A DNA stretch of 64,000 bases from an uncultured bacterium (GTDB lineage: Bacteria; Planctomycetota; Phycisphaerae; Phycisphaerales; SM1A02): NCBI GenBank assembly GCA_903919715.1, contig CAIXJC010000075.1, positions 34,363-98,362 of the forward strand. The letters are read 5' to 3'. Shown one piece after another: positions 1 to 64,000 of the stretch. Under the pieces are notes generated by a model. It saw nothing but the letters and a program-made list of their open reading frames with translations. It did no database searches and was not told the DNA's origin. Both the position numbers and the translations under genes were made by a program. Position 1 is the first letter of the stretch. The number at the start of each line of letters is the position of its first letter.

Positions 1-309
1 TTGGACTGCCGTCGGCTTCTCAGTTCGTTGGGAAGCGATCATTTCGGAGACTGGTGCAGCGCTCGGCGTGGGCGCGGACTGCATCTTCGCAATCACTGCG
101 ATCACAATGCACGCAGCAATTGCGACGGAAGCCCATCTCATGCGAGCAGCAGATTTTGCGCGCGCCGCAGCGAGGCTCGACAATAAATTTGCTGTCGGAT
201 CACCGCTCGGCACAGCATCCAGTTCACAGTCACGCTCGAACTGCTCAAGGCCGCGGGACATTTTCAGAAGTTGTTCTATTTCTCGCTCGTTCATGTTTCG
301 TTCGTTCAT
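1..309 (-). CDS. putative anti-sigma factor / single-pass membrane protein; 3' end lies beyond the left edge
   Basis: Absent from the supplied ORF track because it has no stop in the window. Reverse-strand ATG at 309, 24 nt after the sigma-factor stop, open down to position 1. My translation is MNERNMNEREIEQLLKMSRGLEQFERDCELDAV...ARMRWASVAIAACIVIAVIAKMQSAP... It has a short cytoplasmic head plus one hydrophobic helix, the usual layout of an anti-sigma partner co-transcribed with an ECF sigma factor. Confidence 0.4.
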   Translation of the reverse strand, partial: MNERNMNEREIEQLLKMSRGLEQFERDCELDAVPSGDPTANLLSSLAAARAKSAARMRWASVAIAACIVIAVIAKMQSAPTPSAAPVSEMIASQRTEKPTAVQ

Positions 310-333
310 TTGGGCAAACTCACTGGTGCATGT

Positions 334-1002
334 TCATTGATTCTTCGCTGCCGGAGCCCCCTCCGCTCGGCGATTCGGGGGAAAATCGACTCCTTTTCCT
401 CGAAGAAAATCGGCAACGCGTGCCAAGACCGCCCTCTTTCGCTCGTGCGCCGTGCTCGGAGAGACTCCCAGTTGGGCAGCAATTTCTCGCTCCGATCGCT
501 CGTCAGCAACGGCACGCAGGATTTCTCTATCGACATCGCTCAAGGGAGCTGTCGGTTCACTCCCTGCGACCACTCGCCGAATCACCTCGATGGCACTTGC
601 CAGATCGGCAGCGTGCGAGGGGTCATCAGCCTGACTTGTTGGCAGCCATTCGTCGCCCTCGGGAAGTACGCCTATTCGGCTGTTGCGTCCTTCTTCTCGC
701 ACGCTTCGAAGCCAAATGATCGAAGCGACGGCATACAAAAAAGTGGAATGTTTGGCGCGTGCTGGGTCGTAACTGCCAGACTGAAGCGCTTTCCAGAATT
801 CGATCCATGTTCGCTGAGCGAGCTCCTCCGCACGGTCGCTGTACGATTGGTTCGATACGCCACCCCCACTCACTTTGCGCTGAAAAAAGCGCAATAATCC
901 CGGCGCAAATCTCTCGTGCAATACTTCGAGCGCACTTTCATTTGCGTGATCAGGTTGATTCTGCTTCATTGGAGACTCGTCAAGAATACGCATCGCGCGC
1001 AT
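334..1002 (-). CDS. ECF-type RNA polymerase sigma-70 family factor
   Basis: 222-aa ORF. Region-2-like segment (AEELAQRTWIEFWKAL...STFLYAVASIIW) and C-terminal region-4 helix-turn-helix (LSDVDREILRAVADERSEREIAAQLGVSPSTAHERKRAVLARV), both typical of sigma-70/ECF factors. Confidence 0.85.
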   Translation of the reverse strand: MRAMRILDESPMKQNQPDHANESALEVLHERFAPGLLRFFQRKVSGGGVSNQSYSDRAEELAQRTWIEFWKALQSGSYDPARAKHSTFLYAVASIIWLRSVREEGRNSRIGVLPEGDEWLPTSQADDPSHAADLASAIEVIRRVVAGSEPTAPLSDVDREILRAVADERSEREIAAQLGVSPSTAHERKRAVLARVADFLRGKGVDFPPNRRAEGAPAAKNQ

Positions 1003-1156
1003 GCGTTGGTGTTTGGACTATGCCGCCGACCGATCGACAGTGAATAATTGCAGCCTTCGTGAACTCACGGTCATACAGCTGCTTTAACTGCTCTACGACG
1101 CAGTCCAAGCGGATCCCAATTGGGCGACTCAATGCAATTGGCGAACAATAAAATCC

Positions 1157-1184
1157 TTGACAAGTCGTCCTTTCGAGTTATCTT
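1157..1184 (+). promoter_or_regulatory. sigma70-like promoter TTGACA-N16-TATCTT upstream of the PEP-CTERM gene
   Basis: TTGACA at 1157-1162, 16-nt spacer, TATCTT at 1179-1184. Nearly the same hexamer pair as the tRNA-Asn promoter at 2539-2566. It implies a leader of about 150 nt. Confidence 0.45.
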
Positions 1185-1342
1185 TGAGTTTCTTCAGTAG
1201 GACGGAAGGATAAAGGGAGTCATTCTTGCCGCTCACTGTTGAGCGATAAGCATGACACCGTTGGCAGTCGTTTTCTGCCGTCTGAATTGCCCCATCTTGA
1301 ATGACGGGTCGCTTTCGAGTCATCACGACTCAGGAGTTTGTA

Positions 1343-2209
1343 ATGATCGCAACATCGTCCATGAATATTTTTGCCCCCGTACGCACTGAGTCGTTGCGTC
1401 ACTCCATCGCCCGCTTTGTTCCATTGGCGACCGTCTCATTGGCTCTGCTGAGCGCCACCAACACCTTCGCTGCGACCACCATGCCCCAGCGACTGACCAC
1501 AACGACCCTGACTGGCACGAATGGACAGTTCAACAGCGCCCATTACGTTTATGAAAATTCCTTAAGTGTCCAAGCATCGGCAGTGGGTGATGTCCAAAGT
1601 GACTTCTTCTCATTTCGCAACAACTTTGACACTTACTCGGCAGCTGTCACATCTGGTACTGCCACACTCAATTTCGCCACGCCAAGTTATGTCGCTGCAG
1701 ATGATCTCTATGAATCACCATTCACTCTTACATTTGGAGATTCGAATTTAGATGCGACGTGGAGATTTGCCTACGACGGTGGCGTGGCACAAGGTGAGAC
1801 TGGCGGCAATGAGTCATTCATTTCACAAACCCAAGTCATGCGCGATGGACAATTACACTGGGCGTTGATGTTCAATGGTGGTGGAGCTGGTGGCGTTTCA
1901 GAAGGCGGAATCTTCAGCAGTACCGTTGTGCTGGCGGGTTTGTGGGGCGCAACGGGAACAGGTGCGGGCAGCGTGGAGTACTCATATAACAGCGCTTATT
2001 ACAGCGTTCTGAAAGACTTCACCTTTGACGGAACCAACACCACCTTCCAGATTGGCACCAGCGCATACGTGTCGACTTCTGGCGTTCCAAACGAAGGGCA
2101 AGACCCAACTATTCATATGACATTGATTGGCGATGTGGTGCCCGCTCCTGGCGCAGTCGCTTTGATCGGACTGAGTGGCCTTCTCGTTGGTCGCCGTCGA
2201 CGGATCTAA
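1343..2209 (+). CDS. secreted PEP-CTERM sorting-domain protein
   Basis: The ORF track gives 1301-2209. I prefer ATG 1343, preceded by caggag. N-terminal signal peptide (FVPLATVSLALLSATNTFAATT). C-terminus VPAPGAVALIGLSGLLVGRRRRI has the PEP-CTERM layout: Pro-rich motif, TM helix, Arg cluster. Confidence 0.7.
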   Translation: MIATSSMNIFAPVRTESLRHSIARFVPLATVSLALLSATNTFAATTMPQRLTTTTLTGTNGQFNSAHYVYENSLSVQASAVGDVQSDFFSFRNNFDTYSAAVTSGTATLNFATPSYVAADDLYESPFTLTFGDSNLDATWRFAYDGGVAQGETGGNESFISQTQVMRDGQLHWALMFNGGGAGGVSEGGIFSSTVVLAGLWGATGTGAGSVEYSYNSAYYSVLKDFTFDGTNTTFQIGTSAYVSTSGVPNEGQDPTIHMTLIGDVVPAPGAVALIGLSGLLVGRRRRI

Positions 2210-2260
2210 ACCGATTTGCGTGCATTGCCGTGTGAATGCACATGACGCTCAAACTCCCAA

Positions 2261-2295
2261 GCCCTCGAGTCTTAAAACTCGGGGGCTTTTTGTTT
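2261..2295 (+). terminator. intrinsic terminator after the PEP-CTERM gene
   Basis: 10-bp stem gccctcgagt/actcgggggc with a 6-nt loop, followed by tttttgttt. Confidence 0.6.
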
Positions 2296-2298
2296 GTG

Positions 2299-2360
2299 GA
2301 TTACTTGGACGCATGCCCGATTACTTGGACGCATGCCCGATTACTTGGACGCATGCCCGA
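2299..2360. repeat. perfect tandem repeat, 20-bp unit gattacttggacgcatgccc x3 plus a partial unit
   Basis: Units at 2299-2318, 2319-2338 and 2339-2358 are identical. The next unit is truncated (gac...). The array lies in a convergent intergenic gap. Confidence 0.9.
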
Positions 2361-2386
2361 CTGCGATCACGCGGGTGTGCGAGATA

Positions 2387-2420
2387 AAAGCCCAATTGAA
2401 AAGCCCAATTGAAAAGCCCA
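2387..2420. repeat. tandem repeat, 13-bp unit aaagcccaattga x2 plus 8 bp
   Basis: Units at 2387-2399 and 2400-2412, partial unit at 2413-2420. On the minus strand each unit reads (c)tgggcttttcaat, which copies the 3' arm plus U-tract of the tRNA-Asn terminator. Confidence 0.85.
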
Positions 2421-2443
2421 GCCGGCGTTTGGGCCGTCTGGGC
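2411..2443 (-). terminator. intrinsic terminator downstream of tRNA-Asn
   Basis: On the minus strand: GCCCAG-(16 nt)-CTGGGC followed by TTTTC. Confidence 0.5.
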
Positions 2444-2453
2444 TTTGAGTAAG

Positions 2454-2526
2454 CTCCCCCGACTGGACTCGAACCAGTGACCTGGCGGTTAACAGCCGCC
2501 CGCTCTACCAATTGAGCTACGAGGGA
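2454..2526 (-). tRNA. tRNA-Asn (anticodon GTT)
   Basis: Reverse complement is TCCCTCG TA GCTC AATTGGTA GAGC G GGCGG CTGTTAA CCGCC AGGTC ACTGG TTCGAGT CCAGT CGGGGGA G. Full 73-nt cloverleaf with a 7-bp acceptor stem (one G-U pair) and a TTCGAGT T-loop. CCA is not encoded. Confidence 0.9.
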
Positions 2527-2538
2527 TCGTGAGCCTCA

Positions 2539-2566
2539 AAGATAGCATTGCCGTGGAATCCGTCAA
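2539..2566 (-). promoter_or_regulatory. sigma70-like promoter TTGACG-N16-TATCTT for tRNA-Asn
   Basis: Minus-strand TTGACG (2566-2561), 16-nt spacer, TATCTT (2544-2539). The -10 element ends 12 nt upstream of the mature tRNA 5' end. Confidence 0.5.
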
Positions 2567-2625
2567 CTTTCAGCGGACTTTAGTCCACCTTTTTCTCACA
2601 TAACGGCGCCTCAACACCACGCCAC

Positions 2626-2653
2626 TTGCGCTTCAATGATTTGTGCGTAGACT
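2626..2653 (+). promoter_or_regulatory. possible promoter TTGCGC-N16-TAGACT for rpmE
   Basis: Hexamers at 2626-2631 and 2648-2653, about 27 nt upstream of the rpmE ATG. Confidence 0.35.
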
Positions 2654-2679
2654 GTTCGGCTCGATCTGGAGACAACATT

Positions 2680-2937
2680 ATGAAGCCTGATATCCATCCA
2701 AAGTACTACCCCGAGTGCAAAGTCAACTTCCGCGGCGCAGTCGTCATGACTGTGGGAGCAACCGTTCCCGAGCTGAACGTCGAAGTCTGGTCGGGCTCTC
2801 ACCCGTTCTACACGGGTCAGAAAACCTTCGTCGACACTGCCGGTCGCGTCGAACGCTTCCAGCGCAAATTTGCGGGCGGATATTTCGCCAAAGGCAAAGA
2901 CGGCGCTGAAGCGAAAACGCCTGAAGCAAAGAAGTAG
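2680..2937 (+). CDS. rpmE: 50S ribosomal protein L31 (form lacking the CxxC zinc motif)
   Basis: MKPDIHPKYYPECKV...GSHPFYTGQKTFVDTAGRVERFQRKF matches L31. ATG 2680 is preceded by ggaga. The track ORF 2626-2937 carries an N-terminal extension I do not accept. Confidence 0.9.
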   Translation: MKPDIHPKYYPECKVNFRGAVVMTVGATVPELNVEVWSGSHPFYTGQKTFVDTAGRVERFQRKFAGGYFAKGKDGAEAKTPEAKK

Positions 2938-2959
2938 CAACTTCCATTCTGAATTTTTC

Positions 2960-2995
2960 GACACCGTGCTTTTTCAGGCACGGTGTCTTCTTTTT
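2960..2995 (+). terminator. intrinsic terminator after rpmE
   Basis: Perfect 10-bp stem gacaccgtgc/gcacggtgtc with an 8-nt loop, then ttcttttt. Confidence 0.7.
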
Positions 2996-3008
2996 ATACC
3001 CACTCGAA

Positions 3009-4088
3009 ATGTCCAACCCTCCTGACAATCTCATTCGCAAACTCGTCGAAATCGATAACGAGTTCGAATCGCTGACTGCTGCGATGCTCGATCCCATCGT
3101 GATGGCTGATCATCGACGTTTGCGCGGGATCGTGATTCGCAGATCAGCGCTGAATGAAATGGTGATGCGCTGGCGACGATGGAATGCAGCGGGAACAGAA
3201 CTTGCATCAGCAATTGAACTCACACTCGATTCAGACGCGTCGATGGCGGCGATGGCTCGCGCAGAACGCGCGCAACTGGAAACCGAGCGACAAGAAATCA
3301 TCGAATCACTCATTCGCGATTTAGTAACCGCCGATGACCGCGCCGTTGGTGAGATCATCTTGGAAGTCCGATCTGGTGTTGGCGGAGACGAAGCGAGTTT
3401 ATGGGCCGGTGATCTCGTTGCGATGTACCAGCGATACTGCCAGAATCGCGGCTGGAAATGGGAAGAACTCGAATTGAAACCAGGAGATGTCGGCGGCATC
3501 AGCCACGGTGTGTTTGAAATTTCTGGCGTTGGAGTCTGGAGTTCACTCGGGTATGAGGGTGGCACCCATCAGGTGAAGCGCGTACCGACGACAGAAGCGC
3601 AAGGTCGAGTGCACACTTCGACTGCGACCGTAGCGGTTCTTGCGGAACCAGAGGAAGTCGCCAACGCCGTTGATCCAGAAGAGGTCAAGGAAATCATGAC
3701 GACCGCGCAAGGACCTGGCGGGCAGAATGTCAATAAAGTTGCCACGGCAGTGCACTTGATCCATCTCCCCACTGGCATCGAAGTGCGAATGCAGGAGACA
3801 CGCAGTCAACTTCAGAACCGAGAAAAAGCGTGGCGACTGCTGCGTGCGCGAGTCTACGAACGGCGTCAAGCCGAAGCCGCCGAACGCCGCGCCGACCAGC
3901 GAAGCGCAATGATTGGATCTGGAAGTCGTGCGGAAAAAATTCGCACATACCGAGCGAAAGAAAATGTCGCAGTTGATCACCGCATCGACGAGAGTTTTAA
4001 TCTGACAGAAATACTTGCGGGCCGAATGCAACCTCTTCTTGATGCATTGGCTTTGAAGGACATTGCCGATCGGATTCAGCAACTCTGA
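3009..4088 (+). CDS. prfA: peptide chain release factor 1
   Basis: GGQ motif (QGPGGQNVNKV) and RF1-type PxT tripeptide region (RVPTTEAQGRVHTSTATVAVL). 359 aa. Confidence 0.95.
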   Translation: MSNPPDNLIRKLVEIDNEFESLTAAMLDPIVMADHRRLRGIVIRRSALNEMVMRWRRWNAAGTELASAIELTLDSDASMAAMARAERAQLETERQEIIESLIRDLVTADDRAVGEIILEVRSGVGGDEASLWAGDLVAMYQRYCQNRGWKWEELELKPGDVGGISHGVFEISGVGVWSSLGYEGGTHQVKRVPTTEAQGRVHTSTATVAVLAEPEEVANAVDPEEVKEIMTTAQGPGGQNVNKVATAVHLIHLPTGIEVRMQETRSQLQNREKAWRLLRARVYERRQAEAAERRADQRSAMIGSGSRAEKIRTYRAKENVAVDHRIDESFNLTEILAGRMQPLLDALALKDIADRIQQL

Positions 4089-4129
4089 CTGCGAATCCGA
4101 GTGCGAGCGGAATCTTCAAGCGCTGCGAA

Positions 4130-4606
4130 TCAACTTCGAAGCGAATCAGCCGCGGATTCGATCCACTCCGCAAGAAATTTCTCAACGAAGACATCGACCG
4201 CATTTGCCGTGGATTTCCCATCGATTCCACGCAGGCAGACCCGATGATCACCGCCAGTGCGGTCCAACAGAATCTCGAATCCACCGTCGACCACCATTGC
4301 CTGCGGCAGGCGCAGCGCAAAGTGGGCAACGGCCGCATTGGTCGTTGCCGTCCCTACTGCGATCGCAGGACCCGCGACAAGCGAGGCATCGTTCATAAAC
4401 CAAAGATCAGTAAGAATCTGCGACCGCAGCGCTCGTGCTCCATGATCGTTCGAAGTGCATCGTTCTTTGATTGCTCGATCAACTTCAACTTGCAATCGAT
4501 ACACCGTCGGTCGATCATCCTGTTCCGCAGACGGATGGGAACCGACGACCAGGTGAATGGTTGGTGTGGATTCGGCTTTGTTGAGATGTGTTTTTGCCGT
4601 CGTCAT
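4130..4606 (-). CDS. hypothetical protein
   Basis: Protein-like ORF starting MTTAKTHLNK..., 4 nt after the stop of the DUF1573 gene, so probably co-transcribed. I recognise no family. Confidence 0.5.
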   Translation of the reverse strand: MTTAKTHLNKAESTPTIHLVVGSHPSAEQDDRPTVYRLQVEVDRAIKERCTSNDHGARALRSQILTDLWFMNDASLVAGPAIAVGTATTNAAVAHFALRLPQAMVVDGGFEILLDRTGGDHRVCLRGIDGKSTANAVDVFVEKFLAEWIESAADSLRS

Positions 4607-4610
4607 ATTT

Positions 4611-5777
4611 TTATGGCCGCACACTTGCGATCACTTGGAACTCCGCAGTCTGCGTCGCCGTCTTGAAAATGACGGGGAGCAGAAGAATTCCAGAGAATCC
4701 TTCGCGTGGCGTCACATTCAGAATCGCATTGAGCCCACCGCCCTTTGCTGGTTCCATTCGCACGAGCGACACAGTTGCATCCTTGCTCGGCGTACTGACA
4801 GATTCCACGACGGTAGCTCGATCAATCAGCGTAAACACAGCCTCTTTGGAAGTCTTTGCGGGAATCAATCCCACATTGCAGCGAACATCAAAAACAGGAA
4901 TCAACGGTTTCTTCGGAGCCTTTTCTTGACGAACACGTACATCGACGACTCCAGCTCCAGGCGCATCGGTCTCGAAGAAAATGTACGACGGCAGATCGGA
5001 TGCGAGCGACGTGAGGTCATAGCCCACCACATACGAACTGCGCGGAACATCGGTCGCACCATCAAGTCCCTGAATTGAAATCGGCCCGCCACACGAAGAC
5101 AAGATTCGAAACGGTTTCTTGTCGATTGACTCGACGATGATCCGCCCAGTCAAATTCATTTGTTCAACCGTATTGATGTACGGCGGCACGATCCGCACCG
5201 CAAGCGAGACCTCGCCCTTCACAGCGACTTCAAGCGCGCGACCGTATCCATCCACCATCACCTTGACCGATGATCGACGAATTCCCATCGCCGGAGCCCC
5301 TTCAAGCTTGACCTGAAGCTCGACGGTTCCGCCAGGCGGAATCTGCTTTCCAACAAGGTCGGTCGTGGTCGTGCACTTGCACGAAGGCTGAACCAAGTTG
5401 ATCGTGAGTGATTTGTCGCCAGTGTTGCGAAGGACAACCGTTCCCTCGCCTGGAGTGTTTGGAGCAAGAAAACCGAAATCGAGGCTCGCAGGCTCCGCCA
5501 CCATCGGAGGGGCATCTGCAACCGACCCTCGGCGTTCGGGGGGCACCGACCGTTCGGGGGTGGATTTGGCTTGCCGGGGACTCTCCACCGTTGGAGGCGG
5601 AACAGTTGCCGGCGCTGGCGTCGATGGTGGTTGAGCTGGAGATTGCGCATCCGCACAAGTCGCACAAACTGACGCAAATACAGGCGATAAAATGAGAAAG
5701 ATTGGTGCAAGATGCGACACCAATCGATTCCGATAACTTGTTTTTTTGCTCATAATCGGTGCGCCGATAGTGGACAC
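4611..5777 (-). CDS. DUF1573 domain-containing secreted protein
   Basis: Signal-anchor (LAPIFLILSPVFASVCA), Pro-rich linker, then the DUF1573 signature LDFGFLAPNTPGEGTVVLRNTGDKSLTINLVQPSCKCTT. The start could instead be the internal MSKK (5753). Confidence 0.8.
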   Translation of the reverse strand: MSTIGAPIMSKKTSYRNRLVSHLAPIFLILSPVFASVCATCADAQSPAQPPSTPAPATVPPPTVESPRQAKSTPERSVPPERRGSVADAPPMVAEPASLDFGFLAPNTPGEGTVVLRNTGDKSLTINLVQPSCKCTTTTDLVGKQIPPGGTVELQVKLEGAPAMGIRRSSVKVMVDGYGRALEVAVKGEVSLAVRIVPPYINTVEQMNLTGRIIVESIDKKPFRILSSCGGPISIQGLDGATDVPRSSYVVGYDLTSLASDLPSYIFFETDAPGAGVVDVRVRQEKAPKKPLIPVFDVRCNVGLIPAKTSKEAVFTLIDRATVVESVSTPSKDATVSLVRMEPAKGGGLNAILNVTPREGFSGILLLPVIFKTATQTAEFQVIASVRP

Positions 5778-5825
5778 CGACTCTCTATTCGGCGCAAGTC
5801 CTCTTCAAAGTACTACAAAAATATT

Positions 5826-5874
5826 TTGATTTTTTCGCAACCTGATTTTACAAGCGCTGATTTGGGGATATGTT
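5826..5874 (+). promoter_or_regulatory. two overlapping sigma70-like promoter candidates (TTGATT-N17-TACAAG; TTTACA-N16-TATGTT)
   Basis: Hexamers at 5826-5831/5849-5854 and 5847-5852/5869-5874, in an AT-rich patch. They point toward the orphan terminator at 5975-6005. Confidence 0.35.
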
Positions 5875-5879
5875 GAAAG

Positions 5880-6005
5880 TGCGGATGAGAGTCCGCATCG
5901 GTCTGACTGAGAAGATGTGTAAACCACCTCGGATTCGGCCAGACTGATCAACAACGCCCTTTTCCCTCCCTCCGCCCCCGAGCCTTGTGCTCGGGGGTTT
6001 TTTTT
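5880..6005 (+). ncRNA. candidate small RNA or efp leader (promoter to orphan terminator)
   Basis: No credible ORF. 5' hairpin tgcgga-tgagag-tccgca (5880-5897), a longer ggtctg...cagact pairing, a single-stranded C/U-rich stretch cccttttccctccctccgccc, then a strong terminator. The 5' end is a guess. Confidence 0.3.
5975..6005 (+). terminator. strong intrinsic terminator with no upstream + strand gene
   Basis: 9-bp GC stem cccccgagc/gctcggggg with a 5-nt loop, then T8 (5998-6005). The nearest upstream gene is on the opposite strand. efp starts 105 nt downstream. Confidence 0.7.
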
Positions 6006-6110
6006 CGCCCTCTCCCAAATGCGTGGGCCAGACGCATTGGCACAAGTGATTGCTCACCAAGTGATTTACGGGCGCTTGGCTATGATCGGCTCTTTCCCCA
6101 AAGGACCCCT

Positions 6111-6665
6111 ATGAATTCCAACGACATTCGACCTGGCATCGCAATCAAACTTGACGGACGCATGTACAAAGTCACTGAGTACGCACACGTCACTCCTGGC
6201 AATCTGCGCGCCTTCGTCCAGATCAAGATTCAGGACATCGAAAAGGGAACGCTTCTGGAAAAGCGACTGCGGTCTGGGGAAAATGTCGAACAAGTCGAAC
6301 TCGACCGCAGACCGATGGAATATCTGTACGCCAACGGTAAGAACTTTGTGTTTATGGATTCAGCCAATTACGAGCAGAGTGAGTTTGACGAGAAGGTTGT
6401 CGGCAATATGGCTCTCTATGCAAAGCCAAACACCGAACTCGTTGTCCTGTGGTGCGACGGCCGACCAATCTCGATCGAGTTGCCGAACGTCGTCGAATTG
6501 CAAGTGACTGATACTGCTCCAGGAATCAAGGGCGCAACTGCGACCAACCAGTTGAAAGAAGCAACGTGCGAAACGGGATTGAAGACCCGCGTTCCACCGT
6601 TCATCACGATTGGCGAGATGATTCGAATCAACACGACTGACGGTTCATACGCCAGCCGCGCCTGA
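6111..6665 (+). CDS. efp: translation elongation factor P
   Basis: MNSNDIRPGIAIKLDGRMYKVTEYAHVTPGNLRAFVQIKI...VTDTAPGIKGATATNQLKEATCETGLKTRVPPFITIGEMIRINTTDGSYASRA aligns along the whole length of EF-P. The track ORF 5985-6665 has a spurious extension. Confidence 0.95.
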   Translation: MNSNDIRPGIAIKLDGRMYKVTEYAHVTPGNLRAFVQIKIQDIEKGTLLEKRLRSGENVEQVELDRRPMEYLYANGKNFVFMDSANYEQSEFDEKVVGNMALYAKPNTELVVLWCDGRPISIELPNVVELQVTDTAPGIKGATATNQLKEATCETGLKTRVPPFITIGEMIRINTTDGSYASRA

Positions 6666-7739
6666 CGAACCGCTTGCGCTTGGATCAACCCACTTCCCTT
6701 TCCACAGTCTTGAGATCAACCTCGACTCTCGCTGCGCAACGATCCGTTGCATGAGATCCAGGCGAGGGTTCGGCGTTGTCCAGCGCTGCCAAAGATTGAT
6801 GAATGCCTGACCATCCGCACGGCCAATTGGAATAATAATCGAACCTTGTGGACCAAGCAGCACCGCTTGATAGAGAGGCTTCTTGCGTGGCGCCAGTTCG
6901 CGCACGATCAGCACCGAGTCTTCAACGGTCCAGCGACGACCGTTGCGATCATCAACAAATCCTGGTCCCGCACGCACAATGCCACGCGTGGTTTTTAGAA
7001 TTGAAAATCGTTCACCTAGTGCTGAAGTGAACCAAGCGATCGCAAAGAGCGCGAAGACCCCCCATGCGACAAGCGACAAAACTTCGTAGATTCTCCAAGG
7101 GGCACCTGAGATGAGGTGATTAAAGATATTTCCGCCAACCCAGAAGAGTGGGAAGAACATGGCAAACGCCTGGCTCTTACTGAAACTGTGCCCGATCTCT
7201 TCGAGTTCGAGCAGGCCCGGTGGCGCGCGGTGTTTGTCGAGAGTTGGCGCAATCGATGGCACCACGAGAGCAATGCGAGAAGGCTGCGCGGCGCGAATTG
7301 CTGTCGCTGCAACGGCGGCTTTGGCCTCCTGAGAGTTCTTGCGCCAGAAACGCCATCTCGTTGCTTTGGAACCGAGGCCATCCTTGAGGAGCGAAGCCCA
7401 TGGTGCGTTGCCCTCACTCTCGACGAAGGCATTCCACTGTCTCGCGCTGTGTGCGTAGTTGCGGCGAAAGGCCCACACGAAAGCACCAAGCATGAGGATC
7501 AAGGGGACAAACGCTGCAAACTTAAAGAGCGAAAGAATTGAACTCGGAGTGAGTCCTGTGTTCTGCGCCTTGATTGAGTTGGAAATCATTAAAATGATGA
7601 AAGGAGTAATAAAGATCGGCATGGCAAGTATTGCAAGGAACATTGGCCAGATCGCGCGAATGCCGCTGCGCGAAGCGACTGGGGGAATCGGCAACACCGT
7701 AATGTTGCTCGCAAGCGCTTCTTTATTTGTTTCGTACAA
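6645..7739 (-). CDS. hypothetical polytopic membrane protein, paralog A (2 TM + linker + 2 TM + conserved C-terminal soluble module)
   Basis: 364 aa. Hydrophobic helices near residues 30-55, 70-92, 195-215 and 225-250. The C-terminal module ERFSILKTTRGIVRAGPGFVDD...WTVEDSVLIVRE...FINLWQRWTTPNPRLDL is shared with the neighbouring gene. Confidence 0.7.
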   Translation of the reverse strand: MYETNKEALASNITVLPIPPVASRSGIRAIWPMFLAILAMPIFITPFIILMISNSIKAQNTGLTPSSILSLFKFAAFVPLILMLGAFVWAFRRNYAHSARQWNAFVESEGNAPWASLLKDGLGSKATRWRFWRKNSQEAKAAVAATAIRAAQPSRIALVVPSIAPTLDKHRAPPGLLELEEIGHSFSKSQAFAMFFPLFWVGGNIFNHLISGAPWRIYEVLSLVAWGVFALFAIAWFTSALGERFSILKTTRGIVRAGPGFVDDRNGRRWTVEDSVLIVRELAPRKKPLYQAVLLGPQGSIIIPIGRADGQAFINLWQRWTTPNPRLDLMQRIVAQRESRLISRLWKGKWVDPSASGSSGAAGV

Positions 7740-7802
7740 CGCAATCAGAGGCTACATCATGCGACGCCATCTCTGCGACAAGCCGAGTAGAGCGCGGTCG
7801 AC

Positions 7803-8939
7803 TCACCCGAGCTTCTTATGTCGATAGAACTTGAGCATTCGCCGTAGTCCGCCGCGAACGATGCCACGCGGGCGGACATTGACGCCATCACGCGCTGTGA
7901 ACAAGTCGATTCGTGGCACTGGCGTAGTCCACCTTTGCCAGAGATTGATGAAGGCAAGGCTCCTCCCTTTGCCAATTTGAATTGTGAACGCACTTGTTGG
8001 ACCAAGAAGAGTCACTGAATATCCAGGCCTTTTCCCTGGCCACTCTTCCCGGATGACGAGTACGGAATCTTCGACGGTCCAGAGGCGGCCATCGGGATGA
8101 TCGACCCACCCAGGTCCAGCGCGAACAATTCCGCGCGTTGTCTTGAGCAGTGCAAATCTTTCGCCGAGCAATGAGACGATCCAGAAAATCGCGACGAGAA
8201 CAAACGGGATCCAGATCAAAAATATGATGAGGTTGAAGACTCCCAGCCAACCAAGTGGCGCACCTGTGGCAAGAGTTGTGATCCCTCTGATGGGATAATT
8301 ACCAAGTAAGTAGAAAGGCATACCTATCGAGAACAACTCCACCCAATTGAATGTGTTGCCGATTTCTTCCGGCTCGAGCAGGCCTGGGGGCGCTACGTTC
8401 GCTATCAACTTCGCAGTGATCGACGATGGAACGAATGCGATTCGACCAGGAAAATTCGTCCGCAGATTCTCCGCCGCATCTTTGGGGAAAGTCTCCATCG
8501 GTTTCAAGAGCCACCTGCTTGCTGGCTCAAAGTTCTTTCGAAGCATCGCGTTTTGTGGTGCCTCGCTTTCGAGTTTCGAATCTTTCTCTCGCTGCCTATC
8601 TGCTGCGCGTCTTCGAAGGGCTTTCATCCAAAGGATCGCTCCAAGTGCAGCTCCAATCACGATCGCACCAAACCAAAGCATCGGTCCAACGAGGTTGGTT
8701 CCAATGGTCGGATTTTTCACTGACATGAGAACAACGACAAGCCCGATTGGTGTCCCCAAGATCACAACGGCAACGGGCCAAAGATATGCGATCGTCCCCC
8801 TCTGCAAAAACCTTGGGGGAAGGTCGATCACCGCAATGGTTGCCGGAAGTTCGTTCAATGAGCGTTCAATGAGGTAGCGGAAATGCCTGACAGAATCCGC
8901 GGATTTCTTCGCGGACCTTTGCGCATGTCGCTGTGTCAC
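7803..8939 (-). CDS. hypothetical polytopic membrane protein, paralog B
   Basis: 378 aa with the same architecture as paralog A. C-terminal module ERFALLKTTRGIVRAGPGWVDH...WTVEDSVLVIRE...FINLWQRWTTPVPRIDL. The annotated start overlaps the glyA 3' end by 74 nt, so the true start may lie downstream (for example TTG near 8858). Confidence 0.7.
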   Translation of the reverse strand: MTQRHAQRSAKKSADSVRHFRYLIERSLNELPATIAVIDLPPRFLQRGTIAYLWPVAVVILGTPIGLVVVLMSVKNPTIGTNLVGPMLWFGAIVIGAALGAILWMKALRRRAADRQREKDSKLESEAPQNAMLRKNFEPASRWLLKPMETFPKDAAENLRTNFPGRIAFVPSSITAKLIANVAPPGLLEPEEIGNTFNWVELFSIGMPFYLLGNYPIRGITTLATGAPLGWLGVFNLIIFLIWIPFVLVAIFWIVSLLGERFALLKTTRGIVRAGPGWVDHPDGRLWTVEDSVLVIREEWPGKRPGYSVTLLGPTSAFTIQIGKGRSLAFINLWQRWTTPVPRIDLFTARDGVNVRPRGIVRGGLRRMLKFYRHKKLG

Positions 8940-10125
8940 CTTTCGATCCCATCACACGGTCGAGCCATTCGCCCACGCGCTTCATGTCACCTTCGCCAAG
9001 TCCGCGCGTCGTGAGCGCTGGAGTTCCAAGCCGCAACCCGCTCGTCAAGACGGGCGAACGTGGATCATTTGGAATTCCATTCTTGTTGCAAATGATGCCA
9101 GCCGTCTCGAGCCACTTCTCTGCATCAGCTCCGGTCAGTTCTGCATCGCGCGGGCGAAGATCAACAAGCATCAGGTGATTATCCGTCCCACCCGAGCACA
9201 ATCGATATCCACGGCTTTGCAAATCCGCGGCGAGTGCCTGCGCATTCTTTACAACCTGCTGGCAATATGTCTTGAACGATGGCTGTAATGCTTCGCCGAA
9301 AGCGAGTGCTTTGGCCGCAATAATGTGCATCAGCGGACCGCCTTGCACTCCAGGGAAAACCTTGCGATCAATCTTTGTTGCGATGTCTGCATCATTGGTC
9401 ATGATCAGTCCGCCACGTGGACCGCGCAGCGTCTTGTGAGTCGTGGTCGTGACGAGCTGCGCATGAGGAAACGGAGAAGGATGAACGCCAGTTGCGCAGA
9501 GTCCCGCAATGTGCGCGATGTCCGCCATCAAGAGCGCGCCAACTTTGTCGGCAATCGCACGAAAGCGCGCGAAGTCGATGACACGCGAATAAGCGGAATA
9601 TCCGCAAATGATCAACTTTGGTTTGTGCTCGAGAGCAAGCCGCTCGATCTCGTCATAGTCCAACATTTCAGACTTTGGATCGAGTCCATAGTCAACGATT
9701 TGATAAAAAGTTCCGCTGAAGTTGACCTTCAAACCGTGGCTGAGATGACCGCCCGACTTGATCGGCAGACTGAGAACAGTGTCGCCAGGATTCAGGACTG
9801 CCATAAACGCAGCGATATTGGCATTTGCTCCGCAGTGCGGTTGCACATTGGCGAAGTTGCAACCAAAGAGTTTCTTTGCGCGATCTCGTGCGAGATTTTC
9901 GATTTGATCGTGAAACTCGCAGCCGCCGTAATAGCGCTTGCCGGGATATCCCTCGGCGTATTTGTTGGTCATCCACGATCCCGCCGCATGCATCACCGCA
10001 TTGCTGACATGATTTTCGCTGGCTATCAGTTCGAGAGTTGTCTCTTGGCGGTCACGCTCGCTGGCAAGAATGCGCGCGACATCTGGATCTGCTTGCTGGA
10101 GGAGTTTGAGCAAATCATCCGACAT
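8866..10125 (-). CDS. glyA: serine hydroxymethyltransferase
   Basis: LELIASENHVSNAVMHAAGSWMTNKYAEGYPGKRYYGGCEF...TTTTHKTLRGPRGG (PLP-lysine region). I take the start at MSDDLLKLL (10125). The track ORF extends to 10200. Confidence 0.95.
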   Translation of the reverse strand: MSDDLLKLLQQADPDVARILASERDRQETTLELIASENHVSNAVMHAAGSWMTNKYAEGYPGKRYYGGCEFHDQIENLARDRAKKLFGCNFANVQPHCGANANIAAFMAVLNPGDTVLSLPIKSGGHLSHGLKVNFSGTFYQIVDYGLDPKSEMLDYDEIERLALEHKPKLIICGYSAYSRVIDFARFRAIADKVGALLMADIAHIAGLCATGVHPSPFPHAQLVTTTTHKTLRGPRGGLIMTNDADIATKIDRKVFPGVQGGPLMHIIAAKALAFGEALQPSFKTYCQQVVKNAQALAADLQSRGYRLCSGGTDNHLMLVDLRPRDAELTGADAEKWLETAGIICNKNGIPNDPRSPVLTSGLRLGTPALTTRGLGEGDMKRVGEWLDRVMGSKGDTATCAKVREEIRGFCQAFPLPH

Positions 10126-10155
10126 GTTGGTGGCGCTGCGAACTGACTCTTTGGA

Positions 10156-10782
10156 TTGTGCGGGTGCTGTTGGCATCCGCACAATGTACCCCTTGCCCAT
10201 CGATGTATTGTTCCGATATTGGAACAGCTCTCACTTCTTATCGCAGACGCCGCTCTGGTGGTTGAATGGCACGACGTGCGACCTGTGGCTCGATGGGTAC
10301 CGCATGCGCCACGCCAGAAGAGCTCGCCGCCGACTGCACTCTGGGCCAAAGATTTCTTAACACTCGTTCGAACATGGGAACGCGCGGAAAAACTGAATCG
10401 CAAGCAAATCGAAGCGTGGCTCCCGAACACCCCCCCATTTCTCGCAGCCTGTTGGCGGGCTGCCTTGGCGATTCCTCGAGGAGAAACACGAACCTATGCC
10501 TGGCTTGCGCACGCAGCAGGGCGACCGACAGCACATCGAGCTGCGGCCCAAGCGATGGCGCGCAACCCGCTTCCCCTTCTGGTGCCGTGCCACCGAGTCG
10601 TTGGGATGAATGACGCGGGTGGATTTTGTGGATTCAAACACTCCACGCTCGACACTCAAGCAACCCACTGGGCTGCGCGACTGAAAGCACGACTGCTCGA
10701 GGTGGAATCAAAGTCCAATTATGTTTCCTACACTCCTGCCCCTCAAGGAAGGGCTTCAGCAATCTCAAGGAAAAAACTATGA
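10156..10782 (+). CDS. ogt: methylated-DNA--protein-cysteine methyltransferase
   Basis: C-terminal domain IPRGETRTYAWLAHAAGRPTAHRAAAQAMARNPLPLLVPCHRVVG carries the PCHRV active-site motif. The stop overlaps the ugd ATG (ATGA at 10779-10782). The start is uncertain. Confidence 0.8.
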   Translation: MCGCCWHPHNVPLAHRCIVPILEQLSLLIADAALVVEWHDVRPVARWVPHAPRQKSSPPTALWAKDFLTLVRTWERAEKLNRKQIEAWLPNTPPFLAACWRAALAIPRGETRTYAWLAHAAGRPTAHRAAAQAMARNPLPLLVPCHRVVGMNDAGGFCGFKHSTLDTQATHWAARLKARLLEVESKSNYVSYTPAPQGRASAISRKKL

Positions 10783-12110
10783 ACATCACGATGGTTGGAA
10801 CTGGATACGTCGGACTGGTCACAGGCGCGTGCTTTGCTGACATGGGAAACCATGTGACATGCTTGGACATCGATGAAACAAAGATCGCGACTCTGCGCAA
10901 AGGCGAAAGCCCGATCTACGAGCCGGGACTGACCGAAATGATTCAGCGCAATGCCCATGCTGGTCGGTTGGCTTTTACAACAGATCGCCAGACTGCCTAC
11001 AGCAATGCGGCCATCATCTTTATCTGCGTCGGCACACCGAGTCGCGATGACGGAAGTGCGGACTTGAAATATGTACTCAGGGTTGCCGATGACATCGCCG
11101 TTGAATTGGAACGACTTGGTCCCAAGGCGCCGTTGAAGACCATCGTCGTCAAGAGCACCGTCCCAGTTGGAACCAGCCATAAGGTGCGAGATGCCATTCG
11201 CGCTCAGACCAAAGTGCCATTCCAAATCGCTGACAACCCAGAGTTTCTGAAGGAAGGCGATGCGATTATGGATTTCATGAAACCCGACCGCGTCGTCTGC
11301 GGTGTCGACAATCCCCAAACTGGGGAAGTCATGCGGACGCTTTACGACCCATTTGTGCGGCAGGGAAACCCGATTTTCATCTTGGACGTCCGGAGCGCTG
11401 AGATGGTCAAGTACGCCAGCAATGCCATGCTGGCCTGCAAGATCTCCTTCATCAACGAAATCGCCAACCTCTGTGAGCGCTATGGCGCCGACATCAGCGC
11501 GGTTCGGGAAGGCATGTGCGCCGACAAGCGCATCGGGAATCAATTCCTCCACCCTGGGCTTGGATACGGTGGCTCCTGCTTTCCAAAGGACACCCAAGCC
11601 GTTGTGTCGATGGGCCGCGAGATCGGCTTCGACTGCAAACTCAACGCCGCCGTACACGAGGTGAATCAGGACCAGCGTGGCCACTTTTGGACAAAAATCG
11701 AGACAGAACTTGGCAAGGACTTGAGCGGTAAATCACTGGTTTTTTGGGGGGTTGCGTTCAAACCTAAGACCGACGACATCCGCGAAGCACCAAGCATTGC
11801 CTTGATGGAAAAAGCCTTGGCGGCTGGTGCCAAGGTGCGTGCATACGACCCCGTTGCGTTGGAACATTTGGCTCACGAGATGCCTTCGGTCGAGCGATCG
11901 ACGGACCTTTACTCAGCGCTCGACGGAGCGGACGCCCTGATCATCTGCACCGAATGGGCTGAATTTAGGGCTCCAGACTTCACCGAAATTCGTCGCCGAC
12001 TGGTCAAGCCAATCATCTTCGACGGTCGAAATCTCTATCGCTTGTCGCAAATGGTTGATGCGGGATTCACCTATGCATCAGTTGGACGCGCCACTGTTCG
12101 ACCACACTGA
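10779..12110 (+). CDS. ugd: UDP-glucose 6-dehydrogenase
   Basis: MNITMVGTGYVGLVTGACFADMGNHVTCLDID Rossmann N-terminus and the catalytic region GLGYGGSCFPKD. Confidence 0.95.
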   Translation: MNITMVGTGYVGLVTGACFADMGNHVTCLDIDETKIATLRKGESPIYEPGLTEMIQRNAHAGRLAFTTDRQTAYSNAAIIFICVGTPSRDDGSADLKYVLRVADDIAVELERLGPKAPLKTIVVKSTVPVGTSHKVRDAIRAQTKVPFQIADNPEFLKEGDAIMDFMKPDRVVCGVDNPQTGEVMRTLYDPFVRQGNPIFILDVRSAEMVKYASNAMLACKISFINEIANLCERYGADISAVREGMCADKRIGNQFLHPGLGYGGSCFPKDTQAVVSMGREIGFDCKLNAAVHEVNQDQRGHFWTKIETELGKDLSGKSLVFWGVAFKPKTDDIREAPSIALMEKALAAGAKVRAYDPVALEHLAHEMPSVERSTDLYSALDGADALIICTEWAEFRAPDFTEIRRRLVKPIIFDGRNLYRLSQMVDAGFTYASVGRATVRPH

Positions 12111-12165
12111 CAATTTGGCATAGTCAAAATTGTCGTAAAAAATAGCAATTTTTTGTCCTTTGGGC

Positions 12166-12195
12166 TTGCGAATGATGCCGCATTCCCCGTACATT
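12166..12195 (+). promoter_or_regulatory. possible promoter TTGCGA-N18-TACATT for the HU-like gene
   Basis: Hexamers at 12166-12171 and 12190-12195, about 80 nt upstream of the ATG. Confidence 0.3.
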
Positions 12196-12273
12196 TCGCC
12201 TGCCGCATAACTAGTGCGGATGGGAGCGAGACCATTTTCTCGGCAAGATTGTCAATAGAAAGGACATCTCAAG

Positions 12274-12675
12274 ATGGCAACAATGACCAAGAAGTCGGCA
12301 GCAAAGAAGTCGACAAAGTCCGCAAAAACAGCAAAGGTTGTGAAGAAGGCTTACAAGCCAACACCAACAACCAAGGCTCGTACCCGCAGCCAAATCATCG
12401 CTGAACTCGCAACCGCTTCTGACATCAAGAAGACGGTCGTGAAGGAAGTGTTCGAAAATCTCGGCGCGATGATCGGTTGCGATCTCGGCGGTCGTGGTCC
12501 AGGCGTATTCAGTTTCATGGGTCTCATGAAGATGAAGACTGTCAAGAAGCCAGCGACCAAGTCACGCGAAGGCGTCAACCCATTCACTGGTCTTTCGCAG
12601 ATTTTCAAGGCGAAGCCAGCAAGTAAGAAGGTTCGCGTTCGTCCAACGAAGACTCTCAACTCGCTCGTCAGCTGA
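12274..12675 (+). CDS. HU/IHF-family DNA-binding protein with a Lys/Ala-rich N-terminal tail
   Basis: C-terminal roughly 90 aa has the HU fold signature (RSQIIAELA...VFSFMGLMKMKTVKKPATKSREGVNPFTGLSQIFKAKPASKKVRVRPTKTL). The N-terminal 35 aa are KKSAAKKSTKSAKTAKVVKKAYKP (histone H1-like). Confidence 0.85.
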   Translation: MATMTKKSAAKKSTKSAKTAKVVKKAYKPTPTTKARTRSQIIAELATASDIKKTVVKEVFENLGAMIGCDLGGRGPGVFSFMGLMKMKTVKKPATKSREGVNPFTGLSQIFKAKPASKKVRVRPTKTLNSLVS

Positions 12676-12736
12676 ATCATCTGACATGCATGGCATGCAA
12701 TCGCATGCCACGTGTGTTTGAAAAATGATTTGATCA

Positions 12737-12769
12737 CGCGACCCCGTTTCGGCGGGGTCGCGTTCTTTT
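12737..12769 (+). terminator. intrinsic terminator after the HU-like gene
   Basis: 9-bp stem gcgaccccg/cggggtcgc, then gttcttttt. An additional perfect hairpin ggcatgc-aatc-gcatgcc lies at 12696-12713. Confidence 0.7.
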
Positions 12770-12802
12770 TGATTTGCATCACACGAATTGTTTCGATGAC
12801 GT

Positions 12803-13735
12803 TTAGGAATCTGCGAGAACTTTTCGCAGGTTTCCATGCGATGTTTCTAGCGCTCGTTGCGCTTGTTCCAACGAGAGATGAAGTGCGCGCATCACGATTG
12901 CGACTTTCACTCGCCCACCCGATTCCGCAAGCAATCCCGCAGCGGAATTCCGCGTGAGCGACGGATCGAACATACAGAGTGTGCGAATTGCCCGATCGAC
13001 CAACTTATCGTTCGTCGCCGCGAGATCGACCATGAGATTTCCATGGACCTTGCCTAACTGCGTGAAGAGGATTGTCGAGATGCAATTCAGTGCGAGCTTC
13101 GTTGCAGATCCAGCCTTCAGCCGCGTTGAACCCGTGAGCAATTCAGCTCCAGTTTCGAGAACGATTAAATGATCGGAATCTGCAGGAGTTTTGAGCGGTG
13201 AACAGACTAGAAATCCCGTCAGGGCTCCACGCGCTTTCGCCAGCGAAATCGCACCAAGTGCATATGGTGTCGTCCCCCCCGCTGCAATTGCGAGCAATGC
13301 GTCATTGGATCCAAGCGAATGCGCGACAAATTCTTCAGCAATCCCGCCGAACTCATCTTCACGACGTTCACTACTTTTGCGAAGCGCTGTATCGCCACCG
13401 GCAATCAGGCCGATCACTTGTCGAGGGTCGCTACAAAACGTAGGAGGGCACTCGCTTGCATCAAGCACTCCAAGACGACCCGACGTGCCGGCGCCGCAAT
13501 AAAACAATCTGCCACCGCTGCGAATGCGAGGAACGAGTGCATCGACGAAACTGGCAATCATCGGCGCCGCACGTGCGACTGCTGCGTGAACAACAGCGTG
13601 ATCTTGCGCCATCGCTTGAACTTGCTCGAGTGTCGTCAGTAAATCAAAGTCGCCTGAGCCAGCATGCCGCTGCTCAGTCGCAACATGGCTTCGATCGGGA
13701 GGGAGTGCGGATTCGCTCATCAAAGGCTCGTGCAC
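12803..13735 (-). CDS. murQ: N-acetylmuramic acid 6-phosphate etherase
   Basis: SIS-domain protein with GRLFYCGAGTSGRLGVLDASECPPTF and a C-terminal ...LVDRAIRTL... region typical of MurQ. Confidence 0.9.
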   Translation of the reverse strand: MHEPLMSESALPPDRSHVATEQRHAGSGDFDLLTTLEQVQAMAQDHAVVHAAVARAAPMIASFVDALVPRIRSGGRLFYCGAGTSGRLGVLDASECPPTFCSDPRQVIGLIAGGDTALRKSSERREDEFGGIAEEFVAHSLGSNDALLAIAAGGTTPYALGAISLAKARGALTGFLVCSPLKTPADSDHLIVLETGAELLTGSTRLKAGSATKLALNCISTILFTQLGKVHGNLMVDLAATNDKLVDRAIRTLCMFDPSLTRNSAAGLLAESGGRVKVAIVMRALHLSLEQAQRALETSHGNLRKVLADS

Positions 13736-15883
13736 TTATGGTGTCCCAACTGCGCCATTTGGAGATGCCTTCAACTCTCGCACGAAGAATGTCCACATCG
13801 CACTCTCTTCGGATTGACCGTATCCACCGTGACCAGCCTTGGGAAAGAAAAGCATATCGAATGAAAAATCACGGTCATACAACTTCTGCGCAATCGCCCA
13901 ACCGTTCGATGGATGAACATTGTCATCTTGCATTCCATGGATCAACATAAATTTCCCAGCCAACTTGTCTGCGTGGACGAGCACGCTTCCATCGTCGTAC
14001 CCCGCTTTGTTTTCTTCCGGTGTCCGCATGAAACGTTCGGTATATATCGAGTCATACTGCCGCCAATCCATCGGACCAGATCGCGCAACAGCAGCCTTGA
14101 AAACATCGGGGTATCGCACCAACGCAAGTGCAGACATATATCCACCATACGACATCCCCGTGATTCCGACGCGCGATCCGTCAATTCCAGGGCGAGTCGC
14201 AATTTGCCGAACGGCTGCCGCTTGATCGTCCATGTCTGGGCCACCGAGCTTGAGATACGTCGCGTCCTCGAATTCCTTGCCACGTCCAGGCGTGCCGCGA
14301 TTGTCGATTCGCAAGATGACGAATCCAAGTTCGCATTCAGCTCGCGGGGCAGAAAAACGATTGAAGATGTTTTCAAAGTACGGCCCGCCGTACACATCGA
14401 CGATCAGGGGCCATGATTTCTCTGGATCAAAAGTGCTTGGAAAGTGCAGCGTCCCGTAGATATCCGTCACGCCGTCGGCGGCTTTCAGCTTGACCAGTTC
14501 GGGGGGCGGAAGCTTGCGAGACGACCAGACATCCTCGGGAGATTGCGCGAGCGCCGCGATGACCTTGCCGTCTGATCCATAGAGTTTCGTCGCCGGCGGG
14601 CGAGAGATCGTCTCGTCACTGGCGACGAAGAATTTGCCGTCGGGCGAAATTCGAAATCGGGCGTATGTCACATCATCAGGGGTAAGCCTGCGCTGCTCTG
14701 TTCCGTCGAGATGGACACTCATCAACTGGGGGTTGATTTGCGTTTGTGCTGGGAATGCGGAATAAAAGAGCAGGCCAGCATCTTCGTTGACCTCGACAAT
14801 TCGGCCTGCAGGAAATGATCCCGTTGTGAGCGCGACGACCGTTGGCGAGTCGAGCGATCGCAATTCGTACTGCTTGAAACCCGACCGCTCGGTTGCCCAG
14901 ATAAACCGCCGGCCATCGGCAAGGAAATCCATTTCGGGCAGATGCTGATTCCAGTGCGGCTGTTCTTCGCGGACGAGGACACGCACAACGCCACTCTTGG
15001 AATCCGCAGAGCAAAGCTCGAGCACATCATGATGGCGATTCAATCTGTGAAAAATCAACTGATCGCCGGTCGCGGAATATTCCACTCCATAGATGTATTG
15101 ATCATTCGTCCCAACATCGATTGTTCGAATGTGCGTCGATGGATCGCCCTGGGGATCGGCGCAAAACCCCTTGACATCCAGCACACACAATCCAGCGACT
15201 GGATTGGGATCGCCCGGCTTTGGATAGCGCTCCGTCTGGACTTCCGTACGCAATTTCGTCAATCCAGAAAGAAGCATGTATGCAGGAACTTTTGAGTCAT
15301 CAAATCGGTAGAACGCGCATTGCTCGCCGTTGGGACTCCACCACATTCCTGTGGTTTGATCGAGTTCTTCACCATAGACCCAACTTGCAGTGCCGTATCT
15401 CAGCGTGGCCGTTCCGTCCGTGGTGACGGCGCGTTTCGTACCTCCATCGCATTTCAAGAAGAGATTTCCATCATGCGACTCCAGGCTCATTGTCCCATCT
15501 GCAGAGAGGGCGATTGGTTGCTGTCGACCACGTGATGGCGCCATCACTGTTCGTCGAGTTGGCCGCGGACGACTCGATGCTGGTGCAGTGCCATCACCTT
15601 CGATTGCTGGAGTGATCGCCCCTGACTTCAAATCGACGATTGACCAACTTCCATCCTTGCGAAACCAAAGCGCACTCTTCGCCATATCCCACCGCACATC
15701 GCGAATAGCTTCGGTTGGAGCGCGGCTGAAATTTTCCACGATCGACGCGCTGCGGGTCGCTCCAGGGAGTTGATCAAATGGAATCCAATCAGCGCATGCA
15801 ATTGCGCAGAGCATGAATGTCAAAGCAAACATGCCGAGCGATCCCATCATTGAAGTGCGTCGATCGTCGGCACAGCGTGGCAT
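13736..15883 (-). CDS. S9-family serine peptidase, dipeptidyl-peptidase IV-like
   Basis: Signal peptide, beta-propeller N-terminal region, and a catalytic domain with GITGMSYGGYM (GxSxGG nucleophile elbow) plus a C-terminal D...H. The stop abuts the murQ start. Confidence 0.9.
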   Translation of the reverse strand: MPRCADDRRTSMMGSLGMFALTFMLCAIACADWIPFDQLPGATRSASIVENFSRAPTEAIRDVRWDMAKSALWFRKDGSWSIVDLKSGAITPAIEGDGTAPASSRPRPTRRTVMAPSRGRQQPIALSADGTMSLESHDGNLFLKCDGGTKRAVTTDGTATLRYGTASWVYGEELDQTTGMWWSPNGEQCAFYRFDDSKVPAYMLLSGLTKLRTEVQTERYPKPGDPNPVAGLCVLDVKGFCADPQGDPSTHIRTIDVGTNDQYIYGVEYSATGDQLIFHRLNRHHDVLELCSADSKSGVVRVLVREEQPHWNQHLPEMDFLADGRRFIWATERSGFKQYELRSLDSPTVVALTTGSFPAGRIVEVNEDAGLLFYSAFPAQTQINPQLMSVHLDGTEQRRLTPDDVTYARFRISPDGKFFVASDETISRPPATKLYGSDGKVIAALAQSPEDVWSSRKLPPPELVKLKAADGVTDIYGTLHFPSTFDPEKSWPLIVDVYGGPYFENIFNRFSAPRAECELGFVILRIDNRGTPGRGKEFEDATYLKLGGPDMDDQAAAVRQIATRPGIDGSRVGITGMSYGGYMSALALVRYPDVFKAAVARSGPMDWRQYDSIYTERFMRTPEENKAGYDDGSVLVHADKLAGKFMLIHGMQDDNVHPSNGWAIAQKLYDRDFSFDMLFFPKAGHGGYGQSEESAMWTFFVRELKASPNGAVGTP

Positions 15884-15886
15884 TCT

Positions 15887-16801
15887 TCAGCCCACACGAG
15901 CCATCTGCTGAAACTGCGCAAGTCGCTTTATTATTTCGCTCGCTTTCAGCGTGCGCATTCGATCAAGGCCAAATGACTCGAGTGCGAAACTGGCGACCAC
16001 CGTTCCATACGCCATGGCCGTTTGCAAAGACGAGAAATCACTTCGACCTTCGCGTGCGAGATATCCCATAAATCCGCCTGCGAAACTGTCGCCCGCACCA
16101 GTCGGATCGATCACCTGCGGTTCCTCGATCGGAAAGGCGGGGATGACCGACGTTCCCTCTGGATGAATCAGGATCGCGCCATGTTCGCCCTTTTTCACGA
16201 CGACAAATTTCGGACCCATATCCAGAATCTTTCGGCCAGCGCTGATCGCATTGCGGAAGCCAGTCAATTCTCCTGCCTCACTGTCATTCACGATCAATCC
16301 GTCGACTCGACGCAATAGCGCAGTTAATTCAGGATGCGCAGTGCGGATCCATAAATCCATCGTGTCAGCAACGACGACCTTTCGCTGTGGAAATTGATCG
16401 ATGAATCCGAGTTGTACAGAAGGATGCGTATTGCCGAGGAAGACGAATTCACTATCGGCATACGCCGCTGGTACGCGCGGCGGCTCTTCTTGCAGAACGC
16501 CGACTTCCGTAAAAAGTGTTTCGCGGCGATTCACATCTTCAAAGTATTTTCCGCCCCATGCGAAGGTTCTTGAATTTGCACGCGACTCCAGCCCATCCAA
16601 ACAGACTCCTGAAAAGCTCTTCAGAATCGATTGATGTTCGGTCGGCCAATCACCGCCGACGACCGCAACAAGCCGAACGGGGCAGAGTTGGCTTGCCGCT
16701 GCTGCGAAATATGCTGCGCTTCCCCCAGAAACTCCCACACGCTTTGCGCGAGGTGTCTCAACGGTGTCAATTCCGATAGTTCCTGTTACGACGAGTTTCA
16801 C
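15887..16801 (-). CDS. PfkB-family carbohydrate kinase
   Basis: DPTGAGDSFAGGFMGYLA (PfkB signature 2) and GGSAAYFA. I prefer the GTG start at 16801, which gives M-KLVVTGTIGIDTV and forms a GTGA overlap with the upstream stop. The track ORF starts at 16840. Confidence 0.85.
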   Translation of the reverse strand: MKLVVTGTIGIDTVETPRAKRVGVSGGSAAYFAAAASQLCPVRLVAVVGGDWPTEHQSILKSFSGVCLDGLESRANSRTFAWGGKYFEDVNRRETLFTEVGVLQEEPPRVPAAYADSEFVFLGNTHPSVQLGFIDQFPQRKVVVADTMDLWIRTAHPELTALLRRVDGLIVNDSEAGELTGFRNAISAGRKILDMGPKFVVVKKGEHGAILIHPEGTSVIPAFPIEEPQVIDPTGAGDSFAGGFMGYLAREGRSDFSSLQTAMAYGTVVASFALESFGLDRMRTLKASEIIKRLAQFQQMARVG

Positions 16802-17772
16802 GACGTGATCGTATCGCTTCGTCGAAAACTTCGTGCCCAACCGATTCCGATCGCAACCCCAGTCAGCGATCCCGCCACGACATCCATCGGCATCAACCTT
16901 AATTCTGGAGAAATTGCATTTGCCGCAAAGAGCACGCCGAGGTCACCCGTCATTCGACTCGACACAAAAAGTTGGTATGCGCCGGTCAACAAGATTGGCG
17001 AAATGAAAGCGAAGACCGGCTGAATGGTCGGCGCAAAGAGTCGAAAGGCGATTCCAACGGCCACGCCGCCCAGGCATGCGCCACCGAATGCTTGACCTTT
17101 AAGCATTGTTCGGACAACGAGCCATGCGACCAGTGGAAGGAGTACGCCAACGATTCCCGAGCGGAGCGCTTCGACGTCAAAATATTCCCGCCACATCGAC
17201 TCGCCCGGATAGCGCGGGGCGATATCAGGGGGTGACCCTGAAAAGCGGAAGACGAGTACGACAGCAAGTGCCGATGGCAAAGTCCAAACCCATGTCTCGA
17301 CTGCGAGCGATGCAAGTGATGCGCCACTAAAAATTGCCACCGAAATCGCTGAGCTTGTCAAAGTCAACCCCGTAAGTCCGGCACCCAAGACGAAGACTCC
17401 AACCACTGCATTGACGAGTCGGCCAGCAACCATCGCCAAGATGGTCAACAAAACCATGAGCGCACCAAAAGTAATGATTGCGCTTGATTTCGATATCGCA
17501 AGCGTGACGCAACCTGCAGGTTCGCCGCACGCATCGATCATTCGACTCGAAGCCGTCATTCCCAGCCAGAGTGCGCCAACGATCGTGAACGTCAACACAA
17601 GTCCACGCAGCCACGTTCGTTCCATCGAACCAGTCGCAGCATCGGATGTGGGCGAATTTGCCGAAGAGGTGGTCATGATGTGTGTTGTATCCGCACGCTC
17701 GTCACTGCGCATTGTCGAAGTATCCTCGGCGCCGTGCCAAACACTCCCCCGCCAGTCGTGCTTGATGGACAA
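16798..17772 (-). CDS. hypothetical polytopic integral membrane protein
   Basis: About 9 hydrophobic helices, no family recognised. Start uncertain: the first TM follows MERTW (17625), and other ATGs are at 17676 and 17712. The maximal ORF overlaps the maximal hutH ORF. Confidence 0.6.
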   Translation of the reverse strand: MSIKHDWRGSVWHGAEDTSTMRSDERADTTHIMTTSSANSPTSDAATGSMERTWLRGLVLTFTIVGALWLGMTASSRMIDACGEPAGCVTLAISKSSAIITFGALMVLLTILAMVAGRLVNAVVGVFVLGAGLTGLTLTSSAISVAIFSGASLASLAVETWVWTLPSALAVVLVFRFSGSPPDIAPRYPGESMWREYFDVEALRSGIVGVLLPLVAWLVVRTMLKGQAFGGACLGGVAVGIAFRLFAPTIQPVFAFISPILLTGAYQLFVSSRMTGDLGVLFAANAISPELRLMPMDVVAGSLTGVAIGIGWARSFRRSDTITS

Positions 17773-19278
17773 ACTCTTTCAATAGATGCCGTGTACGACA
17801 TCGCTCGCCGTGGCGCACGGGTGGAATTGAGCGTGGACAGTCGACGGCGGATGACGGAGGCACGAAACGGGATGCTCGAACGCGCTTCAACGGGTGAGCC
17901 GCTCTATGGGATCAATACGGGGTTTGGAAGTTTCGCCCACGTGAAATTGCCCGCAAATCAACTTGCGGAACTTCAAACCAACCTCATTCGTTCGCACGCA
18001 GCAGGAGTTGGCGCACCGCTGGATTCTTCTGACGTTCGTGCGATGATGCTCGTGCTCGCAGCAAGTCTGGCACGAGGGGTTTCGGGTGTGCGTCCTGAGT
18101 TGGTCGATTCGATCATGGCGCACCTGAATCACGGCGCGACGCCGATTGTTCCATCGCGTGGTTCAGTCGGAGCCTCGGGGGATCTCGCCCCGCTCGCTCA
18201 TGTTGCACAGGGACTGATCGGCGAAGGACCGATGAACTTCCGTGGACGCGTGATAAGTGCGAAAGAAGCCCATCAGGCTGCAGGCATCACGCCGATTCGT
18301 CTGGCAGAAAAAGAAGGCCTTGCGTTGATCAACGGCACGCATTTGATGGCTGCGCTTGGAGCTCTGGCAGTTCGTGATGCGGGCAATCTCATGGACGCCG
18401 CGATCGTCGCTACTGCGATGGCGATCGACGGATGTCGCGCGGCGTCGTCGGTCTTTGATAACCGAATCCATCTTGCGCGCAATCAATCTGGGCAAATTTG
18501 GATTGCGTCTGCATTACGGCATCTCCTGGAGAATTCACAGATCGGTCCTGCGCATGCAACGAACGATCCGCGCGTCCAAGATCCTTATTCACTCCGTGCA
18601 TCTGCACAGGTTCTTGGAGCGGTCTTCGATGCGATGCAGTCAACAAAGCGAACCATTGAAAATGAACTTGGTGCGGTCACTGACAATCCGCTCGTATTCA
18701 AAGGCAATCACGGTTGGGACGTCGTGTCTGGAGCGAACTTCCATGGCATGCCTCTTGCGATTTCGCTGGATGTCCTGCGCATTGCACTGTGCCATCTTGC
18801 TGGAATTGCCGAACGCCGCATCTACTGGGCGCTTGCAAGTCACGACAAGGAAAACAAACTTCCGGCGCACTTGTCAGCACAACCTGGAATGCGAAGTGGA
18901 CACATGATCGTTCAATATGCGGCCGCAGCGTGTTGCAACGAACTGAGAACTCTGGCGTATCCATCGAGCGTCGGGAATATTTCAACTTGCGCTGGCATCG
19001 AGGATTACAACAGCATGGGTGCAACAAGTGCGCTGCATACGCGTGACTCGATTCAACTCGCTCGTGATGTTGTCGCATCCGAATTACTCGTGATGGCAGA
19101 GGCGATCGAATATCAACGGCCGCTGGCGAGCGGCGCCGGCGTCGAGCAAGCGCACCGTGCAATCCGAACGGTTGTGGCTCGACTGACGAACGACCGTTCA
19201 CCTTCCCCTGATATTGCGGCGATATCCACCTTGATTGCTGAAGGAACATTTTCTTTCGCACTGCGCAACCTCGCATAA
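17680..19278 (+). CDS. hutH: histidine ammonia-lyase
   Basis: [14 protein letters not shown] (Ala-Ser-Gly MIO triad), [15 protein letters not shown]. In-frame GTG starts at 17734 or 17758 ([12 protein letters not shown]) are plausible alternatives to 17680. Confidence 0.95.
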
Positions 19279-19288
19279 ACTCAAAACC

Positions 19289-20965
19289 ATGACCTCCCTC
19301 CCGATGACCGGATCCGACCGCATCGTGCGTGCGCCGCGCGGAACGACGATGACCTGCAAGACGTGGGCCGCCGAAGCTGCGATGCGGATGCTGATGAATA
19401 ATCTCGATCCCGAAGTCGCGGAGCGACCGCAGGACCTCATTGTGTATGGAGGACGTGGTCAAGCGGCGCGCTCTTGGGAAGCTTTCGATGCGATCGTGGC
19501 GAGTTTGCGTTCGCTTGGAACTGATGAGACGCTCTTAGTGCAGAGCGGTAAACCTGTCGGCATCGTGCGTACACATATTGATGCACCGCGAGTGCTGATT
19601 GCCAATTCCAATTTGGTACCGCACTGGGCGACCCAGTCCCACTTCGATGATCTTGCTGCACGTGGCCTCATCATGTTTGGACAGATGACTGCGGGAAGTT
19701 GGATCTATATCGGAACGCAAGGAATCCTGCAGGGAACGTACGAAACGTACGCCGAATGCGCTCGCCAACATTTCGGTGCTTCACTTCGTGGAACGCTCAA
19801 TGTCACTGCGGGATGTGGCGGAATGGGTGGAGCGCAGCCACTTGCCATCACGATGAATGAAGGAACATGTTTGATCGCTGACGTCTGCCGCGAACGATTG
19901 AAAAAGCGCGTGCACGATCGATATCTCGACGAGATTCACGAAGATCTCGATACCGCAATCACGCGAGCAGTAGAACTCGCCCGAGATCGCAAGGCTGTCA
20001 GCGTTGGAGTTGTTGCCAATGCCGTTGACTTGCTCGAAAGATTGAAGCAGCGCAACATTGTTCCAGACACACTGACCGATCAAACAAGTGCGCATGATCC
20101 ACTCGAAGGTTACTACCCAGACGGACTCACTCGCGAAGCCGCGGATACTTTGCGTTGCGATAATCCTGCCGAATACACGAAGCGATCAATGGCATCGATG
20201 GATCAACATGTTCGACTGATGGTCGAGTTCAAAAACAAAGGCACGAAAGTTTTTGATTATGGAAACAACATTCGTCAGCGTGCACTCGACCACGGATACG
20301 CCGATGCATTCTCGTTCCCAGGCTTTGTTCCTGCATACATTCGCCCACAATTTTGCGTGGGTCGCGGTCCATTTCGGTGGGTCGCACTTTCTGGAGATCC
20401 CGCTGACATTCGAGCGACCGACGAAGCGATCTTGGCGCTTTTCCCCGCTGATAAACCGCTTCATCGATGGATTCGTGCTGCGCAGGATCGCGTCGCCTTC
20501 CAAGGTCTTCCAGCACGCATCTGCTGGCTTGGCTTGGGCGAGCGACACCGCGCAGGCTTGCGATTCAATGAGATGGTCGCAAGCGGCGAAGTGAAAGCGC
20601 CCATCGTGATAGGTCGCGATCATTTGGACTGCGGATCCGTTGCGAGTCCCAACCGAGAGACTGAAGGAATGATGGACGGGAGCGATGCGATCAGCGACTG
20701 GGCGCTACTCAACTTTGCAGTCAACATCGCCAGCGGCGCATCATGGACAAGTTTTCATCACGGTGGCGGAGTCGGAATCGGATTCAGTCAGCACGCTGGA
20801 CAGGTCACGGTCGCAGACGGAACACCTGAAGCGGCGAAACGATTAGAGCGCGTGCTGACGAATGATCCAATGATGGGAGTCTTCCGTCATGCCGATGCTG
20901 GGTATGAACTTGCGCAGCAGTGCGCTGATCAACTTGGCGTCCCGATTCCAATGCGTAACTGGTAA
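19289..20965 (+). CDS. hutU: urocanate hydratase
   Basis: ATG lies 10 nt after the hutH stop. N-terminus [45 protein letters not shown] and overall length are typical of urocanase. Confidence 0.95.
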
Positions 20966-20989
20966 CTCCAGCGTGGCCCCCAAGACTGT

Positions 20990-21955
20990 TCACATCGTCG
21001 TCGCGCGACGGAGTCGATCGTGAATCGCCGACCACAGTCCATGCTGGCTCAGCGGTCGTTCAATCACAATGCGTTCACATCCTGATTCATCAGCTCGCCG
21101 AAGAGCGTCATACATTCCAGCGGCATAACCGTCTGAATCTTGCGGCATTTCAAGCCGAACATGATTCGAAGGAACATCTGAGTTTGCAAAGCAAATGACC
21201 GCGGCTCGACCGCCGCTCGCCAAGTTCTGTGCGAGCGCTTCACGATCAACGATCGCTGCTGGGAGCTTCGGCGCGTAATGCCGAATCGAACTTCCGGGGC
21301 TCATGCTCTGTGCGACAGCCATATCGACTTCAATCGGACCGAGCAATTCCGACAATCGTTCAATCGTCACAGCACCAAGTCTGCGCACGACTGGCTTTGA
21401 CTCGGAAAGATCCACAACCGTCGATTCGATTCCAAGAGTGCATGGCCCGCCGTCGAGAACGATCAATTCCGACTGATCAGCATAATCCTGCGCGACGTGC
21501 TGCGCGGTCGTCGGCGAAACTCCACCGCTGCGATTTGCACTTGGAGCGCTGATCGCACCGCCGCAGGCGTACAGCAGACTGCGTGCGAGACGATGTCGCG
21601 GACTTCGCACCGCGATCGTGTCGTATCCCCCAGCTGCGATGGCGGGAACTTCGGGGCGCCTAGGAAGAATGATTGTCAATGGACCTGGCCAACATGCGCT
21701 GATGAGATTCATCGACCTTCTCGTCCAACCCGACGAAACTCGCTTTGCCGACGCGAGATCGATCACGTGGGCGATCAACGGATTTCCCATCGGGCGGCGC
21801 TTCAGCTCATAAATCTTCGCAATGGCATCTGGATTGAACGTATCTGCTCCCAAACCGTACACCGTCTCGGTCGCAAATGCGACGACGGATCCACTTCGTA
21901 ATTCAGCGGCAGCGAGGTCGATACTCGCATCGGAATAAGGGAGAATTGCTGCCAT
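20990..21955 (-). CDS. tsaC: L-threonylcarbamoyladenylate synthase (Sua5/YwlC type)
   Basis: YrdC-domain motif VVAFATETVYGLGAD plus a C-terminal Sua5 domain. 321 aa. Confidence 0.9.
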   Translation of the reverse strand: MAAILPYSDASIDLAAAELRSGSVVAFATETVYGLGADTFNPDAIAKIYELKRRPMGNPLIAHVIDLASAKRVSSGWTRRSMNLISACWPGPLTIILPRRPEVPAIAAGGYDTIAVRSPRHRLARSLLYACGGAISAPSANRSGGVSPTTAQHVAQDYADQSELIVLDGGPCTLGIESTVVDLSESKPVVRRLGAVTIERLSELLGPIEVDMAVAQSMSPGSSIRHYAPKLPAAIVDREALAQNLASGGRAAVICFANSDVPSNHVRLEMPQDSDGYAAGMYDALRRADESGCERIVIERPLSQHGLWSAIHDRLRRATTM

Positions 21956-21968
21956 GACTATCTGGAGA

Positions 21969-23792
21969 TTATCGAGGTGCTGACTCGCCCACTTCGATTT
22001 CGATTCGATTCATCGTCAAACCAGTTCCCATTGCGTTATAAAGTCGAGCCATCGCATTGCTGTAATTGACCTTTGAATCGACCTCAGCGAGATAGGAAGT
22101 TGCGAGTCGATCTTGTGCCTGAAATTTAGTCTGAAGGAATTCGGGTGTCAGAGCGGCCAAAGTCTGCTCGAGGACTGCAAGCGATCGAAGACTTTCGGCA
22201 GCAGCAAGCCGGCTCGCGCGCGACTGTTCGATCAATTCATAACTTGTCGTCACTCCGCGTAGAGATGTCTTGACGGCGAAGACAGCGTTCTCGATTGCGC
22301 TCTGATATGAAATCACCGCGGCAGATCGCTGCAGTCGCGCCCTTCGATATTCGGCTTCAGCCGCACGATTTCCGATCGGCTGACTGAACGCTAACTTTGC
22401 GAGCCATGAGACGTAATTCGCATCGGCGACTTCACTGAAAGCGCCAGTCATTGACCCGTCGGCACCACCGTCGGTGTCTTGTCCAGCAAGCGATACCCCA
22501 GCGAGCAATCCAAGTTGTGGCAGTCTCCCATTGTCGGCAACGATCATCCCGATCGCCGCATCGTCGATCCTCAGCACCGCGATTGCGATCGATGGATTTT
22601 GTTCGACCGCCGTTACAACCGCATCTCGGAGGTTGTATTTGATTGGCTGCTGAGAAAGATGGTCGATCGGAATCATGACCGAATCGGATCCAACTGATGC
22701 CTTGGGGTCGTTCATCAGCAGTTTCAATCGATCGCTTTCGTCGCGTGACTTCAACCATGCTCGAATCAGGTTCGCCTTGCGTTGCTCGACGATTGCGACC
22801 GCCAACGAATAATCTGCAACTGTTGCATCAAAGTTGAGACGCTTCTTCAGCACATCTCGAACATCAGATCCCACCTTCAACAACCACGCTGCTGCGACCA
22901 CCTGCTGTCGAGCCGAGACGACTGTCCAATACTGAATCTCGGTCTGCTGAACAATATTCAGCAATGTTTGACGAAGGTTGACGAGCGAGGCTCGGTCCCG
23001 ATTACGAGCGAGCCGAATTTGCGCTTCGTTGACATCGCTGCCAAATCCCTGCAGAAGTGGTTGGCTCAAGTTGAAATTGACGGAGTTCGTCCAGTAGTTC
23101 CCAGGGTCATAAATGCTCGCAGACTGCTGGGTGTAATTCATATTGACGCTTGCGCCAACGGTTCCACCAGAAATGAGCCGCTTCTGAATGCCCGTCGAAA
23201 GTGTCGTCTGGCTATTGTCGGGAGCGAAGGCGGTGTTCAATCCCCCAGGGATATTGATCGGTGGCGGCGGAGCACTATTCGTCTGATAGCCGGATCCTGC
23301 CAGCAAGACCGCATCAAAGGCTGCTTCAGCCTTGACGACATCGGTTTCGGCGACGGACTGTTCGATCCGAGCTTCTTGTACAGAGAGATTGTTCCGGACT
23401 GCGGCAGTGATCGCCGACTTGAGGCTCAATTGCACCTCTGGATCACTTCGACCCGAGATATCTGGCCCTAAATCAAGTCCGATTCCGCCATCAACCCCTT
23501 GCGGGCCGATTGCATCGAGTTCTGGAATCCTGCCTGCAAGTGCCTCAAATAGGCCATTTGGCGCGCTTTGAACCGTCCGAAGTTCCGCGCCATCCGATTG
23601 CGTCGCCCCCTTTGATGCACCTGAATATTGGGGAGCCGGGGAAGCACCTTGTCGCGCAACTGCGGCGTCGATCGCCTCCCGAAGTTGGGTCTCGCCAGAG
23701 CCCGAAGAGAGTGGAGCCTGACAGCCGACGAGCGACAGGAGCGAGATGAGCGAGATGAGCGATCCCGCGATCACTCCCGAAAAAAATTTCAA
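21969..23792 (-). CDS. TolC-family outer-membrane efflux lipoprotein
   Basis: Long two-repeat alpha/beta OEP-like sequence. I place the start at the in-frame TTG 23792 (aagag 6 nt upstream), which gives MKFFSGVIAGSLISLISLLSLVGC, a textbook lipobox. The track ORF (to 24101) would run across the divergent gene. Confidence 0.8.
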   Translation of the reverse strand: MKFFSGVIAGSLISLISLLSLVGCQAPLSSGSGETQLREAIDAAVARQGASPAPQYSGASKGATQSDGAELRTVQSAPNGLFEALAGRIPELDAIGPQGVDGGIGLDLGPDISGRSDPEVQLSLKSAITAAVRNNLSVQEARIEQSVAETDVVKAEAAFDAVLLAGSGYQTNSAPPPPINIPGGLNTAFAPDNSQTTLSTGIQKRLISGGTVGASVNMNYTQQSASIYDPGNYWTNSVNFNLSQPLLQGFGSDVNEAQIRLARNRDRASLVNLRQTLLNIVQQTEIQYWTVVSARQQVVAAAWLLKVGSDVRDVLKKRLNFDATVADYSLAVAIVEQRKANLIRAWLKSRDESDRLKLLMNDPKASVGSDSVMIPIDHLSQQPIKYNLRDAVVTAVEQNPSIAIAVLRIDDAAIGMIVADNGRLPQLGLLAGVSLAGQDTDGGADGSMTGAFSEVADANYVSWLAKLAFSQPIGNRAAEAEYRRARLQRSAAVISYQSAIENAVFAVKTSLRGVTTSYELIEQSRASRLAAAESLRSLAVLEQTLAALTPEFLQTKFQAQDRLATSYLAEVDSKVNYSNAMARLYNAMGTGLTMNRIEIEVGESAPR

Positions 23793-23837
23793 ATTCGACT
23801 CTTGCACGAGGGCGATAATACTCGATATAAGAGCATC

Positions 23838-25109
23838 ATGGACAGAGCAAGGATAGCCGGTCCCCTGGTCGCGTTCGCCTTTTTTGCCGCATTCGTAGCA
23901 CACACTGGAAGTGTGCATGCGCAGCAAGGTGCATCGTCTCCCGCGGAAACACAATCTTCGACATACTTCGCAACAGTGACGGCTGACAACGTCTATGTGC
24001 GCTCTGGGCCAAGCGTCCAGAGTTCGTATCCGTTTGGAAAGTTGAATCGAGGCGCAGTTGTTCGCGTCGCCGAGGAAAACTTCGGCTGGGCTCGCGTGCA
24101 AACTGCGGGCCGCGCATTTGCAGAGATCAATGGATTCGTTCCTCTTGATGAACGCATTCAGCTCTCCACCGATGGCACATCGATTACGGCAACGGCTGTC
24201 ACCGAATTGCGTGCGCCAAATATTGGCACGGAATCCACGCCAGATAGTTCTTGGAAGCAGATTGGTCGCATCGAAGCGGGTGCAACCCTGACTGTGGTCA
24301 ACCGCATCGACGGCGAGCGCGGATCAGTCTGGTGCGTTCGGCTTCCAGAAATGGGTGAAGGCTGGATCAATTCCAATTTCCTTCGGCGATCAACGACTGC
24401 CGAGGCCGCAGCGTTCGACAAGGCTGTTGTGGCTGAAGTCGTCGCAGAACTTACAACCGAAGGGGCGACAGCGAACCCAACCGAACCTGGAACAGTCGCT
24501 AGTGAAAGTATTGCGATCGAAACGAAACCCGCAAAGCCCACGAAGAGTCCTGAAAGAATCGCAGCTGATCTTCGCCGAACAACTTTCGCCGAACTTGAAG
24601 CAGCTTGGTTGAAAGTCAAAGGCCAATCAGTTGCGACTGCCGAAGTAGGAGCGCTCTACGCCCGCTATGTTGCGTTTTCAGTCGATGTCGCCAACGATCC
24701 ATCGCTGGCGTCACGCATCGCAGCACGCATTGCACAACTTGAAGTTCAACAAGAAGTCCAGAACAAGATTCTCGAACTGCAAGCAACCAAGGCTCGCCTC
24801 ACCGGCGAGTGCGATCAGATCAATGGCGTCGCAGTTGCGATCGAAGCTCGCAGCGAATACACAGCGGTCGGAGTACTGAACGCATCAATTATTTATGATG
24901 GCGTAAACCTGCCACTGCTCTTCCGTTTGCAAGATTCATCGACGGGTCAGACCGTGGCCTATGTTGTTCCAGGCGACGGCTTCCAACTTTCAACGATGCT
25001 GGGAACCCTCTTGGGGATCAAGGGAGAAAAGGCGTACGACGACTCGCTCAAGTTGGACACGATCACCCCGAAGACGATCGACTTCTTGTCACCGCATTCC
25101 GGCGGCTGA
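23838..25109 (+). CDS. secreted SH3b-like domain protein, function unknown
   Basis: Signal peptide MDRARIAGPLVAFAFFAAFVAHTGSVHA. Bacterial SH3-like segment ATVTADNVYVRSGPSVQSSYPFGKLNRGAVVRVAEENFGWARVQ with a second similar segment. Helical/coiled middle region. Confidence 0.6.
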   Translation: MDRARIAGPLVAFAFFAAFVAHTGSVHAQQGASSPAETQSSTYFATVTADNVYVRSGPSVQSSYPFGKLNRGAVVRVAEENFGWARVQTAGRAFAEINGFVPLDERIQLSTDGTSITATAVTELRAPNIGTESTPDSSWKQIGRIEAGATLTVVNRIDGERGSVWCVRLPEMGEGWINSNFLRRSTTAEAAAFDKAVVAEVVAELTTEGATANPTEPGTVASESIAIETKPAKPTKSPERIAADLRRTTFAELEAAWLKVKGQSVATAEVGALYARYVAFSVDVANDPSLASRIAARIAQLEVQQEVQNKILELQATKARLTGECDQINGVAVAIEARSEYTAVGVLNASIIYDGVNLPLLFRLQDSSTGQTVAYVVPGDGFQLSTMLGTLLGIKGEKAYDDSLKLDTITPKTIDFLSPHSGG

Positions 25110-25130
25110 GCGAAAACACTCGAATCCCAA

Positions 25131-25166
25131 GCGGTTCTTCGCGTTTCGCGAAGGACCGCTTTTTTT
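25131..25166 (+). terminator. intrinsic terminator
   Basis: 12-bp stem gcggttcttcgc/gcgaaggaccgc (one G-U pair) with a 5-nt loop, then T7. Confidence 0.75.
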
Positions 25167-25324
25167 ATTCCTCCCAGTGCACAAGACGCCATTTGAAATG
25201 TGGCGAGGGGAACGATGCGATCCCCATGGCCGGCGTGCCCCCCGCCATACGCCCCCGCTTGATGGGCACAACACCATCGGCAAATGTTCGTTACTATGGC
25301 GATGCCTAGTGATTTGTTTCCACT

Positions 25325-25397
25325 GGGGCGTTAGCTCAATTGGGAGAGCGCCGCCTTTGCAAGGCGGAGGTTATCGGTTCGACCCCGATACGCTCCA
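25325..25397 (+). tRNA. tRNA-Ala (anticodon TGC)
   Basis: GGGGCGT TA GCTC AATTGGGA GAGC G CCGCC TTTGCAA GGCGG AGGTT ATCGG TTCGACC CCGAT ACGCTCC A. 73 nt, with the G3:U70 Ala identity pair. CCA is not encoded. Confidence 0.9.
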
Positions 25398-25403
25398 TTT
25401 CGA

Positions 25404-25451
25404 CTCGCTCCGCGCAATTGTTCGCCGCAAGGTGGACTAGCGCGGAGCGAG
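25404..25451. repeat. perfect 12-bp inverted repeat (ctcgctccgcgc / gcgcggagcgag) with a 24-nt loop
   Basis: Lies between the convergent tRNA-Ala and rsmE genes. No U-tract on either side. Possibly a factor-dependent or bidirectional termination or processing structure. Confidence 0.4.
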
Positions 25452-25486
25452 ATCAGTGCGAGACCAGCGCGAAATCATTTGCGCAT

Positions 25487-26197
25487 TCATGCGAGGCGAA
25501 CATTCGCCAACACGCACGAGACAGCTAATTCAATTCGAAGTATTGCACTGCCAAGAGAAACTCTGCGCGCGCCGAGCGCTTCGGCCGCACTCAGTTCGCT
25601 CTCAGTGAATCCGCCTTCTGGGCCAATCAGAAAAGCCGTCGGCGAAGAGGTGCGACCCGCACTGCAAATTAATTCGCCGCCTGGATGTGCGATGAATACT
25701 TGCAATCCACGAGCAATGGCGTCACGCACTGCAACATCGGGAGCGGATGCTGCGGCGATTTGCGGCAACCACGACTGATGCGATTGTTTGCAGGACGAAA
25801 CGAGCACTCTGCGAGCGCGGGGTTCGTGCGAGACGGACCATTTCACCACGGAATGCGCACAGTCCAGCGGCGTCCAACGTGCAGCGCCGAGTGGACCGAT
25901 CGATTCGAGCAATGTTCCCAGCCGATCCCCTTTGGGGACCGCGCTCGCTATTTCGATTGACGGCGAAAGCGCAGGTTGCGCACGCAGCGCGTCGATCTCT
26001 GCATCAATTGAACCATCGCGATTTGCAATGCCCATCGATGCATCTGCGATGACTCCCCGTCCATCAAAGAGATGCATGCGATCACCTGTGCGCAAACGTC
26101 GACTTCCCGCCGCATGTTTCGCTTCATCCGCATCAATGCGGCAGGTTGACGGCGCACTCTGCGGCAATTGCGGCACAAATACCCAAGGAGCACTCAC
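25487..26197 (-). CDS. rsmE: 16S rRNA (uracil1498-N3)-methyltransferase
   Basis: C-terminal FLIGPEGGFTESELSAAEALGARRVSLGSAILRIE is the RsmE signature. I take the GTG start at 26197, which forms a GTGA overlap with the rsmJ stop. The track ORF extends to 26344, inside rsmJ. Confidence 0.85.
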   Translation of the reverse strand: MSAPWVFVPQLPQSAPSTCRIDADEAKHAAGSRRLRTGDRMHLFDGRGVIADASMGIANRDGSIDAEIDALRAQPALSPSIEIASAVPKGDRLGTLLESIGPLGAARWTPLDCAHSVVKWSVSHEPRARRVLVSSCKQSHQSWLPQIAAASAPDVAVRDAIARGLQVFIAHPGGELICSAGRTSSPTAFLIGPEGGFTESELSAAEALGARRVSLGSAILRIELAVSCVLANVRLA

Positions 26198-26871
26198 GAA
26201 TTCGCCTTTGGACGAAATGCTCGAAGGCTTGAGCCTTCTCGGACATACACGTCGTACCGAACAAGCTTGCTCTTGAAAACAACATCGGGCTCTGCGTAAA
26301 GAGGCTCTGCATGATGCGGCCGCTTCACGACGATTCGGTCCCACTTCGCAGCGACGGCGGCAAGAAAGAGCGCTGACGAATCCAGATCATCGCCAACCGC
26401 ATCGCGCACTAAGCGAATCGGCTTTGGTGCGAGCGCACTTCCTGGTTTGGGGGGATACATCGGATCAAGATAGATGGTCGCCCACGATTCGGACGATGAT
26501 TGCAAAACATCCCACGCATTTGCTTGACGAAGTTCAATTCTACTTGCGATTGCAAGTAATCGCGAATCTGCTTTCGCTCGATCAACGCCGTCACTGAGAA
26601 CACGAAAGACCAAAGGCGATCGTTCGACCGCTGTGACTGAAAAACCAGCCGCTGCGAGAATCCAACTATCACCGCCAAGTCCAGCGGTTGCGTCGAGCAA
26701 ACGTCCTCGGTCCCCACACGCGCGGACGAGCGGCTGCGAAGAGATTCCCCGCAGCGTGACGCGCCGAAAGTCAACGGAAGCACCGTGGCCGGCTTGCTCA
26801 CCGACGGCGATCAATTCCATCCGTCCATCCGGATCGACTTCCGCCGCAATTGTCTGTTTCGAACCACTCAT
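26194..26871 (-). CDS. rsmJ: 16S rRNA (guanine1516-N2)-methyltransferase, RsmJ/YhiQ family
   Basis: LLDATAGLGGDSWILAAAGFSVTAVERSPLVFRVLSDGVDRA...IYLDPMYPPK...RIVVKRP matches the RsmJ motifs (DATAGLGRD, YLDPMFP, VVVKRP). Confidence 0.8.
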   Translation of the reverse strand: MSGSKQTIAAEVDPDGRMELIAVGEQAGHGASVDFRRVTLRGISSQPLVRACGDRGRLLDATAGLGGDSWILAAAGFSVTAVERSPLVFRVLSDGVDRAKADSRLLAIASRIELRQANAWDVLQSSSESWATIYLDPMYPPKPGSALAPKPIRLVRDAVGDDLDSSALFLAAVAAKWDRIVVKRPHHAEPLYAEPDVVFKSKLVRYDVYVREGSSLRAFRPKANS

Positions 26872-26894
26872 GGCAGGAGTATTACACTCGACGG

Positions 26895-28286
26895 ATGCAC
26901 ACCGCCACGATCGCTCCAGTCTTTTCTAGCCTCCTCGACATGATCGGCAATACGCCGATGCTGGAAATCACCAAGATCGACACGGGGCTTTGCAGACTCT
27001 TTGTCAAGCTGGAAAATCTCAACCCAGGCCAATCAATCAAAGATCGCATCGCAGTTGCCATCATTGATTCCGCCGAGCGTTCAGGAAAGTTGAAGCCTGG
27101 TGGACGGATCATCGAAGCGACCGCAGGCAATACTGGTATCGCTCTCGCACTGATCGGCGCACTCAAGGGATACAAATTGACCGTCGTGATGCCAGACAAG
27201 ATGAGCGATGAAAAGATGGCGCACCTTCGAGCCATGGGCGCTGAAGTCGTCTTGACGCGATCCGATGTTGCCAAGGGACATCCTGAGTATTACCAAGACA
27301 TGGCTCAGCGAATGGCGGATGAAGATCCCAATTCGTTCTATGTCAATCAATTTGCCAACGAGGACAACACGCGCGCTCACTTCGAAACCACGGGACCAGA
27401 AATCTGGGAACAGATGGGCGGAAAAATTGATGCGTTTGTTGCAGGAGTGGGCTCGGGCGGCACAATCGCGGGCGTTGGCGCATTCTTGAAATCGCACAAC
27501 CCAAACTGCGAAATCATTCTTGCCGACCCACGCGGATCTATTCTCGCACCGCTCGTAAACGAGGGAAAAACAGTTGAAGCTGGATCGTGGCTCGTCGAAG
27601 GAATCGGCGAAGACTTTGTTCCATCCATCCTTGATCTGAAGGTGATCCATCACGCATACACCGTGACGGATGCGGAAGCATTTGCTGCCGTGCGCGAACT
27701 ACTGCGCAAGGAAGGGATCTTGGCGGGATCGAGTGTCGGCGTGCTGATGCATGCTGCACTTCAATATTGTCGAGCACAGAAAACCCCCAAGCGAGTCGTC
27801 ACGCTGATCTGCGATAGTGGCGCAAAATATCTCTCGAAGATGTACAACGATTTCTGGATGCGCGATCAGGGATTTCTTCACCGTGAAAAGAACGGCGACC
27901 TGCGCGATCTGATTACGCGCCGCCATGACCGTGGAGAGGATTTCGTTTTGCAGCCGACACTTCCGCTGAGTTTGGCGATCCGCAAGATGCGAATGTTTGG
28001 CGTGAGCCAGATGGCGGTGCTTGATTCGAAAGAGGCACTGGTGGGAATATTGGATGAGAGCGATGTCCTCTTAGCCCTCGCTCGCAATCCTCACGCGAGC
28101 ACAGACCAAGTGAGCGCGCACATGACCAGCCGAGTCGAGACGATCCATCCATCGAAATCCGCTGACGACTTGATGCCGATTTTTCGAGCGGACCGCGTCG
28201 CAGTAGTTCATGATGGCAAGAACTTTTACGGCCTGATCACCAAGATTGACATGATTCACCACTTGCGACTCCAAGTGGCGTCGTAA
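26895..28286 (+). CDS. cystathionine beta-synthase-type PLP enzyme with a C-terminal CBS-domain pair
   Basis: IGNTPMLEI...NPGQSIKDRIA (PLP lysine) and GNTGIALA, then two CBS-like repeats (VSQMAVLDSKEALVGILDESDV; RVAVVHDGKNFYGLITKIDM). Start taken at MHTATIA. Confidence 0.85.
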   Translation: MHTATIAPVFSSLLDMIGNTPMLEITKIDTGLCRLFVKLENLNPGQSIKDRIAVAIIDSAERSGKLKPGGRIIEATAGNTGIALALIGALKGYKLTVVMPDKMSDEKMAHLRAMGAEVVLTRSDVAKGHPEYYQDMAQRMADEDPNSFYVNQFANEDNTRAHFETTGPEIWEQMGGKIDAFVAGVGSGGTIAGVGAFLKSHNPNCEIILADPRGSILAPLVNEGKTVEAGSWLVEGIGEDFVPSILDLKVIHHAYTVTDAEAFAAVRELLRKEGILAGSSVGVLMHAALQYCRAQKTPKRVVTLICDSGAKYLSKMYNDFWMRDQGFLHREKNGDLRDLITRRHDRGEDFVLQPTLPLSLAIRKMRMFGVSQMAVLDSKEALVGILDESDVLLALARNPHASTDQVSAHMTSRVETIHPSKSADDLMPIFRADRVAVVHDGKNFYGLITKIDMIHHLRLQVAS

Positions 28287-28305
28287 ACACCTTTTCGCCA
28301 TGCAC

Positions 28306-28334
28306 TTGCAAGGCGGGCTGGATTCTGCGATACT
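28306..28334 (+). promoter_or_regulatory. possible promoter TTGCAA-N17-GATACT for rplI
   Basis: Hexamers at 28306-28311 and 28329-28334. Confidence 0.35.
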
Positions 28335-28451
28335 TTGCCCCCCGCTCGCCAAGAGCGGTCACATCCAAGCCGCCTTCTCCCGCGTGTGCGACGAGAAAAT
28401 CGCTGAAGTCTGGCGGCGCTTCTAACTCTCCCCCCGAAAGGACAGCGACTC

Positions 28452-29081
28452 ATGGCACGTAATTACGAACTTCTGCTTCTCGAAACGATCGAAAACCTCG
28501 GATTGGTCGGCGATGTCGTCAAGGTTCGCCCTGGCTTCGCACGAAATTATCTCCTGCCAAATGCAATGGCAGAAGCACCAACTCCAGAAAAAATCGAATC
28601 GCTCAAGGCAGCGCGCGCCATCGCAGAGGCTCATGTTTTCAAGCAACGCGCCGAACGAGAGGCTGTGATTGCCCGCCTCGGTGGCATGACACTCACGCTT
28701 GTCCGCGCCTGCAACGACCAAGGCGTCCTCTATGGCGCTGTGACTCAACGCGACATCAGCGACCAACTCATTGTCGAAGGGTATGGAATCGACATGCGAG
28801 CCGTTCGCCTTAACAATCCGATTCGGCGTATTGGAACCGAACAGGTCACAATCCAATTCGGACGTGATCTCGTCGCCGAAATCACCGTCACAGTCAAGCC
28901 TGATCGAATCATTGAAATGGAAACTCCATCCCACTCTCGCCAGGCGACGGAGCAACCCGCTGATGGCGAGGATTCGGCCCTAGCTTCCGACGACGCACCA
29001 AAGGCGAAGTCGGACGAGATGAAGGCTGACCGCGGAACCAAGAGCGCCCGAAAGACTCGCGAGAAGCCAACGAAAGATTGA
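28452..29081 (+). CDS. rplI: 50S ribosomal protein L9 with a charged C-terminal extension
   Basis: N-terminus ELLLLETIENLGLVGDVVKVRPGFARNYLLPNAMA is the L9 signature. About 60 extra acidic/basic residues at the C-terminus. Not linked to rpsF/rpsR here. Confidence 0.9.
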   Translation: MARNYELLLLETIENLGLVGDVVKVRPGFARNYLLPNAMAEAPTPEKIESLKAARAIAEAHVFKQRAEREAVIARLGGMTLTLVRACNDQGVLYGAVTQRDISDQLIVEGYGIDMRAVRLNNPIRRIGTEQVTIQFGRDLVAEITVTVKPDRIIEMETPSHSRQATEQPADGEDSALASDDAPKAKSDEMKADRGTKSARKTREKPTKD

Positions 29082-29249
29082 TAGGCCGATAGCTTCATTT
29101 GGTTGAACAAAATCCGCAGGTTCCGCACGGAATTGGACGATTGACTATCTCGGCAGCGTGATCTACGTTCATCGGACGATCCGCGCTTCCCCGATTACAT
29201 CGGCACGGATCCGCTGGTGTTCACTTGGTTGAATGGAGGTTTGGTATTT

Positions 29250-29654
29250 ATGAGCCGAACGATTTCTGAAATCCGCCGCGAAGTCCTGCCAGAAACGCGG
29301 CGATCCATGACTCACAAGTTTTCGATCACAACCTACGAGGGATACCTGACCGTCGGGCTCTTCCCAGATGGTCGGCCTGGCGAGATCTTCATCAAGATGA
29401 GCAAAGAGGGATCGACCCTCTCAGGGCTCATTCAAGGATTCTGTCGAGCCTTCAGCCTGTCACTCCAACACGGACTTTCGCTGCATGATGCAGCGGAGAG
29501 ATTTCGCGGGATGAGATTTGAACCGCTCGGTCCAACAAGTAATCCTGACATTCCTGAATGCTCCAGCATCTTGGATTATGTTGCGCGTTACCTCGACTTG
29601 CACTTTGGCGATGCGGCGAATCAAGCTCGGTCTGCGACTCGACCCAATAACTGA
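29250..29654 (+). CDS. stand-alone TSCPD-domain protein (resembles the C-terminal domain of class II ribonucleotide reductase)
   Basis: LPETRRSMTHKFSITTYEGYLTVGLFPDGRPGEIFIKMSKEGSTLSGLIQGF...RFEPLGPTSNPDIPECSSILDYVARYL matches the NrdJ C-terminal/TSCPD pattern, with TSNPD in place of TSCPD. ATG 29250 is preceded by GGAGG at 29235-29239. Confidence 0.75.
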   Translation: MSRTISEIRREVLPETRRSMTHKFSITTYEGYLTVGLFPDGRPGEIFIKMSKEGSTLSGLIQGFCRAFSLSLQHGLSLHDAAERFRGMRFEPLGPTSNPDIPECSSILDYVARYLDLHFGDAANQARSATRPNN

Positions 29655-29670
29655 ACCTCTTTGCTCATAT

Positions 29671-29709
29671 TTAGCACAGCGGGTTAGCACAGCGGGTTAG
29701 CACAGCGGG
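29671..29709. repeat. perfect tandem repeat, 13-bp unit ttagcacagcggg x3
   Basis: Units at 29671-29683, 29684-29696 and 29697-29709. Lies in the convergent gap between the TSCPD gene and mfd. Confidence 0.9.
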
Positions 29710-29783
29710 TGCGTGAGAAAACCGAACACGCGTAAAGAAGATTCGGGCTTTGCCTCATTCCTTGTGGCGCCACATCCAATCGA

Positions 29784-32700
29784 TCAACTGGGCTTGGGTG
29801 ATGCGCCCTGCTGCAACCGTTTCAACCGTCTTAGAATTTCCTTGCTTAGCGCCGCAGTCGACTGCAGTTCTGCAGGCAAGCGCCAGAAGACTTCGCTCAA
29901 GCCTTCTGCAATCGTTCCTTTGACATCACGCTCTCCAACCGTTCGAACGGAACCCTTCGTTCCGCGGAGCATTTTATGGATTGCATCGGGGGAATCTGAC
30001 TGGAAAATGATGTCGGACTCCCGCCGCAGAAGTGTTCGAATCCCAAGCAATGTGCACCGAAGCCTGATTTCCACAAGAAGGAAAAGATCCGCCGTTGCCG
30101 CGGGCGCATCTCCATATGCACTCACAATGTCAGCAATTGTCTTGGAGAGGTCGTCGGGCGTCATCGAATCACTCAGCCTGCGGTACGTCTCGAGACGACG
30201 GCGATCGCTGGGGACATAGCTCTTGGGTACCGAACCCACCAAACCGATGTCGATGAGTGTGTCGATGGGAACGATCTGCGGTTCAGCGCGCAACTCATGC
30301 ACGGACTGATCCAGAAGCTTGCAATACAACTCATACCCCACCGCTGCGATATGCCCAGATTGTTCGCTCCCAAGCAAGTTGCCCGCACCACGAAGTTCGA
30401 GATCCCGAACAGCAATACGAAAGCCTGCCCCGAGCATGGAGTAATCCTCGAGCGCACGAAGTCGTTTCATCGCATCCGGAGCGACGGGGCGATCTTGAGG
30501 AAGAAGGAGATAGCAGTATGCGCGGTGGTTCGATCGACCAACACGTCCGCGCAATTGATGCAACTCGGAAAGTCCAAAGCGATGCGCATCGTCGATGATC
30601 ATCGTGTTTGCGCTGGAAATATCGATGCCACTTTCGATGATGGTGGTCGAGACCAGAATGTCAGCTTCGCGGCGCATGAATGTGCGCATCACTTGCTCGA
30701 GTTCGCCGTCATTCATCTGCCCATGGCCGATGACAATCCGAGCGGTCGGTGCGAGCCGACGCACATCGTCGGCAGCGGATTGAATGTCGTGCACGCGATT
30801 GTGCACCCAGAAAATCTGCCCTTCCCGCGCCAATTCGCGCGCAATCGCAGCGGCAAGTCGCTCCTGATTCCATGGCATCACTTCCGTCACGATCGCACGA
30901 CGATCAGGCGGAGGCGTGGTCAAACTGGAAATATCACGCAGCCCAAGCATCGCCATATGAAGCGTGCGCGGTATCGGCGTTGCGCTGAGAGTTAACACAT
31001 CAGCCGTCAATCGAAATTCGAAGAGCCGCTGTTTGTGTTCGACGCCGAATCGCTGTTCTTCGTCGATGATGACGAGCCCGAGATCATGAAATCGAACATC
31101 GGCTGAGAGAAGTCGATGAGTTCCGATCACGATGTCAACTTTGCCCTGAGCAACGCGGTCGAGTATTTCTCGGACTTCGCGGTCCGACTTGAATCTGCTG
31201 ACCCCCTCGACCACGAATGGATAGGCACGCAGTCTTTCACGAAAAGTTCTTTCATGCTGTTCAGCCAGCACGGTTGTCGGGACAAGGACCGCGGCCTGCC
31301 GCCCTGAATCCACGCTCTTGAACGCAGCACGCAAAGCGATTTCCGTCTTTCCAAATCCAACATCACCGCAGATGAGGCGATCCATCGGACGCGTTTTTTC
31401 CATGTCCCGCTTCGTCGCTGCGATCGAAGTCACTTGGTCCTCGGTCTCGACGAATGGGAACTCCGCCTCGAACTCCCGCTGCCATGTCGAATCGATCGGA
31501 TGCGCAATGCCTGCCGTGGATTCACGTACAGCCTGCACCCGAATCAATTCCCCTGCCAAATCTCGCACGGCTTCTGCGACATCGTCTTTCTGTTTTTTCC
31601 ATCGACGACCACCCAGCACGGAGAGTTGCGGACGAATTGATCCCGCTCCGATATATCGCTGCACGAGCGAGACCTTGCTCGCCGGCACATGCAGCAGTGA
31701 TTCACCGTGATATTCGAGGGTGAGATACTCCTCGTCGCTGGCGGATGGACGATCTCGTTCTGGAAGTTGTTTCAGCCCGTGATACTTCGCAATACCGTGA
31801 TCACGATGCACAACATAATCGCCGGGCTCGAAGAACAAGAACGCATCACGCGATCGTGCACTGCCAGAAGATGGTGTCATCGCCGTCGAACGACGTCGAA
31901 CGCCGAATCGATTCAGGACTTCGTGCCACGGAACGAGTGCGAGCGGACGAGCGGAATCATCTGACCAAATGAACCCGCGGTGGAGATGGCGCTCCTCGAT
32001 ACGAATCGTCGAATCCTGCTTCTTCGGGTCGATCACTTCTCGCGATCGCGATAAATCGCCTGATGTGTCGCACAAGACCACCGAATCGATCGACTGCGAC
32101 ATTTGATCGAGCACCGTGATCGCAGCTGGCAAAGATTCAGGAAATGGGTTGAGGGGAGCGACTGCAATTTCAACTCGGCGCTGGCCATCCACGGATCGGA
32201 CCAATGAGCCAGTTTCCACTGTATTTGCGCATCTTTTATGCAATTCACGCAAAGTGTCTGGCCACGGAACAACACCACGCCCATCACTCAAACGATCCTG
32301 ATACCCACGCGCCTGCTCGGCAATTTCCGATGTCTCGCAAAGAACAAGAATGGTTCGACGATCCAATCGCGATGCAATCGGCTCGACACGATCCGCATCA
32401 AACAATCCGCCCGCCCGAACCAAGTCGATGGATTCGATCTGCCGATCCGCCGCTTGAGTCGCAAGATCAATCTCAAATATGCGCTCGACATCGTCGCCGA
32501 AGAAATCGATTCGCACCGATGTAATCGCTCCGACTGGAAAAATATCGACAATTCCGCCTCGGACCGCAAAGCTTCCAGGTGTCTCCGCAATTGCCATCCG
32601 TTCGTATCCACCTTGAGCGAGCCAAGCAAGTATCGCTTCACGAGGAAGTCGTTCTCCCTTCCTGATCGTTGTCACAACTCCATGCATGTCGCCGAGTGCG

Positions 32701-33173
32701 GGAACGCCTTGCATCAGCGCTGTCGCAGGTGCGACGATGACTGCCACGGAATCTTTCGCATCGAGTCGCCGCAAAACGCGCACGCGCTCGCCGAGTTGCT
32801 CTGCGACCTCTTGTCCGGCGAACGAGGATTCGAGCGCTGGGAAAAGTTCGCACGAAATTCCAAGTCCGCTGATTTCAGCAATTGCTTCGTCAGCTTCGTC
32901 GCGGTGCGCCGTGACGAACAGAATGGGGGCATTCGTACGACTTGCGATCGCTGCGACCGTGATTGATGTGCTTGATCCCGCAGCGCCAACGAGCGCGATC
33001 GGCAACTTTGCGCTCGGTGCGGACTTCTCGGCAGAAGGGCCATGCGACGGAGTGTCCAATGGCTTGGCCAAGAGCGCCACCATTTGATTGAGGCACTTCG
33101 AATGACTGATGCGTTGGAACCACTCCATGTTCGCAACTTTACGGCAGCAGCCGTTCGCGTGACATTCGATCAC
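29784..33173 (-). CDS. mfd: transcription-repair coupling factor
   Basis: 1129 aa. CarD/RNAP-interaction region (GDYVVHRDHGIAKYHGL), superfamily-2 helicase motifs (GDVGFGKTEIALRAAF; DEEQRFGV; TATPIPRT) and the TRG region. GTG 33173 forms a GTGA overlap with the upstream stop. ATG 33128 is an alternative start. Confidence 0.95.
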   Translation of the reverse strand: MIECHANGCCRKVANMEWFQRISHSKCLNQMVALLAKPLDTPSHGPSAEKSAPSAKLPIALVGAAGSSTSITVAAIASRTNAPILFVTAHRDEADEAIAEISGLGISCELFPALESSFAGQEVAEQLGERVRVLRRLDAKDSVAVIVAPATALMQGVPALGDMHGVVTTIRKGERLPREAILAWLAQGGYERMAIAETPGSFAVRGGIVDIFPVGAITSVRIDFFGDDVERIFEIDLATQAADRQIESIDLVRAGGLFDADRVEPIASRLDRRTILVLCETSEIAEQARGYQDRLSDGRGVVPWPDTLRELHKRCANTVETGSLVRSVDGQRRVEIAVAPLNPFPESLPAAITVLDQMSQSIDSVVLCDTSGDLSRSREVIDPKKQDSTIRIEERHLHRGFIWSDDSARPLALVPWHEVLNRFGVRRRSTAMTPSSGSARSRDAFLFFEPGDYVVHRDHGIAKYHGLKQLPERDRPSASDEEYLTLEYHGESLLHVPASKVSLVQRYIGAGSIRPQLSVLGGRRWKKQKDDVAEAVRDLAGELIRVQAVRESTAGIAHPIDSTWQREFEAEFPFVETEDQVTSIAATKRDMEKTRPMDRLICGDVGFGKTEIALRAAFKSVDSGRQAAVLVPTTVLAEQHERTFRERLRAYPFVVEGVSRFKSDREVREILDRVAQGKVDIVIGTHRLLSADVRFHDLGLVIIDEEQRFGVEHKQRLFEFRLTADVLTLSATPIPRTLHMAMLGLRDISSLTTPPPDRRAIVTEVMPWNQERLAAAIARELAREGQIFWVHNRVHDIQSAADDVRRLAPTARIVIGHGQMNDGELEQVMRTFMRREADILVSTTIIESGIDISSANTMIIDDAHRFGLSELHQLRGRVGRSNHRAYCYLLLPQDRPVAPDAMKRLRALEDYSMLGAGFRIAVRDLELRGAGNLLGSEQSGHIAAVGYELYCKLLDQSVHELRAEPQIVPIDTLIDIGLVGSVPKSYVPSDRRRLETYRRLSDSMTPDDLSKTIADIVSAYGDAPAATADLFLLVEIRLRCTLLGIRTLLRRESDIIFQSDSPDAIHKMLRGTKGSVRTVGERDVKGTIAEGLSEVFWRLPAELQSTAALSKEILRRLKRLQQGASPKPS

Positions 33174-33547
33174 TTCTCGCTCGACCGAACCAACACAAAT
33201 GGCTCAATCTCAGCGCTGATCGCAGGACCGATTCCTCGAACACGTCGAAGTCCCGCCGGCCCGCCGAACGCGCCGAGTCGCGTTCGATCTTCGACAATTC
33301 TTCCTGCGAGCGCTGGACCGATGCCCGGCAGCAACGCCAGCGTCGCCTCATCGGCCGAATCGACATCGACCTGAAAGACTGGCGCTATGGCGGGAGTGGA
33401 TTGGGAGGATCGTTGCTCGATCAACTGCGTCATCGCTGCGATGGAAAACACGATTCCTGTCACCGCCAAGATCGTGACCGATGATCTGGAAAGACGCCAC
33501 CAATGTTGGACAGAGTGACGCAGCCATGAACAAAAAAGACCGATCAT
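33170..33547 (-). CDS. ComEA-like helix-hairpin-helix DNA-binding protein
   Basis: N-terminal TM anchor, then VDVDSADEATLALLPGIGPALAGRIVEDR...LRRVRGIGPAISAEI (tandem HhH motifs). ATGA overlap with the upstream gene. Confidence 0.75.
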   Translation of the reverse strand: MIGLFCSWLRHSVQHWWRLSRSSVTILAVTGIVFSIAAMTQLIEQRSSQSTPAIAPVFQVDVDSADEATLALLPGIGPALAGRIVEDRTRLGAFGGPAGLRRVRGIGPAISAEIEPFVLVRSSEK

Positions 33548-35037
33548 TTCGCTGCGCTATTTCGTTCGGTGCTCTTCCAAGCGCCGATGGGAGCGTCGAG
33601 CGATCTGCGCAAAGAGACCAGCGTTTGCAAGATCGGTTTCGCCTTGCGATCACCGCTGAGCACGCCATGAGTCGGCTGACTCGCATCGCCGTCCATCAAC
33701 GATTCCCACAGCACCATCCCGACGTGCGGCTTGGACATCGCAATCGAAAACATCCGGCTCGCCCACGCGGCTTGCGAACTCGTGGACCATGTCGTTCGCC
33801 AATACCCCGCAGTGGAATCACCAACACTGCTCGGCGCACCGAGAGCGACAAATATCGACTTGCGGAGTGGTCGATACGCATCAAGCAATGCTGACATCTC
33901 CAACAAGTCTCGCGTCAGCCTTCCCGAACTCGTCTCGCCCATCACGAATTGCAGCATGAGACAGTCGATGTGAATTCCATCAGTAACAAGAGCATCGACA
34001 AGCGCACGAGGCGTAACAGCACCAGGACGGACTGCAACCTCATGACCGAACGGCCGAGGAATCTCCAGGAGCGTGGGAACAGTCTTGCGAGTCTGCCGCA
34101 ATCCAACAACGGCGCGCCGCGAAAGTTCGACCATCTGTTCGAGATTCAGTGGCCACCAATCATTGTCGTTCATCCCAGAGGCGATATTCCACATTCCAGT
34201 TCGCCCCGCGAATTCTCGACCGATCGCATCGGAAAAATTCCAGATCCCATCTCGCAACGCGGAATAATCTCCACGCTTTGCTGCAATCCAACTTGGAACA
34301 TTTGCCGGATTCAAATCGATCACTGGCCCTGCAAGAATCGTGCGGCCTGCCTTGGTCGCCCAGTCAAACCATGGCGTGATTGAACTGAAATCAAATTTCC
34401 CAGGGGAGCGCTCGATCTTTGCCCACGAAAGTGGCAATGCGATCATGTCGAATGTCTTGGCGGCATCCGCCGTATTCGCCGGCTGAACGCGCGGATCCAC
34501 GCGAACACCTAGAACCATTTTTGATGCACCCTTCACGGCGAATCGACGATGCAACCAAACTGCAGAATGCGCCACCGCAAGTTTCTCGCTCGCCTGCAGT
34601 CCCTTGATCAAAGCACGACTACTGAGATCGTCGGCTTGATTGCGATCTTGAGTTGTCAATGCTCCAGTGAACAGCAAGCGCGCTTCGTTCCACTCGGCGA
34701 GCGCATCGACGGCGGCGGGGTGATCCCAAATCTGCCAATCTTCACATTTGGCAATGAAATGCTTAATGCGGTGGCGTGCCAATTCGAGCAAGAGCGAATA
34801 GGGTTCTTTGCGCTGCTCCAGCAGACACGTCGAAATTGAAAGTCGCCCCATCTCTTTCATTTCACACTCAAGATTCACTGCGACCGCCCGCCTGATCGAA
34901 GGAACACATTCCAGTTGCCCATCACTCAATCGGATCTCTCCCGCAATCGCCTCTTCATTAGGGCCGAGGAGATATGCACGTGCGATATTGATCGACACGG
35001 GCGCTCCTTCAACTTGGCGAAATGCGAATCTCAACAT
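33544..35037 (-). CDS. hypothetical protein, possibly a GH10-like TIM-barrel glycoside hydrolase with an extra N-terminal domain
   Basis: Central region LPLSWAKIERSPGKFDFSSITPWFDWATKAGRTILAGPVIDL resembles the W..iEp..G.fdf...D motif of family-10-like hydrolases. The N-terminal roughly 170 aa are unassigned. Weak call. Confidence 0.45.
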   Translation of the reverse strand: MLRFAFRQVEGAPVSINIARAYLLGPNEEAIAGEIRLSDGQLECVPSIRRAVAVNLECEMKEMGRLSISTCLLEQRKEPYSLLLELARHRIKHFIAKCEDWQIWDHPAAVDALAEWNEARLLFTGALTTQDRNQADDLSSRALIKGLQASEKLAVAHSAVWLHRRFAVKGASKMVLGVRVDPRVQPANTADAAKTFDMIALPLSWAKIERSPGKFDFSSITPWFDWATKAGRTILAGPVIDLNPANVPSWIAAKRGDYSALRDGIWNFSDAIGREFAGRTGMWNIASGMNDNDWWPLNLEQMVELSRRAVVGLRQTRKTVPTLLEIPRPFGHEVAVRPGAVTPRALVDALVTDGIHIDCLMLQFVMGETSSGRLTRDLLEMSALLDAYRPLRKSIFVALGAPSSVGDSTAGYWRTTWSTSSQAAWASRMFSIAMSKPHVGMVLWESLMDGDASQPTHGVLSGDRKAKPILQTLVSLRRSLDAPIGAWKSTERNSAAK

Positions 35038-35166
35038 GGGTTGAATTTGAGTGTAGCGGTCAATTCGACCAGTTCACGAGACACGCCAGAATGGCGCCTT
35101 GCCAAGGCGTCTCGTGTGCAAACTGACTTCGTGCCATGCGATACGCAATTCCTTACACTTCGACCA

Positions 35167-36117
35167 ATGCGAACGCCAACCGACGATGCCGTATTTGAAA
35201 CGCACTTGCCTCTCGATGGTCGCAGACAAGGAAAGGTTCGAGATGTCTATGACCTTGCGCCAGATTCGAAAGGTCCGCGGCTGTTGCTTGTCGCCTCGGA
35301 TCGAATCTCAGCCTTTGATGTCGTCATGCCAAATCCCATTCCAGGCAAAGGCAGATTGCTGACTTCAATCGCCTCGGGTTGGTTCGACTTTTTGCGAAAG
35401 CGAAATATCATCAAAGATCATGTCCTATCGACTGAACTTCCGACGATTCAGGGCATCGATGAATCGCTGATCAACTCGCTGCGTGGCCGAACAATGACCT
35501 GCCGCAGTGCACGAGTCGTTGCGATCGAATGCGTCGCTCGTGGATATCTCGCTGGAAGTGGTTGGGCGGAATATCAATCAAGCTCAGCAGTCTGCGGCGT
35601 GAGCCTGCCGCCAGGACTTGAACAATGCCAACGACTTCCGACGCCGATCTTCTCACCTGCAACGAAAGCAGTCGAGGGGCACGACGAGAATATTTCTTTC
35701 GAGCGAGCAGGCGAGTTAGTCGGAGTGGATTTGATGAGACGACTCCGAGATTTAACCTTGAACATCTATTCGATCGCCGCAGAATATGCCTTCGAACGTG
35801 GCGTGATTCTTGCGGACACAAAGTTTGAATTCGGATTCGCACTCGACCGAAATGGCGATGTCACCGACGAGCTCATGCTCGTGGACGAAGTTCTGACTCC
35901 AGATTCAAGCCGATATTGGCCACTTGCGAACTATAAGCCGGGGCAGGATCAACCAAGTTTCGACAAACAATTCCTGCGCAATTGGCTCTTACAGTTGGTG
36001 CATTCTGGAGCGTGGGACAAGACTCCACCAGGGCCAGAAGTTCCAAGCGACATCATCGCTGGAACGCTTGCCCGCTATGAAGAAGCGCTGCAAAAACTAT
36101 TCCCTCGCTCAAAATAG
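35167..36117 (+). CDS. purC: phosphoribosylaminoimidazole-succinocarboxamide synthase
   Basis: GKVRDVYDL...LLLVASDRISAFDVVMPNPIPGKGRLLTSIA and ILADTKFEFG motifs. Start at MRTPTDD (35167). The track ORF 34915 overlaps the divergent gene. Confidence 0.9.
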   Translation: MRTPTDDAVFETHLPLDGRRQGKVRDVYDLAPDSKGPRLLLVASDRISAFDVVMPNPIPGKGRLLTSIASGWFDFLRKRNIIKDHVLSTELPTIQGIDESLINSLRGRTMTCRSARVVAIECVARGYLAGSGWAEYQSSSAVCGVSLPPGLEQCQRLPTPIFSPATKAVEGHDENISFERAGELVGVDLMRRLRDLTLNIYSIAAEYAFERGVILADTKFEFGFALDRNGDVTDELMLVDEVLTPDSSRYWPLANYKPGQDQPSFDKQFLRNWLLQLVHSGAWDKTPPGPEVPSDIIAGTLARYEEALQKLFPRSK

Positions 36118-36142
36118 ATTGAATGGGAGATTGAAGGCGACT

Positions 36143-36985
36143 TCAGCGCAGCGCAGCTTCAGCCACGTTGCGCAAGAGCATTGCCACGGTCATCGGACCA
36201 ACTCCGCCTGGAACTGGACTCATCCAACCAGCAACATCTGAAACTTTCGGATCAACATCGCCGACGGTAATCGACTTTCCATCTGCACCAGCGATTCGAT
36301 TGATGCCAACATCGATCACGACGGCGCCTGGTTTAATCCAGTCAGGCTTCACGAGAGATGGCACACCAGCAGCAGCGACGACGACATCCGCTTCTCGCGT
36401 AAGTGCTGACAGATTCATCGTGAACTTATTTGCACTAATCACTGTGGCTTCGGAGCGCATCAATAACACTGCGATTGGCTTGCCAACGATGTTGCTTGCG
36501 CCGACCACCACGCACTTTGCTCCACGCAGTGCGATCCCCGTCGATTCGATCATCTCAAGCACCGCAAGCGCCGTACACGGCACGAGACTTCGGCGGCCGT
36601 ACACCACATTGCCGATATTGGCGGGATTCACTCCCTCAACATCCTTCTCGGGTGCGATCAGCGACTGGACTCGCTCGGTATCAACTCCCGCCGGCAGTGG
36701 CAAATGAAGCATCATCGCCTTGATCGACTCTTCTGTGTTCATCAGCAGTATGCGGCCAGCAATATCGCTGTAATCAGAAGACGACGGCAGCGTGTGCAAG
36801 TGATATTCAATCCCAGCCTCGGCACAAGTCTTGGCTTGATTTTGAGCATAAATCGAAGCGGCACGATCATCTCCCACCAAGACCGCATCCAATCGAACGC
36901 TTCGACGAGCATTTTCGATTTGACTTCGAATCTCGCTTCGAACTTGAGCGCCGATTGCTTTTCCGTCGATCACTTTGGCGGGCAT
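36143..36985 (-). CDS. folD: bifunctional methylenetetrahydrofolate dehydrogenase / methenyltetrahydrofolate cyclohydrolase
   Basis: MPAKVIDGKAIGAQVRSEI..., VVVGASNIVGKPIAVLL and PVPGGVGPMTVAMLL are FolD signatures. Confidence 0.95.
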   Translation of the reverse strand: MPAKVIDGKAIGAQVRSEIRSQIENARRSVRLDAVLVGDDRAASIYAQNQAKTCAEAGIEYHLHTLPSSSDYSDIAGRILLMNTEESIKAMMLHLPLPAGVDTERVQSLIAPEKDVEGVNPANIGNVVYGRRSLVPCTALAVLEMIESTGIALRGAKCVVVGASNIVGKPIAVLLMRSEATVISANKFTMNLSALTREADVVVAAAGVPSLVKPDWIKPGAVVIDVGINRIAGADGKSITVGDVDPKVSDVAGWMSPVPGGVGPMTVAMLLRNVAEAALR

Positions 36986-37053
36986 GTGGGGAAAGGTATC
37001 CCGTCCGCTATCCTCCTGTTGGTCTCGATTTCAAATTCTTCAGGAGAAAATCA

Positions 37054-38187
37054 ATGCTCACTCTCATTCTCGCCACAACACTGGCGCTACCACAGTCCGT
37101 CCCAACTGCGAAACCCGATGCCGTTCCCGCTGCGAAGGGGACTGCTGCGCCGAAAAAGGTTACGCCAGAACCGCAAGAGCCAACGATGTTCCCTGGTTCT
37201 CCAGCACCATTTCCTGCAATCGAAAATTTCGTCAAGGGCGATTCAATTTCTGGATTCGAACCGAACAAGGTTTATGTTGTTGAATTCTGGGCGACATGGT
37301 GCGGACCATGCAAGGCTGGAATGCCCCACCTCTCCGAAGTGCAGCACATGTATGCAGACAAGAGTGTTCAAGTCATCGGCATCAGCGATGAAAAACTAGA
37401 CGTCGTCAAGAAGTTCCTTGACGCTCCAGAATGGGCCGAGAAGACGAAGTACACGCTTTGCGCGGATCCTGATCGCTCGTCGTACAACCAATACATGAAG
37501 CCTGCGATGCAGAATGGAATTCCATGTGCGTTCATCGTGAAAAATTCGGTCGTTCAGTGGATCGGACATCCGATGACCATGGACGAACCGATTGCAGCGA
37601 TCGTTGCGGGAACTTGGGATATCGCAAAGGCGAAGGATTCATTCATGGGAGCAGCACAAGCGAGCAAAGTGCAACGAAGAATGTCTGCACTCCTTCGTGA
37701 AGCGCAAACAACCAAGGAATATGGACCATTCTTGGGAATGCTCGATGAGGCAATCGCAAAGGCAACTCCAGACGAAGCAATGGGTCTGGAATTGCAGAAG
37801 TTTCAGATCCTCCTTGGCGGAGCCGATCAACCAGAAGCCGCATACGTCGTCGGGAAAAAAGTAGTTGCTGCTCTGATCGCAGACAAGAACGCAATGGGCC
37901 TGAATCAGGTCGCATGGTTCGTCCTTGACTCCAAGACGGTCAAGACCAGAGACATTGCATTCGCCCTCAATGCTGCGCAAGCTGCTGCGACGGCAAGTGA
38001 CGGCAAAGATGGAGCGATTCTCGACACACTTGCCCGTGCGTATTGGGACTCGGCAAATCAGAAACTTGCGATCGAAACGCAAAAGTCGGCGATCGACAAA
38101 ACTCCAGCGGGACCGATGCTTGATGAGATGAAAGTCACTCTCAAGAAGTACGAAACAGGATCGCCAGGAAACGGAAAAGCGATCTGA
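37054..38187 (+). CDS. secreted thioredoxin-fold (TlpA/redoxin-like) protein with a helical C-terminal domain
   Basis: Signal peptide MLTLILATTLALPQS, then VYVVEFWATWCGPCKAGMPHL (WCGPC active site). ATG 37054 is preceded by caggag. Confidence 0.8.
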   Translation: MLTLILATTLALPQSVPTAKPDAVPAAKGTAAPKKVTPEPQEPTMFPGSPAPFPAIENFVKGDSISGFEPNKVYVVEFWATWCGPCKAGMPHLSEVQHMYADKSVQVIGISDEKLDVVKKFLDAPEWAEKTKYTLCADPDRSSYNQYMKPAMQNGIPCAFIVKNSVVQWIGHPMTMDEPIAAIVAGTWDIAKAKDSFMGAAQASKVQRRMSALLREAQTTKEYGPFLGMLDEAIAKATPDEAMGLELQKFQILLGGADQPEAAYVVGKKVVAALIADKNAMGLNQVAWFVLDSKTVKTRDIAFALNAAQAAATASDGKDGAILDTLARAYWDSANQKLAIETQKSAIDKTPAGPMLDEMKVTLKKYETGSPGNGKAI

Positions 38188-38193
38188 AACGCG

Positions 38194-39285
38194 TCAACCG
38201 ATTTCGACTTCACGGTTGAGATTGGAACTTTCGTACACCGCATCAATCACTGCTTGTAAAGAACGCCCTTGCGCCCCCGTGGCGAAGGGCGTTTTTCCTT
38301 GCATCACCATTGCTTGAAAATGTCGGTACTGCTGATCCCATGCTTGATCCATCGGATTCGTCGCATCGAATTGCGGCTTGATGTCAACCAACATCCCCTG
38401 CTCTTCCGTGGCGATCGCAACGTCCTTGCCAAAGATGTCAAAGTGTGTTCCTGCATGTGAACCCCAAATTGAAATCCCGTCCTTGATCGATCCTTCTGGA
38501 ATATTTGCCGCCCATGTGACATTGACTTCGATGGTCAATCCTCCCGCGCATCGAATGAGCGCTGTCGCTCCATCTTCGACATCGAAAATGCCGTCGATCT
38601 TCGGCGGTCCAGCCCACATCGATGTGTATCGATACTCGCCGATGGGATGGCCGAACTTGGACCAAGTCGCACCGCTTACACGTTCTACTTTGGGGTGCCC
38701 CGCCAGATGAAGGGCGAGGTCGATGACGTGAACTCCCAGATCGATGAGAGGACCGCCACCAGAATGCTTCTTGTTGGTAAACCAGCCGCCGAGCCCAGGA
38801 ATTCCGCGGCGGCGATAGAGACTTGCTTTGATGTGATAGATCTCGCCAAATCGTCCTGCGTCGATCCACTGCTTCACGGTTAATGCAGCCGGCGATCCTC
38901 GGCAAACAAATCCAATCTGCAACCGCCCTGCACTGGCCGATGCGGCGGCGATAATTTCATCGCACTGCGCCGTGCTGAGCGCCATCGGCTTTTCTAAGAG
39001 CACATGTTTTCCCGCCTTGAGGGCGGCGCATGCGCATTCGCAGTGGCGATCGTTTGGAACGGCGACGACGACTGCATCGACGCCTTTCATTGCCAAGAGT
39101 GCGTCAATACTCGGCGCCGCCTTGCTGCCGAGACCTTCACGACTGCCATGCTCTTGAATCAGGAGCTCCGCGCGTGCGGGCAGAATGTCCCACGCTCCGA
39201 CAATCTTCACGCTAGCACGGCGGGCAGCTTGAGCGTGAACATTCCCGATTCCACCACAACCGATGATTCCAAGACCGAACGTCAT
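38194..39285 (-). CDS. Gfo/Idh/MocA-family NAD(P)-dependent oxidoreductase
   Basis: MTFGLGIIGCGGIGNVHAQAA Rossmann N-terminus and the EKPMALS motif. Start taken at 39285. The track ORF extends to 39414, across the divergent gene. Confidence 0.85.
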   Translation of the reverse strand: MTFGLGIIGCGGIGNVHAQAARRASVKIVGAWDILPARAELLIQEHGSREGLGSKAAPSIDALLAMKGVDAVVVAVPNDRHCECACAALKAGKHVLLEKPMALSTAQCDEIIAAASASAGRLQIGFVCRGSPAALTVKQWIDAGRFGEIYHIKASLYRRRGIPGLGGWFTNKKHSGGGPLIDLGVHVIDLALHLAGHPKVERVSGATWSKFGHPIGEYRYTSMWAGPPKIDGIFDVEDGATALIRCAGGLTIEVNVTWAANIPEGSIKDGISIWGSHAGTHFDIFGKDVAIATEEQGMLVDIKPQFDATNPMDQAWDQQYRHFQAMVMQGKTPFATGAQGRSLQAVIDAVYESSNLNREVEIG

Positions 39286-39304
39286 CCCCATAGCATACGA
39301 AACC

Positions 39305-40561
39305 ATGGGATCACCAAGGACAGTTATCGTCGGCGCAGGCATTGTTGGATTGTGCGGCGCATATGAACTCGCCAAGCGTGGAGTCGATGTTGTCGTGCTC
39401 GACCAAAGCGCCACCTTTGACAGCGCATCATGCGGGAACGCTGGACTCTTTTCAATCGGACATTATCCGCTCACCAGACCAGGTGCCTCATGGAGAGGAC
39501 TTCGCTGGATGTTCAACTCATCCAGTCCACTCTGGATTCGACCTAGCCTTTCGCCAGATCTGCTGCGGTGGCTCTGGACGTTTCATCGACATTGCAATGA
39601 TGCACACACCGAACGATGCATGCGCACCCTCGGCGCGATGGGTTGGAGAACGATTCAAGCGCTCGAGGAGATGATCAGTGCTGAATCGATCAACTGTCTT
39701 TACCGCCGTTCAGGATGGATGGATCTGATTCTCGACGAGGCAAATCTTGATGCCGCCGCGCGCGAAGGCCGCTCGCTTGCGCCGATGGGGTATCGCACCG
39801 ATCGAATTTCTGGAGCCGAATTGCGTCGACGCGATGGCGCATACCGCGATGAAGTCGCAGGCGCAATTCACTATGTCGACAGCGCAATCATTCACCCAGG
39901 CCAACTCGTTCGAGGACTTGCCGATGCGCTACCTCGATATGGCGCAACAATTCGCAAAGGCGTGACAGTCTCTGGGCTCGAGCGAGATGGCGCAGGTAAA
40001 TGCGTCGGCGTACGACTCTCAACTGGCGAAGTTGTGCGCGCAGAGACGGTCGTGCTCGCCGCTGGAATTTGGTCGAGCGAACTTGCAAAATCTGCGGGGA
40101 TCTCCGTGCCGATGCAACCAGCACGGGGATATCACGTGCAGCTAGAAGGTGTTTCACAATTGCCAGTGACTGGCGGAGTCATGCACGAAACATTTGTCGC
40201 ATACAACCCGATGGGGAATCAATTGCGATTGGCAGGCACGCTTGAGATTGCGCCAACAGGACGACCGTGGATGCGTCGACGACTCAATGCACTCGTCGCT
40301 GGCGCACGCAAATATTTACACGGGATCGACGGTGGTCGCGCCACAGCGGAGTGGGCGGGCTATCGACCATGCACCGCAGATGGGATGCCTGTGATCGGCT
40401 TCGCCAGATCAACGCCTGGCTTGTACATCGCAACCGGACACGCGATGATGGGATTGATGCTCGGTCCGATTACTGGACGGATGATTGCCGCAGATATCTG
40501 TGGCGAATCGCAATCGATTGATCCTGAGATTCTCGGCGCCGTACGACCCGATCGACGCTAA
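39305..40561 (+). CDS. FAD-dependent oxidoreductase (DAO / D-amino-acid dehydrogenase-like family)
   Basis: MGSPRTVIVGAGIVGLCGAYELAKRGVDVVVLD (GxGxxG dinucleotide fold). C-terminal GLYIATGHAMMGLMLGPITG is typical of the DAO family. Confidence 0.85.
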   Translation: MGSPRTVIVGAGIVGLCGAYELAKRGVDVVVLDQSATFDSASCGNAGLFSIGHYPLTRPGASWRGLRWMFNSSSPLWIRPSLSPDLLRWLWTFHRHCNDAHTERCMRTLGAMGWRTIQALEEMISAESINCLYRRSGWMDLILDEANLDAAAREGRSLAPMGYRTDRISGAELRRRDGAYRDEVAGAIHYVDSAIIHPGQLVRGLADALPRYGATIRKGVTVSGLERDGAGKCVGVRLSTGEVVRAETVVLAAGIWSSELAKSAGISVPMQPARGYHVQLEGVSQLPVTGGVMHETFVAYNPMGNQLRLAGTLEIAPTGRPWMRRRLNALVAGARKYLHGIDGGRATAEWAGYRPCTADGMPVIGFARSTPGLYIATGHAMMGLMLGPITGRMIAADICGESQSIDPEILGAVRPDRR

Positions 40562-41463
40562 GTCCGCGCGTCCCACAAACGCGCAGCGCCTCGAACTCCG
40601 CTCGCATCGCCAAAGCGCGCTTGAACAATCGGCGTTTCAAATTGATCAGAGAAAATTCGCGATGCGACCAACGCTGGCGTTCGCTCATACAGCGCCTTCA
40701 CATTGCTGACTCCCCCACCAACGACAATCACGTCAGGATCAATCGTGTTCACGACGACCGCGAGGGCACCGGCAAATCGTTCACACAACAAGTCGATCAC
40801 CTCCGCTGCACTCGGGTCAATTTGGTCGATGCTTCGCTTCTCAATTTGATCCAGCGAACGACGCTCGTTCGTTCGCAGAAAATATTCAGCCTCAAGCGCT
40901 GGTCCCGCCAGAAACTGCTCGATGCAACCCTCTTGTCCGCAGTAACACGGCCGCGCACGACGATCGCTGCGATCTGTGCCAGGCATCGGGCAATGCCCCC
41001 ACTCGCCGCCGATCGCATTGCGTCCAATCAAGATTCTTTGATCGACGATCACGCCCCCGCCGACACCCGTTCCAAGAATGACAGCGAAGACGACTCGACC
41101 ATCGCGTCCCGCACCATCGAGCGCCTCACTCAATGCGAGACAGTTTGCATCGTTCGCACCGCGAATTTCACGACCAAGTCGCGACGTGAGATCGCCGATC
41201 AGATCACGGCCGTTGAGACATGTCGAATTGGCGTTGCGATGCGTTCCAGAATTTGGCGAGACACTCCCGGGATAACCGATCCCGACGGTGCCGATCTCGC
41301 CAACCTCCTTCTCGATCGATCCGACCAACGCGACGATCTCTGAGATTGTGGCGGAATAATCGCCTTGTGGAGTGGCGACGCGTCGACGCAGAATTTCCTT
41401 CCCATCATCGCTCATTGCGCAGGCAGCAATTTTTGTTCCGCCAAGATCGATTCCAATTCGCAT
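40558..41463 (-). CDS. ROK-family sugar kinase (glucokinase / N-acetylglucosamine kinase-like)
   Basis: MRIGIDLGGTKIAA, GGEWGH and the zinc motif CYCGQEGCIEQF. Confidence 0.85.
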   Translation of the reverse strand: MRIGIDLGGTKIAACAMSDDGKEILRRRVATPQGDYSATISEIVALVGSIEKEVGEIGTVGIGYPGSVSPNSGTHRNANSTCLNGRDLIGDLTSRLGREIRGANDANCLALSEALDGAGRDGRVVFAVILGTGVGGGVIVDQRILIGRNAIGGEWGHCPMPGTDRSDRRARPCYCGQEGCIEQFLAGPALEAEYFLRTNERRSLDQIEKRSIDQIDPSAAEVIDLLCERFAGALAVVVNTIDPDVIVVGGGVSNVKALYERTPALVASRIFSDQFETPIVQARFGDASGVRGAARLWDART

Positions 41464-41476
41464 CACGTCTGCGCCC

Positions 41477-42430
41477 TTACTGCTGCACCGCAAGCGATCG
41501 AACAATTGTGTCAATCACCGCGGCGCCCAAGCGAGCCGTGCGTCCGCCAATATCCAACGTCGGGGCGCACTCAGCGACTTCAATGCCGGCGACTTTTCCG
41601 CTCGCGGCAATGCGGCGGAGGATCATGCGAAAGGTTGCATCAGGAGCGATTCCCATTGGCGATGGAGCGCTCACTCCCGGCGATGCAGCGGCGCTAAAAA
41701 CATCCAAGTCAATACTCAAGCAGACGAGATCCACGACCGAAAGAAATCGGTCGATCAATTGCAGGAGCGACGCTTCTTGATTTGGATGAAATGCGTCAGC
41801 ATCCACCAGTTGCGCTCCTGCTGCGGATGCCGCATGAATAAGTGCGGGAGTATTGTGAGGCGGCTGCATACCAAGCAGCATGTACTTGAATGGTCGCCCA
41901 TGCGCTGCGCTCCATGCGTTCACTTGAAAATATGGCGTCCCTGAATGCGCACGTCCAGAGTGGAACTCTCGCATATCGATATGTGCGTCGAAGTTGATGC
42001 ATCCAACCACCGCCCCATCCGCTGCGGCGCGAACGGTGCCAAGCCAGTGACCAAAGGCTTGATCATGACCTCCACCAAGAATCAGCGGGATGCCGCCCCC
42101 TGCTCGAACTGCTGCGACGGCTGCGGCTAATGCTTGCTGCCAACTTTCCACATCATCCCCCGCGCCGAGTGCATCGCCAGCATCCAACAGCGCATGCGTT
42201 GTTGGAGCGGGCAGATTCGCACACGCTGTGCGAAGTGCGGCGGGACCGTCCGCTGCCCCCGGACGACCAAAGTTCGCACGAACTCCCGCATCCGTTGGAT
42301 AACCGATGACAACAATTGGGCACTTGCGTCCTCGTACACGTGGGGCTGCCTCCCATGGACGAATCACTTGATGCCAGCGCTGCGCAGCTGGATCAGGTCC
42401 GTCATCTCGTCCTCGCCATACCCATGTCAT
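41477..42430 (-). CDS. hutG: formimidoylglutamase (arginase/ureohydrolase family)
   Basis: N-terminal WRGRDDGPDPAAQRWHQVI matches the HutG W.GR.D...R.hQ pattern. Metal ligand motifs GGGHDQAFG, NFDAHIDMR, SIDLDVF. Confidence 0.8.
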   Translation of the reverse strand: MTWVWRGRDDGPDPAAQRWHQVIRPWEAAPRVRGRKCPIVVIGYPTDAGVRANFGRPGAADGPAALRTACANLPAPTTHALLDAGDALGAGDDVESWQQALAAAVAAVRAGGGIPLILGGGHDQAFGHWLGTVRAAADGAVVGCINFDAHIDMREFHSGRAHSGTPYFQVNAWSAAHGRPFKYMLLGMQPPHNTPALIHAASAAGAQLVDADAFHPNQEASLLQLIDRFLSVVDLVCLSIDLDVFSAAASPGVSAPSPMGIAPDATFRMILRRIAASGKVAGIEVAECAPTLDIGGRTARLGAAVIDTIVRSLAVQQ

Positions 42431-42456
42431 GACGGATGATCCTACGATGAACTCCT

Positions 42457-44496
42457 ATGAAACGGCGAGCGAAAATCTCTTTGAGAAAAATCACGGCGGA
42501 AGATGTGCGTCAACTTGTGGTTCCCTCCGATCCTCAGATCGATGGCAACGGCGAGAAAATTGCTTTTACGCACAAGGTTGCGAACACCCCAGGGAGTTAC
42601 CGAACAGAAATTTGGATCGCCTTCGCTGATGGAGCCAAACGAGCTCGTCGATTGACGGTCGGACCGCGCGACCGTGCCGCACGCTGGTCGCCTAACGGAC
42701 TCTCTCTTTCATTCGTGCGGGAAGAACCACTCGGTCGTCCGCAAATCATGCTTGCCGAATTGCGCGCAACGAAGTTGACAGCTCCAAAGCAACTAACAAA
42801 ACTGCTCGATGGAACAATTTCAACAATCCGTTGGTCGCCACTGGGCGACGAAATCGCATTCGCGTATCGCCAGACACTGCCCGAACGAACTCCAGCCGCG
42901 GCGCTCGCACGCATCGCCAGCGGACGGAGTAGTCCGCCATTGATCGTCGACGATCCGTGGTACCGACTCGACGGCGATGGAGTCTTTGGTTCCGCACGCT
43001 TTCAACTGCACATCCTGAATATTCGAACCGGTCGATTACGAAAGATCGAACTCGGCGACACGATGGGGACATTTTCATTTGATTGGTCGCCCGATGGTCG
43101 ATCCATCGCCGCCACCGTCAATCGATCTCCTCGCGCGCTGTTCGAACCCTGGAAAACGGAAGTCGTGATCGCCGATGTTCGAACAGGGAAGATCAAGGCT
43201 CTTCATGCGCTGCCTGAAGGACCCAAGAGCGCAGTGACATGGAGTCCAGATGGAACGATGGTTGCATACGCCGGTCGAATCGGTCGATCTGAGATGTACG
43301 CCACTGAAAATCTCGGCTTGTTTGTGCATGACCTTCGAACGAAAGTCACTCGCAATCTGCTCCGTGCTACCGATTTCTGTTTGATGAGCACGACACTTTC
43401 GGACTCGATCGATTCGTCGTTCGCATCGTGGATCCATTGGATGCCGGGCGGTGATTCTCTCATGATGCGAATTGGCTGGCACGGCTCAGGCCATCTCGCG
43501 AGCGCCAGCCTGCGTCACACCATGGTTGTTCTCCATACTCCCCCTGGAGCGGAACATCTTCCGTCAACTCTTTCTCGCAGTGGTGAACGCATTGCACTCA
43601 TTCGATCCGCACCAACAGAGCCGCCAGAAGTATGCGTCGCAGATGTGACGGGCCGAGAATTTCCAGTACGACAAATCACCAACCTCAACAGCGATCTGTG
43701 CGATGAGCTCGACCTCGCAGTTCCAGAAGCGTCTTGGGCGACGGCGAAAGATGGTGCTCAAGTTCACTACTGGACAATGCGTCCACCAAAGTCGATCCGT
43801 GCAGGGCGAAAAACTCCAGGTGTCCTCGAAGTGCATGGAGGACCGCATGCTCAGTATGGCTGGGCGTTTTTCCATGAATTTCAATTACTGGCGGCGGCTG
43901 GATACACAGTGGTCTATGGAAATCCCCGTGGCTCGAAGGGATATGGGCGCAACTTTTGCCAAGCGATACACGGCAATTGGGGCAGTAAAGATTGGATCGA
44001 TGTTCAAGCGATCACTCGTGCGATGCGCCGTGACCGCGCAATCGATTCAGCCCGCATCGGAATCATGGGAGGTTCGTACGGCGGCTTCATGACGCTCTGG
44101 GCGGTCGGTCACTCCAATGACTACTGCGGCTCCATCAGCGATCGATGCGTCTCAAACATCGTCAGCCACTCTGGCAATTCAGACTTTCCTGATGTTCCGG
44201 GGATGTATTGGACGGGATCGGCGTACACGAATCCAAAACATATGTGGAACTCTAGCCCGATTGCAAGTTTTTCCAAGGCTCGCACACCGATGCTGCTCAT
44301 TCACAGTGAAGGCGATCTTCGATGCAACATCGAACAGTCGGAGCAAGTCCATGCTGCGCTTGCGGCGCAGAATGTTCCTGTCCGCTTCGTGCGCTATCCA
44401 CGCGAAACAAGTCACGGAATGAGTCGATCGGGACCGCCTGATTTGCGCATTCACCGCCTTGGCGAAATTCTGGCTTGGTGGAAGAAGATTTTTTAG
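42457..44496 (+). CDS. S9-family serine peptidase (prolyl oligopeptidase / acylaminoacyl-peptidase-like)
   Basis: Beta-propeller N-terminal region with repeated WSPDG/WSPNG motifs. Catalytic domain with GIMGGSYGGFMT, HSEGDLRC and ETSHGMS. Confidence 0.9.
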   Translation: MKRRAKISLRKITAEDVRQLVVPSDPQIDGNGEKIAFTHKVANTPGSYRTEIWIAFADGAKRARRLTVGPRDRAARWSPNGLSLSFVREEPLGRPQIMLAELRATKLTAPKQLTKLLDGTISTIRWSPLGDEIAFAYRQTLPERTPAAALARIASGRSSPPLIVDDPWYRLDGDGVFGSARFQLHILNIRTGRLRKIELGDTMGTFSFDWSPDGRSIAATVNRSPRALFEPWKTEVVIADVRTGKIKALHALPEGPKSAVTWSPDGTMVAYAGRIGRSEMYATENLGLFVHDLRTKVTRNLLRATDFCLMSTTLSDSIDSSFASWIHWMPGGDSLMMRIGWHGSGHLASASLRHTMVVLHTPPGAEHLPSTLSRSGERIALIRSAPTEPPEVCVADVTGREFPVRQITNLNSDLCDELDLAVPEASWATAKDGAQVHYWTMRPPKSIRAGRKTPGVLEVHGGPHAQYGWAFFHEFQLLAAAGYTVVYGNPRGSKGYGRNFCQAIHGNWGSKDWIDVQAITRAMRRDRAIDSARIGIMGGSYGGFMTLWAVGHSNDYCGSISDRCVSNIVSHSGNSDFPDVPGMYWTGSAYTNPKHMWNSSPIASFSKARTPMLLIHSEGDLRCNIEQSEQVHAALAAQNVPVRFVRYPRETSHGMSRSGPPDLRIHRLGEILAWWKKIF

Positions 44497-44619
44497 CGCC
44501 GCAGTGGTGCACGACGGGATGAGTCGCTGAGAGATATGCGGATTGACTCTGTGAAGACTCCGCTGCACATCTGACGTCCTTGCACCGCTTTCGCCATACA
44601 CCGCTCTGTTCAGCCGACG

Positions 44620-45429
44620 CTATTTATCGCCGAAGATGGACTTGATCGCAGCACCCGCACCATCGATTGTTTTCTGAATGGCATCGCCACTGCTATTGAT
44701 AAACGTCTCTGCAGCACTTCCCAAGGTTGATGACGCGCTCGTGAGTCCATTCAATGTGCTCTGAGGGAGTCCCTCGATATTCGCCTGCACAATTGCGACA
44801 AGCAAGTGGCTCATCAGCTGTGTGGTCACCTGCGCTGCGACTTTGCTCATCGGTGTCTTCGTCCCCACATCGTCGATCACGATGTCTGGAATTGTGACGG
44901 CAATGGGTTTGCTGCCAACAAGAGCTGAATCACCCTTGGCGAATACTTTAATGTTGGTCACTCTCAATCGTCGAATCGTCACCGAGCCAGCAGATTTCGT
45001 CGTGTCTGTAGCGGGTGTTGGGGTTGCTGATGGGGTCTTGTCCGTTCCCGCAACATTTGCAGCGACGACTTGCAGATTGACTTGCCCATTCAACTCAACC
45101 AAGTTCACCGTCACGCCGTCAATGTCGAGTGAATCAATCACGATCTCCTTCGACATCAAACCCGAGAGCCCCGCAGTGACCGACGCCGAATCAACACTGA
45201 TCATCGACTCTTCACCAAATCCCGCTGGCTCTGCGATCTTGAGCCCAGAAAGCGATGATTTCCCATCGAGAAGTCCGATGTGGGTTGATCGAACAGTTGT
45301 CGCAACTCCCAGAACTCGTGTGCCGGCAGTTGAGATGACTCGAGATGCGATTGCGTCGAAGAAGAAAGCGGTCGCAAGCACACACGCAACGAACAGCGCG
45401 GCGAGGCCGATTGCGACCTTGCGAACCAT
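44620..45429 (-). CDS. hypothetical membrane-anchored protein (AsmA/DUF748-like beta-rich region?)
   Basis: Start taken at MVRKVAIGLAALFVACVLATAFFF (basic residues plus signal-anchor). The track ORF runs to 45564 but would overlap folE. Repetitive beta-strand-like segments (IDSLDIDGVTVNLVELNGQVNLQ; IRRLRVTNIKVFAKGD). Confidence 0.55.
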   Translation of the reverse strand: MVRKVAIGLAALFVACVLATAFFFDAIASRVISTAGTRVLGVATTVRSTHIGLLDGKSSLSGLKIAEPAGFGEESMISVDSASVTAGLSGLMSKEIVIDSLDIDGVTVNLVELNGQVNLQVVAANVAGTDKTPSATPTPATDTTKSAGSVTIRRLRVTNIKVFAKGDSALVGSKPIAVTIPDIVIDDVGTKTPMSKVAAQVTTQLMSHLLVAIVQANIEGLPQSTLNGLTSASSTLGSAAETFINSSGDAIQKTIDGAGAAIKSIFGDK

Positions 45430-45513
45430 TCGAGAAAGGGAAGGGCGATCGTGTGATTCCACTGAGGTTGGCTTTGTGCGTGACATCGGCATGAAGCCTA
45501 TCATTCTCCCCCA

Positions 45514-46122
45514 ATGCCAAGACCCGAACCAACTGATCCAAAGAGCATCGCGGCGATGGCTCATGTACGCGAGTTGATCTCATTCATCGGCGAAAATCCA
45601 GAGCGTGAGGGACTTGTCGATACTCCCAAGCGAGTGATTCAGGCGATGCAGGAACATTTCATTGGATACACCATGGATCCTGCTGAGGAACTCAGTCGAA
45701 CGTTTTCGGAGATCGAGGGATACGACCAGATGGTGCTGCTGACTGGGATCGACGTCCACAGTCACTGTGAGCATCACATGGTTCCGTTCGTCGGCAAAGC
45801 GCATGTTGCTTACATCCCCAACGGGAAAGTCGTTGGACTATCAAAACTTGCAAAGGTCGTCGAAATCTATTCAAAGCGATTACAGGTTCAAGAAAAACTT
45901 ACGGCGCAAGTCGCCAACGCGATCCAAACACACCTGCAACCACTCGGTGCCGCTGTGGTTATCCAAGCCCGTCATTTCTGCATGTGTTATCGAGGCGTGC
46001 GACAGCCGCATGCGTGGACAACAACGAGCAAACTGACAGGGGTTTTCTTGGAAGATCCTGCGACGCGATCCGAATTCTTGCGACTGATTTCGATCGGCCA
46101 AGCGCCTGCTGCGGGAATGTGA
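45514..46122 (+). CDS. folE: GTP cyclohydrolase I
   Basis: [64 protein letters not shown]. Confidence 0.9.
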
Positions 46123-46144
46123 CCGCGGTCCAGAACAAGATTTT

Positions 46145-47665
46145 CTAGAAGGGTCGCATTCCCTGCGGCAACGTGACTGCGTCCGTGCGTTCTTCAAGAT
46201 GCGCGATAGGGATTGCGCAATAATCCAAACTCAATGCCCCTGCTGGTCGATTGTTTCCCGATCGCCCGAGTCCGCCGAATGGCAAGCGACTGCTCGCCCC
46301 AGCAGTCCCGACATTCCAGTTGATGCATCCTGCGCGAATGTGCGCAGACATGCGCTGCCAACGCTCCTCGCTTGAGGTAAATATCGCAGCGGCAAGGCCG
46401 AACTGCGATGCGTTCGCCTGGACGACTGCATCGTCATCGTCTGCTGCAACGGCGATCTGCACCAGCGGTCCGAATACTTCTTCGTCGGTCATCATGTCGA
46501 AGCGCTGAACTTGCATCACGCCAGGCGAGAGGAACCAACCTTCGCGGTCCAACTTCGTCGCAGGCAAAATAGATACGGCACCCTCACGCAGTCGTCGTGA
46601 CTGAAACGCCAAGACGGCCTCACGCGCTGCGCTCGAAATGATCGGCCCCATAAAAATCGGCTCGTCTGAATCACCCGCCCCGATGAGGAGCGTGCTTGCG
46701 ACCTTTGCGAAGAGCGGAATGAAATCAGCAGCGATCGCTGCATCAACAATGATGCGCCGAGTGCATGTACAGCGCTGCCCCGCAGTCGCGAATGCAGATC
46801 GAACGCACTCGATCACGGCCTGTTTCAAATGGCAGTCGGCACAGACGATCGCAGGGTTACTCCCACCCATCTCGAGTGCGATCATTCGTCCAGGGCGATC
46901 GATGTTTGCGGCAAGGATGCGCCGGCCAGTGTTCCAAGATCCAGTAAACAGAATGCCGTCGATATCTGGGTGATCGCTCAATTTCGCTGCGACTTGCGGA
47001 CCACCACTGATCACATTGAATACGCCTGGTGGAAACGCTGCCGCATCTGCCAGCTCCGCCAGAAGTTGACCGACAGCAGGCGTGCGTTCGCTCGGCTTAA
47101 ATATCACCGTATTTCCAGACAAAAGAGCAGGAACGAAATGCCCGTTGGGCAAGTGAGCAGGAAAATTAAATGGCCCAAAGACTGCCATCACACCGTGCGG
47201 CCGAAATGCGCAGATACCACGGCGCGTTGGATTCACCACGAAGTCAAAGCCTGCGATGCGGCTTGCGCTTTGCTCCTCGAGCGTGATCGAGACCTTGTCC
47301 GCAAGCGCCTTCGCTTCGAGTCGACTCTCGGCGAGCGTCTTGCCGGTTTCCAGCGTGATCAGCCCAGCGATTCGATCCTCATTCGCTGTCACAACATCCC
47401 GCCACCGCATCAACGCCGCACGTCGTTTCTCAACTCCTCCATCGTGCCACAGACGCCCCGCTTTTCGAGCGGCATCAACTGCGATATCAACATGCGCAAG
47501 TTCAGCCGCAGCAGACCAGACTTCAAGAGAAGGATGCGCTGGATCGTGGCTGGCAACACGTTCGGATGTTCCTGCAACGGCGACTGATGGGAGTGGATAA
47601 AAACGACCGCCGATCAAATCACTTGCTTGATGCGCGAGTAACCCTCGGCGAAACGCCTCGCTCAT
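46145..47665 (-). CDS. astD: succinylglutamate-semialdehyde dehydrogenase-type aldehyde dehydrogenase
   Basis: HGVMAVFGPFNFPAHLPNGHFVPALLSGNTVIFKPSE, ALEMGGSNP, AGQRCTC and the C-terminal NWNVGTAGASSRLPFGGLGRSGNNRPAG closely follow the E. coli AstD pattern. ATGA overlap with astA. Confidence 0.85.
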   Translation of the reverse strand: MSEAFRRGLLAHQASDLIGGRFYPLPSVAVAGTSERVASHDPAHPSLEVWSAAAELAHVDIAVDAARKAGRLWHDGGVEKRRAALMRWRDVVTANEDRIAGLITLETGKTLAESRLEAKALADKVSITLEEQSASRIAGFDFVVNPTRRGICAFRPHGVMAVFGPFNFPAHLPNGHFVPALLSGNTVIFKPSERTPAVGQLLAELADAAAFPPGVFNVISGGPQVAAKLSDHPDIDGILFTGSWNTGRRILAANIDRPGRMIALEMGGSNPAIVCADCHLKQAVIECVRSAFATAGQRCTCTRRIIVDAAIAADFIPLFAKVASTLLIGAGDSDEPIFMGPIISSAAREAVLAFQSRRLREGAVSILPATKLDREGWFLSPGVMQVQRFDMMTDEEVFGPLVQIAVAADDDDAVVQANASQFGLAAAIFTSSEERWQRMSAHIRAGCINWNVGTAGASSRLPFGGLGRSGNNRPAGALSLDYCAIPIAHLEERTDAVTLPQGMRPF

Positions 47666-48747
47666 CCGCGCCCCCGCGAACCTCGCTTGGCCTTGGAGAG
47701 AGGCTTTGCCTGCATATCGATTGCATTTCCGCCCTTATCGAATGCGGTTAAGCCGATCGATGCGCGCGTTGAAGCTCCAAGCGTTGCAATCGTTCGCGAC
47801 GGGAGACGAACTGAATCGCCGGTCAACATAAAATCGCTGCGAATCGCACGGAATCCAAATTCACCGACGCACGACACGACACCAGAATGCGTTGCCGTCG
47901 TGCTCGCACCGGCGAGACTTCGACTGACTGAATATCGCACGATCGGGATGTCATCGCGCGACGCTTGCAAATAGGGTCCGCCATCGAATGGATCGACATG
48001 ATCCTGCGCCTTGAATCCCAACTTCTCCAACATGTGCAGTGCGGGCAATGTTTCGGCGCCGACCTTGCCGACGAGTTGACGGGCTTCGGGCGGCAGCAGC
48101 GAAATATAAATTTCAACCTTTGGAAACAATTCCAAAATGAATTCTTTGCTGCGTTGATTGAATGTGTCTGCCTCGGTGTACGAAAGATTGATGAACCTTC
48201 GTCCCAAATAATCCCAGAGGGAGGAGTGGCTGTCCGGCGTCAATGCGCCCATCAACTCGGCAAGGATGCGCGTTTGAAACCATGTCGGATGCAAACCAAT
48301 AAATTGGAATCGCGCGTACGAAAGGAGCGATCCAAGTTTCTGCGGATGCCCGCGATACCCTGGCGCAAGAATCAAACCTCCAATTTCGCTCGGACCAGTT
48401 TCATCCGTATCCAACTGGATCGTGACATGCACCTGCCCTGTTCCAAGATCTCGACTGTAATGCTCGCGCTTGCGAACCTTGAAAAACAAATGCGGATGTC
48501 CGGGCCACGAGATCTTCGAATAGACCGCACTCGTTCCGATCACTGATTTGCTATCAAGGTCTTCAAGAACAAAGACAAATTCGCGTCCCTTGGGATCTTT
48601 CACGGACCCGGCAAACGCGCGCTGACTTCGGTCGATCTTGGCAGCAAGCGAATCCTTGTCCTGAGGCAGATTGAACGAATGCACCAGCCGCGACAACTTC
48701 AGCAGTTGCGGCATGTCTTCATTAACTGCGTGGCGAATGATAAACAT
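47662..48747 (-). CDS. astA: arginine/ornithine N-succinyltransferase family protein
   Basis: MFIIRHAVNEDMPQLLKLS..., FVFVLEDLDSKSVIGTSAV and VDPFDGGPYL parallel AstA (VFVLED..., IDIFDGGPTL). Confidence 0.85.
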   Translation of the reverse strand: MFIIRHAVNEDMPQLLKLSRLVHSFNLPQDKDSLAAKIDRSQRAFAGSVKDPKGREFVFVLEDLDSKSVIGTSAVYSKISWPGHPHLFFKVRKREHYSRDLGTGQVHVTIQLDTDETGPSEIGGLILAPGYRGHPQKLGSLLSYARFQFIGLHPTWFQTRILAELMGALTPDSHSSLWDYLGRRFINLSYTEADTFNQRSKEFILELFPKVEIYISLLPPEARQLVGKVGAETLPALHMLEKLGFKAQDHVDPFDGGPYLQASRDDIPIVRYSVSRSLAGASTTATHSGVVSCVGEFGFRAIRSDFMLTGDSVRLPSRTIATLGASTRASIGLTAFDKGGNAIDMQAKPLSKAKRGSRGRG

Positions 48748-48750
48748 TGC

Positions 48751-50214
48751 TTATTTCATCCGATCGAGAGCGCACTCAATGACGGCGAAGACCGACTTGA
48801 ATTGCGCAGGTTGCATCACGCCGAAGGGAGGAAGTAGTCGCAGGTGATACGGACCATGTCCGCAGGTCAGTGCAATGACCCCCTCTTCAAACATGACTTT
48901 GAGTAGCGCATTGAGCGCGTCTTTTTTCCCACCAAGCGGAGTCAATCGCATCATTCCGCCGATCCCGCCGATCACCGACTGAATCGGCCGACCAAATCCG
49001 TTGATGACTGGAGGAAAGAACTCTGGACGACGCCGCACGAGATCTTCGGCGCACGCACGAAAGGCTTTATTCAATTGCGCGATCCGTCCGTCGGCACCGT
49101 AATAGCCTTCGTCCCGCAAAATTTCGAGCGCCCGTCTCCCGACGTGATAGGCGCTCGTGCTTGAACTGAATGTTCCTGCAAGGAGTCCCGGACCTGGATT
49201 GAGGTCCTCGGTAAAAAGACATGCGCACACTTGCGTCAACTTTCCAACCGTCGCAACATCAATGAATTCACCAAGTCCCATGGTCTCGAAAGCAAACATA
49301 TTTTCCGTGCGCCCAAACGATTGAATTTCGTCGACCCAGACTGGGATCGACGCATCGCGACAGATTCGCATCAGTGCTTCAAGGAATTCTCGTGGCGGGA
49401 CATTGAATCCCCCTTCGCCTTGCACAACTTCCATGATGAAGCATGAATGTTGCTTTGGATATCGCTCGATCATCTGCTTCAAATGCCAGACTGCAATTTC
49501 GGTCGAACGTGGACCAAGCGTTGGATCATAAAACGGCATGTAATCCACGAGAATATTTTGAACGAGTCCCTGCCGATATGCGGCGGTATCTCCGATCTGA
49601 CTCATCGTTGTCGATCGCCCCATGAAACAATCCGCAAAGGCAATGATTCGTGGCGCACCGTGAGTCTTCTGCTGACAGATCTTGAGCGCATTTTCATTCG
49701 CCATGCAACCAGAATTCGTCACAAAACAATGGCGTAAACGGCTCGTTCGACTCGCTTGCGCTGTCAAGATTTCAGCGATTTCCAGGATGTCAACGTTGTG
49801 CTGAAGATGCCCCTGCATACACACGTCGGAAAGTGCGCTCTCAAGCGCAGCCTCGACCATGCGAGGATCCGAATGACCAAACATGTTGACGCCGATTCCG
49901 TTGATCATGTCCCACTTCACGCTTCCATCGGCGAGCTGAACGAGGGCTCCGTTGCCGATACCTGCGCCCACATATGGATACATCGTGGCACGACCGCGCA
50001 ATTCGTTGTTGCGCTTCAACCATGCTGCGTACGACTGCACCTTCGACGGATCCGCTGGTCGAACCTCCGTGATCGACGCCTGCGTACGGCGCAACTCTGC
50101 GAGGATTGATTCGATGGCACTGCGCACAGCAGGAAGCGTTGCGAGCACTGGAAGGTGAGACAATCCGTGTGCTCCAATTGCCGGCGCTTCGATATGTGAT
50201 GGTCCAGCGGTCAT
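48751..50214 (-). CDS. class-III (ornithine/acetylornithine/succinylornithine-type) PLP aminotransferase, divergent, with a long N-terminus
   Basis: GVNMFGHSDPRMVEAA, VTNSGCMANENALK, EVVQGEGGF, VDEIQSFGRT and the candidate PLP-Lys in ATVGKLT. I prefer ATG 50214 (ATGA overlap with the upstream stop). The track start is 50223. Confidence 0.85.
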   Translation of the reverse strand: MTAGPSHIEAPAIGAHGLSHLPVLATLPAVRSAIESILAELRRTQASITEVRPADPSKVQSYAAWLKRNNELRGRATMYPYVGAGIGNGALVQLADGSVKWDMINGIGVNMFGHSDPRMVEAALESALSDVCMQGHLQHNVDILEIAEILTAQASRTSRLRHCFVTNSGCMANENALKICQQKTHGAPRIIAFADCFMGRSTTMSQIGDTAAYRQGLVQNILVDYMPFYDPTLGPRSTEIAVWHLKQMIERYPKQHSCFIMEVVQGEGGFNVPPREFLEALMRICRDASIPVWVDEIQSFGRTENMFAFETMGLGEFIDVATVGKLTQVCACLFTEDLNPGPGLLAGTFSSSTSAYHVGRRALEILRDEGYYGADGRIAQLNKAFRACAEDLVRRRPEFFPPVINGFGRPIQSVIGGIGGMMRLTPLGGKKDALNALLKVMFEEGVIALTCGHGPYHLRLLPPFGVMQPAQFKSVFAVIECALDRMK

Positions 50215-51440
50215 AGTGCCCATGGTACGAAAGGTCTCATGGCGAGACGGTGAATCAACAGCGCCAAAATGCTAGCGCGCTCGACCAAACTTGCAGTGAC
50301 AACGAATTCATCTGATCGATGCAAATTGCCCCCCCGCACACCCAGTCCATCAAGACATGGCAACCCGGCCGCCTGCAGTACGTTGGCATCGCTTACACCC
50401 CCGGTTGAGATGGTTCCTGCGCTCACGGCGAGGTCCTGCGCAACAGCGAGCGCGATCTCTGCGATCGCCTGCACCTCTGGAGTCGCGGGTTTTCTCGGGC
50501 GATTGTGGATTGTTCGCACCTCGATACGCGGCAATACATTTTCGTGGGTCGCAATCTGCGCAAGCACATGATCAATTTCCGTGCGCTGTTCGTCGCTCTG
50601 ATACCGCGCGTTTCCCCAGGCAGCCGCATGATCAGGAACAATGTTCGTCGCCTCGCCACCTTCGAGCGGACCGATATTCAGCGTGCGACCAATGCCAGGA
50701 TCGGAGATCGACAGCACCTGGGTGATCGCCTCACACAGCGCCGCCACAGCGGAAATTCCAGACGCTGCATCGCGCCCAGCATGCGCAGCGCGACCGAATG
50801 CATCGATGCGAAATTGAGCGGAGCCGGCTCGCGCAGTCACAAATTTTCCTTCGCCTGCGGCAGGTTCGAGCACGAGACCGACATCGTGTTTTTTCGCGAT
50901 CGACTGCAAATGATCGGCGCTTGAAAAACTCCCTGTCTCTTCATCCGCATTGAGCACAAAGGACCAGCGCACGGGCACAGCAAGCGCATGAAGAACTTCG
51001 AGTGCAGCTAGGGCGACAATGAGACCGCCCTTCATATCTGCCGCGCCTGGTCCATGCTGTATGCCACTTTGTTCATCAGAAAGTTCGCGAAACACTCCTG
51101 CGGGATCATGCACAGTATCGATGTGTCCGCTCAACAAAATGCGAACGCCCTCAGCAGCAACGCCGACTCGGTCCGCCAAAAGAACATCGGCCGCATCCAA
51201 ATCTTCATCGCTCACGCTGGACTCACGCAACCAGTCAGGGCGATCGCCTCCTGATGAGCGGTGAATCTTGGCACCAATCGCCGTCAATCGTCCACTCATC
51301 CACGCTCGCGTTTCTTCCAGTCCAACTCGATGTCCATACCCCGTCGGGATCGCCACCAAATGCGCTAAATCCAAGCGCATTCGCTGTGCACGCAGTGCGA
51401 CTTCGGCGATTATTTTTTTCTCGAACTCACTCAGCGACAT
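50211..51440 (-). CDS. M20-family metallopeptidase (carboxypeptidase G2 / glutamate carboxypeptidase-like)
   Basis: LLSGHIDTVH, GPGAADMKGG and EETGS metal/catalytic motifs. Confidence 0.85.
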   Translation of the reverse strand: MSLSEFEKKIIAEVALRAQRMRLDLAHLVAIPTGYGHRVGLEETRAWMSGRLTAIGAKIHRSSGGDRPDWLRESSVSDEDLDAADVLLADRVGVAAEGVRILLSGHIDTVHDPAGVFRELSDEQSGIQHGPGAADMKGGLIVALAALEVLHALAVPVRWSFVLNADEETGSFSSADHLQSIAKKHDVGLVLEPAAGEGKFVTARAGSAQFRIDAFGRAAHAGRDAASGISAVAALCEAITQVLSISDPGIGRTLNIGPLEGGEATNIVPDHAAAWGNARYQSDEQRTEIDHVLAQIATHENVLPRIEVRTIHNRPRKPATPEVQAIAEIALAVAQDLAVSAGTISTGGVSDANVLQAAGLPCLDGLGVRGGNLHRSDEFVVTASLVERASILALLIHRLAMRPFVPWAL

Positions 51441-52389
51441 CCAACACGCTCACTTTCGCTCGATCCCATTCGCCGTCAAATACATGCACCGCAGATCCGC
51501 GCATTCTGACTCGCTCATCCAACTCGTCCCATCGCAGAGAGAGTTCGCCGCCTGGAAGATGAATTCGCACGGCTCGATCACTTCGTCCCTCAAGCACACC
51601 TGCAACGCAAACTGCGCTCGCTCCAGTTCCGCACGCAAGAGTGATTCCAGAACCGCGCTCCCATGTTCGCATTCGCAGTTCACGCCGATTCAAGACCTGA
51701 ACAAAGTGAACATTGATGCGCTGAGGAAAGAATACGTGACGTTCAATCGCGACACCGATTGATTCCAGAGGCACTTTCGCAAGATCACTGCACCAGAAAA
51801 CGATGTGCGGATTTCCCATGGAGACGACCGTTGCAACATCCTCAACTCCCGCACTCTTCAACCAGTCGATTGCGCTTGGGATTCCAGCTGGGATGCCCAC
51901 ACCTGCGAGTGCGTCGCACCACATTGCATCGGTCCACGGACGCGCCACAATGCGATCACTCTCTTTCACTCCCTGCCACTGCGCACCAACCGCAGCAGCG
52001 CCAAGGATGGGCTCGCCCATATCAACTTCGACTTCAGATACGAGTCCGTCTGGCGCTGTCCACCACTTCGTTTCTAAAACTCCACGGCCCGTTTCGATTC
52101 GCAGCGGATTCGCAGCGGAAATCCCGCGATCGACAACAAACTTTGCAACGCAGCGGATTCCATTACCGCACATCTGCGCCTCACTTCCGTCGGCGTTAAA
52201 TATTCGCATACTCGCATGCGCTTTGGTTCCAGATGTCGGCGATCCAATCAGGATGAGTCCGTCTCCGCCGATTGCGGTATGGCGATCACTCACGGCGCGT
52301 GCGAGCGCAGCAGGATCATCAATCTTCTCCGCGGTAGAATCGACATAGATGTAGTCGTTTCCGATGCCATGCATCTTGGAGAATCGCAT
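51427..52389 (-). CDS. dapF: diaminopimelate epimerase
   Basis: MRFSKMHGIGNDYIYVD, NADGSEAQMCGNGIRC and a second catalytic Cys in ACGTGASAV. The start at 52389 lies 4 nt after the upstream stop. Confidence 0.9.
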   Translation of the reverse strand: MRFSKMHGIGNDYIYVDSTAEKIDDPAALARAVSDRHTAIGGDGLILIGSPTSGTKAHASMRIFNADGSEAQMCGNGIRCVAKFVVDRGISAANPLRIETGRGVLETKWWTAPDGLVSEVEVDMGEPILGAAAVGAQWQGVKESDRIVARPWTDAMWCDALAGVGIPAGIPSAIDWLKSAGVEDVATVVSMGNPHIVFWCSDLAKVPLESIGVAIERHVFFPQRINVHFVQVLNRRELRMRTWERGSGITLACGTGASAVCVAGVLEGRSDRAVRIHLPGGELSLRWDELDERVRMRGSAVHVFDGEWDRAKVSVLDVAE

Positions 52390-52393
52390 CGGT

Positions 52394-53854
52394 TCATTTC
52401 TCCGGACGACTGATCGTTCCCAAGTCGATGACGACTTGCCCGCGTCGATAAAAATCCGCATTGATCGTATTGCGATCGATGAAGGTGAAGACCAGTCCGT
52501 TCACTCCAGTCGCATCGGAATAACCAAAGTCACCAAAGTGCGGGCCTGCATAACGCTGATTGTCATAGGCCTGAGCATGATTGTGAAAATGGAAGAGGGC
52601 GTCGTATCCCTGATCGAACATTGCGTTGGAAGCCTCAAACTTCACATCGCTTCCACGAGACTGAGCCGGATATTCAATCAGTTCGAAGCGACCCTGATCA
52701 TCGAGCCGCATCAATCCACCGTATTCGGTCAGTCGATCGGCAAGATCCCGATCCGCAATGTCAAAGATGTGCGCACGAATGGCTGGTTGATCCAATGCCT
52801 GCAATGCGATGAGCACCGCTGCGCAATCCCCCCAGCCCATTTCCTTCGAATGACCGTGCGGCGTTTCAGGAAGTTGCGCGCCGAACCCCTCGAAAGAAGC
52901 GCTATATCGATGAATCTTTTCTTTCGCCAAGCGCACTGAGATTTCATCGAATAATTGATCGCGCGATGTCACGAGCAATTCTGGACGATTCCCCGCAGCA
53001 GCGACCAGAATTGAAAGATCACGCGGCTCGAGCGTCGAGCGAATATCCGCTGGCAACTTCGCGGCTGCTGCGCGGGCCGCATCCCAGAAAGCTCTTTTCG
53101 CTGGCGTTCGCAGCGCACGCATCCAAAGAATCTCTTCTCGATTTCTTGGAATGATTTGCAAATCGCTTGCGGATCGGCGCATGTCCAGAATGAACGAATC
53201 AGTCGTTGCGATTTTCTCGTCGGCCAAGAGTGCCAAAATTCGATCACGTTCGCCCGTCGCAAGCAACAACTCCCAGCAGCGACTTCGCAAGTTTGCTTCC
53301 TTGATCGGATCACTCTTTAAGAGCAATTCGTACAGGACCTCCGGAACGCGATCCTTTCCCCACAACTTCACGAGCGCTAAATATTCAGGTCGCTCGAGCA
53401 GCTTCATCCCAAGAATCGGTAACACGACTGCCCAACCTCGAACAAGCGTCGGGGTCATATCCTTCCATCCCAACTCCCCGATTCGCTGGCAAACTTCCGT
53501 GCGCCATTCATAAATCTGCATCTTTGGCAGATTCAATTCCAACGACGTCTTCAGCCCCGCAAGGTCGTACTTCATCAGCCGATCCCACGCCTCGTCACGA
53601 AGTTCTCGAACGAAGCCCGGCTGAACGAGAATCTTGCGAAGCGCCTTCAAATATTCAGGGTTTGTTGGCTCGGCATCCAAGATCTGCATTGCCGCCAACT
53701 GTCGAGACGGAACAAGATCGGTGCGACTCAGGGATTGGAGCGGATCTCCGGCGGGGGTTGCAGTGCAACCACCAATCGCCACGACAAGCGAGAGCGAGAG
53801 GCACGCCATTCCAAGTGTCGAAATCCCCCGACGCCAAGGACGATCGAAGTTCAT
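52394..53854 (-). CDS. hypothetical lipoprotein
   Basis: Start taken at MNFDRPWRRGISTLGMACLSLSLVVAIGGC (lipobox). Helical-repeat-like body. C-terminal His-rich patch FHFHNHAQ...GPHFGD of unknown meaning. First gene of the dapF-astD operon. Confidence 0.6.
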   Translation of the reverse strand: MNFDRPWRRGISTLGMACLSLSLVVAIGGCTATPAGDPLQSLSRTDLVPSRQLAAMQILDAEPTNPEYLKALRKILVQPGFVRELRDEAWDRLMKYDLAGLKTSLELNLPKMQIYEWRTEVCQRIGELGWKDMTPTLVRGWAVVLPILGMKLLERPEYLALVKLWGKDRVPEVLYELLLKSDPIKEANLRSRCWELLLATGERDRILALLADEKIATTDSFILDMRRSASDLQIIPRNREEILWMRALRTPAKRAFWDAARAAAAKLPADIRSTLEPRDLSILVAAAGNRPELLVTSRDQLFDEISVRLAKEKIHRYSASFEGFGAQLPETPHGHSKEMGWGDCAAVLIALQALDQPAIRAHIFDIADRDLADRLTEYGGLMRLDDQGRFELIEYPAQSRGSDVKFEASNAMFDQGYDALFHFHNHAQAYDNQRYAGPHFGDFGYSDATGVNGLVFTFIDRNTINADFYRRGQVVIDLGTISRPEK

Positions 53855-53890
53855 CGGTTCAGTGTAGAAAAAGTCGAATAGAATCATTGT

Positions 53891-54154
53891 GTGCCCGATC
53901 ACCGTTCATCCATCGACAAATCAACGAAAGACCTTCTTGAACAGGTCCGAGCTGTCGTCGATCTGATTCGACCAGACATCCAAGCCGATGGTGGCGATGT
54001 CGAAGTGGTCTGCGTACATGATGGAATCGTGGATGTTCGCTTCCATGGCGCCTGTGTCGGTTGTCCATCAAGCAACATGACTTTGCAATCGGGTATCGCC
54101 CGTCAGTTGCGAGAGCGAATTCCGCAAATCATCGAAGTTCGCGCTCTCAATTGA
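53891..54154 (+). CDS. NifU-like (Nfu C-terminal domain) Fe-S cluster protein
   Basis: IRPDIQADGGDVEVVCVHDGIVDVRFHGACVGCPSSNMTLQSGI carries the CxxC motif of the NifU C-terminal domain. Confidence 0.85.
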   Translation: MPDHRSSIDKSTKDLLEQVRAVVDLIRPDIQADGGDVEVVCVHDGIVDVRFHGACVGCPSSNMTLQSGIARQLRERIPQIIEVRALN

Positions 54155-54157
54155 GGG

Positions 54158-54391
54158 TTACGCGCCGCCTTCAGCTGGGCGGATTTTTCCAATGACATTC
54201 TTGGTCGGGTCGATCGCTCCAGCAAGAATCTGCTCTGCGACTTCCTTGCGATGCACGGCGACCTCACGTGGAAACTCAAATGCAATGCGCACACGATCAC
54301 CCTTGATCGACGCAATACGAACAATCCCAATCGGGGACGCTGGGTTCCCGATGACGACTTCTTCACCTTCGCGTCGTGTGATGACCAACAT
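54158..54391 (-). CDS. csrA: carbon storage regulator CsrA (77 aa)
   Basis: MLVITRREGEEVVIG...GDRVRIAFEFPREVAVHRKEV matches CsrA (MLILTRRVGETLMIG...VRIGVNAPKEVSVHREEI). ATG 54391 has GGAGG 10 nt upstream. The track ORF has a 13-aa extension. Confidence 0.9.
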   Translation of the reverse strand: MLVITRREGEEVVIGNPASPIGIVRIASIKGDRVRIAFEFPREVAVHRKEVAEQILAGAIDPTKNVIGKIRPAEGGA

Positions 54392-54593
54392 AGTGCGCGG
54401 ACCTCCTGCCCTTTGACGGTGGGACTTCACCCACCGACTTGCTCAGCTCGCCTCGGACGCACCGTGCGTCCTCCATGCGAATCCTTGGATGACTTTCATC
54501 GACCAAGCGACTGACCTACTTGAAGGGTACATCTCGTTCGGATGCATCCCTTTCTTCAATTCACAAATTACAAAAATACCCCGTTATCGGATC

Positions 54594-54631
54594 AAAAAAA
54601 AACCCCCCGCGTCGGGCCAGTGACGCGGGGG
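54594..54631 (-). terminator. strong intrinsic terminator between mraZ and csrA
   Basis: On the minus strand: CCCCCGCGTC-ACTGGCCC-GACGCGGGGG followed by T9 (plus-strand A-run 54594-54602). Confidence 0.8.
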
Positions 54632-54712
54632 CGACGATAATAATCGAGTTGAACGAGTCCAACTCAACTATTCGTACGGAAGTGCCATCCTGGCCGAACC
54701 GTACGACCCTTG

Positions 54713-54737
54713 CGGGTCATCCATGACCCGTTTTTTT
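54713..54737 (+). terminator. terminator-like hairpin plus T7 on the + strand (same palindrome as one GGA hairpin)
   Basis: cgggtcat-cc-atgacccg followed by ttttttt. No + strand gene precedes it. See findings. Confidence 0.3.
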
Positions 54738-54828
54738 GCTCGACTCGCGCATCCATGCACAAATCGAGATTTGTATATGCGCTACGCCGTCCGTGCCGTA
54801 GCGAAGTCCAAGTGGCGCAGGCGATCCA

Positions 54829-55299
54829 TCACCGTGCTCCACCCGACCGTGTGTTCATGAGTTGACTGGCCTGACGAGAAAGTTCGCTCGCAGAAGAATT
54901 CCGTTCCTTCTCTTGAGCTTTCCATGTCGCCGAGGCAATCAACTCCAAGTGATCTCGAACCCCCAAAATCGTGACGACTCCCGCCAATCCGAATCTCGAC
55001 AAAAGTCGCTCTGGAATTCGAATGCGTCCCGCGGAATCGAGCGGACATCGTGCAGCTTGACTGAAGAATGATCGCTCGAAACGCCGAAGTACTTCGTCGC
55101 CGATCAATGATCCGCCGTGCCCCTTGGCAAGTTCCTCGAATGTCAGATTGGGCCAAAGAGTCAGAACCTCGTCCGCTCCAGGCACTGCAACGAACGAGTC
55201 CCCGTTGACCGCAGGATTGAGGACTTCCCGCAACTCGCTTGGAATTGCGAGGCGCTGCTTCGAGTCGAGACTGTGTTCGTATTCGCCGAGGAAGAGCAT
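54829..55299 (-). CDS. mraZ: transcriptional regulator MraZ
   Basis: MLFLGEYEHSLDSKQRLAIPSELRE and the second half-site LDSAGRIRIPERLL are the two DxxxR SpoVT/AbrB-like repeats of MraZ. Start at 55299. The track extension to 55386 would cover its own promoter. Confidence 0.9.
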   Translation of the reverse strand: MLFLGEYEHSLDSKQRLAIPSELREVLNPAVNGDSFVAVPGADEVLTLWPNLTFEELAKGHGGSLIGDEVLRRFERSFFSQAARCPLDSAGRIRIPERLLSRFGLAGVVTILGVRDHLELIASATWKAQEKERNSSASELSRQASQLMNTRSGGAR

Positions 55300-55326
55300 T
55301 GGTTTGGTCCATTTGGAGTCGCATTC

Positions 55327-55357
55327 AATATACCCACTACGCCCCACAATGCAACAC
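55327..55357 (-). promoter_or_regulatory. mraZ promoter TTGCAT-N16-TATATT with GTGGG direct repeats (MraZ-box-like) in the spacer
   Basis: On the minus strand: aaaaGTGTTgcattGTGGGgcgtaGTGGGtatatt. -35 TTGCAT (55354-55349), -10 TATATT (55332-55327). Repeats GTGTT, GTGGG, GTGGG at 55357-55353, 55347-55343 and 55337-55333, with an exact 10-bp period. Confidence 0.5.
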
Positions 55358-55466
55358 TTTTCAACAAAATTAATGTTTTTCGCCACACAACCATTTGAGT
55401 TTTATGGTCCGAGAACTTTCGTCGTCCAATATTCAATGATATAAACCATTGCATAGCAAAGATTTG

Positions 55467-55494
55467 TGGACAAACGTAGATTTCGCAATATAGT
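55467..55494 (+). promoter_or_regulatory. possible promoter TGGACA-N16-TATAGT for the flavin reductase-like gene
   Basis: Hexamers at 55467-55472 and 55489-55494, in an AT-rich divergent region. Confidence 0.4.
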
Positions 55495-55536
55495 TGCCTC
55501 GAGGCGTAAATATTTTTTGGAGCTTGACCCCAACCT

Positions 55537-56133
55537 ATGCAGACCGATCGACCAGCCGCAAACAGACTCACCGTTGAGCATGTTCTCAATCTTGTTCCTG
55601 CAACTTCATTTCTGTTGACATCCGCATACGGCGAATTGCGCAGCGGAGTGATCGTTCGATGCGTGCAACAAGTTGCAATGCATCCGCCGATGTTGCTCGT
55701 TGCGATGGAGAAAGGCCAGCCCCTGTCGCCAATCATTCGCGATAGTCGCAATTTTGCGCTGTGCGTTCTTGCGAAAGATGATCGTGTGACAACGAAAATT
55801 TTCGCGACATCACCAGATCAGGGTGTCGATGCATTTTTAACAATTCCAAATTTAGTCGTGCCAGGCGGATCTCCAGTTCCGCTTCGTGCGCTGGGATACA
55901 TCGCATGCGAATTGGTTCGACATCTCGATATCGAAGCGGATTATGAGGTCTACATTGGAATGGTTCATCATGCAGGACTGGTTGAACAACCAAAATTAAA
56001 ATCGCCACGATCAGGAGTCACGCGCGCACCTCTGAGTGTGCGACAACGAAATCTCTCAACAGGCGGCGCAAGCCCCAAACCTGTTGGATCAGTTCGCTCA
56101 CGAGATCCATCCAAGGTCCGGCGCCCTTCTTGA
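55537..56133 (+). CDS. flavin reductase-like (FMN-binding split-barrel) domain protein with a basic C-terminal tail
   Basis: SFLLTSAYGELRSGVIVRCVQQVAMHPPMLLVAMEKGQPLSPIIRDSRNFALCVLAKDD follows the flavin_reduct domain pattern. Confidence 0.75.
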   Translation: MQTDRPAANRLTVEHVLNLVPATSFLLTSAYGELRSGVIVRCVQQVAMHPPMLLVAMEKGQPLSPIIRDSRNFALCVLAKDDRVTTKIFATSPDQGVDAFLTIPNLVVPGGSPVPLRALGYIACELVRHLDIEADYEVYIGMVHHAGLVEQPKLKSPRSGVTRAPLSVRQRNLSTGGASPKPVGSVRSRDPSKVRRPS

Positions 56134-56156
56134 CGGTGAGCCCGTAATATTGCGGC

Positions 56157-57257
56157 GTGTTCAACGATTCAAATCTTGTCGATCTTGATTACCGTGCAGA
56201 AGCTCGGAGACTCGGTGCGCCGATCGTCCCGATCATCGATGCGCATGCGCATGTGGGCGGACTCTCTGCAGCGCCCATTCTTCGCGAAGCCATGGATTGC
56301 TACGGAATTGCTGAGATTTGGAGCATGACGTCGGCCATCGAACAGATCGACGGGCTCCGCGAACTCTTTGGAAATCGCATTCAATTCATCGCCGTTCCCA
56401 ACTGGCGCGATCCTGATCCAAAGCAATCGCACGGATCTGGATATGCACGACGGATTGAGGAATTCTACGCTCGAGGTGCACGCATTGCGAAGTTCTGGGC
56501 GGCACCGCGTGGTGTCGACATTGGCACCGAAGCAGGTGAACCACATCTCATGCGACTCGATAACCCGACGCGAGTCGCTGCGATGCAGACGGCGTACGAC
56601 TTGGGGATGACATTCATGGTGCATGTTGCGGATCCCGATACTTGGTTTGCAACGCGCTATTCAGATCATGCGCGGTACGGAACGAAGGCATCACAGTACG
56701 AGCCACTCGAACGAATGCTCGATCAGTTTCCGACACGATGGATCGCCGCACACATGGGTGGTTGGCCAGAAGATCTCAACTTTCTCTCTGGCCTCTTGCA
56801 TCGACATCCAAATCTTTCGCTCGATGCGAGCGCGACAAAGTGGATCGTGCGAGAAATATCCAAGCACGCGCGAGTTGATGTCTTAAATTTTTTCCGGCGA
56901 TGGCGTGGCCGACTCCTCTTTGGATCGGACATCGTCACAAGCGACGCCCATTTGGTTGAAGCTCCCACGACACATGAAATGGACGCGAAGGCCAATTCTG
57001 TGCAAACCGCATTTGACCTCTATGCAAGTAGATATTGGGCACTTCGGACTCTCTGGGAAACTGACTGGTCTGGACCGAGTCCAATTGCGGACCCTGACTT
57101 AGCAATGGTCGACCCAAAGAGATTCACCCCGAAAGACTCGCCTCTCTTACGTGGCGTTGCCCTTCCCACGGAGATTCTGACGGATTTTTATTCCCAGAGC
57201 GCCCGCCAACTCATGGACGACGCGACGCGGCGATCTGTTTCGGCGAAGCAGCACTAG
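56157..57257 (+). CDS. amidohydrolase-family metal-dependent hydrolase
   Basis: N-terminal IIDAHAHVGG (HxH metal motif), internal FMVHVAD, later AHMGG and GSD, consistent with a TIM-barrel amidohydrolase. GTG start. Confidence 0.75.
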   Translation: MFNDSNLVDLDYRAEARRLGAPIVPIIDAHAHVGGLSAAPILREAMDCYGIAEIWSMTSAIEQIDGLRELFGNRIQFIAVPNWRDPDPKQSHGSGYARRIEEFYARGARIAKFWAAPRGVDIGTEAGEPHLMRLDNPTRVAAMQTAYDLGMTFMVHVADPDTWFATRYSDHARYGTKASQYEPLERMLDQFPTRWIAAHMGGWPEDLNFLSGLLHRHPNLSLDASATKWIVREISKHARVDVLNFFRRWRGRLLFGSDIVTSDAHLVEAPTTHEMDAKANSVQTAFDLYASRYWALRTLWETDWSGPSPIADPDLAMVDPKRFTPKDSPLLRGVALPTEILTDFYSQSARQLMDDATRRSVSAKQH

Positions 57258-57317
57258 TCGAATTTCCTCGCAAACAGACAGCGAAGATTCCACTCCCGTT
57301 CCATACACTTCTGTTCA

Positions 57318-60300
57318 ATGTTGCGAACTCGCTTGACCATCTTTGGAGTGGTTGTTGCAGTGATCGTCGTGGCACTATTCACTGTTCCCACTCCACTCGA
57401 TGCGGCAAGGCTCGAACCCATTCTCTATGGACGAGATGTTCGTCCAATTCTTTCGGATCGCTGTTTTCTTTGCCACGGTCCCGACCGAGAGAAGCGTCAG
57501 GCAAACTTACGAATCGATACTGCTGAAGAGGCGACGAAAGATCGTCCCAAGGGCGCAGCGATCGTGCCATGGAATTCGAAGCAGAGCCAACTGTGGCAGC
57601 GCATCACTTCGGCTGATGAAAAGTTCATGATGCCACCTTCCGACAGTACAAAGCATGCGCTCGATGCGAGTCAGCGTGAAATCATTCGGCGGTGGATCGA
57701 AGAAGGCGCACAGTACGAGTCACACTGGGCATTCACCCCGCCGGTTCGCTCGCGCGTTCCAACAACAAATACCCCACAGTGGGCGGCGAACGATATCGAC
57801 CATTTCTTGCTTGCAAAAATGGAAAAGGCGGGCGTCGCTCCGAGTCCGCCCGCGCCTAAAACGACGCTCGTTCGCAGAATATTTTTAGATCTCACTGGAC
57901 TCCCGCCAACGCCAGAAGAAATCGCTTCATTCGTCAGCAATGGGAGTCAAAATGCGCGGGCTGAGCTCATCAACCGCCTGATGACCGAAGAACCCTACCG
58001 TTCTCGCTTCGCCGAACGAATGGCTGTGCCATGGCTCGATATCGCGAGATACGCAGACACAAGCGGCATTCACATGGACGCGGGAAGATCAATCTGGCCG
58101 TGGCGAGATTGGGTCATCAACGCCTTCAAGACGAACAAACCTTATGACCAATTCATCGTCGATCAGCTCGCGGGCGATCTGATTCCAAATGCGACTGCTG
58201 AACAGAAAGTCGCGAGCGGATTTAATCGCAATCATGTCACGAGCGACGAAGGTGGCGCGATCAACGAAGAATATTTGTTGGAGTACGCCGTTGATCGAGT
58301 TGCGACGACAGGCGCAGCATTCATGGGGCTCAGCGTGCAGTGCGCACGCTGCCACGATCACAAATTCGATCCGATCACCTCCGAAGATTTTTATGGCATG
58401 GTGGCGTTTTTCAATTCCAACGAAGAACCGGGCATCTACTCCCAGTCGACAGATGCGACTCGATCACTCGAACCTTCGATCGATCTCCCGACGGCGGAAC
58501 AAACGTCCCAAATCGAGGAACTCGAAAAAACAGTGCGGGCATTCAGCGAAGAACGCAATCAAACCTCTCCAGACGAAATACGGGAATTCGAGCAGTATCG
58601 CGCGGCAATTTCTAACTCGACGGACATTGAATGGATGCCATCGCAGCTTGTTGACGCGCACTCAGCACACGGAGCGACGCTCACAATTCAATCGGACGGA
58701 TCCGTGCTCGCGAGCGGCACAAACCCAAATGACGATGAGCAGACTTTGACTTTGGAGACCGAGGCAACTGACATTCGCATGCTCGCGCTCGAAGCACTGA
58801 CGGATCCCACGCTCCCAAGCGGTCGGGTTGGTCGTGCCCCAAATGGCAACGCCATTCTCGATTCGATCGAAGTCGAAGCCGTTTCGAAATTGGATCCAAC
58901 AAAAACCGAAAGAGTTGTACTCGACTGGGCTTGGGCGGACGTCGAACAGCCCAATGGCGATTTCAAAATCACAAATGCACTCACAGTCAATGATGGCCGT
59001 GAATGGGCAGTTGATGGACATCACTTGGAAGGGAATCGTCTTGCGCTTTTCATAGCGACCAAACCCTTTGGCTTCGCTGGCGGAACGCAGTTGCGCGTCA
59101 AGCTTGGATATGTCTCGCCCTATTCACAACATTCACTCGGTCGAGTGCGCATTTCCCTCGCAAAGGTGAGCGATTCGTTGATGGCGAAACTGCCCGACGT
59201 CTCAAGTGCGTGGTACATCGCGGGGCCATGGTCGACTGATGTCGACGAAGACCCATACGAAATTCTTCGAGGACCAGAATCTTCCGCTACGTTTCATCGG
59301 CAAGAAAAATGGGCTGAATTCGCCTGGAAATACGCTCCAGGCGTCCTCGAAGCTGAACCCGTCGGGCTTGCGCAAGGTGTCGATAGCGAATTTGTTGCAC
59401 GTCAGATTTATTCCCCGACAGCACGAAACATCGAACTCTCACTTGGAAGCGACGATGGGTTGGTCGTCTATGTCAATGGCTCGAAGGTGCACGAGTCACG
59501 TGCCAATCGAAGCGTTGCCGCTGATCAAGAACGGATCAAGATTTCATTGCGCGCAGGCGAAAATCTACTCGTATGCAAAGTCATCAACGCAGGTGGACTC
59601 GGCGGGTTCTATCACCGAGCGCTCAACAGTGATGGAGTTATCGCACGCGGGATGATTCCCCTCGTGCTACCTGACTCATACACGCGACCTGAAACTCGAA
59701 CTGCGGTTCGCGATGTTTGGAGAATGACCACATCCCCCCGCTTTCAAGAGATCACACGCAAGATGGACGCCGCCCACAAGACCCAAGCGACCATCAAATC
59801 ACAGATCCCTCACACGATGGTCATGCATGAGCAGCAGACAGATCGGCCGACATTCGTCCTCAAGCGTGGCATGTACGACCAAGTCGACCGCGATCGACCA
59901 GTGAATCGAGCAATTCCAAAGATGCTCGGCGCCCTCAACGACGATCAGCCAAAGAATCGCCTTGGCTTGGCGAAGTGGCTTGTTTCAGAGCAAAACCCAC
60001 TCACAGCGCGCGTCACAATCAATCGACTCTGGGAGCAATTCTTTGGTCGCGGCATAGTTCGTACGGAGAACGATTTCGGTTTTCAAGGAGAGTGGCCAAC
60101 GCATCCAGAACTGCTTGACTGGCTTGCGGCCGAATTTCGCGAGAGTGGATGGGATCTTCAACACATGATTCAACTCATGCTGAATTCGCAGGCGTACGCA
60201 CAGTCGTCACGGCTTCGACCAGAAGTTGCAGCATTCGATCCTGATGATCGACTCCTCTCTTGGTATCCAAGGCAACGACTTGGTGCAGAACAGATTCGCG

Positions 60301-60902
60301 ACCAAGCGCTGTATGTCAGTGGATTGCTCAAGGAGCGTGTCGGTGGTCCCAGCGTGAAGTCATATCAACCTGATGGACTTTGGCAAGAAGTTGCCATGCC
60401 GCAGTCGAATACTCGCACATACGTTCGAGGTGAAAATGATGACTTGTGGCGTCGCAGTCTCTATACCTATTGGAAACGTGCCGTCCCGCCGCCATCCTTG
60501 CTGACGTTCGATGCGCCAACGAGGGAATACTGCGTCACTCGCAGAACAACGACCAACACGCCACTGCAGGCACTCGTCCTGTGGAACGACGACCAATTTG
60601 TTGAAGCCGCACGAAACATGGCCACGCGCATTCTGCGCGAGCATCCGACCGATGCAGAGCGCTTGGCAGACTTGTTTGAGCGCTGCACGGGCCAGCAACC
60701 GACTGAAGCCGTCGCCCAACGACTCAATGCGGCCTTGCAGGCGAATCGACTCCGCTACGGACAATCCGCAGACGATGCGAAAAAGTTCGTCTCCATCGGC
60801 GTGACCCCGCAGCCAGAAGGTATCGAACCACAAGAGCTCGCCGCTTGGACTTTGCTTGCAAATGCCATACTTTCTAGTGATTCCGCACTCGTGAAGGACT
60901 GA
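57318..60902 (+). CDS. PSCyt/PSD-type protein (planctomycete cytochrome-c-like domain + DUF1549 + DUF1553)
   Basis: N-terminal anchor, CFLCHGPD heme-binding-like CxxCH motif, WAFTPP (DUF1549 start), [13 protein letters not shown]-terminal DUF1553-like region and a central lectin/jelly-roll-like insert. 1194 aa. Confidence 0.9.
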
Positions 60903-60905
60903 ACC

Positions 60906-62423
60906 ATGATTCCACGATCCACTCACCCAGCGAACCGTGAACGCTCCGCAGATGCGCTCGAGGAATATCTTCTGAATCTCACCAGGCGGAGATTCTTTGG
61001 TTCACTCGCCGGCTCGCTCGGTGCAGGCTTGGGTGGAGTTGCGCTCGCTCAGTTGATGGGTTCACGCACTGCGACTGCTGCAACTGTTGCCCCAGATGCA
61101 CAAAATATTTTGGCGCATTTGCCAGACTATGCACCCAAGGCGAAGCGTGTCATTTATATGCACATGGAAGGTGCGCCGAGCCAGTTGGACTTGTTTGACT
61201 ACAAGCCAAATTTGGTTGATCGATTCAACGAGGAACTTCCAGCATCCATTCGAAACGGCCAGCGCATCACAACGATGACGAGCGGACAGACGCGATTCCC
61301 CGTCGCCCCAACCATCTTTCGATTCGACCATCACGAAAACAGCGAAGACGGCATCATGCTTTCGGAACTCTTACCCCACACGGGATCCGTTGCCAACGAA
61401 CTCTGTTTCATCCATTCGATGCACACTCAGGCAATCAATCACGAGCCTGGGATCACCTTCTTTCAGACTGGCAGCGAACAGCCCGGCCGGCCATCGTTCG
61501 GATCGTGGATGAGCTATGGGCTTGGGAGTGGGAATAAAAACATCCCCGCATTCGTGGTCATGATCACGCAAGGAATAGGCAATATGCAGGCTCTTTCCGC
61601 ACGTTTTTGGGGAAGTGGTTTTCTGCCAAGCGAGCATCAAGGATGCAGACTTCGCGCGGGCCGTGATGCGGTTCTCTATTTGCGTGATCCCGACGGCGTC
61701 TCGCGAGAGGATCGTCGACGCATGCTCGACCTCGTCGGCCAACTCAACGAGGAGGAGTTTTCGCAGAGCCTTGACCCTGAAGTCCATGCTCGCATTTCCC
61801 AATTTGAGATGGCGTATCGAATGCAGATGTCCGTCCCTGAACTGACGGACTTCAGTGACGAAACTCCGCAGACGCTTGAAATGTATGGCCCCGATGTCCG
61901 CACTCCTGGCAGCTTTGCGGCGAATTGCCTGATGGCACGCCGACTTGCGCAGCGCGATGTGCGATTCATCCAGTTGTATATGCGCGGATGGGACCAACAC
62001 GGAAACCTTCCCAGTGAATTGCGTGCGCAGTGCAAAGCGGTCGATCAACCGCAGGCCGCGCTGATCAAAGACCTCAAACGTCTTGGCCTTCTCGACGAAA
62101 CGCTCGTGCTTTGGTCGGGCGAATTTGGTCGGACCGCTTACAGCCAAGGGATGCTGACAAAGACGAATTATGGGCGCGATCATCACCCACGTTGTTTCAG
62201 CCTTTGGCTTGCTGGCGGCGGAGTGAAGCCTGGAATCTCGTATGGAAAGACAGATGATTTTTCGTACAACATCATCGAAAACCCAGTCGAAGTCCATGAT
62301 TTACATGCCACGATGCTGCACTTGCTTGGGCTCGACCACAAAAAATTGACCTACCGCGCTCAAGGGCGCGACTATCGCCTGACGGATGTCAAAGGCAACG
62401 TGATCAAACAGATTCTGTCGTAA
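60906..62423 (+). CDS. DUF1501 domain protein (sulfatase-like fold) with a Tat signal
   Basis: Twin-arginine signal LTRRRFFGSLAGSLGAGLGGVALAQ. C-terminal GRDHHP motif typical of DUF1501. Starts 3 nt after the PSD gene stop. Confidence 0.9.
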   Translation: MIPRSTHPANRERSADALEEYLLNLTRRRFFGSLAGSLGAGLGGVALAQLMGSRTATAATVAPDAQNILAHLPDYAPKAKRVIYMHMEGAPSQLDLFDYKPNLVDRFNEELPASIRNGQRITTMTSGQTRFPVAPTIFRFDHHENSEDGIMLSELLPHTGSVANELCFIHSMHTQAINHEPGITFFQTGSEQPGRPSFGSWMSYGLGSGNKNIPAFVVMITQGIGNMQALSARFWGSGFLPSEHQGCRLRAGRDAVLYLRDPDGVSREDRRRMLDLVGQLNEEEFSQSLDPEVHARISQFEMAYRMQMSVPELTDFSDETPQTLEMYGPDVRTPGSFAANCLMARRLAQRDVRFIQLYMRGWDQHGNLPSELRAQCKAVDQPQAALIKDLKRLGLLDETLVLWSGEFGRTAYSQGMLTKTNYGRDHHPRCFSLWLAGGGVKPGISYGKTDDFSYNIIENPVEVHDLHATMLHLLGLDHKKLTYRAQGRDYRLTDVKGNVIKQILS

Positions 62424-62442
62424 CGCAACACGCAAATCGTGT

Positions 62443-62568
62443 CAGCTGTGGAAAGTTCTCTCGTGCGAGTTCCGCAGGAGGCCGACTGAACTTGCAATTG
62501 ATCAACAACAATCAGATCGTGTCGGTCGCCGAGGGCTGTTTGAGTACCGAGAGCACTTTCCACAGCTG
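62443..62568. repeat. long imperfect inverted repeat (14 bp + mismatch + 6 bp arms, 84-nt spacer)
   Basis: Left arm cagctgtggaaagttctctcg (62443-62463) pairs with right arm cgagagcactttccacagctg (62548-62568). An inner pairing ggccgac/gtcggtc is also possible. Lies between convergent genes. Confidence 0.8.
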
Positions 62569-62622
62569 CCGCCAAATGCATATCGATTCTGCCCATCGAT
62601 TCTGTGGAGTTTCTCGGCCGTG

Positions 62623-63585
62623 TCAGCGATTCACTGCGGCGGTTTGCGCACTTCGAATCGCTCCATCGGACAGTGCTTGCACGATGTCGCCACCACCAGC
62701 GCAGTCGTCAGCAAGTTTGATGAGTAGTCGCACAAGTTCATCGCGATTCCTGCGAGTGAAAGCGAGAGTTCCGTCGCAATCTGCGATACAAGATTCATGA
62801 ATCACGCCGATTCCCGCCGCCATGGCCCACCATGCGCACCACCCCCACCACGGTCCACATGACTCGTCCCACGGTTGTTTGAGCAGCATCACATCGGCCG
62901 CCAACCATGTTGCACTGGGAATCTCAGCGCCGTCGACGATAACAAGACGGTCAGACATTCCAGAGTGCCGAGCATGCCTCCTCGTCTGGGAAGTCCACCG
63001 ACCTTGCGCCGGAATGATCAAGACAACATCAGCGCCGCCCAACACTGATCTTCCCACCGCTGCAAATGCTTCGCGGGTATCAATCGAGTCGGCTCGATCT
63101 CCGCCACTCAATATGACAAGCGACTTCGCCGAGATCCCAAGGGCTTGGCGCACAATTGCTCGCTGCGAAGCATCGAAACGCCGCCAATGCTCGACTGCCG
63201 TACGTGCGCAATTCATCCGAGCATCTTCGGGTGGCTCACCATAAACCGTTCGGTCAACACTGGGAAGTGCGACATGCGCAAGCTCTCCAACCGCGGGTCC
63301 GTATGCGATGATTTTCTTGGGACATGTTCCGTGACGTATCACCCATGCACGCAACCGCCGAGCGAGGAGTCGTTCGATACCAAGGGGTGCCGTCAAGATG
63401 CCCGTGAATGGAATCGTGAACGCACGGCATGCTTCGGCAACGCTCGAGGGACCGATTGCGATTCGATTGTCTTGCGCTGAATCCCCAGTCATTGCTCCCG
63501 CAGTCCAACCAACCGCACCCGTTGTCTGCACCAAGTGCAACATTCCATCTCGGGGCAGATGACTCGAGTCAATTCGACCAATCAC
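62623..63585 (-). CDS. hypothetical protein, possibly a degenerate GT-B (family 1/4-like) glycosyltransferase
   Basis: C-terminal half (VILSGGDRADSIDTREAFAAVGRSVLGGADVVLIIPAQG...ATWLAADVMLLKQP...AMAAGIGVI) loosely resembles the GT1/GT4 donor-binding domain. Weak call. Confidence 0.4.
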   Translation of the reverse strand: MIGRIDSSHLPRDGMLHLVQTTGAVGWTAGAMTGDSAQDNRIAIGPSSVAEACRAFTIPFTGILTAPLGIERLLARRLRAWVIRHGTCPKKIIAYGPAVGELAHVALPSVDRTVYGEPPEDARMNCARTAVEHWRRFDASQRAIVRQALGISAKSLVILSGGDRADSIDTREAFAAVGRSVLGGADVVLIIPAQGRWTSQTRRHARHSGMSDRLVIVDGAEIPSATWLAADVMLLKQPWDESCGPWWGWCAWWAMAAGIGVIHESCIADCDGTLAFTRRNRDELVRLLIKLADDCAGGGDIVQALSDGAIRSAQTAAVNR

Positions 63586-64000
63586 TTCTTGACACCGAGG
63601 CGACCGCCGAGTTCGCGGCGAGCATGTGCGTAAAACAACTTGGCGATGTCGTCGCCCAACTGTGCCGCTAACTTGTCTTCAACTTCTCGGCGGCCAGCGC
63701 TTGTCGTAATCAATGATGGATTGATGTCTTGCAGCGAACTCTGAACTGCTTCAGATCCAGCTGTCGGCCATAAACGAGCCACGTTGGAAACATCGATCAC
63801 TTTGATCAGTGCCACCGCTTCAGGTCCGCCTTCATCACGGCCGCCTGAGAGCTGAAACTCGTCAATTTCGACATAAATCACCTGTTCTGCGCCGAGGGAT
63901 TCACAGACACGCTGAATAGAAACCGGCTTTGCAGCGGAGTCCATTTGTCGGATATAGGCGACAGAGTCGCGCGTGGAAATCGCTTCGGGCACGACGTCGT
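63582..64000 (-). CDS. hypothetical protein, 5' end probably beyond the right edge
   Basis: The frame stays open to the window end; the listed start at 63992 is a GTG. 4-nt overlap with the downstream gene. No family recognised. Confidence 0.45.
   Translation of the reverse strand, partial: DVVPEAISTRDSVAYIRQMDSAAKPVSIQRVCESLGAEQVIYVEIDEFQLSGGRDEGGPEAVALIKVIDVSNVARLWPTAGSEAVQSSLQDINPSLITTSAGRREVEDKLAAQLGDDIAKLFYAHARRELGGRLGVKK

Follow-up and report, generated by a model that had tools for sequence, protein, structure and literature searches.

Behind mraZ, a gene of an uncultured planctomycete of the order Phycisphaerales, about 240 nt of non-coding sequence precede csrA, and the question raised by this locus is whether they encode an RNA that sequesters the CsrA protein encoded next door. 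To answer this question, we analyzed a stretch of 64,000 nucleotides (GenBank assembly GCA_903919715.1, contig CAIXJC010000075.1, positions 34,363 to 98,362), hereafter called the window, together with related loci. A first-pass annotation had proposed a candidate CsrA-sponge RNA at 54594-54833 on the minus strand, consisting of six GGA-presenting hairpins and a U9 terminator directly upstream of csrA. We confirmed this observation with some corrections, and the element is probably a decoy that soaks up CsrA, a kind of RNA characterised so far mainly in Gammaproteobacteria.

A predicted chain of GGA-presenting hairpins behind mraZ

All coordinates of the element were checked against the sequence and were confirmed. 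The features of the locus, all on the minus strand, are as follows.

55327..55360 (-), likely promoter of the transcript that carries the RNA (transcription start inferred), with three MraZ-box-like direct repeats at 10-nt period, AAAGTGT (55360-55354), ATTGTGG (55350-55344) and GTAGTGG (55340-55334), embedded in TTGCAT-N16-TATATT (-35-like 55354-55349, -10-like 55332-55327).
54829..55299 (-), mraZ coding sequence (156 aa), with the stop codon UGA at 54831-54829.
54820..54833 (-), hairpin H1, GGUGA[UGGA]UCGCC, whose 5' arm contains the mraZ stop codon.
54780..54803 (-), hairpin H2, CGCUACGG-C[ACGGAC]G-GCGUAGCG, whose GGA loop reads CACGGACG.
54739..54768 (-), hairpin H3, a 13-bp stem with GCAUGGAUGC at the tip (CAUGGAUG).
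54713..54730 (-), hairpin H4, CGGGUCA[UGGA]UGACCCG (CAUGGAUG).
54673..54705 (-), hairpin H5, outer stem CGUACGG/CCGUACG around the inner hairpin GCCA[GGA]UGGC (CCAGGAUGG).
54639..54672 (-), hairpin H6, a variable hairpin with the short form GAGUUG[GACUCGUU]CAACUC at 54665-54646 and a 15-bp minimum free energy (MFE) form that pairs the GGA.
54594..54631 (-), intrinsic terminator, a 10-bp GC stem with an 8-nt loop, CCCCCGCGUC[ACUGGCCC]GACGCGGGGG at 54631-54604, followed by G and U9 (54602-54594).
54392..54593 (-), csrA upstream region and leader, with a conserved block CCGATAACGG..TTGTGAATTG (possibly a promoter of unknown type), then a structured leader with GCAUGGAGG (54477-54470) in an internal loop and the hairpin GGGC[AGGAG]GUCC (54411-54399), which presents the Shine-Dalgarno sequence 8-12 nt before the AUG.
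54158..54391 (-), csrA (77 aa), with its AUG at 54391, 203 nt after the U-run.

When the region was folded with RNAfold, the hairpins were reproduced with an MFE of -110.2 kcal/mol, against -81.9 +/- 4.8 for shuffled sequences (z = -5.95), and 0 of 200 shuffles were as stable. The partition function gave unpaired probabilities of 0.7-1.0 for the GGA of H1-H5 (0.71-0.99 in H1 and 1.00 in H5), but only 0.0-0.3 for H6. Thus, five hairpins are robust GGA presenters, not six as the first-pass annotation had claimed. The seventh GGA (54809) sits in a linker and is not conserved.

The element contains 7 GGA against 3.9-4.4 expected and only 1 TCC, while AUGGAU occurs 3 times and CANGGANG also occurs 3 times (54788-54795, 54750-54757 and 54718-54725). 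Within this one sequence the statistics are only moderate, since the probability of at least 3 CANGGANG in 235 nt is about 9e-5, or about 0.05 after correcting for the whole window, and CANGGANG is not enriched window-wide (45 found against 39.7 expected). However, in a fold-and-count scan of all 2126 overlapping 240-nt windows on both strands, this locus was the single top scorer, and 3 of the 6 windows with >=3 GGA loops overlap it. A simple counter of stems with GGA loops was too permissive, as a quarter of all GGA qualified, and was replaced by the MFE-based census with antisense and shuffle controls. Two other regions were flagged by the counters and rejected: 27576-27825(+) lies inside a 478-aa ORF, and 26345-26860(-) is not structured (z = -0.41). 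A small ORF in the RNA (41 aa, 54717-54842) was also rejected, given that indels that are not multiples of three and the stem-compensating substitution pattern argue against it.

The mraZ product was identified by a Pfam search (MraZ, 4.5e-22, two stretches), and its homologues are 154-160 aa. It is an orphan gene, not followed by rsmH or other dcw genes, and its neighbours are a flavin reductase (divergent), csrA, a NifU-like gene, a gene for a 502-aa protein and dapF. The csrA product (Pfam CsrA, 3.8e-15) aligns end to end with Yersinia and E. coli CsrA and with P. fluorescens RsmE, including over its whole core with the solved RNA-bound RsmE (2jpp), and keeps MLxxTRR, GxxVRI and VHRxE. Its identity across the order is 70-98%.

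Conservation of the element in Phycisphaerales

To better describe the element, we compared it with 21 related Phycisphaerales species (together with the present sequence, 22 sequences, designated clade A). GGA is invariant in the H1-H5 loops in 22 of 22 species, while the flanking N positions vary. The consensus CA-N-GGA-N-G corresponds to the ANGGA-in-hairpin-loop target of CsrA proteins (PMC7366521); here H2 reads CACGGACG, H3 and H4 read CAUGGAUG, and H5 reads CCAGGAUG. H1 is identical or near-identical in 21 of 22 sequences. Both-side changes were found in 5 of 9 pairs of H2 (MAFFT alignment), 8 of 13 pairs of H3 and 6 of 7 outer pairs of H5, and in H4 one pair changes from U-A to C-G in 5 species. 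Loci L020 and L021 carry an extra GGA hairpin inserted at H3. The stem of H6 also covaries (13 of 15 pairs with both-side changes in the model-fitted alignment), but its GGA is present in only 17 of 22 sequences and is often paired, so H6 is a structural hairpin and a doubtful CsrA site.

In a MAFFT alignment of the 22 species, which was not fitted to any structure, 95.8% of cells are paired, against 35-47% when partners are slid, and 13 pairs have both-side changes against 3-7 slid (71 cells against 3-18). In the model-fitted alignment, 93.2% of cells are paired against 32-42% slid, and 38 pairs have both-side changes against 11-16, with no shuffle out of 500 reaching the observed values. The terminator hairpin is nearly invariant, loop included, in 22 species and is unique in the window, while distant clades keep GCCCCCGCG...CGCGGGGGC followed by AUUUUnUUU. 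The invariant terminator loop (CUGGCC) is complementary to H5 (GGCCAG), but by inspection this complementarity is not kept in relatives, and such a pairing was rejected.

More distant relatives carry larger versions built on the same plan. A second, more distant clade (clade B; 15 species, MraZ about 60% identical) has a 350-nt version with its own conserved GGA loops and 29 pairs with compensatory changes. In a census of 77 mraZ-downstream spacers, there were on average 3.9 GGA-loop hairpins on the mraZ strand, against 0.13 on the opposite strand and 0.44 in shuffles, and 66 of 77 spacers had >=3 on the sense strand but 0 of 77 on the antisense strand. A covariance model found the element only directly 3' of mraZ, on the mraZ strand, in close and distant loci, and found no second copy in the window. 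In metagenomes, 22 of 22 true matches to the terminator lie between mraZ and csrA, and the one exception (locus L108) is a chance match inside a high-GC ORF. Two short contigs examined for transcript ends extend past the element and were uninformative. The longest contig carrying a MraZ homologue and the top 120 CsrA homologues are all MAGs.

Notably, csrA lies next to mraZ in all 74 loci that extend far enough. In 15 of them csrA is flipped, yet the RNA stays on the mraZ strand and starts at the mraZ stop codon. The tight physical link is therefore to mraZ, and the phrase "upstream of csrA" in the first-pass annotation needs correction. That annotation had also considered an mraZ 3'UTR or a 3'UTR-derived sRNA as a fallback, which is the better fit, since H1 contains the mraZ stop codon, leaving no room for a promoter, and the last 150 nt of mraZ show no conserved block beyond protein constraint. 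The only strongly conserved promoter-like block lies upstream of mraZ, where GTGTTGC-N3-GTGGGGC-N3-GTGGG followed by TATA(T/G)T is conserved in clade A and at least 2 GTGKK repeats are present in 77 of 79 loci.

Candidate function of the RNA and rival explanations

Given these results, we suggest that the element is the 3' part of the mraZ transcript, about 240 nt of non-coding RNA that starts at the mraZ stop codon and ends at a strong intrinsic terminator. It presents five CsrA-type binding sites (A-N-GGA in hairpin loops, 30-38 nt apart), enough to hold two to three dimers of the CsrA encoded in the adjacent gene, and would thereby act as a decoy that lowers free CsrA. Its level would be set by the MraZ-box promoter of mraZ and by RNA turnover or processing, and it may be cut out as a stable 3'UTR-derived sRNA. 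We give this reading a probability of about 0.6, as transcription from the mraZ promoter, CsrA binding, titration and control by MraZ are inferred without any expression, binding or genetic data, and all relatives are uncultured MAGs. In addition, with five sites in 240 nt the site density is lower than in CsrB, RsmY or RsmZ, and the RNA is physically part of an mRNA. The csrA leader carries GGA sites of its own, one over the Shine-Dalgarno sequence; of its 33 predicted pairs 8 have both-side changes, and GCA-N-GGA-R and CAGGAGGUCC are conserved in 19 of 19 sequences. This suggests that free CsrA probably also represses its own translation, which is likewise inferred.

An alternative, which we consider less likely, is that the RNA is a cis-acting, CsrA-responsive 3'UTR, in which CsrA binds the hairpins to control stability, termination or translation of the mraZ mRNA, while titration of the CsrA pool is negligible. 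The element is contiguous with mraZ and follows mraZ, not csrA, when gene order changes, and a conserved AUGGAC sits about 10 nt before the mraZ AUG in 18 of 22 clade-A species. In P. aeruginosa, RsmA alters the levels of the PA4570-rsmW co-transcript (PMC4950607), and the C. jejuni flaA mRNA is both target and titrator (PMC4894983). However, five to seven conserved high-consensus sites appear to be more than known single-mRNA CsrA targets use, and arrays of this kind seem to be the hallmark of decoys. The GGA near the mraZ start is absent in loci L006, L007, L020 and L021 and in about half of all loci, and outside clade A it is often just an ordinary AGGAGG, which makes it weak evidence that CsrA regulates mraZ. 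The strict conservation of csrA adjacency is also not needed for an ordinary target.

It is unlikely, though possible, that the same decoy is made as an independent sRNA gene, with a promoter inside the 3' end of the mraZ coding region driving a separate transcript of about 240 nt. Internal promoters of this type probably occur for other 3'UTR sRNAs, the RsmW authors likewise discussed a possible internal -35 (PMC4950607), and promoter motifs of Planctomycetota are poorly defined, so that absence from a sigma-70 scan is weak evidence. However, the last 150 nt of mraZ show variation at synonymous positions and no conserved nucleotide block beyond what the conserved protein tail explains, H1 overlaps the stop codon in 21 of 22 clade-A species, and the only strongly conserved promoter-like block is the one upstream of mraZ.

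More doubtful still is a structured RNA with a different partner or role, such as a platform for another RNA-binding protein or a ribonuclease. The terminator hairpin, including its 8-nt loop, is invariant for no reason that the CsrA model explains, and H6 and other non-GGA hairpins are conserved in clade B (GCGC[UUCG]GCGC and GCCAUGGUUGGC). Nevertheless, the only invariant loop nucleotides across five hairpins are exactly A-N-GGA, csrA is the one gene always adjacent apart from mraZ, and, as far as we are aware, no other protein recognises GGA loops. Lastly, a chance cluster of hairpins or merely a long terminator region, which the borderline motif statistics of the single window might have allowed, is for practical purposes refuted by the order-wide compensatory substitutions, the invariant loops, the strand asymmetry and the top rank of this locus among 2126 windows.

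Relation to known Csr systems

No Rfam family matches the element, and we found no description of it in the literature. At permissive E-values the best hit of the locus was RsmW (20.9 bits against a gathering cut-off of 52, E = 0.87), aligning H3, H4 and H5, while at gathering thresholds nothing turned up in the window or in 11 related loci except two tRNAs elsewhere. RsmW of Pseudomonas aeruginosa (RF02809; PMC4950607) is a 3'UTR-derived decoy that binds RsmA. It lies behind a small upstream ORF with no terminator between the ORF and the RNA, has 7 GGA motifs of which 3 sit in loops, ends in the shared terminator and is not under a GacA-type promoter. In the present locus, likewise, the only terminator on the RNA's strand is at 54604-54631. 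There is, however, no significant sequence or structure homology between the two, the phylum differs, the host gene here is the transcription factor mraZ, and the element is adjacent to csrA itself and conserved across a whole order, whereas RsmW appears to be specific to P. aeruginosa (PMC7366521).

With the CsrB/CsrC/RsmX/RsmY/RsmZ sponge sRNAs (Rfam clan CL00106), the element shares a chain of short hairpins exposing A-N-GGA, a Rho-independent terminator, and a copy number of GGA hairpins that varies between relatives (3-7 per locus). Those sRNAs are independent genes driven by GacA/UvrY-type two-component regulators through an upstream activating sequence (TGTAAG-N6-CTTACA). No match to this sequence with <=3 mismatches lies anywhere near the locus, and the 6 matches elsewhere in the window are no more than chance. 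Here the promoter carries MraZ boxes, and the RNA is fused to a coding sequence.

We also compared the locus with the CsrA-FliW partner switch and the flaA mRNA of Campylobacter jejuni (PMC4894983) and with CsrA-FliW of B. subtilis (PMC7652899), all non-gammaproteobacterial CsrA systems. An mRNA that binds CsrA can also titrate it. The CsrA encoded here has a C-terminal extension with an invariant G-x-IRPA motif, and extended C-termini are associated with the protein antagonist FliW (PMC7366521); a protein antagonist may exist as well. No fliW or flagellar gene is next to csrA in the window or in locus L081, and the RNA is a dedicated non-coding array rather than a 5' leader. By sequence, this CsrA scores better against gamma-type CsrA/RsmE (E about 3e-9 to 4e-8) than against the FliW-bound Geobacillus CsrA 5dmb (3.7e-4) or B. 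subtilis CsrA 1t3o (6.6e-4).

The promoter resembles the MraZ operator and autoregulated mra promoter (Eraso et al. 2014, as summarised in PMC8475190) in that direct repeats of the GTG[G/T] type at 10-nt period overlap it, and the first repeat, AAAGTGT, matches the Mollicutes box AAAGTG[T/G]. It does not head a dcw operon, and the only cargo downstream of mraZ is the GGA-hairpin RNA. We tentatively speculate that Phycisphaerales may carry a compact, self-contained Csr circuit with no described counterpart, in which an orphan MraZ, detached from the cell-division operon in a lineage that probably lacks FtsZ, autoregulates a promoter whose only other product is a CsrA decoy RNA in its own 3'UTR. 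That decoy would set the activity of the CsrA encoded next door, which in turn would repress its own translation. If so, this would be the first RNA antagonist of CsrA outside Proteobacteria, and it would give MraZ, whose physiological role has long been unclear, a defined output in the control of a global post-transcriptional regulator.

In lineages where no RNA decoy of CsrA has been found, such as B. subtilis and C. jejuni, the protein FliW does the job (PMC7366521, PMC7652899, PMC4894983). CsrA is nevertheless very common in Planctomycetota (PMC13443453), where nothing is known about how it is controlled. The element supplies a covariance model for finding further copies in complete Phycisphaerae genomes, and it would provide a concrete, cheaply testable RNA. 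A decoy RNA supported by covariation and conserved across an order in this phylum would show that RNA mimicry of CsrA targets has arisen, or been kept, far outside Proteobacteria, and would tie the conserved but enigmatic regulator MraZ to the Csr network.

Genomic context and predicted fold of the mraZ-csrA spacer

To place the candidate CsrA-binding RNA in its genomic context, we first annotated the region around it. In this freshwater Phycisphaerales (Planctomycetota) sequence, mraZ, a 437-nt spacer and csrA lie in a row on the minus strand, and the element covers the first 240 nt of the spacer. The features concerned are as follows:

55327-55360 (-), promoter-like sequence with three MraZ-box-like direct repeats
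55308-55313 (-), AUGGAC motif about 10 nt before the mraZ AUG
54829-55299 (-), mraZ (Pfam MraZ, 4.5e-22)
54594-54833 (-), array of predicted GGA hairpins (H1-H6) ending in a terminator
54604-54631 (-), terminator hairpin
about 54550-54590 (-), conserved block between the terminator and the csrA leader
54392-54530 (-), structured csrA leader
54158-54391 (-), csrA (Pfam CsrA, 3.8e-15)

The neighbouring genes are a divergent flavin reductase, a convergent NifU-like gene, a gene encoding a 502-aa protein without a Pfam match, and dapF followed by arginine-succinyltransferase pathway genes. No rsmH, dcw, flagellar or fliW gene is found nearby, and mraZ is an orphan with no rsmH or dcw genes behind it.

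The first-pass annotation had described a chain of six GGA-presenting hairpins between mraZ and csrA, and all its coordinates and counts were correct. RNAfold on 54594-54833 (-) returned the same chain of hairpins at -110.2 kcal/mol, against -81.9 +/- 4.8 for dinucleotide shuffles (z = -5.95). However, the partition function showed that the GGA triplets of H1-H5 are unpaired with probability 0.7-1.0, while the GGA of H6 is mostly paired (0.0-0.3), because a longer 15-bp version of H6 is preferred. The array therefore has five good sites, spaced 35, 38, 32 and 32 nt apart, rather than six. In this one sequence the motif statistics alone are only borderline after correction, about 0.05 window-wide, and CANGGANG is not enriched in the window as a whole. 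Nevertheless, when all 2126 overlapping 240-nt windows on both strands were folded, this locus ranked first for hairpin loops containing GGA. Two other places flagged by cruder counters are a coding region and an unstructured stretch. The terminator scan also called a plus-strand terminator at 54712-54731 (+), which is simply the antisense of H4 followed by the complement of the A7 run between H3 and H4; it is probably incidental, since the NifU-like gene has its own terminator-like site at 54165-54182.

Conservation and covariation of the GGA hairpins

To determine whether the element is conserved, MraZ homologues were aligned and the alignment was used to retrieve 80 loci, one per GTDB species (designated by L numbers). 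All relatives are metagenome-assembled genomes. Several of the related records carry implausible organism names (Singulisphaera sp. GP187, Chitinophaga, Rhodospirillaceae), although their mraZ-csrA loci are clearly Phycisphaerales-like, and these are probably placeholder or mis-assigned taxonomy in the deposits. Notably, csrA lies 0.3-0.8 kb beyond mraZ in all 74 loci that extend far enough, on the same strand in 59 and on the opposite strand in 15. In these 15 species csrA is inverted and convergent with mraZ, yet it stays adjacent and the GGA-hairpin RNA remains on the mraZ strand. Every spacer is rich in GGA on the mraZ strand and poor in TCC, including those where csrA is inverted.

The closest clade comprises the window plus 21 species, with MraZ 67-89% identical. 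For this clade, a plain MAFFT alignment with RNAalifold recovered H1, H2, H3, H4 and the terminator, and 13 of 37 pairs showed compensatory double changes. On that unfitted alignment, 95.8% of cells are paired against 35-47% when partners were slid by 1-3 columns, and 71 cells have both-side changes against 3-18 in the slid controls. Next, a covariance model was built from the eight closest sequences, using the window's hairpins as the structure, and it re-aligned all 22 sequences at 86-291 bits. On that alignment, which leans towards the model, 93.2% of cells are paired against 32-42% slid, 38 of 69 pairs have both-side changes against 11-16, and none of 500 shuffles reached the observed values.

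The most telling result came from inspecting the hairpins one by one. GGA is present in the loops of H1-H5 in 22 of 22 species, while the nucleotides on either side of GGA vary (CA-N-GGA-N-G) and the stems are rebuilt with different base pairs. H6 is a covarying hairpin whose GGA is dispensable (17 of 22). The element also varies in copy number and carries indels: L020 (2378-2650) and L021 (3464-3734) have gained an extra GGA hairpin within the H3 region, and a 12-nt insertion lies between H1 and H2 in L005 and L012:3467-3717. In contrast to the other stems of the RNA, all of which covary, the terminator hairpin CCCCCGCGUC[ACUGGCCC]GACGCGGGGG is identical, loop included, in 20 of 22 species, the exceptions being one compensated pair in L006 and one loop base in L016. 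This near-perfect invariance, for which we have no explanation, suggests an additional sequence-specific role.

The model also hit loci with MraZ only 53-63% identical, at 15-50 bits, always immediately 3' of mraZ on its strand. Single-sequence folds of these more distant loci showed 3-7 hairpins with loops such as [AGGA], [AUGGAC] and [ACGGAUC], followed by a long hairpin GCCCCCGCG...CGCGGGGGC and a U-rich tract; distant clades keep the outer GCCCCCGCG/CGCGGGGGC of the terminator. A separate alignment of 15 such species gave a 350-nt consensus with its own conserved GGA loops and 29 pairs with compensatory changes. In a uniform census of 77 spacers, the mraZ strand carries on average 3.9 GGA-loop hairpins, while the opposite strand carries 0.13 and shuffled sequences 0.44; 66 spacers have three or more on the sense strand, and none does on the antisense strand. 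Further, an exact-match scan of the metagenome collection for the terminator core found 23 contigs. In 22 of them the match lies just downstream of mraZ, and csrA follows in the 21 that extend far enough (the remaining contig, L086, ends before csrA would be reached), while the 23rd is a chance match inside an unrelated high-GC ORF. No second copy of the element exists in the window.

The mraZ promoter region, the csrA leader and the CsrA protein

H1 begins two nucleotides before the mraZ stop codon and contains it, so there is no intergenic space for a promoter. The last 150 nt of mraZ vary at synonymous positions and show no extra conserved block. The strongly conserved promoter-like sequence lies upstream of mraZ and reads GTGTTGC-N3-GTGGGGC-N3-GTGGG followed by TATA(T/G)T, which amounts to three direct repeats (GTGTT/GTGGG/GTGGG) at a 10-nt period overlapping a TTGCAT-N16-TATATT promoter. 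Repeats of this kind occur upstream of mraZ in 77 of 79 loci. They resemble the MraZ boxes through which MraZ represses its own promoter, and the first repeat, AAAGTGT, fits the Mollicutes box AAAGTG[T/G] (PMC8475190). The simplest model is one transcript running from this promoter through mraZ and the GGA array to the terminator, in which case the RNA is an mraZ 3'UTR that may be processed into a stable sRNA, although an internal promoter cannot be excluded without 5'-end data. In addition, the AUGGAC before the mraZ AUG is conserved in 18 of 22 species of the closest clade, out of frame with mraZ and at the position of a ribosome-binding site. It could be a CsrA site on the mraZ leader, but it is not conserved in other clades.

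On the csrA side, the terminator is followed by the conserved block (CCGATAACGG..TTGTGAATTG), which may be a csrA promoter of unknown type. Sigma-54 promoters have been predicted for csrA in Planctomycetia (PMC12316311), but no clean GG-N10-GC is visible here. The csrA leader that follows is itself a conserved structured RNA with two conserved GGA elements, namely GCA-N-GGA-R in an internal loop, and the hairpin GGGC[AGGAG]GUCC, which presents the Shine-Dalgarno sequence just before the AUG. Since this appears to be the arrangement through which E. coli CsrA represses its own translation, autoregulation is a reasonable inference.

The CsrA protein aligns over residues 1-63 with Yersinia and E. 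coli CsrA and with P. fluorescens RsmE, which was solved bound to a GGA hairpin, and it keeps MLxxTRR, GxxVRI and VHRxE. It scores better against these gamma-type proteins (3e-9 to 4e-8) than against the FliW-bound Geobacillus CsrA (3.7e-4). Residues 56-77 contain a C-terminal extension, a variable linker followed by an invariant G68-x-I70-R71-P72-A73 motif seen in 16 aligned homologues, which may be a partner-binding peptide. Given that extended C-termini are associated with FliW partnership (PMC7366521), a protein antagonist may coexist with the RNA.

Comparison with known CsrA antagonists and the candidate role of the RNA

Reviews describe RNA antagonists of CsrA as characterised mainly in Gammaproteobacteria, and FliW as the antagonist in species where no sRNA has been found (PMC7366521, PMC7652899). 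CsrA is noted as widespread in Planctomycetota without any known control mechanism (PMC13443453), and full-text searches for CsrA together with Planctomycetes, Phycisphaerae or mraZ found nothing relevant. By architecture the present element is a Csr/Rsm-type decoy, while by homology it is not a member of any Rfam family. The best hit, RsmW, scored 20.9 bits against a threshold of 52, and nothing passed gathering thresholds in the window or in 11 related loci. The GacA/UvrY-type upstream activating sequence is also lacking. The differences from RsmW are the phylum, the host gene (a transcription factor with its own operator), the fixed genomic pairing with csrA, and conservation across a whole order.

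The first-pass annotation had interpreted the hairpin chain as a candidate CsrA-sponge RNA, and this interpretation is supported as far as sequence analysis can go. Four lines of evidence point to an RNA that binds CsrA: an array of five invariant A-N-GGA loops on rebuilt stems, the spacing of the sites, the terminator, and the unbroken linkage to csrA. The main rival, which we consider unlikely, is that CsrA binding serves to control the mraZ mRNA itself. An independent sRNA gene with an internal promoter is less likely again, a different protein partner is more doubtful still, and chance can be dismissed as very improbable. Given the number and quality of the sites, we judge a titrating decoy to be the most likely role of this RNA (probability about 0.6), although its transcription, CsrA binding and sequestration of CsrA are inferred from sequence alone; this role does not exclude control of the mraZ mRNA, as the C. 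jejuni flaA mRNA shows (PMC4894983).
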